A stretch of DNA of 64,000 nucleotides. Origin: Kondoa subrosea. Lineage: Eukaryota. Below, piece by piece: positions 1-64,000 of this stretch; the first letter of the stretch is position 1; each line of letters begins with the position of its first letter. Below the pieces are notes generated by a model. The model ran no database searches and was not told the origin of the DNA. It was given only the letters and a program-made list of their open reading frames with translations. The translations under genes were made by a program, and so were the position numbers. The DNA lies in assembly GCA_039545335.1 (NCBI GenBank), contig BCIN01000003.1, forward strand, positions 124,001-188,000, written 5' to 3'.

Positions 1-1047
1 GATCCCCCCAACCCTCGCGAGGATTTCCTGTAGCCGCGAATTGAAGGAGACTAGCGGAAGAAATTTATAAACCATGAGGTTGAGAATGTAACATCCAGGA
101 ATGCCGATCACAACTCACTCCCACATAGCTGACATCGCGCCTACGAAAGTCGTACGAGAGTCATGAACGATCAAGGGCATATTTCTGGGTGAACTGGCCG
201 AATCGTTCGTACTACCAGATCCAAATTGAACGATAGCGTGATCTTCCCATCGCACCTTTGCAATGACTTCATTCAAGCCAGCAATGTGGGCATCCTTGAA
301 ATCAAGAAACATTCTGCATGCGGAATAACCACTGATGTATTTTCAATCTGGAGTCTTAAAGCTATAAAGTACAATCAGTTATACTTCCGGACCATCGAAA
401 AGACCGAACATACGTAAGAGAAATGTCACGCAATACGACTTGACCGTATTTCCCGCCGTCAAATTTTGCGGGTTGCTTTTCCCCATCGTACCACGGTTCC
501 TCGCAAGTATCGTACCGCTCGTCTATCTGTAGAGGTTCTACAACGGCATCCTTCTCACCGATTTCTGACTGAATCGAGGCCAACAAATCGTCCAGGCAAA
601 AGAACTCTGCTTCTTGTCGCAAAGCGCGAAGGGTGACAGGAATAGACATGGTCCTTGGGCAAGCTTGTCGATCGAGCGGAAATAGAGGATAAGAACTGAG
701 ATGCTGAACAATGAGCTGAAAGAGCTCGGGACAGCGATCATGTAAAGAGATAGAGCGAGTTGTAGCTTCTGCAAATTCACCTAGGAAGGCTTGAGTGAAA
801 TAGTTTGGGCTATCAAATTGGATTTGATTATTCGAAAGCCAGAAGACCTGATCGCGAATCTTGACGCGGTAGAGCTCATCTTTGTCGTCCTTGTCGTCAC
901 AAGAGGGACAGACCAAGGCAGGCTGCAAAAGAAGGTCGAGCGATGAGCTCACTGCAACACTCGAGACATCGACAGAAACCCGATCAGAGAGCTTACACGC
1001 TTTGCAGGAACCTCGGTTACAGGATCTTCAGCAGCTCTCTTACTCAT
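1..1047 (-). CDS. BTB/POZ-domain protein, multi-exon, 3' end runs off the window
   Basis: ATG at 1047 (MSKRAAEDP..), GTAAGC intron, then an exon matching ORF 362-952 with the fungal BTB pattern 'F.LS..QIQFDSPNYFT.AF.G.F.E......L.DR.PELF.LI..HLS.Y ... EAEFF.LD.L'. Further exons continue to position 1. Confidence 0.8.
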
Positions 1048-1203
1048 CTGGTATAAAGGCAGATTGACTGGTATCAGTGGTGGTAAGCGGAAAAGCCTGA
1101 GACCTTGTCTATACTCGAGTTGCGTTAAGCTGACTAGGGCAAAAATGCGGTAGCCGACACAGCAAGCAAACAGCTAGAAAGAATAAGAATACAATGGGGG
1201 CAC

Positions 1204-4200
1204 TAAACTGATCTGTTTCGCATGTATAACAGCCCAAAACTATTGAAGACCCGATTTGTAGACGATCAATCTACCAGATCTTCTCACCGACTAAAAGGCC
1301 CAGATGAGCTCATATGAAGACAAGCCATACATAGCGACTTACTCCTGGTTCCGATTCCTCGTGGTTTACCTGCGATTGAGGCTTCGTAGGCTTGAGTATA
1401 AGCTTCTATTGCTTCGAGACCCTTTTTCAGGAAAAATGAACATGAGCGAACGTGAGTAGCTACTGAAAATCAATTTGGCCTTACACTAGTCAGATCGACT
1501 TCATGGCCGCGCTGGAACTTGGTCCGCTTGATGAGCTTCCAACCGGCGGCGAGAATAATGACAATGAAGATCATGCCGTAGCTGCAAGAATATTAGCAAC
1601 CTCTGAAAAGGTCGAGTTCAGGCTTACGAGAAGATAAATTGATCCGCGGCAAACGCTCCAGGCAAGAAGACGTAATATCCCGAAATACTGAAAGCAGAAG
1701 TGAATAAGACTTGTAAATTGAGTTCACAGATTTGGCTTACAGAAGAACAAGAATGGACATGATTAAGGCATACCAAGCGGCGAAAGGTTGCAGTTTTGAC
1801 TTGTATGGCAAAAATTCATCTCTAGATAAACCTTGCTTCTTCATGGCGTTGTTGAAGCGCAACCAGGTACTTAGAAACAAGATTCAGCTTGACCCAGGTA
1901 ATCTTTCGAAAGGGCTTACGAAGACATGATCTGTGCACGCAAAGTCAGCATATGAGTTGTGAAGAACAAGATGGACGGACGATCCAGTTGAGCAGCTGTG
2001 AAGCCGTAACAACTATAGTAGTCAACCATTGTAAGCATGAGCGAAAAGATTGCGACAGGAGAATCTTGACATACGCGATACCCACCATCCTAATACTTTT
2101 GCAGTTCCAGCAGACACTGCAACCAATTATCAGTCCTCATGAAAAATGCCAAAAGAATGAACTGCACTCACCGGACAGATATGCCAGAAGCGAAAGACCG
2201 TTCGCGCTGCACGAACATCAGCTTGATCGCCAAAACTACCGCCCAAAACCTACACAAGTACGCAGAGGTACGGATTACCGCTACATAGACGGTTAGTCGA
2301 GAACAGAGAGATCCAGAGGTTACCACTTACTTTCTGTTGAGTTTGGTCAGAATACGAGGTGCTTGACCTTTTAGAGCCAAAGCATAGAGCGAACGTGACG
2401 TCCCAAAGATATAAGCGTTGCCTGTGGAGGTGTTCAGCATCGTCGTTGACGAGAAGTAGCATTGACTGACCAGCTGAGAAAATCGAAGTTGCGATAAGTG
2501 CATTGACAATGTCGGGCAGGACTGTAATCTATAGCAAGCAAGATCGGCGATTGAACGGGCATTAGACTGAGTTGCAACTGACTCCCACTGTGGAGAGATG
2601 TATAAGTAAAGTCTAATGTGATTTATGAGTCCGGACCTACTTCTCCTCATGGCAATGACATATGGCGAGCGAGTAGCACTAGGACCGAGAGCTCCGACTA
2701 GCAGAAGAACATCAGTATCCAAAGCCTTGAAACCTTGCAGTAGACTTACCGAGCCTTTGTGGGAAGATCAGCAATCGACCTAATCGCGCAAGAAACGCAG
2801 TGCTTACTGAGGTGAGTCGTAAGGCACGACTATTCCGATACATAGAGCTCCTCCGATAAAGAAGAAGCCCAGCCGGTAGATAATGCTGATGAACGCGCGT
2901 CTGCAAAACCGGCGGGTGTCAAAATTGTTTTGGGCAATATCCGGGTAGCTTTGACTTACGGCATAGTCTTTCGAGGGTTGACAGCTTCTCCAGCGACCAT
3001 AGAGATGTATTCAGGTCTGTCACAATGATGAGCTGAAACCTCAATCGTAGATGCTGCACATACCCGGCAATGATGAAAGCCGCTGCGAAGAACCTTTAAT
3101 ACATGATCGCGACATTGCGCGAAGGATAAAGCACCTCCAATGACACATTGTACGAAGCCTTCAAATCGACCTAGAGGTCCATCGTGACGATATTGAGCGA
3201 AAACTCCAGGCTGTAAAAAGAGGCTTTCAGCTTATGATTTGGGTGGAGTGAATGAACGAACATCCTTCCAGTATCGGAAACCATATCGATCGCCTTGAGG
3301 ATTTCCACCAAGCATAGTGACCAATGTGAAACCCATCATACCGAAAATCAAGATAACTTTCCCTAAAGCGAACCTTTACAATTGCATTAGCGCTATACTC
3401 AAACTCAGGCTCAAAAGGTGAATTCACCAGAACTCTGCTTCGCCAAACCAAGCAACAGACCAAATGTTGAGGACGAAGTAGACAAAGCACAAGCAACTGA
3501 TGAGAATTGCTGGGTTGAGATCATCTTTCCAGAAGCCAATGACAACGTTGAAAATATTGATTTCGAAGCAGATCAAAGCAGCTTGACTCTGTGAAGACAA
3601 TTATGAGCTAAACACAGTCACTGTGCATACCCGATCATTGTACTCACAATGAAATAGTTGTAACCTGTTGCCATTCCATATGCTTCATCAACGAAGCGAC
3701 CAGCGAAACGAATGAAAGATCCATCGATGGGGCTGTATCAAAGTATATCAATATTTGCTGTCTCTTCGCGACGACGTGGATCTTACTGTAAAGTAACCAT
3801 TTCGATTTGACATTGTGCAGTAGCGAAGATGACAGATGCCCAAACGATGAAACCTAGATTTACGCACGGTAAGTTTGTGCATAGGGAAGCCATTCTGTCG
3901 GGAAGAACACACCCAGCAGTAAACCGAGCGGCCCACCAGCTCGAAGAGAAGAACCAATAGCTACGAAGAGAGCAGCTCCAACAGTGCCTTTACCAATTCG
4001 ATGAGATGAGTTTCCCGACTCCAACGAGGATCCCTTACCTGCAATACTCAACAATTGGATTTGTCTGCTTGTCAAACGACGATGATTTGTCATCTCGTTG
4101 ACCGAATGCACATCCGCATCTGCGTATTCATTGACTGTATGACTTCTGCATGAGCTTTCTGGGGTTTGCAATTAAATGATAAGTTTAAATTGAACAACAC

Positions 4201-4286
4201 ATACCTTTATCAGAAGAATCATCTCGTTTCCACCATCTGTTTGGTGCTTTCTCATCCACCACAGGATCAGCAGGTTGACGATCCAT
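1204..4286 (-). CDS. Amino-acid permease (APC/YAT family), many introns; 3' end approximate
   Basis: ATG at 4286. Exon fragments read 'RRLTSRQIQLLSIAG', 'GTVGAALFVAIGSSLRAGGPLGLLLG', 'DGSFIRFAGRFVDEAYGMATGYNYF', 'RSPYVIAM' and 'YKSKLQPFAAWYAL', typical of YAT permeases. Confidence 0.88.
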
Positions 4287-5548
4287 GAACTTATGTGATT
4301 GGACGGGAATCAGAAAAGGAGGAAAAGGGAAACAAAGAGGCCCAGAATGTCCGCTCTTGCGTGCGATTGAATCAGCATTTGTAAGGTTGCCAAGCCTTTA
4401 CAAGAGAAGCTCCGAAATTGCGTTTGTTTTGCCCTGGATAGTAAAGACGGGTATCGTGAAATCAAGCTTGCCATCTTGTGAGGAGCTCCATATGTGCTAC
4501 AGTCCTGTCCAGCCTCTCTTTCGAACGCATGTTCCTCCCGGGTAGTATCGGAGATGACGAGCAAGGGCAATGATCGTGTGGATTCCAAGCCTTTTTTCTC
4601 TTGTGTGCGCAAACTTGCAAGACACGCATGACAATGGGTGGAACGATAGCAAGCAAGAGAACAGGGGAAACAAGAGCGACAGCAGGGGAAAGAGCAGTGA
4701 AAGCAGGAAATCAAGCTTTCTAGGCTCGCAGAAAAAGCTTCAAAGATGGATGCTGTTCACTCTTCACGAACTGTGACTTCTCCACTGTTCTTGCTCTATA
4801 TGCTTGATTGTCTGCTCCCGTGAACTTGGCCGTTTAGGTTTACACTTTACAAAGCATTCAAAATCTAAGGCCACTCAAGTGCTAAAGGGCTACTCGATAT
4901 GCAATGTTCGATTGTCATCGTTCTACAAGTCTATTCCAAAGCTTATTAAGACACTTTGCAAGCTTCCCTACGTTTAAGGCCTTTGGTACTTCTACGCAAG
5001 TATCATCTGTATCTTTGGATCTCTCTCGGCGAAGGTACATGAGCGCTTTCCTTCCGTCTGGGCACCTGCGTTTCTCATCAATCTCTCGTGTTTGATTACT
5101 TCCCCGCTGATCGTACTCGATTTGAGGTCACTGTATTGTGGAAAACTGCTCCGTACAATTCTTCTGCTCGGTCGTTCTCCTTTCCAATTACTATTTGTGT
5201 CTGGCTATTGCCTTGCAGTACAAAAAGTCTAGTTTTGAAGTCTCAATACTTGCTGTATCCAGATTACGCCTGTTCACATTCTGCTCGAGATCAATCAGTA
5301 GGTCTGACAGATTAAGAAACCTGATAGTTCACAAGTCCTCGTTAGTAAAAGAAGCTGTAGCTGCTTAACGGAATCCATGATGTCGTACAACCATAAGGTG
5401 AAGCTGTCTAAGTCGATCAAAGTATTAACGCTTTCACCTGCACGAGCTGAGGTTCGTGAAGTCGAGTCGCTCGAAATGCAACCTTGAGAGTTTGTTACCA
5501 GAAGGCGGAGTTGATGAAGTCACCCATCTTTTGACCTTTGTCCATGAC

Positions 5549-6833
5549 ATGGCCTCGCTCTTTTCAGCATTAGGTGGACCCTCAGCGACTGTAGATATCC
5601 AGCTGAGCGCAGAAGATGAAAGGAAGCACGTTGAAGTGAAATTGAGCGACAGCACGTCTGGTAAAGAGGATGCGAGCGGTCGTAAAGATAGCGTACCTAT
5701 TTATTATGACGGTGAATCTGTTAAAGGGACAGCTGTAGTCAGGTGTGTTGGGAGCCTCACAGGGACACAGAGTGAAGGACAGAGCTAAATGAGTGGTCAT
5801 GTGTTGATCTAGGGTTCCTGGAGGGAAGGCGCTCAAGCATGATGGTAAGCTTCATGACAACTTACTTGGCTACATTTACTAAGTGATTATGATCAGGTAT
5901 CAAGATAGAATTCGTTGGATCTATCGGTCAGTGCATTACAGCTTCACAAGTCCGATACTCAAGCTGGCGTAAACACAGAGCTCTTCTACGACCGAGGCAA
6001 TCACTATGAATTCTTATCTCTAGTACAAGAGCTAGCGGCACCAGGCGAATTGAGGGCAGCTCAAACTTTCGACTTCGAGTTCAAGAACGTTGAGAAACAA
6101 TACGAATCTTATCATGGGATAAACGTCAAGCTAAGGTTCGCTCGAGGCAATGCTATGTACAGTAGATGCTGAGTATCTCATTTCACTTGTCGAACAGGTA
6201 CTACATTCGCATTACAATTTCAAGACGGATAGCGGATGTAGTCAAGGAGAAAGATCTCTGGGTTCATTCTTACCGAATGCCGCCGGATTCAAACAACTCA
6301 ATCAAGATGGAAGTCGGTATAGAAGATTGTTTGCATATCGAGTTCGAATACAACAAGTCAAAGTGAGCATCTTTGCCGCTCGTGCTGTGTATAAGCTTAG
6401 CCACATGGTTGCCTCACAGATATCATCTGAAGGACGTGATAGTAGGAAAGATCTACTTTCTGCTGGTCAGGATAAAGATCAAACATATGGAGCTATCAAT
6501 CATTCGAAGGGAAACAACTGGTTCAGGTTAGCCTTTTCTTCAATCCCGTGTATCGTCTTTCCTTTGGGCTGAATCGTTCTTTCATCAGCACCAAATCAAT
6601 ACAACGAATCGGAAACCATTACCAAATTCGAAATAATGGACGGCGCACCAGTCAGAGGCGAAACGATACCTATTCGACTCTTCTTGGGTGGTTTCGAACT
6701 TACACCTACTTTCAGAGATGTCAACAAGAAATTCAGCACGAGATATTACCTCAATCTAGTCTTGATCGATGAAGAGAGTAGAAGGTATTTCAAGCAGCAA
6801 GAGATTACGATATTTAGAAATCCTCAAGATTAG
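5549..6833 (+). CDS. VPS26: Retromer subunit Vps26
   Basis: Exons encode 'PIYYDGESVKG', 'ELFYDRGNHYEFLSLVQELAAPGEL', 'NNSIKMEVGIEDCLHIEFEYNKSK' and 'MDGAPVRGETIPIRLFL...YFKQQEIT'. Confidence 0.97.
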
Positions 6834-6982
6834 AGAGAAGATAAATGTCTTTTTTGGTAGTCAGGGTGGCATTACGACGATGAGGACGATTTGTGCATAT
6901 AAAGAATGAATGTCATTTTTGCCCCTGAACGAATGAAGAATACAATATACCGAAGAATCCTCGAGCCTTAGATCTATTCTGC

Positions 6983-7819
6983 CTATTTGGCCCATCGCAA
7001 GTCGATGCACTTTCCTTGCCAGCAACCTTCGCCCAATCCAGAGCTGAGAAAGAGAATCAGCTAAATCAGCCTCCAACCCCTTGTGCAGAGACAAATGAGT
7101 GACTCACCAAACGTTTCCACATGCACCACAAGCTTCAATGGAAGTAGCTAGATCTTGACAAACGTAATCATGCATCCTGATATCCATCTTGCTCAATTCC
7201 CCATTTCCTTTCAGAGGACAAGCCGTCTCTTCTTTTCCCTCGCAAAGACCAGAAGTGACAGCTAAAGATCGTTTGTATCTAGGAACTTGAGAAGGGTTTG
7301 TGGGGTTATTAGGAACGCATTGACCCGAAGAAGTTTTGGTGTAGTTTGGTTCGCAAGTATATCCGCAACCGGTACCGAATTTGGGTGGCGCTCCACCTGA
7401 ATTGCACTTTGGAACAGCGTGACCAAGGACAGTGAGACAGATCTGGATATCTGCTAGACCGCCGAGCTAAACACAAACGAATGGATGAGTTTCACACCGC
7501 GAAAGGGCAAGAGAGTAAAGCTTACCGCGACATTAGCTTGGACTTGGATGAGTGGTATATTCTGTGGATTGTTGCCAACTGCTACGTCCAAGCAGACATC
7601 GCCTAGTAAAGTTTTGGCATAAACGATAGTTGAAGCGATTCTGTTTCGCAAAAGTCAGACATGTCATGGTGAAAATCAAAGAAGAAGAAGAACTCACGCT
7701 CGACCGTTCAATTGTCGCTCTGCAATCTTCTCTGTCGGTGTCATCTGAATAGGAGTAGATGTAGCCATCCGAGCGAGAGTGAAGGCGGTCAAGAGAATTG
7801 GGAAGAAGTTATTGAACAT
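6983..7819 (-). CDS. Secreted Cys-rich CPL1/PriA-like protein, left copy (4 exons)
   Basis: Signal-peptide-like start MFNNFFPILLTAFTLARMATS. Spliced product ends '...RYKRSLAVTSGLCEGKEETACPLKG...YVCQDLATSIEACGACGNVCSGLGEGCWQGKCIDLRWAK*', matching the LC....ACP...C.D....E.CG.C pattern of basidiomycete PriA/CPL1 domains. Confidence 0.8.
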
Positions 7820-8096
7820 GCTTTCTGTCTCTGAATCAGCACACGTAGTAGAATCAGTGACTCGGAGATTTACTTGTAATGTAAAGAGAGGATGCAAAGG
7901 ATTGAAGATGAAAACGCGAATGGAGAGAAACAGCAAAAGCAGAGCATTTTTATAGCTGATGAGATAGGAGTCTCTTTGCATCTTGCATAGAGTATTTAGC
8001 ATACACGCACATACTCGATATTGTCTAATTGGGCACGAACGGGACACAAGATGATTCACTTTCCCGATCGGGCGAAAATCAAGGGGAAGGCAAAAG
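6983..8096. repeat. Outer left arm of inverted duplication (pairs with 18122-19237)
   Basis: Reverse complement aligns by eye to 18122-19237 across promoter, 5' leader, exons and introns, with scattered substitutions and small indels (roughly 85-90% identity, estimated). Confidence 0.95.
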
Positions 8097-8250
8097 CCAA
8101 GCAGAGAAGTGAAGACAGATTGAGGAAGTGTGCATCAAGTGAAAGTTACATCTCGAAGAAGATCAGACGAACGGAGTCGAATTTCACAGACCAAGCAACT
8201 GAAAAAACGAAAGAAAGATGCAAAAAAGCCAACAGTATTGCACGATAATA

Positions 8251-9092
8251 CTAGAAGCCGGTCTGACGCTGTGCATTGAAGTGTCGGAAGGCCGCGTGGT
8301 CTATCATAAAGCTCTTAGGACATCCAAACCACTCAGGAGGAAGTTCACTCACGATCAGGCAGCTTGGCCGAGCTCGCAGCCTTCTGTAAGCCTTTGTAGT
8401 AATGAGTGCCCGAGAGAGGACCCCATTGACTTCCGCCGCCGAGCATGACCTTCATGTCATCACCACGGGCTGTGCAATGCTGAAATTGGCATATGTCTTA
8501 ATATAAGCAGGTCGAAGACTCACCTAAATGGTTCACACGATGAGCTCCATTCTAGATCGACATCAGGCGAGCCTCAAGTGTATCCTGGAATTATGACCTT
8601 ACGGGAGGTTCTAGCATCTTAAGCAAGCGCACAACATAAGGTCCGCCGCTACGATTGTCGCAGAGTTTTACCAAAATGCCCTCAACCAGTGCGTATTTGA
8701 GAGCAATAGCATAGGCGTTGACCGCTACAAGATGGCTAAGAGGCTGTGAAAGAGCGTGTCAGCTTTCTTCTTCGACTGGTGCAAATCAGATCAATCTACG
8801 AGCCTGAGGCATTCTTGATCATGATAAAAGTCTTGCGCAGCGATCCGAAACTTCTCGAAAAGCTCGTTGTCGCCTTCTGCGGTTGCGCGTTCTGCGAGCC
8901 AGCGCAACGAAGTAACGAGTGATTCCTGCTCAGCAGCTGGATTGGCCGAGTTCGCATGGCTTGCCATATGATCCTTCAAAGTTTGAGCAGGGTCAGAGCC
9001 GATCAGAGTATCTGAGGTAATGCAACGTCAGATTGTTCGCAAAGTATCTACTTCCAGAACCTACTCTTGGCTGCCATGAACAAAGATGACAT
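8251..9092 (-). CDS. Hypothetical ~190 aa protein unique to the left arm (6 exons)
   Basis: ATG 9092 and five ~50 nt GT-AG introns give one continuous frame: MSSLFMAAKNTLIGSDPAQTLKDHMASH...SLRWLAERATAEGDNELFEKF...LPLSHLVAVNAYAIALKYALVEGILVKLCD...HFNAQRQTGF*. No family recognised. Confidence 0.65.
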
Positions 9093-9347
9093 GATGATGG
9101 TGATGATAGCTATATATCTGTGAACGAAACTGGGGAATACTGGCCAGCAGAAAGAGGAGGAAAGCAACGTAACGCAAATCCGTTTCGCTCGTGTTCCCGA
9201 AGAGGACAAAGGGTAAAAGGAAATTGGAAAAGCAAGAGCTAGGCAGCGAGTATGACCACTGCCAGAAATCAGGGCTCAAAAGCCCTTTGCGACAATAGGC
9301 GTTACAGCTACACTCGATTGACAATTTTGAGAAGCTTGCGGATTTAA

Positions 9348-10620
9348 ACATTTTTCTTCCTTGATCTTGTTCTTCATCTGCCAAAAGTAGCCCAACTATT
9401 GGAATTATCGTCAGTCTCTTATACTGCCAGATGAGGTAGATTCACCTATCATGCTGCTCATCTCTCTTGACTTTCCCAAAGACATCTTCACTCCATTCAG
9501 TTCCATGCGCATCGCTCATAGTAACAACGGAGAAGGCATCGCTTGAAGTACCCGAACTACTCCTTCTAGATCGATGAGACATCTCGGATGATCCGCCAGC
9601 ACCAGATTGCTCTTCCTCATCATCATCTGAATCGATTTCTCTTTCATAAGTTGAATGCAAAGGAAAAGCCATTTTCAATTCTGAGCGAGTTCTCAAACCA
9701 AGATTGATATCGTCCTGATCGAAGACATCGCTTTGCAGTTTTCTACCAGGCGTTGGGCAAAGGGTAAGTTCAGAAGCAGTAGACTGACGAAAAGAGTTGG
9801 TATTGCGGTTCGAAAGAAGTGGACAGCTATTTGTTTGACGCAGAGAAGGTTTTCTAACAGGTGAAGGAGCGTAAGAAAAGCTGTCTAGATCTTCGTCAAA
9901 GAGGTAAATGTCGTCCAATCGAGCATCATGAATTGGCGAAGGGCTTCTTGATGGTTGTTCGTGCGTAACTGGCAAAGATGGTGCTTGACTGAGACTGCGG
10001 CCTGATTTCTTGCGAAAAGATAATCGACGGGCGACAAAACTTGATTTCTTGGGTGGTGAGCTTGAGCTTGAAGTAGTTGAGGTGGATTGAGCAGAAGAAG
10101 ACCGGCTGCGATAGCTTGGTGGTGCAGAGGAAGAGGAGCGTTTGGAGAAAGAAGGTGGAGAAGAAGCAGGTCTGTTGCGGTAGTTAGTCCAAGTATATTC
10201 AGCTCAGCAGGCTTGCAACTCACGCAAAGAGATCTTCTTCCAAGTCTAAATGAATGTCCAAGGTGTTGGCCGATAACGAGACTGTACGAATGCGCTCTTC
10301 GCCTCTGGTGTAGCAAACAGACTTCCTGTTCTTGCTCAGCCTTAGGCTTCTCATTAAACGAATGAAGTAGTTTAAAGTGAAGGGCATGTGGTTCGACAAA
10401 TGAGCGTGTAGGTGGAAATGCAAAGTTGGTAGTACGTGGTCAAGACTCAACGAGGCAAAGAGTAAATAGCCAGCGCAAGGCAGAATGAGTCCGATTAAGC
10501 TTGATCTTCTTGTGACAATTCTTGTGATGAGCAAGTGCCTCTTGTGGCTTTTCTTTTGCCCATCAACACATCGATATGACGACGGGCGGAGAAGCAGAAG
10601 GCAGGTTCGAAAGGTCGTGC
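9348..10620. repeat. Inner left arm of inverted duplication (pairs with 15645-16920); 9760-10584 appears identical to 15681-16505
   Basis: Paired coordinates sum to 26265 from 9442 to 10620, so there are no indels. The ORF track shows identical peptides in three frames (9885-10316/15949-16380, 10087-10365/15900-16178, and the C-terminal part of 10220-10732/15515-16045). Confidence 0.97.
9374..10387 (-). CDS. Ser/Pro-rich low-complexity hypothetical protein, left copy (3 exons)
   Basis: ATG 10387 (MPFTLNYFIRLMRSL..DLEEDLFA), intron 10223-10172, long exon (PASSPPSFSKRSS..LPVTHEQ..EQHD), second intron, last exon SWATFGR*. The same structure is conserved in the right copy. Confidence 0.75.
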
Positions 10621-11066
10621 CCCGGTGAAAGACATTTCCGGAGCCTTCTGGATATATTAGGACAGCTTGTCGAGAAGACTGGTAAGCATCCAGTAGCAGT
10701 TCCGAATCAAGACCTGGAGCGCGATATAGCAAGGAAGGGCTGAACCGAGATCTGATGATTTTTTGTGTAAGCGGGAAAGTCTTCCATGTACAAGTTGTGA
10801 ATCAGGGAAAGCATAGAGGAGATCGCAAGAGCGACGAGATAGCAGCAAGCATTGAAAAATGACACGCTGACCCGACAAATCTGTTCTATTAGCGAGTCGC
10901 GTTGTATCGCATGCACACTGCTCTGAGCATGCTGCGTCTCTGTCTGATGCTCAAGTCTGTCGCTCGACAGCCGTGTATCGCAAGTCTCAGCAAATAATAA
11001 CGCGGTTCGTCTTCAACCATACTTTATAGTATTTAGCCTTTGTCTTGGTCTCGCCTCTTTGCAACA

Positions 11067-12212
11067 ATGCAATGGCCTACAGAGGACACAGGTTTCCTGC
11101 GAAGTGTAGCTGTCATCCTGGTCTCTGAGATAGGTCAGCTCTTGCCTTCATCATTGAGATTCGCGTCTCATATTGTTCCAAGGTGACAAGACTTTCCTCC
11201 TAGCAGGTAAGGAGCTACTCAGATGCATTGATCTATATCTTATGCCTTTGAACAGCTATTCTGGCCATGAGGCATCCTCGTTCTATGGTCTTTGCGGCAG
11301 CTCTCAGCGCTTTAGCCATCATGTCCATTTTATCTGCTATGCTAGGTCATGTAGTACCCACACTCTTACCAAAGAAATGGACGACAATATCAGCTGCAGT
11401 TCTGTTCCTAGTCTTTGGAGCTAAGATGTTGCAAGAGGGTTTAGCGATGGAAAGTGGTTCTGGCGCTATCGAGGAAGAATTGAGGGAAGTCCAGAAAGAG
11501 ATAGAGGATGCAGAATATGCAGAGGGAGGGAATCCAAAGAGACTGCTGACAGGTGCAAGAAGAGCAGAGGCTAATGGGATAGAAAATATGGAAGAAGGAA
11601 CAGCATCTCCTGCAACGTCAAAGAAGCACAAGAATTCCGGCAACAAGATGTCGGACAGCGTCATGAATTTGGCTACCCTAATCTTCTCACCTATCTTTGT
11701 TCAAACTTTCATAATGACTTTCCTTGCCGAATGGGGTGACAGAAGTCAGATCACGACGATTGCGCTTGGAGCAGCTCATGTAGGTCATTAATCATAGTTA
11801 CAGGACTCGAAGATCTCATGCAGTGCCACAGAATGTGTGGATCGTTTCGGTCGGCACAATCATTGGTCATTCAGCATGTACCTTTGGCGCTGTGATGGGC
11901 GGAAGAGCGATCGCGAACCGAATCAGTATCAAGAACGGTACGTCCTCGTCCTGCTACAGATCTCTCGAGGCTCATCATCCCTTCGTAGTAACGCTCGGCG
12001 GAGCTGTCCTTTTCTTAATCTTTGCACTCGTCTATGGATACGAAGCAGTACGTAGCCCGCTTTCATGCCTTGATGACTGTCCCTGACTGTTATGTACTAA
12101 TCTATAGTATACCGATGTACCAATACCGGATATTGTGGGAAGCAAGATGCCAACTCTAGAGGAGATGGGAGCAGGGTGGAATCCAGGAGAAGGCATAAAC
12201 GGAGGGCATTAG
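11067..12212 (+). CDS. GDT1: GDT1/TMEM165 (UPF0016) Ca2+/Mn2+ antiporter
   Basis: Two signature motifs after splicing, 'VSEIGDKTF' and 'FLAEWGDRSQITT', with an acidic central loop. Confidence 0.95.
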
Positions 12213-12303
12213 AGTAGCCGCATAGCATACGCATATACAAAACAACGCATTGGTCATTGTCATTGCAAACATAATATACAAAGCATGCTCTATAAGCGAC
12301 ACT

Positions 12304-15229
<2,926 letters not shown>

Positions 15230-15644
15230 TTCGAGAATCTGGCTGTTTGTCGCAAACCAAGTCTTTTGCAAGAGCTGCCCTGCCGCCTCACAGAGTGGCC
15301 TGTAGCGTCATCTGAGAACAGCTACACACAGGATCTCTCTTTTGCTCGCCTTTCTCTATCTCGCTTCCGGCGGAAGTTCGCAAAGGCGATGCATGTCAAA
15401 TCTTTCGTTGCTTCTTCTGGCTAGAGTCGACGCTCTCTCTCTCTCTGTGTTGCTCAGCGATACGGAGAGCACTTCCAGTCTGCTGCGGTCAGCCAAGACA
15501 AATGAAGCAATGCAATGCCTTGGCTGATTCAACTTGCTATACATATTCATGCTCTTCTTCCCAAGCTGTTAAAGCTGCTACAAACACGGCGAGGTCATTG
15601 GGAAGCCTGCAGAAGAGCAACTTCTCGAACGACTTATGTCAGCA

Positions 15645-16920
15645 GCACGGCTTTTCGAACCTGCCTTCTGCTTCTCCGCTCGTCGTCATATCGATGTGTT
15701 GATGGGCAAAAGAAAAGCCACAAGAGGCACTTGCTCATCACAAGAATTGTCACAAGAAGATCAAGCTTAATCGGACTCATTCTGCCTTGCGCTGGCTATT
15801 TACTCTTTGCCTCGTTGAGTCTTGACCACGTACTACCAACTTTGCATTTCCACCTACACGCTCATTTGTCGAACCACATGCCCTTCACTTTAAACTACTT
15901 CATTCGTTTAATGAGAAGCCTAAGGCTGAGCAAGAACAGGAAGTCTGTTTGCTACACCAGAGGCGAAGAGCGCATTCGTACAGTCTCGTTATCGGCCAAC
16001 ACCTTGGACATTCATTTAGACTTGGAAGAAGATCTCTTTGCGTGAGTTGCAAGCCTGCTGAGCTGAATATACTTGGACTAACTACCGCAACAGACCTGCT
16101 TCTTCTCCACCTTCTTTCTCCAAACGCTCCTCTTCCTCTGCACCACCAAGCTATCGCAGCCGGTCTTCTTCTGCTCAATCCACCTCAACTACTTCAAGCT
16201 CAAGCTCACCACCCAAGAAATCAAGTTTTGTCGCCCGTCGATTATCTTTTCGCAAGAAATCAGGCCGCAGTCTCAGTCAAGCACCATCTTTGCCAGTTAC
16301 GCACGAACAACCATCAAGAAGCCCTTCGCCAATTCATGATGCTCGATTGGACGACATTTACCTCTTTGACGAAGATCTAGACAGCTTTTCTTACGCTCCT
16401 TCACCTGTTAGAAAACCTTCTCTGCGTCAAACAAATAGCTGTCCACTTCTTTCGAACCGCAATACCAACTCTTTTCGTCAGTCTACTGCTTCTGAACTTA
16501 CCCTTCGACCAACTCATGACAGAAGATTGCAAAGCAATGTCTTTGACCAAGATGATATCGATCTCGGATTAAGGACTCGCTCAGAATTGAGAATGGCTTT
16601 CCCTTTGCATTCAACTTATGAAAGAGAAATCGATTCAGATGATGAGGAGGAAGAGGAATCCGGTGCTAGCGGATCATGCGAGACGTCACATCGATCTAGA
16701 AGGAGTAGTTCGGGTACTTCAAGCGATGCGTTTTCCGTTGTTACTATGAGTGATGCGCATCAGAATGGTTGGAGTGAAGATGTCTTCGGTAAAGTAAGAA
16801 GAGATGAGCAGCATGATAGGTGAATCCAACTTTATCTTGAGGTATATCAGATTGACGATAATTTCCAATAGTTGGGCCACTTTTGGCAGATGAAAGGACA
16901 ATATCAAGGCAGAAAAATGT
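15645..16920. repeat. Inner right arm of inverted duplication
   Basis: Reverse complement of 9348-10620. No mismatch seen over 15681-16505, then about 40 mismatches in the next ~315 bp (hand count). Confidence 0.97.
15878..16893 (+). CDS. Ser/Pro-rich low-complexity hypothetical protein, right copy (3 exons)
   Basis: Exons 15878-16041, 16094-16819 and 16872-16893. Paralog of 9374-10387; many substitutions in the diverged part are synonymous and the frame is intact. Confidence 0.75.
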
Positions 16921-17189
16921 AAAACCAAAAACTCTTTCATTTCATTGGATATAGCTTCACCATCTGCTACGATTGCGGCAATTCTGGGGGACATGCAAGT
17001 TGTACGTAATGACTGATCTAATACTTGCTTCAAGGCTCTCTATATGAGACGCCTTTCTTCCCTTTCTTCTATTTCGAAACGCGATTCTGTTTTTCGTATC
17101 TTCCTCTTCCGTTAACGACGTATTCTGCGCATCTATCACGTCTTATATTTCTCTTGCCCTCAATCAAATCATTACTATATTTCGTCATT

Positions 17190-17881
17190 ATGTCTTCAGT
17201 TCCCAATCCAGATTTCCTAAGCAGAGGCAGCTGCGTAAGTTGCTGATTATTTGGCCTGACTTTTGTGTCTGCTGATTCGCTTGAACAGTTGCAATGTGTT
17301 AACGTATGCTATTCACTCATATCTATATTTCATCTTTCGAAACTGAAAGCCCGGTTAGGCCAAACAATCGTGCCATGGAGGCAATGTTGGGCAGCGGCAA
17401 CACTGTAGTTAGTCGTCTTGGCCAATTTGTCTTCGAATCTGATGGCAATACCTTACAGGCGTTTGCCCGCCGGCTCAGGGATGCAGCTTTGGCCTTGGGC
17501 ACACTTATGGAACGTTTATTCACGTAACTCTGATTACTTTCTATCGATTCTCTCATTTACGCTCATGGCTTTAGAACATCCAACCAAAGGCATCAGTACA
17601 GCACAGCATATGTATCCCCCTTCTCAAGCCGTGAGTAAAGCTTCTCGTTGTCTGGACCGGAAATACAGCTGATATTTTCACGTAGCCTCCTCTCGGTCCT
17701 CCTCCTCGACCCTTCACTGTTGGTTCGCCTTCAACCCCCATTGCGCCACAGTCCGAGGCCGAGAAACAACAACAAGCCGCATGTCGAAGAGGATATGATA
17801 ATTATGCTGCCTTACATGGTACCCATGGCGAGATGGGCGACCCTAATCATCGGGTCTAGTCGGTTCAGCAATGGCTTGTAA
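17190..17881 (+). CDS. Small Zn(II)2Cys6-motif protein unique to the right arm; 3' exon structure uncertain
   Basis: Exons 17190-17234, 17289-17303, 17359-17407 and 17459-... (introns 54, 55, 51 nt) splice to MSSVPNPDFLSRGSCLQCVNAKQSCHGGNVGQRQHCSVCPPAQGCSF = C-x2-C-x6-C-x10-C-x2-C-x5-C. A downstream Pro-rich exon lies near 17686-17860. Confidence 0.65.
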
Positions 17882-18264
17882 GTCTACATCGAGAATTGGG
17901 TCAGACTAATCTGACTTCTGTTCAGCTGTAGCTCTATTCTCGCTGCTCACCTTTTTTGCTGTTCTTGTATTTCGCTTTTTTCTTCTTTCGTGACATTATT
18001 CTGTCTGCTTTTAAACCTTCCCGAATCGTCCCATCATTGCATAGGCCATTACAGCCTTCAAAGCATAGCCTGCACCAGAAGTGGAGTTTCAGTTCTTTGC
18101 TGTGCCTATCTCGGTACTGTACTTTTGCCTTTCCCTTGAGTTTCGCCCGATCGGGGAAGTGAATCATGTCGTGCCCCGAACTCGTGCCTAATCAAATGAT
18201 ATCGAGTATGTGCGTGTGTACTGAATGCTCTATGCAACATGCAAAGAGACTCCTATCTCATCAG

Positions 18265-18271
18265 TATAAAA
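18265..18271 (+). promoter_or_regulatory. Putative TATA box of the right CPL1-like gene (counterpart near 7947-7954 on the minus strand)
   Basis: TATAAAA ~130 bp upstream of ATG 18400, retained in both paralogous promoters. Confidence 0.45.
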
Positions 18272-18399
18272 TGCTCTGCTTTTGCTGTTTGCTCTCCATT
18301 CTCATTCTTATCTTCAATCCTTTTCATCCTCTCTTTGCATTACAAGTAAGTTCCCGAGTCACTGTTTCTACTACGTATGCTGATTGAAAGACAGAAAGC

Positions 18400-19237
18400 A
18401 TGTTCAGCAGCTTCTTCCCAATTCTCTTGACCGCCTTCACTATCGCTCGAATGGCTACATCTTCTCCCATTCAGATAACACCAACAGAGAAGATCGCAGA
18501 GAGACAATTGAATGGTCGAGCGTGAGTTCTTCTTCTTTGAATATCACCATGACATGACTTACTTTCTCGAAACAGTATCGCTTCAACTATCGTCTATGCC
18601 AAAACCTTGCTAGGCGATGTCTGCTTGGACGTAGCAGTTGGTAACAATCCACAGAACATTCCACTCATCCAAGCTCAGGCTAATGTCGCGGTAAGCTTTA
18701 CTCTCTGCTACAAGTAGACTGGAACTCATTCATTCCTTCGCGTTTAGCTCGGCGGTCTAGCAGAGATTCAGATTTGTCTCACTGTTCTTGGTCACGCTGT
18801 TCCAACATGCAACTCAGGCGGAAGACCATTCAGATTCGGTACCGGTTGCGGATATATTTGCGAACCAAACTATACCAAAACTTCTTCTGGCACTTGTGTT
18901 CCTAACAATCCATCAAACCCTTCTCAAGTCCCTAGGTCCAAACGAGCTTTGGCTGTCACTTCTGGTCTTTGCGAATCAAAAGAAGAAACTGCTTGTCCTT
19001 TGAAAGGAAATGGGGAATTGAGCAAGATGGATATCTTAGGGCATGACTACGTTTGCCAAGATTTAGCTACTTCTATTGAAGCTTGTGGTGCATGTGGAAA
19101 TGTTTGGTGAGTTACTTCATTTGTCTCTGCACATGGGGTTGGAGGCTGATTTATTGTTCTCTCTGATGTTCAGCTCTGGATTGGGACAAGGTTGCTGGCA
19201 AGGACGATGCATTGAATTGGAGTGGTTGAAAAAGTAG
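18400..19237 (+). CDS. Secreted Cys-rich CPL1/PriA-like protein, right copy (4 exons)
   Basis: MFSSFFPILLTAFTIARMATSS.. ends '...RSKRALAVTSGLCESKEETACPLKG...YVCQDLATSIEACGACGNVCSGLGQGCWQGRCIELEWLKK*'. Cysteines and intron positions are conserved with the left copy. Confidence 0.8.
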
Positions 19238-19553
19238 ACTTTGGATCTGAGTACTTAGATTTGTTGTACCGTATTTCACAATCGGTTTATTGTGGCTTTG
19301 GGGCTTTATGTTATTGCATTGTGATCATTCTTTCCTTTTCTTCTTCACCATTCGTGCACTCGTGAGCCGAACAATTGAAAGGAAAGCGAAGTAGCGATAG
19401 CGTTCATAAGTAAAAGACGAAAAGAACACAAACAGAGAGAGAGAAGGGCTAATAGAAAGGAAAGCACTGATCCAACATTGGCAGTACTTTGCTGTATCAA
19501 ACAACATGATGGTATTTTCTAGGTCCAATTATACAACAAAAGTGATCCCTAGA

Positions 19554-20349
19554 TCATATGAAGGAAGTCTGTCATGTCTTTTTGTCAGCACAGATTAACA
19601 CCTGAACGAACAATAAAACACTGACCAAGAACTGTTCTGCTACTATTCTGCTCCTTGCATTCAAAGATAGCTTCATTTCACTAATCTCCTTATCCACGTC
19701 TTCCATGAATCTGTGCATGTTAGAAGCTACTTCAGCTAGAAGTCAAGCAAAAGAAAAGTCCGGCCGCACTGAATGACGAAATCCACCAGTTTATGTTTCA
19801 TCATCTCTTCTGCATTCTTGTGAGTAATTAAGAAAGAAATATCATAACCTTTGATTGGTTTCCTTCTCAGTATAACAAAGTTCTCCGCTCTCATCATCAT
19901 GAATCTTGTAAATTTGTTTGCTAAAATATGTTCAATTTCATCTGCTTGTTTGATTTTGATTGAAAGTCGACATGAGTTTATAGAGGATTCGATCAAGACT
20001 TGTTCGGAGGCGTTTCTTGAAATGGTTAAGGGTGTTAAGAGTGCTTCAGGTGTCTTTCTGTCAAATCCCATAGACAACTAAGCTCGTAGAGGGGCCCAAT
20101 CAAGTACTATGCTTACCCAGTTTCGACTTCTGGTGCATTGTGTCGTTCGACGTTCTGTGAATGGAGAGCGATCAACTTATGTCACAGCGACAATTATCAA
20201 GCAGCCCACTCACCTGAGATGCAAAGTTCTCTACAGTCAGAGCAGCTGTAAGCGTTGCTCGGACGCAATTCAAGTAAGGTCGAAGGGTGTTGGACTAATT
20301 CAAATAAATCAGCGAAACTCATTCACACTCAGATGAGAGACTGTACCAT
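19554..20349 (-). CDS. ARC19: Arp2/3 complex 20 kDa subunit (ARPC4)
   Basis: 'SNTLRPYL', 'ERHNAPEVE', '[59 protein letters not shown]' and '[18 protein letters not shown]'. Confidence 0.97.
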
Positions 20350-20502
20350 GACTATAAATCCTGTCAACTCGTCGTCAGAGAGGTCAGAAGCAACAGATAC
20401 ATCGGATATTTCGGATTCGATCACGTGACATTCGCGTCTCCCAGCACAGGTTTTTTCCTACTCGTTTCTTCTCCTTTCCACGACCTTAAAACACGCGCAA
20501 AG

Positions 20503-22479
20503 ATGTCAGCTGTTACACCATTAGGACTTTTCTCTCAAGTACTCTTACCTGGAGAAAACTTTGAGCTGGAAACTATTGCTAGCGATATTCAACTTACTGG
20601 CATTTCTTTCGGTGAATCCGTTAAAGGAGAAGGTCGATCAAGTGTTAAATTACTTTACTTTGATCGATCTCATTCAAATTTTGGTTTAACTCCTGATTTT
20701 GATTCCGATGATGAAGAGGATGATGAAGACATGGATGAGAGTATGATGACGATGGATGGTGAAGAAGCTGCAGAAACGGATGATGAAGATGATTCTGGTG
20801 CTGTTGATGAACAAGCTCTGAAAGCTGCAATGAAGCAAGCTGCTGAAAAGAGAAAAGAACAAGTCGCTACTGCTACTGTACCTGGTGTTTCTCCTAGGAA
20901 ACTGGCTCAGCAAGATGATGTGCCTACTGCTGAGGGAGATGAAGAAGACAGTGAGGAGGATGACATGATGTCGGATGTGTCTGAGGATGAGATGAAGGAA
21001 GTTTTCTTGGGCAATCTCTTGCCTGGCAAAGTGCGTGCCCTTCATTGTTTTGGCCTGATGAATGCTCAGCATTGTATCGGAACGTACAGATCGAGCAAGC
21101 ACCTATCAACTTTGTTCTCAAATACATGGACACTTTCCAATTTTCAGTCACTGGTGAAAAGTAAGCATTCAACGCGTGTGTATATCTGTCTTCGATATTC
21201 ACATGTTTCTGTGGCTTACAGCCCCGTCTACATAACTGGTCAATACTGCCACATCTCACCACCCGACATGGGAAGCGATTCAGACTCGGATTCCGATTAC
21301 GCCGGAGGAGAATATGATGATTCAGAAGATGAGGACTTGTCAGACGAAGAAGGTGGTGTGTACCATCCTGAATTGGGTTTACCTATGCCTTTTAATTATG
21401 AGACTCAAGTTTCCGATGGTGAACGATTCCAAGAAATCGTTGCTGCTTCTACTGCTGAAGTTCCTTCGTGAGTCTTACTTCCATCATGTGATTAAAGTCG
21501 TTGTGATTTATTTTTGCGGGAATGAATCACAGAAAGAAGAGCAAGAAAGCTGCTGCGGCCACTAAAGCTCACACTGTTTCCGCTGATGCTCAAATGGATG
21601 ACCTATCCATGGATGTCGATGATTCAGCAAAGAAACCTGCTGCCGCTGCTGTTAACGCTGGAGATGTTTCTACTGAAGGTCTATCAAAGGTGTATATTTA
21701 TCGCGGTACTTTTCAGACTTGTTCTGATTCCTTGTTCGACATTACGCACAGAACCAAAAGAAGAAGCTCAAGAAAGCTCAACAGCAAGCAGCTAAATCAG
21801 GCGATGCTCCCGCTGCTGCTGCTCCAACTGCTGCTGCACCAACCCCAGCTGCTTCTATTACTCCAGCTGCTTCTACTAGCGCAAAGAAACCAAGCAAGAA
21901 GACTACATTACCTTCTGGTTTGATTTACGAAGATGTTAAAGCAGGTGCAGGTGCAGCTGCTAAAAAAGGACAGAAAGTCTCAATGAGGTATATCGGTAAA
22001 CTCCAGAACGGTAGCATTTTCGATTCAAAGTCAGTCTTTCCGTCTCTCACAAATACGTCAATGGGAATGAGGGCTGAAAAAGGTCGATGTTGACAGCACT
22101 AAAGGCAAACCATTTGAATTTAAATTGGGTGCTGGTCAAGTCATTAAAGGTAATGTAATGTAATGTAATGGTGCAGGAGATAAAACTAATACAAGTTTCG
22201 CTGCAAAGGTTGGGATGAAGGCGTACGTCTACCAATCATGTCATCCTTAGCTTTGTGCTAATCTGGATATTTGGTGGGGTGTACAGATCGCTGGGATGCA
22301 ACCTGGTGGAGAACGTCGTTTGACCATTCCAGCTAAACTCGCTTACGGCAAGAATGGAACGGATGGAATTCCAGGCAATGGTACGTGATCGACGGCTATA
22401 AGCTAGCTTTAGCTTACAAGTTGCATCATTTCGTACAGCTACTTTGGTCTTTGAAGTCAAATTGCTTTCCATCAAGTAG
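20503..22479 (+). CDS. FPR4: Nucleolar FK506-binding protein (nucleoplasmin-like domain, acidic tracts, C-terminal FKBP PPIase)
   Basis: Acidic N-terminal region. C-terminal exons encode '[37 protein letters not shown]', '[19 protein letters not shown]', '[19 protein letters not shown]' and '[12 protein letters not shown]'. Confidence 0.93.
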
Positions 22480-23161
22480 ATTCACGAATGGAAATCATGT
22501 GAGTCAGACACTGGTTTAGCTTGCTTTCAAGCTAATCGGGGAAGCTGATTTTCACAGAACGCCGGCTCCTCTTTCGGGTCAACGGTCTTGAGAACAAACA
22601 ACAACAAAGAAGAAAATTATGGATCCGTAGAGGATTTACCCTAATACTGAAGTCGCTCGAAGTCACAATCGTTTTTGGGATGTTTATTGCAATAGCAATG
22701 CTTTTCAGTTCCTTCTTTCTGCTCTCGTTTGTATTATCCGCGTGCTTTATCTTTAACAAATCTTGTTCTCAAGGAGTTCATTTTTTGCTCATTGGCTTCC
22801 GTGATACTGCTTTGTGCCTCTCTACTGAATCATCTTCTCGCCAACCCTGAATCAAAGGACGACCAATGCTCGCGAGATTGAATCGGCGTTCCTGCAATTT
22901 CTGGTTACTGTATTTGGATATCTACAATGTTTGGGCTTATCTTTTCTCGCTATACTACAATGAAGAAGAAGATCGAATAGGGATAATTTACATAACATAG
23001 GTTGTTTTTTGGCTTGTTGTCGTTTCTTTGAATGTAGCACCGATTGTCCAGCTGTACAGAATGTTCAATACCTTCTCTCTTTTCTTCTCTTCTCTTCTCT
23101 TCTTTTCCCTTCTATCCACAGCGGAATTCAAGTGAACCCAACTCCTTAAACCAAAGTACCA

Positions 23162-24471
23162 TCATCTTGACCCTCCACTTGAACCAAACGAATAACCTTC
23201 CAAAGAAAAACTAGCTCTTCTACTCTTCCTATCTCTCGTCTGACCAGCAGAACCACTACCCATCCCTCCTAAATTAAAGGTTGCTCCAGAACTTCTGCTA
23301 GCCGGTCTTCTGTCAATCACAGGATTTAAAACCACTATATTGGTAGGTCTGTTCGGATTGACGAAATCTAAATAATTGGAAGAACCGATATTGGCAGATC
23401 TACTTGATGATGCGGTAGAGGCAAGGTATTCTTCTCCTGGTGAAGAAAAAGTAGAATCGAAAACTTCTTGTGGTGTACGCGTTGCAAGCGATGGCATGGT
23501 GGGATCAGCTAAAGAGGAACGTCTACCAGAGTAAGAAATAGAGCGCAAAGATGGATGCTCGAGAGAAGGAGGTGGGATCAAAGAACTCGGTGATGGTCGA
23601 TTTGGCATGAGAGGTGCTCGAGCGGTTGAAGTTGACACTCTAGAAGAAGAAAGCGGGGTACGAGATGGATAGAACAGTGAAGATCGAGGTGGTGAGATGT
23701 AAGATGGTAAGGTAGGAGAAGAATAGGTGTGGTCTTCCTCTGAGATTTCCGTATCGCCTGAGCCGGTGCGAGAACGAGATCCAGGTTGATCTCCGTCCAT
23801 TGGGAAGAACAGAGGCGATTCTGGTCTGTTGATTGAGCTTCGCGATGACGAGTTTGAGATAATTGGCGAAGGTGCTCTTCTTGGACTTCCAGCGCTCGAC
23901 CCATAACTTGAACCGTAACCATCTTCTGATCCATATCTCGTACGACCTTGTATATCGATAGGACCAACACCAGCTGGAAAGCCAAAATTTCTTGGAGCTT
24001 CGCGAACTGGAGGCGGAGTGCCCGGTGAGCCATAGGACCGCTCATCCGCTATAAAGTAATTGTGAGCCAAGCCCTTGTCAGCTTGAACACAAGAAGGCTC
24101 ACAGCGAACTAGCGGCCGACCACGGCGGTGTAGCGGTTCGGAAGCTGCTTCCAACGTCTACCCACGTGGAAAAGGCATCATCTGTCAGAATTTTGTAACT
24201 GTATGAACTGGTAATGTAAACTCACAGGACGGCTTCGAGTAATGCCTGAAGTAGGTAGCTGGAATCTTGAATTGGTAGATAGATCAGAGAAGGACTCGAG
24301 AAGCTCTTGATCTGAAAAGGTGTTTGTGTTGTTTGCTGCTGAAGGTGGTGCAGCGATGGACTGCCGCTGTCAAGGGCTTTGATTTAGTCCTCGCTCATTG
24401 CTATACACGAGAGAACTCACTCTAGCCGAACGTGGTCTTGCGCTTACGCCTGGGATATCGAAGAAGGACAT
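23162..24471 (-). CDS. Ser/Pro/Arg-rich hypothetical protein, multi-exon
   Basis: ATG 24471 (MSFFDIPGVSARPRSAR|), GTGAGT donors and a long terminal exon within ORF 23162-24154. Confidence 0.65.
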
Positions 24472-24984
24472 TTGTGCAAGAAATCAGCATGAAGGTGTGA
24501 AAAGCTAAGTAGCCTGGTCGTGGTAGAGAGGAAACGATAGGTTCCCGGTTTAAGGATCAGACGCGCTCTAATCATTCATTTTACGCCTTCCGAAAGAGGG
24601 ACAGGAAAGAGGCGGAGGAGTGAAACGACAGAAGGATGAGAAGACAGAACAAGTTTGGGGCCCTTATGTCATAGTCGAGACGAGGGGGAGAGCGAGCAGA
24701 GAAAGGTTTGCTGTCAACTGTCGAAAGGTTGGAGACAAGAGAAACGTTGCTAAAGCAATCAAACCGAAAAAAGTGGCATCGAAGAATGTTTGGTAAGCAA
24801 GCTAATCTATTTCTTTCCGACCTAGAACGGCGGATATGACGCCAGTTAATGACAGTCAAGCAATCAATGTGAGGCTGAATGCATATCTTAGAGAGGGGCT
24901 GAGATTTGGTTCGCTGCAAGCAGAGAAGCTCAAACCGTGATTGAGATGGTCACGTGCTAGGGGTGCTAGTTCCGTTCTAGTCTA

Positions 24985-24987
<3 letters not shown>

Positions 24988-25037
<50 letters not shown>
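24988..25037. repeat. (CT)25 microsatellite
   Basis: Perfect CT dinucleotide run ~100 bp upstream of the LPMO ATG. Confidence 0.97.
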
Positions 25038-25041
<4 letters not shown>

Positions 25042-25139
25042 CTATTTGTTTCTCCTACTCGCGCTGCCGCTTTTCTCTTCCCTTTGTTCTCTGCTTTTCT
25101 TTCTGCCAACGAGTTTGAGCTGGTTCTTGATGTTTAGTC

Positions 25140-26963
25140 ATGTTCAAGTTTTCGGTTTCATCCCTTGCTGTCGTTACTACTCTATGCTCTCTGGCTCTGG
25201 CTCATGTCGTGAGTCGGTCACGATCTTGTTTCTTGGCTAGATGATAACTTCGAACCATTCTAAAGCGAATGGATATGCCGTGTTCTCGCTACTTTGTCTT
25301 GCCCCCTTTTCATGCCTTCTGATACTCTCTACTAGATCCTTTCAACGTAGACGCTAATAGGTTAGTTGTAATCTCATTCCGACCAGCTGATCTTCTTCCA
25401 TCGACTAAACTTTATCTTAGAGCGCCGCTATTAGATGATGGAAGGTAAGTCAATCTCTGGCTTCATACGCTTCCTTTCTGATGACGTTTTCAACAGCAAC
25501 TTTCGTAGGTGCTTTCAGAAGCTCTGGGGCCTGTTGCTGAAATTCAAAAATAGCTTGTCGAGGTCCACCGCCTTCTGGGACAGAAGCAGTCACTCTGAAA
25601 GCTGGAGAAGGCATACCATTCGGTATATTTGGCGTTTATCCTCACACAGCAGTCCGTAAGTTCTTGAGTCCGGTCGACGAAAGACGGATCTGATAGTTGC
25701 TCAGATGGCGGTGGGACATGCCGTGAGCAACGTATACGCTATAGTATAATAGCCGGTCTAATTCGAAGCAGAATGGTCTCTATCATATGACGACATGCAG
25801 AGCTTGTAAGATTCATCCTTTCAACAGAGTCATTCCTGAAATCGTTCGATAGTATGGTCATTCACACTCAAATTGGAGGATGTCCAGCTATAACAGATAC
25901 TACGGGCGCAGAACCTCAAGGATGGGCGGTAGTCAACTATACTGTTCCTATTCCTGCGAATGCCCCTCCTTCGAACAGCGCAATCTTCGCTTGGACAGTA
26001 CGTCTTTTGACCTCTTGCTAGATGTTGTACTGAAGTATCTCTCAGTGGCTGAACAAGTATGTCTACTGACCGCTCTTTTGCTCGAAATTTACATGCTCTT
26101 TTGTGCTGTCAGGCAAGGCAATCGAGTAAGTCTTTTTGTATTTGTTCAGCGTCGCTCATAGTTCATGTACTTCAGGAGTTGTATATGGACTGCGCTTTAG
26201 TCAAAATCGAGAGTTCTGGTAAAGGTTTCAAAGCCCCAGCACTCTTTCAAGCCAATGTCAACGGCCATGGAAAATGTGTTACTCCCGACACGACGGAAGT
26301 AAATATACCTAATCCTGGTTTGAGTGTTCAATATGGTAGGTCGGCTCCACAACGAGCGAGACTATGACTGATCTAGTTTGAAGGAGGTACTTATGTGTCA
26401 AAACCGCCTGGCGATACGCCTCTGACCAATTGTGATTTCGAGAACACAAAGATACTTGCAGTCGATGCTGTAAGCTGTTCTTTATCAGCAGAGAGCTTGT
26501 TGACTTTGCGATAGAGCGGCAAGATGGTTACTGAAGGTGATGATATTCAAGTGCAAGATCCTTATCCTGTCATGATCCGTGCGTCTTTTCTCGCGGCACG
26601 ATTTACCACCAGCTGATGCCAGACTTAGCTACTGCCTCACCCAGTTCCTGGCCTACTGCAACTGATCAGTCAGGCTGGACTACCACTATTCTACCTACAG
26701 CAGGTGGAAAGGGTCAAGATCAAGCCCAGAAAGCTCCTACTTTACCAACCGGTTCGGCCAAACCTTCATCCCTCTCAGCTTCAACCTCATCTGACGATTC
26801 TAATTCCGATTCTGATCAAGATGATCCTACACCTCAATCTACGAACCGTGCGAAGACGCTACTGAAGCAGACCGCTTGTCGAAGAAGTGTTATCACTCAG
26901 AGTCATGCTAGACGATTGCTGCGAAGATTCAGTCAGACCTTCGGCACAAGCTTCAAGCGATAG
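25140..26963 (+). CDS. Secreted lytic polysaccharide monooxygenase, AA11-like
   Basis: Signal peptide MFKFSVSSLAVVTTLCSLALA followed directly by His. Spliced motifs 'PLLDDGSNFPCRG', 'AVHGGGTC', 'IFAWTWLN..GNR.LYMDCA', 'PALFQANVNG..C.TP', then a Ser/Thr/Asp linker. Confidence 0.82.
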
Positions 26964-27101
26964 TTTATCGACACATCTGTAATTTATTCCATACAGTAGC
27001 CCGGGTGGCAGTAATATAGCACATTTACACGATTCATATCGCTTAACATTTTCGTACTCTACATCTTGTTTCTCTAGCGGACAGCAAGTTCACATTCGAC
27101 A

Positions 27102-28738
27102 CTAGACTTGCTGCTCGCTGCCTTCGGCTCTCAATGGATAGCTGACAGCTCCCTTTGTGGTAGCACAGCTTGAAGGAGTTGTGCTGTTTACCGGAAGATA
27201 GTGATCGTCTTGAGGTCGACCATATACGTTCGACTAATTTCATAAAAGCACAATCAGACGACAATTTCGCGAGCAAAGTAGGTATACATACGTAGTACCA
27301 AGCTTCACTGATGTATGTTCTGCCTCCGTCACTTGTTCCAGCTCCAGCATCGGTTTCGTTATATCTAGGTCCAGAGCACCCGACCTGGAACACCATTCAA
27401 TTACCGAGTCCAAGTCTAAAGATGACGAGTGCACTCACATAAGGAACAGCTCCATAGCGTTCATACAAAGTATCCTCGAATTGCGACAGAGAGTATTTAG
27501 TAGAATTGCTCTATTGCTCGACATATCGGATAATATCCACTTTTCAGAAGAAACAGACATACTGGGACTATTCCAGCTTCAGCAAGCCAATCGTAAGTAG
27601 GCAATTCTTTTTGGCCTGCGACGGCAGTCTCGAGGAAATCGATGATTTCTTCGTGCTCGACGTATTTAGGTCCGTAGCATTGAGTTTGGAAAGTACTGAA
27701 GCAAGTCTAAGTCAAGCCCTGATAAGAGTTTACTTGCAAGAGGATCAAATAGAATCTTACAGCGTGTTTTGAGAACTGTTATGGCAAGACCAGAAAAAGC
27801 AATCAGTCGCGCTTGGGCAAAATGGGAGACGTGGAACTAACTTCATGAGCCCAAAGAACCTCATTAGGCTGCCCGCGAGAGATCCAGTAGCTATTCCAAT
27901 CCATCAGATCTAGGTATATCATTCACGAGGGATGTGGACTGACGTATTCATGTACTTGAGCAGATCTAATGCTCCAAATGCTTCGATAAAGCTAGTGAAA
28001 CCAGCTCCAGTCCAAGCTGGAGCAGTACTGTTAGGTGCACCAAACAGAGGTTGTGAAGAATCTGGATCTGGATCGTATTCTAGTAATCCAATAGAGTTCT
28101 TGTCAGTTAGAGGAGAGCAAGACAGTTGCGTGACTCACGACGCGAGAGGTCGCAGTACTCTGTAAGTATTGTCAGTTGGTCAAAATACTTGTAACAAACC
28201 AGACGCACGAGTGTAAGACCCATTGCAATAGTCAGGCCAAAGTCCATGACTACCCACAATCTGTCAACTTCAAGCAGGATGCGAAGGATAGGGGTGAAGA
28301 CTGACATTCCCCAGCTTTTGGCTGGTAATTTCTGTCCTTGCGCTTCCAATCCAGTATAAGTAGTCCAAAATTGAGTCTGCAATCGAAATTCATTCATCGT
28401 CGTTCTCAGGGAAGAAGTGAGTCCGTACCAGTAAAACCAGACCGCCGAAAGTTTCTACGCAGCATGAGTCCACCGAAGGCGTCAATGCTGCTCGAAGTTC
28501 TAATCAGTATTTGTATATAGCTGATGAGGGATCCACCGACTGAGGTTAGCTCCCTTACTGCATGAGAGAGCTGGACTAGTGTTCAGAACACAAGTATGGT
28601 TGTAAGCTGATTGATTACTGCAAAGAAAGTTATATGAGATGAGCTTAAGAAATGACGCCGGGTATCGGATAAGACGAACGGATAGATCTGAGCGTGAATT
28701 GTAGCTGCTCCGATAAGCAATAGAAGAACAGATAACAT
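27102..28738 (-). CDS. Ribonuclease T2 family, secreted
   Basis: Signal peptide MLSVLLLLIGAATIHA, then 'DSCCVETFGGLV', 'QTQFW', CAS I 'HGLWPDYCNGSY', CAS II 'LWAHE..KHA' and 'LPTYDWLAEAGIVP'. Confidence 0.92.
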
Positions 28739-29289
28739 CTCTGTACGATAAGAGTGAAGATTGCGGGAGAAAGAGAGATAGCATGCGGAAGACTGATTTC
28801 AAGCCAACGTGGGCTAGTGATGTTTCTAGGACCCCTTGGCCAAATTATTCAGCACAAGAGTACAAGAACGTGTTGAATACTCTCAGGATGCCAGCGAAGC
28901 AGATGGGCAGGAGTGCAGCCGCGCAATGCAGCCACTTGATAGCGAGAAGTTGTCGCGTAGACAAATGTTGCAGAAGCAGAATGTGTTCATTTGGAATAGT
29001 GTAAATAGGAGTATGAGGTGCCATACTATATATTGCAGGCTCTCTGCAGCTAGAGCTTATCCGACGAGCTGTCACATTGCAACATTCTTCGACTTTTTAC
29101 TTTTTACGTTCTTCGAGCTCCACCGTGGAATTGATTGCTGTCTAGTTGATCTATGCTGACGAGCCGGCCTCTTGTTCACTAGGAAGCGGTGACTTGGACA
29201 AAAAGTCGCGTCGATGTCAAAGAAAACAAACGGATCTCGCTAGACTTCCTTTCTCTCTCTCTCCTTCTTTCTGCAACAACGGTCCAACA

Positions 29290-32200
29290 ATGGCCACTGC
29301 AGCAGCTTCAAGCCCTCGTTCAGATCTACTGGCGCAGATAGCCAATGCTCTGCCAGCTCAAGCAAATGTCGCTTCACCCACTTCCAAAGTCCACGATTTC
29401 GTTTCCAAAGCTGACTTATGGAAGAATCAAATGGCAGCTCTAGACAATGTCCCTGATGATGAAGCGGAAATTGAACGTGTAGCTGCCAAATTTGTAGCAG
29501 AAAACACGCGTAAAGCAATTCCAGCTGCATCGACTCTGTCGGCTTCCTCTTCTTCAGACTTGTCTGCTCTCCCTTCTGATGCAACTTCCTCTCAACAAGA
29601 ATACCAAGGTGATGAGACTGTTCCTACTTCTCCTGAAGTTTCCCAATCGCAAGATTCGCCAGTAGCCATCAAACCCTCTGCTTCCACTTCTTCGCGTCCC
29701 TTGAAACGTCCTAGAATACAAGACTCTGAAGATGAAGATGAAGATCATTTACCTGATACTACTAATACAGTCGCTTCTTTCAAACCTTCAGCATCAGCTC
29801 CACCAAGTGCGGAAGACAGAATGCAAGATTTGAAACAACATGCAATAAATATGGCAAAGCAACGTAAGACCAACGTCTTTTCCAAGAAAACTACTGTACA
29901 AGCTTCTGATAATGAAGAGGATTCAAACAAGTATGGAAAGAAAGCTTGGGAAGATGCTGAAATCGATAGCGATGAAGATATGTTATCTAGAAGAAAAGGA
30001 AAGAAAGCTAAGAAGCCAAAGGTGGGCTCTCTCATCAATGCTTTTGCCAGATCACTAACCCTGAGATGTGTCATGTAGCAGAAGAAATCCTTATCTAAAG
30101 CGCAATTGGCCGAAATGAATGCTACCACTGCAGAGCTCAAGCGACGTAAGCATCTTTCTTCTCTGGACAATCGATGTCCATTTAAGAATGGTCTTACAGG
30201 CGGGACCACGCGTATTGAGCCCGGGGCCAAGACAATCCGAACTTTGACGGAAGTATTTAACAAGTTGTTCGTCCACCGTTTCGCTTCGGATCTAGTCGCA
30301 TCGAGATCTCATGATTTGTGCTTGCAGTCACAAAAATGGTGCAACCAAGTTCGCTCAACATACTTCTTCCTCTTCTGCAAGACCCTCTTCCTCAAAAGCC
30401 ATTGTCATCGACAGCTCGAACGATGTTGATGTTTTACCACCCTCTACAGCTTTGGAAGAATATGCTCAACGAGATGTGGTAGACGATGTGGAGTCTTACA
30501 ACGCTGACGCTTACCTCGATTCTCAATCGCAGTCTCAAACTTGTTACATTACTCACAAACGGAACCAATCCAGTCCTATCGAAGACACTACTTCTCCTTC
30601 CATGAAGATGGATATCGATGATATGAATGATGATCTACCCGATGCGAATACACATAGCAAGAAGATTTACGCAGTGAACCAGCAGAAGACTACCACTGTT
30701 GCTTTATCAGATTCCTCAGATTCCGATATTGAAATCATCCACACTAAACCTGCTACTACCAAAGTATCTTCTCCTATCAAAATCAATACCAAGAAGAAAG
30801 ATCCTAGAGCTCAACTCCTCGATTTCGTTGCCTTAAAAACGAAACAAGCTTCTCGAGCTTCTTCAACTGTACCTCCACCTTCTTCTTCTTCAATCCAAGC
30901 AATGTCCGAAACTCAATTTGTCAAAGGAGGGAAAACTTTTGGTGCACCTGTCAAAAGATCTAAAGCTCCTTTACCTTCTTCTCTAGCTTCTACTTCAGCA
31001 GCTGCTTCTATTGGAAGACCTACAGCTCCAACTAATACTTCTGTTAATCTCAACGCTTCTCTTTTGGCAAAGAGTCAGAAACAAGGTTTAGCTGATAGGA
31101 AGAAGAGACAGGAATTGTACAAAGCTAAGGGAGGTCAAGAGAGGAAACAAATTGTTGGTAGCACTAGTGTTGTTGATGGTGAAAAGAGTAAAGAAGCGAT
31201 TTCGAGATTGGCTTTGAAAGCGAAAACTAATGAAGAAGTTGATGAGGAAGAGGATGATGATGATGATTATAATCCTGCCTTGGTGGAAGAGATGGAGTTG
31301 GCAGGACCTCTTGAAGCTGGTAGTGGTTCAGAAGCTGAGAACGAAGCTGGATCCAACGAAGAGCAAGATGAAGATGACGATGAGGAGCAAGAAGAAGATG
31401 ATAAGACTGAACCTGCTGATTCTCCTATGAAAATTCAACAAGATCCTGATACTTCTTTCGATATGGAATCTTTTGCTCAAAGAAGAGCCGCATCTGGTTT
31501 ACATGATTCTTCTACTTTCATTGAATCTGCTCCAAAAGCTGGTCCTGCGATTGACATGCTGGAGAAACCTTTGGGTCATTATATTGCTGGCGAAGATCAA
31601 CCATTAGGTTTCAGTCAAGGGTTCAGTCAGATGTTTGAAGATGAAGCTCCTCAGGCTACTTTTGCTGTGAGTTGATTCCTCATTCCGCAAGATAGGAGCG
31701 CGATCTTATGTGTTGAACAGGATAATCTCTTCGTTGCCGAACCTACTCAAGCTTTCTTGCGTCAAGAAGCTGCATTCCCTGAAATGAATGTACCAGATGA
31801 TGTCCGAGATCGAATCATGGATCGTGAGGTTGAAGAAGGTTTCAACAACTTCATTGAGAAGCCTGTAGAAGTCGCTCCGGAAATGTTTGTCAATGCTCAA
31901 GGGTGAGTATTTGCGGAGCATTCGTTTATGCCCAAACCTGACATAGATCTGTTATCCAGTCTACTGACTCAAAACCGACCGGAAGATCTTATATATGATC
32001 AAGCGTGTACTCAAGATCCAGCAGCGGGGATCATGAACTCTCCTGTTCGAACTATACCAGGCTTTGAAGATTCTGACGAAGATTCCGATACCGAAGCTCA
32101 ATCACTTTCTCGGAAGGATAAGATCCAAAAGATTGTTGATTCGGAATCAGAAGCCGAAGAAGAAGAAACAGAAGCACAAAGGCCAGCTAAAATAGTCAAA

Positions 32201-33584
32201 GTCACTTTCCCCAATCCCATTGAAGAAGATGAATTGCTGGAAGCGGATACAACTGTTCAATCACCTGCTCCTATCAACGCTTTCTCAGTCATGACTGAAG
32301 CAGCTGCCGGCGGTTCGAAGCAGATCAAGAAGAAGAAGGAAAAGAAACGCAATGCTTATATTGGTGATCAAGCTGCTGAATCAGAAGAAGACGAACGTTT
32401 TGGTGGCTTCATGACTGGCGGAAAGACGAATCAAGACGATGATGAGAAAGACGATGGCAGTGATCAAGATGTCAATCTTGAAGAATTGGTCGATGATGAG
32501 AAAGTCGACGCCGAACAACAAGCAGAGCAAGATAAATTAGCTGCTGAACGCTATCAGTATGTTGCTTCTTGACGATGGATTTGACATTGCTCACATCAAT
32601 TTGCAGGGAACAAGTTGGCGTTGATGATGCCCGTCTGCAAAAGCGAATCGAAAAGGATACGACCGGTCTTTGGCGAAAGAAGCGTGGACCTGGAGATCTG
32701 CTGTCCGATTCAGACTACTCTGATGATGAGTTCGGCAAGTCGAGGAATAAGAGCTCGAAGGCAAAGAAGCGAAAGATCGAGGGCGATAAGATGGACGATA
32801 TTGGTGAGCCGTAGCGCGTCTCCTTGTCGTTTAGCGATTGACCATTTCGATAGCTAACAACGAGGAAACGCAATCTTTCGCTAAGGCGTATCAAGAAACC
32901 TATATACCGATCGAGAAAACTGGTGATGTTGACTTTTTGCATGCATCAGAAGGACCAGAAGCGAATGATAGCGATGAAGAGGACGAGCCGATGCCAAAAT
33001 CCGGCCCTGTCCGAATCATGACCATAGCGGAACAGCGAGCAGAAATCAATAAGCTGATTGCAGTAAGTCGGATTATCTTGCACGAGGATCCAGGCTCATG
33101 CGAGCTTTCATTAGAATGGAGGCACCCTGCGAAAAGAAGATCAAGCAGCTATGCCGAGCAGCGATCGCTCGCCAGAAAATCGACTACCACTCATCAGAGA
33201 TCGCACCTTAGTCAGAGCCAATACACAGCCAACAGCTTGGACAACAAATAGGGATCAGTTCGATGATCTTGACGTGAGCCTCATTCTATCGCGCAATGTG
33301 ATTCCAGCTGACTGTCTTGACAGAACGAATACTCATTCCACAAAGCTCACGACACTGCTCATACCAAAGCACTCCGGGAAAAAGAAGCCAAGGAAGAAGC
33401 GCAAGGCAGCGGCACTACTGGCAAATCTGGTGGCGCTCATTCCAGTGTTACCAGCTTCATTGCCAAAGGTCAGAAGAAGACGAATCCAGGCCGGAGTTCC
33501 TCAATGCCAGACATGACAAAGAGAACGAATAGCAAGACAGGAAAAGGTCTTGGCGAAGCTGCCCGACGCTCGGTTTTCAGGTAG
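29290..33584 (+). CDS. MRC1: Mrc1/claspin-like replication checkpoint mediator
   Basis: Very long acidic low-complexity protein with SQ/TQ sites. C-terminal MRC1-like segment 'RNAYIGDQAAESEEDERFGG...DVNLEELVDDE...DDARLQK..KD.TG.WRKKRG..LSDSD...NEETQSFAKAY'. Confidence 0.78.
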
Positions 33585-33663
33585 TTGACTTCAGAAACAT
33601 GTATTTCTTTTGTACATATATACATAGCACATCATTGCATAATTACACAGTTCAGTATCCCCA

Positions 33664-36209
33664 TCACCTTCTTATCCGATATGCAGCTCTTCTGAGCAGT
33701 CTTCGGAAACGGGATCTTTGCGGACGGGGTTTGCAATTCAGCACTTTCTGCTTGTCGTGACTGCCCGACGAAGTGGACTTGGGATCAGAATCATCAGAAG
33801 TTGGAGTATTACCGTCCTCGCCAGAATTGCTAGAAGTCCCAGAAGAAGCTTCATCATCTGTGCTGTTCGACGATTTGCCTTGACTACTTCCACCTCCACC
33901 TGAGCCGTCGTTATCATCCACCGTAGGAGCTTTGCTAGGACTCTTTTGACAACTCGCTCCCATAATGGGTGACAGAGCGCACTATAGTAAAGATCAGTTT
34001 TGGATTTGCGTAAAGTAAAGCAGAACATGCGGCTCCAGCTGGCGGTTTAGTACCTGGAGGACCTATTTCCAATATGAGATTATGAGAGCAGATCGGAGAT
34101 TTCAGGCTTGCCTTCAAAACCAGTCGAAGGGGACAACAACTCTGGCTTCGTGTTGCACTTTGACATGTCGGTACTGGCACCAAAAGGAAAGCAGCCTGGA
34201 AGATTTGGTATCACGCCTAATACCTGCTCATCGACATCGGGAGTCTGGTAGAACTCGTTAAGTCTCGTGGTAAGAAGCTGAAAGAAGTCAAAACTTGCCT
34301 TGAAACAATAGGCACCCTCTGGTTTGACGTCAAACATCTTACATCCTGTGACATCTCCAGCAGCTGAAGAAAATTCATCAGTGTATCTAGCAGCGATCAC
34401 CAATTAACTTACCATTTGTAGCTTTGTTACAGTTCTTCAGCGCATCTGCCAATACACTGCTATCCCATCCTGATATATAATGAGTGAGTGAAGTGAGCAG
34501 ACTGTAATTCGATTCGAAGTGACACACCATTCACAAAGTCTGCATGCAATCCCTGAATGGGATCGTTAGGCTGATATCCAGTCTGAAACAGGCAACGAAC
34601 ATAACCCCTTCACAAAGCATGTCAGTTCCTTACGGGACTTGCTGGAATAAATCAGTACGTACGTATCATCTCCCTAAAAATAATACATCAGAACATTACG
34701 ACAGAAGATAGCCGAAACGCACCATAGCATAGACAAAGGGTTGCGTTTTGTTGTAAGCTTGGTCCCACAAATCTTTGAAGGGAGCTGTCTCCCATATCAA
34801 CTCAAAGAAAATGCGCGCATAATGTTGTGGATGCTGCATAGAGATCAGACGATCGGCAGCAAATAATCGGAATTCAGTCTCACACTATCGGGACTGTAAG
34901 CAAAAGTCAATGCCGTCAGTCTGAATCTCGCGAGTAATTATGAACACGCACCAGATGATCCCGTCTTCTACCGCTTCGCCTTTCCAGTCGGTACCAGGAT
35001 TTTGCGGGTAGACGACATGATCCTGATTCTGCACCAGCAATTCGGTGCAATGTCAATTTCCTTGAATTAGGATTTGCGCGGTTGATCAACTCACCAAAGG
35101 ATTTGACGAGGAAGGCTGACCATTTCCGCAATGAGGCATTGTCACTTGACCGCGGATTTGACCACAGTAATAAGGAGGTAGCTGAAGATGACACAAGATT
35201 AGCCAACGGACATCAAAGAACAGCACAGATGCGTACAGGCGCAGCTTCGACAAGATTGTGAGCACCTTCAGCTGGGGTCAACAGACGAGTAAGCCCGAAT
35301 CAGATTTTTATTGCAGAATATTACCTTGCAAGCATTTGTGCTTCACAGCTATTTGTCGATCAGCCGAGAAAAAAGTCTTTTGTAGATAGAACTGACCTTG
35401 ATTAGACCACTGATTAGGATCAAAAGTCCGCCGTGTTGGAGAACCTCCAAGATTGACGAAGTTCTCTGGAAAAGGAACGCTTCGATGTTCAATGAGCGCA
35501 AACATGAGCGAGAAGGTGATTGCTGCTCAAGATATTCACCCACGCGGAACTATCATCTGGATAGAAGTAATAAGTCGTGAAGGTCACGTCGACTGAAGCG
35601 AAAGAGCCACTATAGCAGTCAAGAAGCATAGACATAAGCGAATATCCCCTACTGAAAAGGTTCTTGACATACTTGGCGAAAGCAAAATAGAGGTTGGGAA
35701 ACCAGTAATCTATACATGCGATCAGCAAAGCTTATCTGCGCATGATGAGACTGACTACTCATGTCCTGTCTATACGTGATTCTATCAGCCATGTCGTTAC
35801 ACGGAGATTAGACTGGCTGACTTGACCGGTGTTGTGCTACATGTAGCATTCTGTAAGCCTGCCGTTTTGACAGAATTGATGCCAAAGTTAGAGCTACCAT
35901 ATATGACGTGGCTATGCGCTGATAATCCATTTGGACTAGAGCATTATGAGACCATGACAAGTAGGATCAGACACATATGACCCACTTGACGATTGCTGCG
36001 AGCCCGAATAATCAGAACATCCGCAAGAATAGGGCAGAGCTACTGACGATCAACTCTTTCGGAAACCAGTCCTGCGCCCTGTTCAGAGTCTTTTAAGCAG
36101 CTGGTAGCAACACATAGCTGTTACGTACGTTCATGAATGCCATTCGCCAGAATCCAGCAACATGTCCAAAGCAAACAAAGAAAAGAAAGCAAATGGTCCG
36201 CGGAGTCAT
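33664..36209 (-). CDS. Secreted DUF1996-domain protein with many small exons
   Basis: Signal peptide followed by 'FWRM'. Motifs 'IPAGFRIM', 'IFFELIWET..F..LW......QPFVYAM', 'HADFVN', 'GWD', 'LPGC.P', then a Ser/Asp linker and basic tail. Confidence 0.82.
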
Positions 36210-37458
36210 GTCGCTTCGGAAGGTTAGAGAGACAGTAAAGAGCGGACAGAGACTATGCAATCTCCAGGTCAAACAATGCAGGGCAGCATAGATGGTTCAA
36301 CAGAGAGATTGACATTTCTCTCGACTCTTCGAAGTGACAAAGGGAACTTCGCTATTCGGCAGGTGAGCTCTCGCTCGGCGCCCAGGAATAGCACGAAAGT
36401 CATGAAAGTTATGGCCAAAACGTGTTCTGCGTGTCTTCACAATTGATGAAAACGCAGGCGTTGCTCGAGTTAAAACAGCCAAAGCCTTATCAAGCCAGAC
36501 AGAAATACGGAGTAGAGCTGCTCAGAGCTATAGCAGGCGCAGGATGAATATTGACAACGTGAGTCCAGCACCGCACACGGGCAATCCAAGCAGAAAATGA
36601 TTGTATAAACAGGCAGAATTGCAGCAATACTGCGAGAAGTACCCTGTGCAAGCTGGATCTCTGGCCCACGCATACGCAGATCTGAAGTTATGTGGGTGCT
36701 CGACTGTTATCAGACAAGAGTAGCATCATTGATTCCGGCAGCAGCACAAAATTGGCAAAATCTGTCTTTTCAGGAGCTGGAATCTGGCTTAGGATGTCTG
36801 CTGAAAGGCTATCCTCCCAATCAGGTAAGCGAGATCATGACCAGGTAGAGAAGGGTCGAGCTAATCTTCACTTTAGACAGCTGCACGCTATGTCTATCCT
36901 ATGCATCTCAATAAGCCAACGAACTTCTCGCGGTAAGACTATGTCTCGTGCATGATAGAAAGACGCTGATCCTTCGTCCTAGATTGCAGAAAATTGTTAG
37001 ATCAACCGATGTTAAAGAAGTGACTTTGGGCATTGTTTCACCTGACGGAGCGATAGTATACTATTTCCTAAGGGACGGGATAGTCTGTGAGTACTTCTTG
37101 CTTCTGCGCTGCATCCGATCCTGATTCTCATGACATGCAGCGCCGAAAGAAGCGCCAGATGCCTAAGAGGGCGTCCATCGCTCTCGTTTGGCATGCTGGA
37201 AGCAAACACGAACTCTTCAACAACCTGACGACTACTAAGGTATGCAGTGTCCATCCACTTGCATCGCTACACTGCTTGATGCTTGATATTTTAGCAGATG
37301 TAATCGCAAGAATACGACGCTGAGCGGTATCGATCTACCACTATCAACAGCGCAAATTCATCGCATCTCATACCAAGCAATGCAGATTCTCATTCCAACT
37401 TGTATATATGTATAATGCTGAAATCTAAATTATCTGTACTATGTCCTGCATCCCGAGT

Positions 37459-39074
37459 TTACAAAGAGCTCTGCTTCTTTGGTGCTTCAACAAAAGCAGT
37501 GTACGAGACCAATTTACCCTTGATAGTGAATTCCGTTCCTGCAGCAATAAAGAACGTCTGTCCTTCCCTGACCAGATTGACTGATTTCCCACCAAAAGAT
37601 AAAGTACCAGTTTCACCCTTTGCGATTTCAGTGACGATGAAGATGGATGGTCCATCAACTGCTGGTAAGACTTCTTCACCACCTTCTTTCAGCAGATCGG
37701 TAAGCAAAACACTGAATTCCTCAATTGGTGGATCGTATAGTGTGGTATGAGAGGAGGTAGAGCCTTTCGGATATGCTGAAGGTTGCATCAGCTGGGTTGA
37801 AGAAGGTCCCCAAGTATAGGTAAGCATTGAAACCAAAGTTGGTACATCGCGCAATTTCGGTGTGAGACCAGCTCGAACAACGTTATCTGTCAGAAAGATA
37901 GTCTCCTTAAGACAATATAGTCTCAAACCGGACTACCCACTGACCTGATGTAGCCATACATTCCATAATTTCTGATAAACTACTTGTCAGCAGAATAGAG
38001 ACGATGATGCAGGACACTTACGACCCGACAAGTATGCATGAGGTTCATTTGCCTCAAGGAAGACAGCTTGACCAGGTTTGAGGGAAACGACATTGAGCAA
38101 GAACGAGCAGAAGATGCCAACATCGTCCGGGAATTGCTCATTCAATCTAATAACCAATTCTTCCATTGTACCCATCTCTAATTCCTTTGATTCACTCTTT
38201 CCAGTCTGTTTCTGGAACCTAGCGACCAAAGCTTGAACTTGAGGTTTGACCATCTTTTCCGCATCAGCATTCATCAAAGCAGCAAAGAGTTCTCTTAATG
38301 CTTTCTGAAGTTGGCCAACTTCTTCTGAAGGACCCGACTTGACTGATTTAGCGTTCCGCGACAAGACTTCCTCAGAGGAGACAGCTGAAACTGCTTTACT
38401 GAAAGCTTCTGCTTGTTCAGATCCAACAACTTGTTTGAATTCTGGAACTGTATCGAGGAAGTTGACGATCTCTTTCAGTGGTCGGAAACCGCAGAACCCA
38501 GAGAAATCGGTAAGTGCTATGGCCATTTCAGGCTGAAACGATGTGAGATTGAGCTGTCAGCATGAGAGTAGAAGCATACCTTGTGATTAGGATCTGTGAG
38601 AGGGCGATGAGCCGCGTTCGAAGCTAGAGAAAAGCAAAAGCCGACCTTTGTATACATCAGGCCGATCCTTATGTAACTTCTTCCCAAGCTCCTTGTCTGG
38701 GTGAGCTTGAATACTGAGAGCCTTACCAACTGCCAAGACTTTGAACAAGAAGGGCAGATCATCGGCTTCGTAATACTTTCGCACGCTGTCGCCTAGCAAC
38801 TGAGGGTTCTTGTGAATATAGTCTGACAGAGCTTCGTCTGAAGAAAGAACGCGAGATGGTAGAGAAGGATGTGTTCCCATCCAGAGCTAAGCAATCACAG
38901 CTCTTAGCTGCTGCCTTCATCGCGAGCTTCAGTTTCACACACCTCTGCATAGGGCTTCTTCTCATCGTACTCGAAGTTAGGCAAGCCCTTCGCGTAATGC
39001 GCGACTTTAGATTTAGGTCCTAGAGCTCCCCATTCATAGGACTGAGCTGCTCCTGCGATTTCGAAAACTGACAT
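37459..39074 (-). CDS. PMI40: Mannose-6-phosphate isomerase (class I)
   Basis: 'QSYEWG', 'PYAE|LWMGTHPS.PS', 'LPFLFKVL...KALSIQAHPDK', 'DPNHK|PEMAIALT.F.GFCGFRP', 'FL.ANEPHAYLSG' and 'DNVVRAGLTPK'. Confidence 0.98.
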
Positions 39075-39124
39075 GGTGTTACGCGAAAGAAAGAAAGATT
39101 CCAAGCAACAACTGATTCATTGTT

Positions 39125-40964
39125 TCATGCTGCAGCATCTAATAAAGCCCCTTTCCACTCCTGTAACAATGCAGGAGCTGGCTGTCTAGCATCTGCAAAC
39201 GTCTCGCTCCAAGCACACATGACTTCAAGCAACCTTTGCGGAGTCTTCGCGACCACTTGTAATCCTAACGCTCGACCATTCTTCCTCGAGAATCCGAGAG
39301 GTAGCGTTCCAAAGGGAAAACGACCAGCCGCTGCTACTGCCAGGCAAATTGGTCCTTCAGGCGCCAGAATGCAATCCAGATCTTGATCGACAAAGTACCG
39401 GTCGAAAGCAGCCCCAGCTATAGAGCGGGTCTTTTGCTTGATCTGTTCAATGTCCTCGTTCGTGTATTTGCTAGTAAGAGAAGCTTCGAGAGCTTGCTGA
39501 CCAGGATAGCCTTGTGAAATGCATTAGTACCTCCATACTACCTAGCCAATATATTTTTCACTCACCATCAGGCATTGCATCTTTCTCATTCATCTTATTG
39601 AAATCGACGAGTGCCTGTAGAGTTCTCACGGGTGGATTTTCATATCTGCTCATAAAGTCTTTAAAGCCAGGAGCATTATAATGAGCTGTAGTTGCACATC
39701 AGTCTTTCTATCGCGTGCAGCAAATTCAATGACTCACAAACAGTGACACCGATAGGATCATCCATGCCCACTGCGATCTCTAACTCTTTGTAGGTCGGAA
39801 AATCAATGTCAGGCTCGACGCTTGCGCCGAGGATCTTGATAGCGTTAATAGCTTGATCTTTCAATGCTTTCTATTCATTGAATAAGCAAACAAACGTCGG
39901 TCTGGCTGAAAAAGCTTCACATATTCCGCATCTATATCCTCATCAACGGTTCGCAACTGTCCTGTGAGTTGCCAAGCGAAGAAATCCAACGTCCCAACAG
40001 CAAGATCTTTCCATTGCACAGGAATTCGAGGTATCGAAAGACTCCAATCGTTGCAGATGACGTTGAGAAGTAGAGCTGCATCTTCTGGTGACTTGCCATA
40101 AGTTCCAATACTTAGCCATTGACATGGTTGAACTCCAGTCAAGTCACAAGCATCGAAAGGTGCTTTGATGCCATATAAAGCTGCTCGATTACCAGGTTGC
40201 ACAATTGAACCAATGCACTCTGTACCGATAGATATAGGAGCGCTGTAAAAACGTCCAGTCTAGTTCTAGATGCGAAGAAGGAACTTACAAGCCCGCTGTG
40301 ACTGCTACCGCTGAACCTGAACTAGATCCTCCCGGAGTATGATGATCTAATGCTTTGCTGCCTGGTGGAACACCACCTGATATATAAGGCGATAAAGTTT
40401 GACCGCCTACTGGGGAATAGCCTGATGGAAGAGAAGGGATCGACTTCCAGCTGCCAAGCTCCTATGCAGTAGTGAATTCAAATTTGATAACTTGAGTCAA
40501 TGGCAAGACTAACGGTGAGATTGGCTTTCGCTATGGGGATCAGACCAGCATCCAGTAACTTAGTGACTAGTACTGCATCTTCTTTCCCCATTTGATCTTT
40601 CAGAGCAAAAGCACCGCATGTTGTTGGCATTTCCAGAGAAGGTGTCAGAATACAGTCCTGTTTTACGAAATTAGTATGAATTGTCAATCACACAGCTCTA
40701 GCTTACCTTTAGTATGACAGGAATACCATGTAGAGGCGATCTGATCTTGCCCTCTGAGCGTTCTTCATCCAGAGTTCGGGCTCGCTTGACCAATAGATCT
40801 CGAGGAGCTATAGAAATGATAGCATTAAGATGAAGACCTTTATGATTGTGGTCTTCTATCTGATCAAGACAGGCTAGAAGCAGTTTCTCGCTTGACAACT
40901 CGCCAGATGCCATTTGGACTTGGAGCTCGACAGCCGTCCAGCGAAGCAAATCCAGTTTCACCAT
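39125..40964 (-). CDS. Amidase signature family enzyme
   Basis: '[11 protein letters not shown]', 'MPTTCG', 'KANLT', '[15 protein letters not shown]', '[23 protein letters not shown]' and 'PLGTLPLGF..NGRALGL'. Confidence 0.92.
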
Positions 40965-41393
40965 GCTGGAAACGAGAGAAGAGAGGAAGAAAGCAATCCA
41001 GTACAGCCTCAACAAAGAAAGAGCAAAGTAAGCAATGAATCTCAAAGGTCAGAAGTCGTCTAAATCTTGTTCGGGTCACTGCATAAGCGTGACAGGCTGT
41101 TTTGCTCAGCTCCTCCACTATCTGCATAGTGTAAGCATGGAATCTATATGGATGTGTCTGGACAAGCGCGCTCTCAAAGTTTCGAGATTTGCTCTTGACC
41201 TGGGGTGCCATATCAGTAACAAACCATGCCTACCGCTCGCTAGACGATCTTGCTCTCTACCTTTAGTGCCTTCATTACAGTCATGTATCGCGTGGTGTAT
41301 TCTTCACGTGAAGCTATTCCGGCCGGAGTCATGCTTATCCTTCCTGCTTGATTCTTGAATACTGTCGTCCATCTGCCTATATATCAGATCAGC

Positions 41394-42364
41394 ATGAGCA
41401 GCCAAGCAAGCAGCTCGAGTCAAGCGAATGATCGCAACCCTCTTGATTATGAGATTGTTTGGCTCGACACTTTGAACGGTAAGCTCTGACTACGATGGCC
41501 TCCGCTGTGAACTTACTCGCTCTCGTACAGATGAAGAGATAGATCACTTCGCAAAACTCATGACGGAAGCTTTTCCAGATGGTGAGCAATCTTTCATATA
41601 GCTTCTCTTCTATATTCTGACTACCGCGTCGAAGATCCTTCAATGACTTATCTCATCGGCAACAAGTATCACGACAATCCGCAAACTTGGCAACTTGTTT
41701 TCCAGGCGAAATTACTGCAAGATGTTCAAGGTCAAGGGACTTTATACATTACCAACAAGTCTAGAACAGCTTTCCGTCTATTTCGACAACCTGGTTCCAT
41801 AAAGGCGAAAATGACCACTGAAACGTACGCTCTTCTTTCTCGCCTTCATCTTCCTCCCGAGCTAACAACTTTTACAGGAATAAATACTATGCAGCTTTCG
41901 TTAAGATGATAGATCTTCCTGCCTTCGAGAAGAGGATGGGCGAAGTAAGTCTTCAGTCCATATTATATGTATGCCATCTAACAATACTTGTAGGCAATGC
42001 AAGTCTCTCAAGAAGCGGAATTAGCAGCTTTTGGACCAGATAGCTCATCGAAAGCTGTTTACACCAAAGCTTTGACTGTTCGACCTGATCGGCAAAGGAG
42101 AGGTATTGGTTCTGCTATTCAAGATGCAGCCGAAGCGAGGGTGAGTGATCTGCTCGAACTATGAGACAAAAGCTCAAAGCAAGTTTTTAGGCGAAAGAGC
42201 TGGACTATCCTCTTAGGTTCGATACACTTGGCAATACACTTGATATGTACCTCAAGAGGGGCTATGTAATCAGAGGGAAACAGCAACCGCTCAAGAGTAA
42301 TCCTGCTGGACAGGAAAGCTATTGGCTGGAGCTTGATTGTAGCAAGCGAAATGAAGCTCAATGA
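41394..42364 (+). CDS. GNAT-family acetyltransferase-like protein
   Basis: Multi-exon frame from ATG 41394. Motif A 'LTVRPDRQRRGIGSAI' and motif B-like 'LDMYLKRGY'. Confidence 0.72.
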
Positions 42365-42498
42365 TCTGCATTCCGCAGCTCATATCCTGCAGAGCTTGGA
42401 TGCAGCTACGGCCTCTCGAAAAATTGAATAATGTAATTCAACTCAATGCTGTACAATATACACAATTATATACAACCGACCCAAAGTGCTGATTTGGA

Positions 42499-44467
42499 TC
42501 AGTTATCCTTGTCGTAGAAATGCTCTCTGCAATAGGCTGCAAAGGTGGTAAGTATAGACTAATTGCAAAGGCGACGAAGAACGAACGACTCTTCTGTCTT
42601 AAAGCAGGACCATTAAACCTGTGATTAAGTTGTCAACCTACTCTGCGCCATTAACAGCATCAAAGTCACCTCAGTACAAACATCAAGGGACATATCGCCA
42701 GAGCCAAAAATGCAACGAGAGTCAGACTCCATTGATTGCCTAAGCGTTCAAACATCTGGCGAGAGAACTGAAGAAATGGGGTTGATATTTTAGCTTGAAA
42801 CGACACAGACATCAATAGCTGGTGACTTGCAAGAGGGAAAGCCGCTCCTGCGACATTCCGTACCAAGACACTCGCACCTAATGCTGAAGCAGCATAATGT
42901 CCATACGAGTCGTGTAGGTAGACTGAGACGGTATTGATCACTGAGAAGAATCCAATACCAAAGATACTGGTGCCGATTAATGGCGCGATCCAAGGAAGTG
43001 CTGGGTAAGATGTCCAAGCAAATATGAAAAGTCCAACAGGTAGACACCAAGTCATATATAGCGATGGAATAGCTCTCGCTTCAGGTGTACTCAGACCATT
43101 ATTGGCTTTTAGATGTTTTGCATAAACTCTTTCAGCCAAAGGAGAGGTGAGAAGACCAATGGTTAGTCCAATTACTACAGAAACTTGAGTAAGATTGACT
43201 AATCCAGAATTTGTCCACCTGAAAGCTCTGTCGGTATGAACATCACAGAGTAAGAATTTCTTACCCTTTTCCAGTCGGTGCTGGCTGCGCAAATACGAAT
43301 CTGTAGTGTTGCATGAGCCCAGATCATTGCATGAATAAATAAAGACACACGAAAATCCCTCATTGAACATGAACAGGATACCAAAGCATAGACCATTGTA
43401 AGCGCTTGCAAACATAGTGACTGTAAAAGACACATGAGATTAAGCCGTCCACTACTCCTTGCACGGCTTACTCGGCTCTGTAGCCAGGAATTTCCAAGGT
43501 CTCAACAAAGACTTGCTGAATAGATGTTTTAGCTTCAACTGATCTTCGTGAGGTCCTTTTAGATCCGGATTGTTGTACATCATCCTCATTCTTTGAGCTC
43601 GTTTCTTCAAGATTTGCGTATCTCGAGTTTCAGGCATAAAGAGGAACAAGAAGATGAACCAAGTAAGGTAGATGATCAGAAGGACCCAAAAACTCCATCT
43701 GAATCCTTTCTTGAACGCAATCCAACCAGTCACAACAACTCCTAAATCAGGTCCAACAGTAGAAGCCCTATTTCTGGTGAGTATGACCAGATTTAAGAAG
43801 GCAACATCCCGCTACTCACCAAGCGTAGAGCGCTATGCCGTAGCCTGCATTGTCTCGACTATACAGATCATGCACTGTTCCGCCAACCATGGCTAATGGT
43901 GGACCAGCGAATAAGCCTTGAAGCAGTCGACATATCAGAAACCCAGAAGTACTGCAAACGTTTTCAGGTGCGAGTCTGTATAGATCAGACAGAAGGAATT
44001 ACGTTTGCACTAAGGCCAAAGGTAGCTGAAAGATGGCGAATAGAAACCAAGAAATGAGATATATAGGACGCCGTCCAAAGTACTCAGACAAAGGACCTCC
44101 AACGATAGGCTAAGAGAATCTTAGTAAGCAGGACCAACTTGGCTTGTACACTCAATGAGCAATTCACACCAATTGCAATGCCCAGAACGAATAGCGATAG
44201 ACCAAGGGTGGTTACTTCAGCTCCAATCCCAAATGTTTCCCCTACTTCCTCAGCGGCAGTCGGTATAGCTGATATAGACATGCCGAGTAGTACATTGAGC
44301 GAGCAAGCCAGGCAGACCAGGAAGCGTTTCCTGGCATTGCTCCATTCTCTTGGGTTTCCTGGATCCTTAGCTTCAAATGTGACCAAATTCGGGTCTGGCT
44401 TTGATTCGAGGCCGTTTATCGCTTGCTCTTCATAGACTATCGCTTGATCCTTGTTCGGCTTGCCCAT
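42499..44467 (-). CDS. MFS transporter, DHA1 (drug:H+ antiporter) type
   Basis: 'DP.NPREWS..RK', 'EVTTLGLSLFVLGIAIG', 'GPLSEYFGRRPIY', 'MPETR...ILKKRA' and 'YLHDSYGHYAASALGA...RN..GAAFPL'. Confidence 0.93.
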
Positions 44468-44890
44468 TCCGTGGGCAATCTTAATAGCTCCTCTCAGACA
44501 GCAGAACTTCGTGGTACTATGACGAGCGAGTAAATAATAATATCAGTCTGCCGAATCGTCGGCAAAGAGGGCGGAAGCATTTAGGAAGGATTGACGCGAA
44601 GAGCAGTCTACAGATGCTGAGCGCGACTCATATAGCGAAGTTGAACAAACTAAGGATAGAGGAAGAACTTCCATTCACATTGGTCTTTTCTATAGCTCAA
44701 AGACGACCGCTACAGCTTACGTTGCTTCAGCATATAGCTGCGTCGGGAGATCTTACATGGACGGGCGCGAGAACCTAATCGGAACCAAAACAAAAGTGGT
44801 CATGTGCATCAGCGAGCAAATTTGTCGGTGCAGGCATCGCCTTTGCAGCCTTTCTTACATTTGTCAGAGAATCGGTTGAATACAATGCCT

Positions 44891-45930
44891 TCATTCCTCG
44901 GCCTTCTTCACCGCAGCGTACTTGCTTTGCGTTCTGGAAGTACCCGCAGCAACCCCGATTTTGTAGCAGAGAACGATGGTAAAGAGCATCAGCAATGCCG
45001 TGCAGACAATCTTCAGCATCTTCATCCTGTAATGATGCAGGTCAACGAGCGTAAATCGAAAAATGAGCATACTGTCGTACCTTGCAGCCCGGACTCGATA
45101 TTTGCTGTGCTTATTGCCCTTGTTGATGATAAGCAGAAAGTAGCGAATGTTGTCCTTGCACACCAAATAAAAGAAATACAACAGAAGGAACTAAAACTTT
45201 CAGTGAGCACCAGCTGCGGTGGAAAGGGCAAAGTAAAGGACTCACAGGCATGCAGATCAAGCGCAACAGTCCAACGAACCACGATAATAATACCTGACCG
45301 ACAGTTCTGCTGACTTGTCCTACCACTTCTAACCTTACCACCATCTGACTGTTCTGATCTGGTGCAGTTTCGGAACGAAGGATAATCAATTGATCTTGAA
45401 TAGCCATCAAATCTTCTTTTACAACATTCATCACGTGATTCTGAACCAACCCTGTACCAGTTTGAGGGACACGGACTTTGGTAGCGCGAAGCATTTGAGC
45501 AAGAGTTTCTTCCAATTGACGAAAACCGTAAATCTGATGTAAACCATTTGCGAAAGCGAATTGATTGAAGACAGCAATATGAACTTCGACTGCTTTAGTC
45601 AAAGTTTCATGATCTGATTGCGATACTTTGTTCTGGATAGCTGCATCATAGTCGATGGAAAGAGCAGTAAAAGACTTGTAGAGCTTGGAAGCTAAAGCAC
45701 CAAGAGCGTCGATAGAGGTCTGATTGCGAGACACCAGAGGGAATGAGCTATGTTTAAGGCTTTCTACGACTCACCTGAGACGGCGGCTGGTTGAGCCGTA
45801 GCGTCACGCGCAAAGAGCCCTTGTTGACGCTTGTGGAAGCAGCAGGAGGACTTTCCAGAGTAAGCAAGGTGCCAGAGTTGGTGGTCGAGGTGTATGATGC
45901 AAACGAGGAACACTCGCTTGTGGTTGAGCT
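44891..45930 (-). CDS. Hypothetical protein with two C-terminal hydrophobic segments; 5' end not resolved
   Basis: Phase-compatible exons: '..LNQPPSQ|TSIDALGALASKLY...DQNSQMV|VLLSWFVGLLRLICMP|FLLLYFFYLVCK..' and '..MLKIVCTALLMLFTIVLCYKIGVAAG..KKAEE*'. Confidence 0.55.
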
Positions 45931-46656
45931 GATAGAAATCACGTAAGAGGATCAACTTTTGGATTGCGGGCTCATCGACAGTCAAGATGAAGCTTTCGTA
46001 TTGAGAATTGAAAATTGAAGAGAGAGAGAGAAAGCGACAGCCTGCGAACAGACTGACAAACAAGAGAGTACAAGAAGATACAAGAAGATACTTTCAGAGG
46101 TGAGATCGGATCTACAAGACTAGCGGCCGTTACAGCATCCTTGGCGATGAAGGCAGAAACCAGCTGGCAAGAGCTCGAGTTCACAGGTTCCGTCAGATCT
46201 TTGCTTAAGTGCTTGCATTCGAGTTGCATTCGACCGAAGTGAATTGTCTGTTCTTCTCCTGGTAATAGTTCTGTGCACAAGGCTAGAAGGAGTCGCTGAA
46301 GCTTTCAAGCAGTCCTTGAGCTTCAAAGCATTGTTGCGAGCTGTTCTGAGCAATTCTGATACCGGAACCTAAACATTGTTTTGTTCTCTCTGCTATCCGA
46401 ATGCTGTACAAAGTTTAAGACAATACGTTGCGAGATATTTGCTGCAGTTGGTACTTGCGTTGCACTAGAGATGTGTTCTGTTCGCTGTTTGCATGAAATG
46501 AACAATTTGGGCGGATCTGGATCTGCAGGCCCGCAATGACCTCTGTCGAGTCATCGTCTCAGATAACGCTCGCTCAGGGTGGAAAGCTGACTGCTACAGA
46601 TTCACTAGAAGCGTTCAATTGAAAGATGCGCAATTGCAGCATATGCCAATAATATC

Positions 46657-48195
46657 TCAATGCAGGTGTTTAGCTGACTCGCTAACCCAATCGTGCGCGC
46701 CTTCGAAGCCATTCCTGCTCACAACTATGAGCGATTCGCAAAGAGCGATCCTTACAAACTTACGAAGCAGTTGAGTAATCATAGAACGCTTGCTGAATTC
46801 CAGCATTTGAGTCCATCACGAACTATATTCACAACCAGAAATCAGCCATATAATCTACATGAAGCTGCTGACTCACAGGCCCATGCTGCACTACTTGCTG
46901 ATTGAGCGGTTCTCCAGCACTGATGCAGCATCGTCAATTCTCCGTGGTCAAAAAGATCAGGATGTGAGCTTACATCAAGATCATTCTCGTTTGATCATCT
47001 CCTGCTTCCAGCACAACACCAGTCTCCGTTCCGTTATTTGTCAATACAACCGTGTGAAACTTCTCAATAGCTTTATCACCGCCGAAAGAAACCGAGCCAG
47101 TCAGGATATAAGCGAAAGCGTTCCATCCTAGCGGTAATTTCTGAGTAGTCTTGGATCCATTCTTTGCTAATCGGATATCCAGATACCAACAACCACCTTT
47201 ACTCCTCACTGGCGATTCTACTGATCCTTCCGACTTCGATCCTGTAGCTTTGCCGCTGATGACCTGCTTCGTGCTATGAGCATGCTTACAGATTGTACTA
47301 TGTGATAGATTGACCTTGATCTCTACATCCGAAGAAGGATGAGCTCTAGGCAGTTCAGAATCCTTTTTCTCCTGATAGTCCGGATCATCGAGTTTATGGG
47401 CTTTGGGTAGATCGATCCTACTCAAGTTTGAGCACATGGTATTGAAGGAAGAATAGACTTACCAAAGCTGTAAGCCGACTGGATCGGGTAAACCTGGACC
47501 ATGGATTGGCATTTCGCTATGTACTCTGATATGAAAGCCATTAGTGCAGTTTTGGAACTAAAGCAGTAGAGCTCACATTCCCTTCCCAGCCTCTATGAAG
47601 AGAATGAGCCTCTTCTCTTAAATATGATTGGGAAGGACTTACGCATCCATTGCACATCGCCTGACAACGAATTCTTCAGTCCCAGTAAGTAATAAGCACA
47701 GCTAGAAACGTACCAGGCTCGATGATTCCTTTATGTTTCCTGAAATCTTCATGCTGTACTTTGCCATCGAGCATATACTGTAAGTTTACGGTTACTCAGC
47801 TCAAACAGAGCACAGTGATTCGTCAAACTTACTGTTATAGTAGCTTGACCGCGATCTATCTGGATTATCAGTTCTCCCGTACTGAGTGGAAGAAGAAGGG
47901 CGCGTACGAGGACTATTAGACAAGCTCAGTATGGATGCTCAGTATTTGCATCAGATTACTTACTGTTCTGCGAAACCGCTTCCTTCTCCTATCTTGAAAT
48001 GACTAGTTGCAAGCACCCATTCAACCATACATTCTTTCTGCCAAGGAAGAAGGCTTACTCGAGCATCAAGAAAGGTGAAAGATTCCTCAATCTAGGTGTA
48101 CCTATAGATCTACGGACAGTGACACCAACGCCTTCGCCTTGTTCTAGAGCTTCTACGCTCTTTGCTACAGTTCTCGAGGTGATAGATTCAGACAT
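46657..48195 (-). CDS. Pirin (cupin) family protein
   Basis: 'EQGEGVGVTVRRSIG...LRNLSPFLML', spliced 'GFAEHPHRGQ', 'HEDFR..KG.IEPGDVQWM.AG.GI', 'GLQLWIDLP' and 'GEPLNQ.VVQHGPFVM'. Confidence 0.93.
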
Positions 48196-48435
48196 TATTG
48201 CGTTGGTGCTCGACTTGGAATCGCTTGTAAGATAGACAGATAAAGCTAAGAAGAAAAGAGAAACGAAAGTCTTAAAGACTGCAGTGCTCATAAGAGGACA
48301 CAAGAGCAAACACAGCAGAGCAGAACTTGGCTGAACCGGAGATAGAGATGTGATGATTAATAATCAAGATGAGTTGACAGCCAACGGCGATACCCATCCT
48401 CTCAGTAAATCCGGATATACACTGCAGCAGCGACA

Positions 48436-49206
48436 ATGAGACGTAATGTAGGCATCAGCGGGTTGCAGCGTCAAACAGAAAGCAGGGCGAGCTACACACA
48501 ACTAGGCGAAAGCATCTCAGCTACTCAATTAACCCAGCTGGACGGCCAGCTCAAGACATTTCAAACAGCCCTTAGGACATTTGCTACCAAGCATAGAACG
48601 AAAATCATCTCTGATCCAGTGTTTCGTCAACATTTCTCTACAATGTGCTCAGAACTCGACATTGATCCCTTAGGAGCTGGAAAGAAAGGAGTATGGGACT
48701 ATTTAGGCGTAGGAGATTGGACTTATGGTTTGGCTGTTCAAGTGGTTGATGTTTGCTTGCGAACGAGGGAACGCAACGGAGGCCTGATTGAGATGAAGCA
48801 ACTCTTGCAAGGCGTCACTAAGCTTCGGACTGGCTCTACGACAGAAGAAGATAAGACTAGTGCTATTACTACAAACGATATTGCTCGCGCTATAAAATCT
48901 TTGGAAGCTTTGGGTTGCGGTTACGAAATCATTACCTTGGAAGGAAGCAAAGAGAAACTGGTTCGAAGCGTTCCTCAAGCTTTCGACACCGATTCTCTTG
49001 TCTTGATGGAATGTGCTGCTCAACTAGGCAAGGGTTATGTAACGGAACAAGATCTGGTCGATTATACTCGAAGTACCAAAGTTTGGGTCCTGCAAAGAGC
49101 TGTCAGCGCTCTGAATAAAGCTCTTATGGAAGACGGGCTCGTGTGGGTTGATGAGCAAGCTTCAGGAGGAAGACATTATTGGGTCACAGCACTTGTCACC
49201 TTTTGA
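48436..49206 (+). CDS. SNF8: ESCRT-II subunit Snf8/Vps22, intronless
   Basis: 'MRR.VGI.GL', 'FATKH...I..DP.FR..F..MC....IDPL', 'LGVGDW.Y.LAVQVVDVC..TR.RNGGL' and 'G.VWVDEQ'. Confidence 0.96.
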   Translation: MRRNVGISGLQRQTESRASYTQLGESISATQLTQLDGQLKTFQTALRTFATKHRTKIISDPVFRQHFSTMCSELDIDPLGAGKKGVWDYLGVGDWTYGLAVQVVDVCLRTRERNGGLIEMKQLLQGVTKLRTGSTTEEDKTSAITTNDIARAIKSLEALGCGYEIITLEGSKEKLVRSVPQAFDTDSLVLMECAAQLGKGYVTEQDLVDYTRSTKVWVLQRAVSALNKALMEDGLVWVDEQASGGRHYWVTALVTF

Positions 49207-49607
49207 CCGCGAACTTTGGAGAAGCGCCGTAGCCGAAATTACAAGTATGAAGGACGCTTGAACATCTGATACACACTCCGTCAGACCAAGAACCAGACAA
49301 GATCAACACAGGGATCAAAATTTCGACTGCTTCCAATTCTATCGCCCTCAAACTCTATATCTGGACAGATGAAGGGCGTCGAACGAGTACCTATTACACT
49401 GTGTGAGCTGAGCGATAATCAGCTTAACAGCCTCAATTTCTGGATCTGGTGACACTTGCGGCATTTACGGTAGCTTAAAGAGCGCATCCTATAAATGCGT
49501 CTCGAACATCAATTTCTTCCTGTCCTGACCTCCATCTCCAATACAAACGCCTACAGAGAATTATTCGCGCGTTCTTAATTTGATCTGTATTATTTTGATC
49601 ACGTAAG

Positions 49608-51947
49608 ATGGGCTTGCCAAAAGTCAGTTTTTCCAATATGCACGGTTCGCGTAACTCACGACTCATGTATCCAGTTGATGGGGCCGATTGTTTGGCCAGT
49701 CTTGGTGCGCAACGATGATCTAATATCTTGTGTGGAGCTTATTTCGAAACTGCAGAACATCGATCGAATGCCAGCATGCAACCTCACCAAAATCACTCCT
49801 GAACAATGTGCCTACAAAGAAAAAGCCTTTCGAAACTGGTACAAAGCGGATCTCGTTTATGGACAAGGGACAATCTATGCTTTCCTTATCGTTATTGGAT
49901 TCTTTATCTTCCTTCATCTTTTCAATGGTACTCGACTGGCTCGAGTACTGCCAAAGAAATTAAAAGCAGCTTGGGGATACTTGAACAGCAAAAGATATTC
50001 GCTTGGGAAATGGTCTACCTTCTCTTTGGGTGTTGGTCTGCTTGTGGGAACGCTCATAACCTTCACTTTCGCTTTCTCTCTTGGACCAAAACCTTATTAC
50101 TGGTGAGTTCTTCTTCCTTTCGCAAACCTGTTGAAGCTAAATAAAATGCATAGGAACACTATTGCATTAGGCGATTCTCCACCTTTAGTGAGTTTAAACT
50201 ATTCGGCTAAGCGTTGTGACCTGACCATTAGTGCAGGCTACTCGTACTGGCTGGATTTCAATTGCTATGCTACCTTTCTGCATGTAAAGCTCTACCTTCG
50301 GAACATCTTTTCTTGTACTAATATGGACATATAGCGTTTTCGCTGCCAAGTTCAATTGGGTTACTCTTTTCACTGGAGTCTCGCATGAGAAGCTTCAAGT
50401 GATGCATAGATGGGTGAGTTCTCGATCACATGGCTTATGACCATCTCTGATGTCCTTTGTACCGCGAAGACCGCCTGGATGATGTATCTGACCGCTCTAT
50501 TACATACCTTCCCTTTCATTCGTCGGGAAGTCAAATACGGCACTTGGAAGGAATCTTACTCCACGGATCCAATCTACTGGACCGGAATTGCCGCTTTGAT
50601 CCCTCAGGTATGTTGGAGTTGTCTACTGTTATTATCCGATGAATTAATGATTCAACAGACTTGGCTTGTTGCTATGAGCTTTGGTCCAATCAGAAACGCT
50701 TTCTATGAAACTTTCAAGTTCTTGCATCGCTTGGCTGCACTACTCTTTGTCATCTTCCTGTGATTTTTTGTCATATTCTGGTATTAGCGAATTCTGACTA
50801 TCTCATCTTCCACAGCTTCATTCACTGCGGGAACATCCTCACTTCTTGGTACTGCCTGCTCTTGCTCAATATTCAGTTTATACTAATCGATCTTCTTTAG
50901 GAATTACTTCATTGTTCTCGCTCCTCTTTACGTATCTCTTCTTGTCTTCCGATGGGGTCGAACAGCCTTCAGAGGTGTCCATAAAGCTCAAATGGAAGTC
51001 ATGCCCGGAAACAGCATGGTGAAGATTACCGTTCCTAGTTTAGACATGGCGTGGTCTGCTGGTCAACATGTCTTCGTGCGATTCCTTGGAATGGGCATTC
51101 ACAATATGACCAATCATCCTTTCACGTATGTTTAAATCTCTTGACCGTCGGTACCGACTCACTTAAACCGATGTTTCTACAGTATCAGTAGTATTATGGA
51201 ACCTGGAAGACGTCAACAAAGCCTAACCTTCTATGTCAAAGCACATGGTGGTCTTACAGCTCGATTGCCCAGGAAAGCAGGCCAGATCAAAGTTCTGCTC
51301 GACGGACCATACGGCAACATCAGCGAAGACTACATTGGTGTAAATAAAGTAGTCTTGGTTGGTGGCGGCTCGGGAGGAAGCTTCATCATGCCTTTAGTAC
51401 AAGAATTGGCTACTCTGTTGCCTTCTGATATGCAAGTTGTTCTCGTTTGGGCAACCAGAACTTCAGGTGGGCATATCAATCTATAAAACAAAAGTTGAAC
51501 TCAAGTGATGTATCAGAATCTGCACAATGGTTCACCCAAGGCATTTCTTCACCGGTCGCCGAACTTGGCGATCGAGTGCAAGTCCGTGTTCATATCACGA
51601 ACGATTCGAACTTGGAGAAGACTACTTCCAGAGCATCTAGTGGTGAAGAGTCAGAGAAAGGATCTCCGTCACTCAGCGCCTCCCAAGATCTTTCTTCCTT
51701 TGCTTTTGGTCGACCAAACTTACCTGAAATCATTCATGCTGAGGCTGCAAAAAGTCAGAGGATGGTCGTATACAGTAAGTACAGTCTGTAATTCTGTTCT
51801 GAATGATCTGAGCTTTGTGCAGGTTGTGGACCAGCCTCGTTATCTTCCGATGTGTCTAATGCCGTTGCTGAATTGCAACTGTCAATCATGAAGGGAACTT
51901 CAAGCTGCAAAGAGATTCGCTTGCATGACGAGGCGTATGGGTGGTAG
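49608..51947 (+). CDS. Ferric/cupric reductase-like transmembrane flavocytochrome (FRE family)
   Basis: 'FTGVSHEKLQVMHRW', 'IRNAFYETFKFLHR', 'WSAGQHVFVRF', FAD motif 'HPFT', 'LDGPYG', NADPH motif 'LVGGGSGGSF', 'CGP' and terminal 'E.YGW*'. Confidence 0.92.
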
Positions 51948-52211
51948 ATTTTTGGGGACAGCGGTTTCGCATTATGCATTTACGACTCTCATGGATTTAT
52001 GATTATGTTCGGTTCCATACAATCAATGAATCATTCAATACCATTAGTATTCCAGATCTGTATGTTCCGGTATTGCCATTGACAAGATATCTGTGCTTCC
52101 GCGTAGTGCAAAGGTAAATATTGAGTTACATGGGTACAACACAATGAATACTCCATACAACCCATTACTGCCAAAGGAGCGCATCCATAGCAAACTGCAA
52201 ACTCTGCCTTC

Positions 52212-53827
52212 TCATCCTATCAGAGGCTTTCGTATCCCGAAGTCAGGTAGGACTACTTTGCCCTTTGCATGTTGAAGAATGTTATGAGGTACATTCTCCA
52301 CCGCTTCTTCGTCTATACTTGCTTGTCGTTGTACTTTGAACCTGCTAGCGCTGGAAGATCGACCATCTACCGCTTTGAGAGCTTGAAGTTCAGACTTCAG
52401 GGTACTGTTTTCATTTTGAAGAGTCTTGTTTTCCGCTAAAGCATGTAAATGTTTCTAGAACCCACTCGTCAGCTATTCTGAGTAAAATCGAGGCAAGCGA
52501 GAGAGCAAAACGAACCTTCTTCACTTCGGATAACTCAAGTCTTATCTTTTGTACATTGGCAATCTTCTGAGCTGCATTATTGTGTCCTAATAGGCTTGCG
52601 TTCAAGTTCGAGAGATGCAGGGCATCACTTTCTGCTAAATCGTTTCTTGCTTGTAGTTCAGAGACGAGTTGTTGTAATTGAATGAATTGAATAGCAGTAG
52701 TTCTTAATTCTTTGAGTTCTTCTTCCGCTCTAACGCATCACGCATTGTCAGATTTTAGCTTTTCATTGCTCATATAAGGAATGCAATGAGAAACAAACTG
52801 ACTCTGATAATTCATTCTTTAACCCTTCTTCAGCAGCTCGAGAAAGACTCAACAAGCCAACCATTTTCCCTCTACTTTCTATTGCTTCTTCAGCTTTCAA
52901 GCGAGAGATTTCTTCCGCTTTCAAAGCGAGTTCAAGATCTTCTAACCTTTGTTCTGATTGAGTTTGCGCTTCTATCAGGGAAGTTTGTGTTTCCTGTAAG
53001 CTTGATTCGAGGGAAGCGGAATGGGCGAGAGAAGTTTGGAGGGAGGATTGGGTTTCGCTCAAAGTGGATAGAAGGTTAGCGTGTTCTGTAGATAGAGAAG
53101 ATAGAGCTGAAGAAGTAGCTGAGAGTTGATCTTGCAGAGAAGATTGATTGTCTGTCGATATACTGTTTGATAACGTAAGGAGGGAAGAAAGAGTTCTGGT
53201 TTGGGATTGAGAAGATGTTAGTTCCGCTTGAAGTACTTCTGTTTCTTTTGAGCATAAACGTAATTCAGTAGATAAGTAAGCTACGTCCTTCCTGTACTGT
53301 TTCCGGTCATCTGCATATGACTTGATGGCTCGCAAGTGTGCAGACTCCAATTGTCTCACTTCTGACCGTAAAGTGTCTCGTTCAATTTCCACTTCTTGCA
53401 AGGTTCCAAAGATCTCTTGCAATGCTGCAGTCTTGTCTGCTAACTTTCTTTCGAGCGAGAGTATTTGTAATGCTTGAGTATGTGAGGTATCTGACAAAGT
53501 TTGAGTTGATCGAGTATGCGAATCCACTTGAAATCGATAGAGCCATCTCAACGAGTCCACTGCATCTCTTGCTGCCTTATTCTGAGCTGCCTGTTCACTT
53601 TTGACGCGTTCATTGCATTGTTGTTTATTTCCCAATTCTGCTTCTAGAGCCAGTATTCGATTCCTCGCTTCAGCCAAGTCTACTTTCAGGGATGCTATCC
53701 TTTCTTGCCTATCGTCCTTTGATTTGGCATGCACTTGAACTAGTTCATTCAGTTTGTCACTCAAGAAAGGCACAGCGTCTGCTTGTTTCTTGAGATCCGC
53801 TATCAGCTTGCTCTTAGGCGTGGTCAT
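52212..53827 (-). CDS. Coiled-coil protein with HMMR/KIF15-type C-terminal motif
   Basis: Long heptad-rich ORF 52763-53827. A later exon reads 'LNASLLGHNNAAQKIANVQKIRLEL', resembling the LLGHQN..QKI HMMR_C motif. Confidence 0.72.
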
Positions 53828-53974
53828 CTGTCACTTTCCACAGGCTCTGAAGGGGTATATAACGAAGAATCGTTTGTTGACAACATTTCTAATTTCTGAA
53901 TTTACTCTCAAAACTTGGAGTAAGACCGTGACTCGAGAGCTTGTTGGAGGAAGGAAGGAAGGGAAGAAGCTTGG

Positions 53975-56900
53975 ATGAGCAAAGAGTTGACTAAATGGAT
54001 TCGGAAACAACTCAAGAAGCAAGCATTGGCTCAATATATCCCTGCAAAACAAGACAAGCAATTCACAGGTGGTGCTGTTCAATTGCTTAGGTCACAGAGC
54101 AGAGTCCATCAATACCCTTCCAAAGAAGATGGGACGCTGTGGTGCGATCTGGTTGATGCAGAGTGTTCTATACCTGCTAGAATCAGGCAGGAAGTCGCTT
54201 CTAAGGATCCCAAGTACGTGCTGACCTATTTCAGTTGCCTCGCTTGCTGATAGCCTCTCAGTATGGTGGATAAGCTTGTAGTTCGTTCTTCTTTCATGCT
54301 ATTCAGCTAGGATATATGTCAAAATGAAATATAGAAGTACCTAGGTGGAATCTTCATCATCAAGAAGTACAATATTCTATACTGTCCTCGTCCAATCCGT
54401 GGACCTAAGAACAGCAAGAAAGTGTACACCGAGCCTCAGCTATGTCTTGATATATTGGAAATGACTCTTCTACAACCTACACCTATGGCTGAGCATAAAG
54501 TCCAGCTCAGCGTTGATCAGATGGAAGAATTGGATGAGTGGAAGTGGCTGCTACGGATCGAGTGCATCCTTTCTTTGTATCCCCGACATCGGTCTGCTGA
54601 TACAGATTGCGCCTAGTTATTATGAGCGACAAAGAGTGCCAACAGAGGAAGAACTGGCAGCCCAATGGAAGGTTAGCTTTCTCTGCCTTTCCTTTCTACC
54701 CAACTTCTCCATTTACGAGATGCGCAGGGTTTCGATATCGATGACCTAGAACTGTTCAGACCATCCAATTGGCCAATTACTAACGATCCAGCTAATTCCA
54801 ATTCTACTACAAACGGAGGTAGTCAATCTTCTGTTCCTAATCCATCATTTGAGTTCGATGGTACTCCGAAAGAACAAAATGAACCTCTTCTAGCAATCGA
54901 TGAAGCTACTGCTTTAGCGCTGAACGAGGCAGAAGAAGATAGAGAAGGACCAAATGGAGTTCCTACTTCTTCATCACCTGTCAAACCGGATACTCAACAA
55001 GTAGATGATGCCGAAGAAGAAATGGTTGTTGCTACTCAATATTTCCCTGCTAGAACTGGTCAGAGTCAAGATGATGTTGAAGCTATGGAAAGCGAGGTCG
55101 CTAGTGAAGGTAGTTACGCTACTGACCCGGAAGAAGAGAGGAAGGAAAAGATTGAAGCGAAGAATGTTGTTGCGGAGACAATGAGTGGGCCTGGAAAGGA
55201 CACCGCGGCTGTGATCGAAGCGCAGAAGTCCAACGTGCCCGAGCATCACTCAACCAGACAAGCGCAGGAGCATCCAACCAGACAAGAGCAGGAGCAATCA
55301 TTACAAGAGCGACAAAGTCTTATCCTGCAGAGCGGCATCCTCTCGCAGCAAAAACAATCTCATCTTTCTCCTCCACCTCAGCGACCTCAATCTCATTCTC
55401 CTTCACCGAAACCATCCATCAAACTCGTTGATCACGCATCGAGAGTCTCCTCTTCCCAAAAGCGCGAATCATCTTCGCGTGAAGCTTCTGTTGCTCAACC
55501 AAACGACGCATCTCTTTCTTCCGTCAAACCAAACGTGCCCTCCTTTCCTTCGCTCACTGTGCCCCAAGCAGCTCAAGAAAGACGGACGATATCACCTCCC
55601 TTGACTCAGCCTCAGCAGATTGTTGTCCAACCTCCTACCTCTTCAGGAACAACGCTACCTAATTTCAGCGCTTTCTCAACACAACCTGTAATCGGTCCTT
55701 CAATCATCCAGGAAGTAGAAGCAGGTATGGATGTAGACGATCCGGCTCTACAGCAGAAGACGATTGAGAACAATTTGCGATGGGAGGAATATTTGTATGT
55801 TTACTTTTTCTCTGCCTCATTGAAATACAGAAGGGAGAACTGATTGTGTTATTATGCTTCAACAGATCGAATCAAGAAACTCTCAAGCAACTCGATCCTA
55901 TTTCTACTGTGGTCCCAGAACAAACAACTAGCAAAAGAGATGCTCAGAATAACAGGAAAAGAAGAGGATCATCTTTCTTCGAATCCGAATCGGAACACGA
56001 TGATAGACTTTCGAGGAAGAGAAGAAAGCAGTCAGAGCAAGAGCAAGATAGTAGTGAAGATGACCGGTTTTCAGCGCAACCACATCCGCAAATCACCAAT
56101 CGCTTGGACAGAGAGGAAGAATCAGCTCGACCTAGTCCTGAACCTGACTTGAACAGTGGTGAAGATCCAGTAGTTGATAAGAACAAGAGAGATTCCAGCG
56201 CTTCTCATTCTGCTGCTGAAGAACCTCTGCTACCGCAATCTAGAACCAGTCCGGCTTTAGAGAATATGAATATACCTCTGCCGCCTGACAAAATACCTTC
56301 GAAATCGCCGACACCTATGCAAGAAGCCAAGATCAGGTCAGATGATGCTGAAAAGGCAGTTTCTTCTGTACCTCCAAGGAAATCTATATCTCCTTCACCT
56401 ATAGCTGAAGAACTTCTTGATGAAACAACCAAAGAATCGCGACAACTCGTCGCTCCTTCTTCTTCACCTCCTAAAGATATAAGTTATAGCAGACGCAGCA
56501 CTAATGCTACTTTCATCGATTTTGACGATTTGATGTCACCTCCGCCTGAAGAACAACGCAAAGGGAAGAGGAAATTGCTATATAGGGATGAAATTAAGAG
56601 TGAGTCGGACTAATTGCGTCAAAGAGAGAGTAGATCTGATGCAAAGGTAGTTTTGCCTAATGATTTTGCAGAAGCAAGAAGACTCACGTCGCAATCGTAT
56701 GCTATCTCACATCGTATGAGATGTTCTACGGATTTCTGAGCAATACGTACAGCATTCATGGCGACATCTTGAATTCTGCCGGACCCAAGGTCGATATACC
56801 GCCGCCTGCGGAAGCTACTGAAGTCGCAGAAACGCTTGCACCAACTGCACAGCAAGCGATACCTGACTCTATGCAGGTCGAAGATCAAGCTGGAGAAGAA

Positions 56901-57641
56901 GAGGAACCCTTCGAAATGCCGCCATCGAGGCAAGCCTTATTCTTCTCTCCAGACATTTCTAAACGACAGTGCGTAGATTGGACAAAGGCAAAGGTCGAGC
57001 GATATCCCCGATCGGAAAAGAACAGCCAGTGGCGCATCGTCCTCCCGCTAGAGTAACTTCGATAGCAGCCGAATTCGATGATTCTTCTGCCGACGATTTG
57101 GAGCTGCTGGAAAGTCCGCCTGAAGAATTGCGAGCCAAAATGGTCGCACAAGTAGCTGTGCGTGTGACTAATTATGCCTTGCTGATGCTCAAATTCTTAA
57201 CAGAAACCGTCTATCAAACGGAAGCGAACTAGCTCGCCGCCAAAAGGATCTGTATCTAACGCATTTCCACCGCCAAATCACAGACTTTCGGTGCCGTCTA
57301 GCTCTAAGTCTCGATCACCAGCCAGATCTCTTCCACTTCAACCGCAAATTGCCATTGAGAAACCACCTGAACCAGCTCAAGGTCCGAAATCACCTGTTAA
57401 GCTTTTGGACAGCACTTCTCTCACGTTACCACCCTCTCCGAAGGTCTCCTTTTCTATATCGCCAGCAGTCAGATCTCGTTTGTCTCTAAATTTACTCAAG
57501 ATGCCAAACTATGCGAAAGATCCACGGTTTGTCTTCTTCTTAGAAGTTTTAGGCATCTAGCTGAAATCATTCAGACGTATCTCTGGTGCCCGTATGAAAG
57601 AGCTAGCTCGAACTTTGGGCAATCAAAGTGCTACGACTTAG
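53975..57641 (+). CDS. Putative Tpp1/Est3-like OB-fold protein with long disordered C-terminus
   Basis: N-terminus 'LTKWI...GAVQLL...LWCDLVDAECSIPARI...LGGIFIIKKY.I......LCLDI' resembles the TPP1/Est3 OB pattern, followed by long Ser/Pro/Glu-rich exons. The gene itself is clear; the family call is tentative. Confidence 0.55.
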
Positions 57642-58171
57642 CAAGGTCTGTCGCATCTTGCTTCTTTTGGCTGTCGACTCATTCAGATCGGACAATAGAA
57701 GCCCCAAATCCATATCTGCCCAATTGAGCCCCTCACGCCCTGCTATACCTGTTTGCCCAGCGATCAACTTTTGCGTTTTTTATGGTCTAAGAACATTTCA
57801 GCAGTTCTGGTCCTTCTGTTGTCATCTATCGTAACGCTCTGTATATTTGCTTCTTACTTGCCATACGTCAAATGCGTATAAGCTGCTCCGGGAGCACTCG
57901 AAGCTGAATCGATCCCGGTCGGCATGGTACTCCTAATCTCTCATGTCGCATGGCTCTGTCAGCGCATCTGATACAGTACTTCTATGCCCTTCCAGATACT
58001 ATCTTGCCAAGATCCGCACTTTGCAACCGGAAGTCACGCTTGGGGATTCGATACTCCTAAAGTTCTGAAACTTTCTGCCTGCGGCAAGCTCAACAACACT
58101 GCTGACTACTCAAACCATACCATTTATTTTTCTTCTCCTGTATACTCTTCACTCACAACATTGATCTCGTC

Positions 58172-60392
58172 ATGAAAACTTCTTCTCTTCTCACCTTTTT
58201 CTCCCTTGCCTTGGCTGTGCCTGCTTTGGCTCAGTGGGATGACCCCAACAGTCGTAAGTTTGTCTTACTGTTCTGTGGTATCGCGTTGATCTTTTCTTGC
58301 AGCGCTGTACCAAGCTCCGAGCCAAAATGCTACCAGAAACGCTGGTGCTGGAGGCAGCATCAACATAATAGGGGACGAATCCATCTCAAATGCTCTGTCT
58401 ACCGCCTTCGAGAAGTCTCTTGCCGAAGGCAGAGCGCCAGGTAAACCTATCTTTGTTATGTTTGTTGATCATTGCAACTGAAAAAATTTGTGGTGAACAG
58501 GCGGAGTCCTTCTTGCGTATCGACCTGCTTCAGCTGGGGGCAAGGAAGGTAGTGGTGATCTCTACATCCAGTCATTCGGTTCCAAGCTTGCTGGATCTTT
58601 CGAAGAATTCTTCCCTTTCGATACTGTCAGAATCGGATCTCTTACAAAGACATTTACTGCCAGTGCAGTCCTCAAGTTGATTGCAGAGGGGAAGACTACT
58701 CTCAACGCCGTGAGCCTAAGCCATGCTAAAGCAAATTTTAACGGTTTCTGACTCTCCTGCAGACTCTAGCAGAATTTAATAAGGACGGAAGATACGGGAA
58801 TCTGCCTAACCAGGATAAGATCACTCTCAAGCATCTCTTGCACATGAATTCTGGTATCTACGTCAGTCTTTCAAGGCTTTTGGACCTCTCGATTGCTGAC
58901 GCCTACAGTACATAGGAGGGATTGATGGATCCTAAGTTCTTACTAGGCCCTTATTCACATCCCGAGCAATCATGGAACGACACCGCTACTTTCCAGATCA
59001 TTGCGTCTGGGCCCGCTCGTTAGTTTCTTTGCAAAGCTGCTGAGCTTGTCTGAAGTCGCGAGTAGAATTCGAGCCTGGCACATCGCTCACCGCTAACTAT
59101 AGGTAGGTATTATAGCATTCTCTATATACTAAAGCTGACCTCTTATAGCAACACGAATTATATCTGTTAGTCCTCTTCGTTGAAACCGGCCCACGTATTT
59201 GACCCGCGTCTAATATTCGATCTGCAGTTTTGGGTGGTAAGCGAATGTCATCTTCATTTAGGCGTTATGCTCAAAGTCTACAGATGTCGTTCGCCAGATT
59301 TCTGGCAAGGAGCCTGGTGTATACATGAAGGAGAACTTCTTCGGTCAGTTGCAGACCGGTGTTTGCTCCGACTGTTCTTATTCTCACATCATTCTTTGCA
59401 GATCCTCTGGACTTGAAGCAAACTGCTTGGCCAGAAACAAACGAGATCGTGAGTCAAAAGCGACATCCTAAATATTCTGATTGAACATTGATTACCGAAT
59501 ATATATAGCCAGGTTCTCATCCCCAAGGCTGCATGTGAAGCCTTGCAATTTTAGTGCTCAAACTGATTATCGCACAGATGCTCCTTTCCCTTTGAACGGT
59601 ACTTTGGGCTTCAAAGATGCAACATTATCGAACCCAGGCTCTATGAGCTCTGCGTATGTTTAGGTATCCTAATTGAACAAACAAACTATGCTGACTTGAT
59701 TTGGCATGCAGCGGAACTCTCGTATCAAGCATTCGCGACATCGAAACTTGGTCCAAGGCTCTAGTGCAAGGTTCATCCAGCAACCCCGACGCTGAGCTTC
59801 ATCATGCTCGTCTGTACGACTATGGCAACCCAATGCCAATTCAAGGTTATACCTTGCCATTCGCTGGAATGCGATATGATTATGGACTAGGTGAGAAAGG
59901 TCTCGCGCGAGGCCTCAAAATTTGACTGAACATGTTCTAGGTGTCATGCGAGTCAACGATTACTTTGGACACGATGTAAGTTCCACTCGGATCAATTTAG
60001 TATCAAAGCTGACATCGTTTACAGGGGTAAATAACACGCTTTAAAGGCCAAACAAGGCTGACCACTATTGATCAGCAACGTCAAGGGATTCTCTACCGTA
60101 AGCCAGGCTGTCAATCTCGTTTGCGACAACTGAAGGGTGCGAATAGTTTATGCTCACTGGCGCAAAGTCAAATATCACCGTCGCCGGAGTATGCAACATC
60201 GGTCCAGGAGCTATTGGTCTGTCTTTAGCTGATGCTCTTCCGCTTCTGGCCATTCTCGATCCGTCCTTCAACTCGACCAACGGTGGGGATTTTGCAGTGT
60301 CACCAGATGCAGGATCTGGCGCTTCCTCAGCTACTTTGGCTGGTTCAACCAGTGTTGTTGCTGCGGCGATCGGCTCTTTGATGTTAATTTGA
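58172..60392 (+). CDS. Beta-lactamase/D-Ala-D-Ala peptidase-fold serine hydrolase, secreted, probable GPI anchor; many introns
   Basis: Signal peptide MKTSSLLTFFSLALAVPALA. SxxK 'RIGSLTKTFTA', 'ITLKHLLHMNSGI', YxN 'NYSNTNYI.LG', 'YGLG', 'FGHDG', and a C-terminal small-residue plus hydrophobic tail. Confidence 0.85.
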
Positions 60393-60632
60393 GTTTTGCG
60401 AGGAAGTTACTTAGCAACGAATAATGTAATGATGCTCTTGCGTGTACCTGTTGCGGCCGATACGGACAATATCTCTCTCTGCTGTTTCCATTTGACTTAT
60501 GTAATCGTTCGCAAACATAATTTTGATGCAAGTGCGATGGGGCATGTTATTTGGTCTGAACGACGACTTTGACCTCACACCAATTGTCAAGTATCGCCCA
60601 CGCCCACAAGCCAATCCAAGCACCTTTCAATC

Positions 60633-62078
60633 ATGGGTATCCTCTCTATCCCTGTCGAAATTCAAGTGCAGGTCTTCAAGAATCTGGCTTTTGATGGACA
60701 CGTTGAAACGAACGATCGGCTGCCTTATTGGCAAGACTTAGCTCGTTGTGCTGTACTGTGCAAAGCTCTCAAGCCTGTCGTGCTGGATTGTATGTATCAG
60801 TCGATTCACATCAAGATGGTCCATCTCAATGCAAATCAACGGGATCATTCCATCAGCAGAGGAGAGGGTGTGGTAGAGTTACTCAATTCAGCTACATACT
60901 TGGCAAACAGAGTCTCTTATCTGAGTGTACGCTTGCACGCGGCAGAGGAAGACGCGCTCGGCGTGCTTAGCTCTACGCTGGCTTTGATGCCCAATCTCAG
61001 CACTTTGAAACTTCAAACCAGTCACTGCTACCCCGAGAAGTATGGCAAGTTATCTTTCCCTCTTCTGCCTTCTCTCAAAAAACTGGTCTTCGAGCACTGG
61101 GGCTTTTTCGAACAAGGAGCCGGATCCCTGTATGAGATGGCCATCTTGCGATCGCCGAATCTCATCGAGATCGCTATCGAAAGCGGATTCTACGGCAATA
61201 TCTTCCTCGTCCGAGCGACTTCACGTGAACATTCCATCGGTATTAAGTCTCATTCGCTCGAGGAAACCCATGATCGCTCTCGATTCTTTACCTATTTCAT
61301 AGAGAGGCTATTCCAGGGTTCGCTCGGGTCTTGGGTTATTAAAGCGATGAAGTCTGATCGAAGAGATCCTTTTGATGAGATCTACGGCTGGCCTCTAGAA
61401 GGATCGTTTCAAGAGTACCTCGAGGGGCATACACTTCCCTTGATACATTGCGTAGAATGGGGTCGCACGGTCAACCGAGGACTCAAAACGTCAGTCAAGT
61501 GGAATACAATTATCGGAATCTTCCCCCATGTCACGCAATACACCCTCTTCGTTCTCCCAGATGATGCATCGACTTATCCACTTGACGAAGTCTTGACCTT
61601 CCTCCTTACACATCAATTCACTCAGCAACTCAACTACTTTCACATCAACCTGAATACTGCTGCCTTGACTCTTCCAGCTTTTCAGACTATCTCCAAACCG
61701 GACAGCCTCAAGAGATTATTGATCCTCACTTTCACTATCCATTTCAATTTCACTCTCGATCCTCCTGACTACCAGGCAAGTAAACAACGTGAACAACCTG
61801 CAAGACAAGAAAGAGAGCGCTTCTTGGCCGCATGCGATTTCTTGCGAGGCGCTACTTCATCTCATGGTATAGCAAAGGATGGATATCTGGTGGTACAATT
61901 CGGTTACAATGGTTGGAGAATGCGATTGATTTTCAGGGACGGGTCATTGCATGACGTGGTAAAGGATGATCTGTCTTCTGCTCAGGCTGCTACTTTGGAG
62001 AAATGGGATTGGCAAAGCGATGTCGAGGCTGGAGCAGGTGCTGTGCAAGACGTTACTGAGAAGGTATCGACAATGTAG
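60633..62078 (+). CDS. F-box-like protein, intronless
   Basis: 481 aa ORF starting 'ILSIPVEIQVQVF..L...DLARCAVLCKAL......MY..I', followed by LRR-like 'MPNLSTLKL' and 'LPSLKKLVF'. Confidence 0.75.
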   Translation: MGILSIPVEIQVQVFKNLAFDGHVETNDRLPYWQDLARCAVLCKALKPVVLDCMYQSIHIKMVHLNANQRDHSISRGEGVVELLNSATYLANRVSYLSVRLHAAEEDALGVLSSTLALMPNLSTLKLQTSHCYPEKYGKLSFPLLPSLKKLVFEHWGFFEQGAGSLYEMAILRSPNLIEIAIESGFYGNIFLVRATSREHSIGIKSHSLEETHDRSRFFTYFIERLFQGSLGSWVIKAMKSDRRDPFDEIYGWPLEGSFQEYLEGHTLPLIHCVEWGRTVNRGLKTSVKWNTIIGIFPHVTQYTLFVLPDDASTYPLDEVLTFLLTHQFTQQLNYFHINLNTAALTLPAFQTISKPDSLKRLLILTFTIHFNFTLDPPDYQASKQREQPARQERERFLAACDFLRGATSSHGIAKDGYLVVQFGYNGWRMRLIFRDGSLHDVVKDDLSSAQAATLEKWDWQSDVEAGAGAVQDVTEKVSTM

Positions 62079-62238
62079 GCTCAAGATGGGAAACGAGGTC
62101 ACATTGTTCTAACCTGGTTATAGTCAGCGATGCTTTCGCTAATCCGCTAAACGGTTGCTAATTGATCGTGATCAGCGATCATCTAAAAATTATCTAGACA
62201 GGGTTTGAAATGAACCACAATGCAAATGCTATCTATTT

Positions 62239-64000
62239 CTACAATTCAGTCTTGTCTACGCTAGCAAACCTGTTGCTGATTCTCTCCCAATTCCGCTGAC
62301 ATACATCCACAAGCTTGACGATCCATTCACCCGCTTGTGCATTCCCTCTATATTGCTGCCGCTGACTCCTCTCTTCCGCTGAGGATGATCTCCTCGAAGT
62401 AAAAATATTAGCTGCTTTGTTCTGTTTAGGTAATTCTATTGTTCTAGGTTTCGGTCGCTCTTGCTTTGGAGGACCATGTTTAGGAGGCTCTGGGAAGATG
62501 ATTTTAGGTTGATATCCTCCATTCAACATTGGGTTAGCGAAATGTATTGTTTCTTTAGCTTTCTTTGTAGCTGATGAAAGAGTTTCCGATATGCTGGAAA
62601 GAAGAGGTGATGAGGTAGGTACTTCTATAGACGAAGAGGAAGAAGAGACTGCTTGAGAAGAGACGGAAGACTGAGCTGAAATATCGCCAGCTTTAGATGC
62701 GTAAGGAATAGGTGCATCGAGATTGATAGCGCTGTCTCGTTTCGACCAAAGATCACGGAACTTCTCTATCGCTGCTAGACTTTGACTCATTCGGTGTAAG
62801 GTATTGAAGAATGCCACAATTTCAGATCGTTTCAAATCTAGATCAGCGAAGCTGCAAGCCATTATCAGATTTTATTTCTATTCACTCAACCCTGAATGCA
62901 ACTCACTTGTCATCTGTTCCGAACAGCAGTTTAAGAGCTGTGCCTAGACCAGTCACTTGCAATCCGCCCCAGAGTCTACATTTATCGCATCCGACGCAAT
63001 CCATGATTCTTGAGACGTTTCTAAAGTGATCTCTAAATTCATCTTTCAATGGCTGTCAGTGCAAGGCCCGGTCGTATTAGCTTTACGCCAATATACATCA
63101 TCTGTCGCAACTGACCTGTGCAGCGGAACCTGAAAACATGCCCGTCTCGTCAAAAGTAGGTTCACATTGGTCCACTCTGTCCAAGATGTTGTCCACCATT
63201 TTCCTAGTCTTTTGATCCTCCCTTTCATCTCCAGTACAGAAATCGAATTTCCTTAAAAACGGTGTAGCTTTATCCAAAGCTCTCAACAAGAGAACATAAT
63301 CAAAGTAAACATTTTGCAATCGTTCTGGATGTTCACCAATTCTAGAAATGAAGCAATCCAAGTTAGGTTTCCATTCTCCTGTCGCTTGATCCAAGTATTC
63401 ATCACAAATGTGAATGGAAATTGAAGCGTGTAAACCAGAAATCAAACGATAGTAGACTCTTTTTTCTAAACATTGTTCTTCTTCTTGTTCATCTCTTGGT
63501 CCTTGTAAAGAAGAAAGCAATTGATTCTTCCATGCTGTGTTTGATTTCGAAGGGTTATTGGGAATACCGAAAGATGAAGATGCGAATCCTGTTCCACCTA
63601 ATGTTTTCTCTCTAGCTGATTCCAAGAATGGGGAAGAAGGAGGAGGACCAAAACAGTTTTCTTCGTAGATTGCTTTCCAGACATTATGTGCTGATTCACC
63701 TGCGTAACCAGTGAATCGTTCAGGATTTTGGACTAGATCAAAGTAGAAAGCCGAATCGGATTGTTTGACTTGATTGTCTTCTATTTGACAGAAGTCGGAT
63801 TCGCGAAAGTAACAAGAATCTTCTGTTTCGTCTGAAGTCTGTCAAATGGGTGGATGACAATATGAGCCGTGGTTCATATTATTCTATCTTACCACTGACC
63901 GAGACTTGACTAGCATTTACCCTGGACAATTCAGACAGAGCTTGAGTCCTCCAATGTTCGGGCACATCCTCTTCTGAAATCTCTTGAACCGCGCAAGCCC
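62239..64000 (-). CDS. ERO1: ER oxidoreductin Ero1; 5' part outside the window
   Basis: '[22 protein letters not shown]', '[22 protein letters not shown]', 'RIG.HPERL.N.YF', '[20 protein letters not shown]' and '[11 protein letters not shown]'. Confidence 0.97.

Follow-up and report, generated by a model that had tools for sequence, protein, structure and literature searches.

A perfectly identical 825-nt tract in an otherwise diverged inverted duplication around GDT1 and CEF1 in Kondoa subrosea, probably the product of gene conversion

The window analysed here is a stretch of 64,000 nt of the Kondoa subrosea genome (GenBank assembly GCA_039545335.1, contig BCIN01000003.1, positions 124,001 to 188,000 of the forward strand). 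Between the genes for VPS26 and ARPC4, it contains a unique spacer with GDT1 and CEF1, enclosed by two arms in inverted orientation (Table 1). Each arm carries a gene encoding a Ser-rich protein (gene A) next to the spacer, a middle segment and, at the outer end, a gene encoding a Cys-rich protein of the secreted type (gene B). GDT1 and CEF1 are convergent, and each of them is divergent from one copy of A. In one Rhodosporidiobolus protein model, by contrast, CEF1 (N-terminal) and GDT1 (C-terminal) are fused on one strand. The left arm is delimited by the stop codon of B-L on the outside and by position 10620 on the inside; the stop codon of B-R is located at 19235-19237.

Table 1. Features of the inverted duplication and its spacer (positions within the 64,000-nt window)
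Feature	Position	Strand	Basis or remark
Left arm (gene B-L, middle X, gene A-L)	6983..10620	-	Self-blastn blocks 7013-8096 (87.2%) and 9348-10620 (95.5%) against right arm; windowed identity
Gene B-L, paralogue of B-R	6983..7819	-	Read from sequence; exon 3 ORF 7104-7466
Middle X, unrelated to Y	8097..9347	-	~40% identity in global alignment; no match except at edges
Gene A-L, paralogue of A-R	9442..10354	-	ORF 9442-10203; coordinates mirrored from A-R (x+y=26265)
Core, left copy (putative conversion tract)	9760..10584	-	0 mismatches in 825 nt; single 825-nt unitig
Unique spacer, 5,024 nt	10621..15644	.	Holds GDT1 and CEF1
GDT1	Pfam-supported exons within about 11267-12086	+	PF01169, E=6e-20
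CEF1	12531 to about 15035	-	PF11831 Myb_Cef, E=1e-60, and Myb domains; N-terminal exon recognised by eye
Right arm (gene A-R, middle Y, gene B-R)	15645..19237	+	Repeat search, self-blastn, windowed identity, global alignment
Core, right copy	15681..16505	+	Exact reverse complement of 9760-10584
Alternative in-frame ATG of A-R	15878	+	Sequence
Gene A-R, Ser-rich orphan, 286 codons	15911..16823	+	ORFs, GT..AG, ctaac branch-like site
Exon 1, intron and exon 2 (including stop) of A-R	15911-16041; 16042-16093; 16094-16823	+	Read from sequence
Middle Y, unrelated to X	16921..18121	+	Same comparisons as X
Gene B-R, Cys-rich, hydrophobic N-terminus	18400..19237	+	Inferred exons 18400-18521, 18576-18690, 18748-19106, 19174-19237

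The models of genes A and B were built from open reading frames, splice signals and paralogue conservation only. The product of gene A matches no Pfam family, and a word-index search among proteins of 133-424 aa returned no relatives. The sole match with E<=0.001 in an exhaustive HMMER search (P0001) is a low-complexity protein of 1374 aa and is regarded as spurious. In a metagenome scan, 592 stretches matched the gene A pattern and 0 were confirmed, and the best Atlas score (0.87) is a lead only. For gene B, the nearest Atlas clusters are CPL1-like (0.89, 0.87 and 0.81, under the lead threshold of 0.9), which is the sole family lead; exon 3 (120 aa), the part compared with Pfam, did not reach the gathering score of PF21671 (CPL1-like) and gave no Pfam match even at E<=1. 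No relatives of gene B were found among proteins of 211-2000 aa, and the PDB yielded chance-level rows only (E 0.25-0.42). The protein database searched holds no close sequenced relative of this fungal lineage (basidiomycete, Pucciniomycotina).

A repeat search located an enclosing pair of repeats (9434-10620 and 15645-16831) of 1187 nt with 96% complementarity, 5024 nt apart. In global alignments, mismatches amount to 54 of 412 positions (13.1%) in the segment 9348-9759, which adjoins the core, and to 135 of 1077 (12.5%) in the distal homologous block 7013-8096, so that 12.5-13.1% of the sites differ in the remaining alignable 1,489 nt of the arms. The inner tail (10585-10620) has 3 mismatches in 36 nt, and homology ends past 10620 (55 of 94 positions differ). 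The original prediction, correct in the coordinates of the core, understated the size of the duplication, which comprises ~3.6 kb per arm with an unalignable middle of 1.2 kb. Apart from their edges, the middles X and Y show no similarity by blastn (word size 7) or tblastx, the best z-score in Smith-Waterman comparisons of their open reading frames (14 x 19) was 2.4, and neither contains a Pfam family at the curated cut-off. Such unrelated middles are not explained by a plain history of duplication plus divergence. Two copies of the arms are present, as indicated by the approximately twofold read depth of the core and by self-blastn, in which no further copy was found within the 64-kb window. 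No tRNA genes were found at the arm ends (4000-22000), and no look-alike stretches in the other genomes scanned.

In the coding sequence flanking the core, dS is 0.42-0.49 and dN/dS 0.15-0.18 for both gene pairs (0.15 for the 105 diverged codons of A, 0.18 for exon 3 of B-R compared to B-L), and non-coding divergence between the arms is 0.12-0.28, with 13-28% of the sites differing in the introns of gene B. These values show that the duplication is old and that both copies have been maintained. The A and B pairs are under purifying selection, and the reading frame and the Cys pattern are preserved in both copies of B.

The longest perfect inverted run in a position-by-position comparison is exactly 825 nt long, at the same coordinates as in the original prediction, and global alignment likewise gave 0 mismatches in 825 nt. 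Of the DNA preceding gene A, this core includes 230 nt when translation is taken to start at 15911 and 197 nt when it starts at the alternative in-frame ATG (15878); exon 1, the 52-nt intron and the initial 412 nt of exon 2 are also part of it. The original prediction had named about 200 bp of upstream non-coding DNA and a whole intron. All third positions, the intron and the 230 nt upstream are identical between the core copies. A-L and A-R share their first 181 codons, while 16 of the last 105 residues differ (hand count from the translations), with 41 nucleotide differences in the corresponding 315 nt; the junction ELTL|CPTPG versus ELTL|RPTHD is found in the translated open reading frames as described, and the drop to roughly 87% identity outside the core agrees with the 12.5-13.1% mismatches of the flanks. 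The probability of 825 identical sites is about 10 to the power of -48 at p=0.125 and still 10 to the power of -26 at p=0.07, and chance identity of the core is excluded. The 95% upper bound of core divergence is 0.0036, less than about 3% of the value for the flanks; the core is far younger than its flanks.

Outside the core, all 29 windows of 50 nt contain at least 2 mismatches, and the next-longest perfect runs measure 44, 41 and 35 nt. On its outer side, the core ends abruptly and without gradient, with 18 mismatches in the adjoining 69 nt. Divergence outside the core forms a single, uniform stratum; its mildly overdispersed mismatch density (chi-square P=0.026) is tentatively attributed to the mixture of coding sequence and introns. 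No rise of GC or GC3 was found in the core and hence no signature of GC-biased conversion.

Contigs built from the reads independently of the assembly (Logan, k=31) were available for two runs (X1 and X2) of one sample from one study, probably the source of the assembly, and were compared for positions 8800-15640, which include one core copy. In X1, the core is one uninterrupted unitig of 825 nt, which breaks exactly at 9760 and 10584 and has a depth of 263.2 compared to 137.8 and 141.6 in the flanks (1.9-fold). In X2, the depth is 96.6/109.3 in the core and 52-68 in the flanks; the sole break inside the core (10339-10368) bears adaptor-like loose ends. Strings of the Nextera adaptor type occur at contig loose ends of X2, and mate pairs may therefore exist for this sample. 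The check for read-level variants suggested with the original prediction revealed no other letter inside the core in the contigs of both runs of this sample, and the sole difference listed lies at 10585, where the other copy is known to have its first mismatch. The spacer is represented by one unitig of 5156 nt with both ends running into the core, and the read graph is thus identical for either orientation. Contigs of k=31 are too short-linked to span the core.

It is very improbable that the two copies really differ and were equalised during assembly or polishing. Consensus polishing is known to be trapped by paralogous repeats, and the runs examined probably supplied the assembly itself; however, the contigs made without the assembly yielded one unitig of 825 nt at 1.9-fold flank depth in X1, which would not have stayed whole had the copies differed at fixed sites. 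In this one sample, probably the source, the identity of the core is a property of the reads and is not assembler-made. Least credible of all is that extreme purifying selection froze the 825 nt in both copies since the duplication. The core does include the N-terminal 181 codons and the proximal promoter, but it also covers the 52-nt intron and all synonymous sites, whereas synonymous divergence just outside is 0.36 per site (pS) and the gene B introns have diverged by 13-28%. Because intron, upstream DNA and synonymous sites are part of the tract, constraint at the protein level cannot explain it. More weight, albeit still little, is due to a flip/flop locus without regulation, where repeated non-allelic recombination would keep the island identical and GDT1-CEF1 would occur in both orientations among cells or isolates. 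Identity over 825 nt is ample for homologous recombination, the geometry fits, with a short unique segment enclosed by inverted arms that carry two pairs of genes, and the read graph is symmetric, the spacer unitig entering the core at both ends. A precedent is the flip/flop (FF) region on chromosome XIV of Saccharomyces, described as having homogenised inverted repeats with both orientations documented (Salzberg et al. 2022, PMC9731477). On the other hand, the identical part comprises just 825 of about 3,600 nt here and the alignable rest is one stratum of 12.5-13.1%, whereas the whole 4-kb repeat is homogenised in FF; edge gradient, tracts of intermediate age and a rise of GC are lacking as well. 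We consider it unlikely, and marginally more so, that GDT1-CEF1 is a naturally flipping cassette through the 825-nt island with an orientation polymorphic among cells or isolates.

The geometry of the inversion was correctly anticipated by the original prediction: crossing over within the core would reverse GDT1-CEF1, and the distal upstream regions would change places. That this serves as a programmed switch, in which inversion exchanges the upstream context (GDT1 side versus CEF1 side) so that one A variant is expressed, is highly doubtful. At the locus, only the geometry fits; a precedent exists in Ogataea (Hansenula) polymorpha, for which starvation-induced mating-type switching by inversion between two MAT loci with position-dependent expression is reported (Maekawa & Kaneko 2014, PMC4238957). 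Against such a switch, the shared sequence includes 230-270 nt upstream of the ATG of A, and the proximal promoter is therefore identical in both copies. Moreover, GDT1 and CEF1 occupy the spacer and leave no room for a recombinase, none being found within the spacer or beside it (the neighbours are VPS26 and ARPC4), the A proteins differ at just 16 of 286 residues, and there is no silencing landmark. Nothing supports a regulated promoter switch.

The simplest reading, and probably the right one, is that an old inverted duplication underwent a single ectopic gene conversion in recent times. As in interlocus gene conversion, the paralogous flanks are diverged, the tract is far less so and covers sites free of constraint, and its identity is present in the reads. 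An old inverted segmental duplication of the block A-middle-B flanks GDT1 and CEF1 between VPS26 and ARPC4; the duplicated block starts about 270 nt ahead of gene A and ends with the stop codon of gene B, and genes A and B have remained functional in both arms. In the recent past, the 5' part of one A copy may have suffered a DNA break, which was mended by homologous recombination using as template the inverted paralogue of the same chromosome or of the sister chromatid. The conversion would have replaced all that lies between the two bordering mismatches (9759 and 10585), and with it the proximal promoter, the 5' UTR, the whole of exon 1 and the intron as well as 137 exon-2 codons; its functional outcome would probably not go beyond giving the two A proteins the same sequence at 181 of 286 residues. 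The original prediction had proposed an old duplication with a recently homogenised tract, which accords with 0 mismatches in 825 nt compared to 12.5-13.1% in the flanks, with the inclusion of intron, upstream and synonymous sites and with the presence of the tract in read-derived contigs. Its alternative of recurrent homogenisation is mildly contradicted by the single divergence stratum, the step-like edge and the constant GC and GC3. Sharp edges do not strictly prove one event: once an island exists, heteroduplex rejection (mismatch-repair anti-recombination) in the flanks diverged by 13% could hold later events to the same limits. We propose that the 825-nt island is a substrate for further exchange, including rare crossovers flipping the 5-kb spacer, as a by-product and not as a device.

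Human Y chromosome palindromes, in which arm-to-arm conversion keeps paralogues identical, resemble the locus in the intrachromosomal conversion between inverted copies; their arms are above 99.9% identical throughout and long maintained, whereas here the arms have diverged except for one short tract. The closest known case is FF, the only fungal one among the closest literature matches, which by its published description shares inverted repeats of two fast-evolving, lineage-restricted gene pairs around a short unique gene-bearing segment (PMC9731477). Its repeat of 4.2 kb is given as nearly identical throughout in every species, whereas here 825 of about 3,600 nt are identical, 1,489 nt differ at 12.5-13.1% and the unrelated 1.2-kb middle is unalignable; the spacer has 24 kb and 15 genes in FF compared to 5 kb and 2 genes (PMC9731477). 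With the O. polymorpha MAT system, as outlined in that report, the locus has in common that an inversion between inverted repeats alters the chromosomal context of two loci, but the pair concerned here encodes orphan Ser-rich proteins instead of MAT (PMC4238957). Ranz et al. (2007, PMC1885836) report that staggered breaks yield inverted duplications at the breakpoints of inversions. In K. subrosea, too, non-repetitive gene-containing sequence is inverted-duplicated at both ends of a segment, in two copies only, which makes such an origin of the arms plausible by analogy; the model covers the origin of the arms, not the perfect core (PMC1885836). The Rhodosporidiobolus model with CEF1 and GDT1 fused on one strand is the sole hint that the enclosed segment may be inverted relative to the ancestral order. 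Judged by titles and the beginnings of abstracts, none of the matches listed from the literature on inverted repeats, gene conversion and inversion describes a comparable basidiomycete locus, and no paper on Microbotryomycetes is among the matches listed for inverted duplication and inversion.

The locus is a clean but ordinary case of paralogues exchanging sequence, and general understanding is left unchanged by the conversion tract alone. If correctly read, it offers a natural example, of textbook clarity, of one conversion tract delimited to the base at either end, and it indicates that a divergence of 13% does not keep homeologous arms from exchanging sequence. The 825-nt island is predicted to allow occasional inversion of two housekeeping genes from now on, and the value of the finding would grow if orientation polymorphism were shown. 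Should the segment indeed flip and be one of a set of such cassettes in this genome, small inversions which leave, and then reuse, inverted duplications would seem to arise at an unusual rate in this lineage.

Compared base by base with its reverse complement, the window gave a longest perfect inverted run of exactly 825 nt, pairing 9760-10584 with 15681-16505 (hereafter the core), and the coordinates and perfect identity given in the original prediction are correct. The core is enclosed by a repeat pair found in the repeat search (9434-10620 and 15645-16831; 1187 nt, 96% identity, 5024 nt between the arms), and more inverted pairs extend outward as far as 7002 and 19215. Self-blastn of the entire 64-kb window yielded the inverted blocks 9348-10620 versus 16920-15645 (95.5%) and 7013-8096 versus 19204-18122 (87.2%) and no copy beyond these two; the predicted identity of about 87% for the diverged arms is in line with this, and the protein junction, at which ELTL is followed by CPTPG in one copy and by RPTHD in the other, was also correctly located. 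Arm homology begins approx. 270 nt upstream of the ATG of gene A (10620 and 15645), extends to the gene B stop codon (6983 and 19237) and is absent further out. The duplicated unit is precisely cut at both ends. Since its outer end is the gene B stop codon, the region downstream of B was either never duplicated or has been lost since.

Features of the inverted arms and mismatches between the two copies
Feature	Position	Strand	Details
Gene B, left copy	6983-7819	-	
Arm block	7013-8096		mismatches 135/1077 (12.5%)
Middle X	8097-9347		left arm, ~1.2 kb
Arm block	9348-9759		mismatches 54/412 (13.1%)
Core	9760-10584		mismatches 0/825
Inner tail	10585-10620		mismatches 3/36
Gene A, right copy	ATG 15911 (in-frame alternative 15878)	+	from ORFs and splice signals
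Gene A, right copy, exon 1	15911-16041	+	
Gene A, right copy, intron	16042-16093	+	52 nt, GT..AG with ctaac motif
Gene A, right copy, exon 2	16094 to stop 16821-16823	+	
Middle Y	16921-18121		right arm, ~1.2 kb
Gene B, right copy	18400-19237	+	four inferred exons

At the mismatch rates of the flanks, 825 identical sites are expected by chance with a log10 P of -48 to -50, and at a constrained rate of 7% with a log10 P of -26. The 95% upper bound of core divergence is 0.0036, below approx. 3% of the flank value. As predicted, the identity takes in upstream non-coding DNA (230 nt) and the whole intron; since it also covers every synonymous site, selection at the protein level was ruled out as its cause.

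Contigs from two sequencing runs of one sample and one study (X1 and X2, Logan contigs), both flagged as a possible source of the window DNA, were compared over 8800-15640, an interval that includes just one of the two core copies. X1 represents the core as a single 825-nt unitig, with ends exactly at 9760 and 10584 and a word depth of 263.2 (left-flank contig 137.8, spacer contig 141.6), and no alternative letters were listed within it. In X2, it lies under two contigs with depths of 96.6 and 109.3 (flanks 52-68), which are separated by a break with adaptor-like loose ends; the sole difference listed, G>A at 10585, stems from the other copy's contig. Were there fixed differences between the two copies, they would split the unitig; it is intact in X1, and an identity made by the assembler was therefore rejected. 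No collapsed SNPs were found inside the core in the contigs from this sample; the observation is confirmed and present in the reads. The ratio of core to flank depth (approx. 1.9) argues for exactly two core copies and not a multi-copy element. One 5156-nt unitig represents the spacer and enters the core at both of its ends, so the contig graph is identical for either spacer orientation. The X2 contig ends at 10339 and 12699 carry strings that look like Nextera-type adaptor (transposase or mate-pair), in which case a library of mate pairs would exist.

The gene order is VPS26 (+, PF03643), left arm, GDT1 (+, PF01169), CEF1 (-, PF11831 and Myb), right arm and ARPC4 (-, PF05856). Just past ARPC4, an ORF of 322 codons (20503-21471, +) with acidic runs (D/E/S) is without a Pfam match. 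The top matches of the CEF1 exon in the protein database search were proteins of Microbotryomycetes with 50-56% identity, none being closer, which points to a Pucciniomycotina-like basidiomycete without close relative in that database as source of the window.

The predicted gene A product (286 codons) is Ser-rich and partly acidic. It gave no Pfam match and no relatives by word-index protein search, a single low-complexity match in the exhaustive HMMER search, which was discounted, and no confirmed hit among 592 matched pattern stretches in the metagenome scan. The predicted gene B product, hydrophobic at its N-terminus and with many cysteines, resembles a small secreted Cys-rich protein. Exon 3 is without a Pfam match; in the Atlas, the clusters nearest to B are basidiomycete 'CPL1-like' (PF21671), with scores (0.89, 0.87 and 0.81) that are a lead only by the rule of that search. 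In A as in B, the reading frame, the splice signals and the position of the stop codon are conserved between the copies, and both pairs show purifying selection (dS 0.49, dN 0.074, ratio 0.15 for the diverged 105 codons of A; dS 0.42, dN 0.076, ratio 0.18 for exon 3 of B), and the noncoding parts of the arms differ by 12-28%. The inverted duplication is therefore old, and all four genes seem to be maintained.

Middles X and Y, located between A and B in the left and right arm, are unrelated: global alignment gave approx. 40% identity, neither blastn (word 7) nor tblastx found a match except at the edges, ORF-to-ORF Smith-Waterman comparison reached a best z of 2.4, and neither contains a Pfam family. 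Each holds GT..AG pieces resembling introns, together with an ORF chain reading MSS... from an ATG (9092-9090, - strand, in X; 17190-17192, + strand, in Y). The equal divergence of the A and B blocks favours replacement of one middle after the duplication; less favoured is the alternative that both blocks stem from earlier conversions within an even older duplication. The staggered-break inversion model predicts an inverted duplication of unique DNA at both segment ends (PMC1885836), and the arms resemble this, being unique gene-bearing DNA duplicated in inverted orientation on either side of a short segment. A 1157-aa protein model of Rhodosporidiobolus ruineniae carries CEF1 domains N-terminally (8-659) and GDT1 C-terminally (1064-1137); the annotation has probably joined two adjacent genes of the same strand. 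Both genes may thus be neighbours on one strand in R. ruineniae, in contrast to their convergent arrangement here, and the adjacency may be old with a differing relative orientation.

An old duplication with recent or recurrent homogenisation had been predicted. Age and recency are borne out by 0/825 mismatches versus 12.5-13.1% in the two equally distant blocks outside the core; recurrence is not, given that the arms outside the core are a single divergence stratum and the core edge is steplike. All 29 windows of 50 nt outside the core hold at least two mismatches, overdispersion is mild (P = 0.026) and was attributed to the exon/intron mix, and the longest perfect runs (44, 41 and 35 nt) are as expected for approx. 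1,500 sites at 13%. At the outer edge, 18 mismatches fall in the neighbouring 69 nt (9691-9759). This density is approx. twice the arm average; third codon positions account for 11 of these mismatches, in a stretch encoding the conserved peptide QS(D/N)VFDQDDI(N/D)LGLRTRSEL. Neither GC content (0.463) nor GC3 (0.33) is higher in the core than in neighbouring parts. Such a pattern is that of a single recent conversion and not that of continual homogenisation with variable end points, although heteroduplex rejection in the diverged flanks could hold later events to the limits of the first.

The proposed mechanism is repair, by homologous recombination from the inverted paralogue, of a break located 5' in one copy of gene A; this would have converted everything between the 9759 and 10585 mismatches. 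The same mechanism is argued for the flip/flop inverted repeats of Saccharomyces chromosome XIV, which are homogenised by conversion in non-allelic recombination, with a minority of events, resolved as crossovers, inverting the enclosed segment (PMC9731477). A crossover in the core would, as the original prediction says, invert GDT1-CEF1 and exchange the distal upstream regions of the A copies. An invertible promoter switch is thus geometrically possible, but the two A copies already have identical upstream sequence over the proximal 230-270 nt, the A proteins differ at just 16 of 286 residues, the GDT1/CEF1 spacer has no space for a recombinase, and no evidence in favour of a switch was found. 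Nothing at the locus suggests a likeness to the regulation shown for Ogataea polymorpha MAT (PMC4238957). The best reading of the core is a tract left by one recent ectopic gene conversion within an old inverted two-gene duplication, a fresh case of a known phenomenon.
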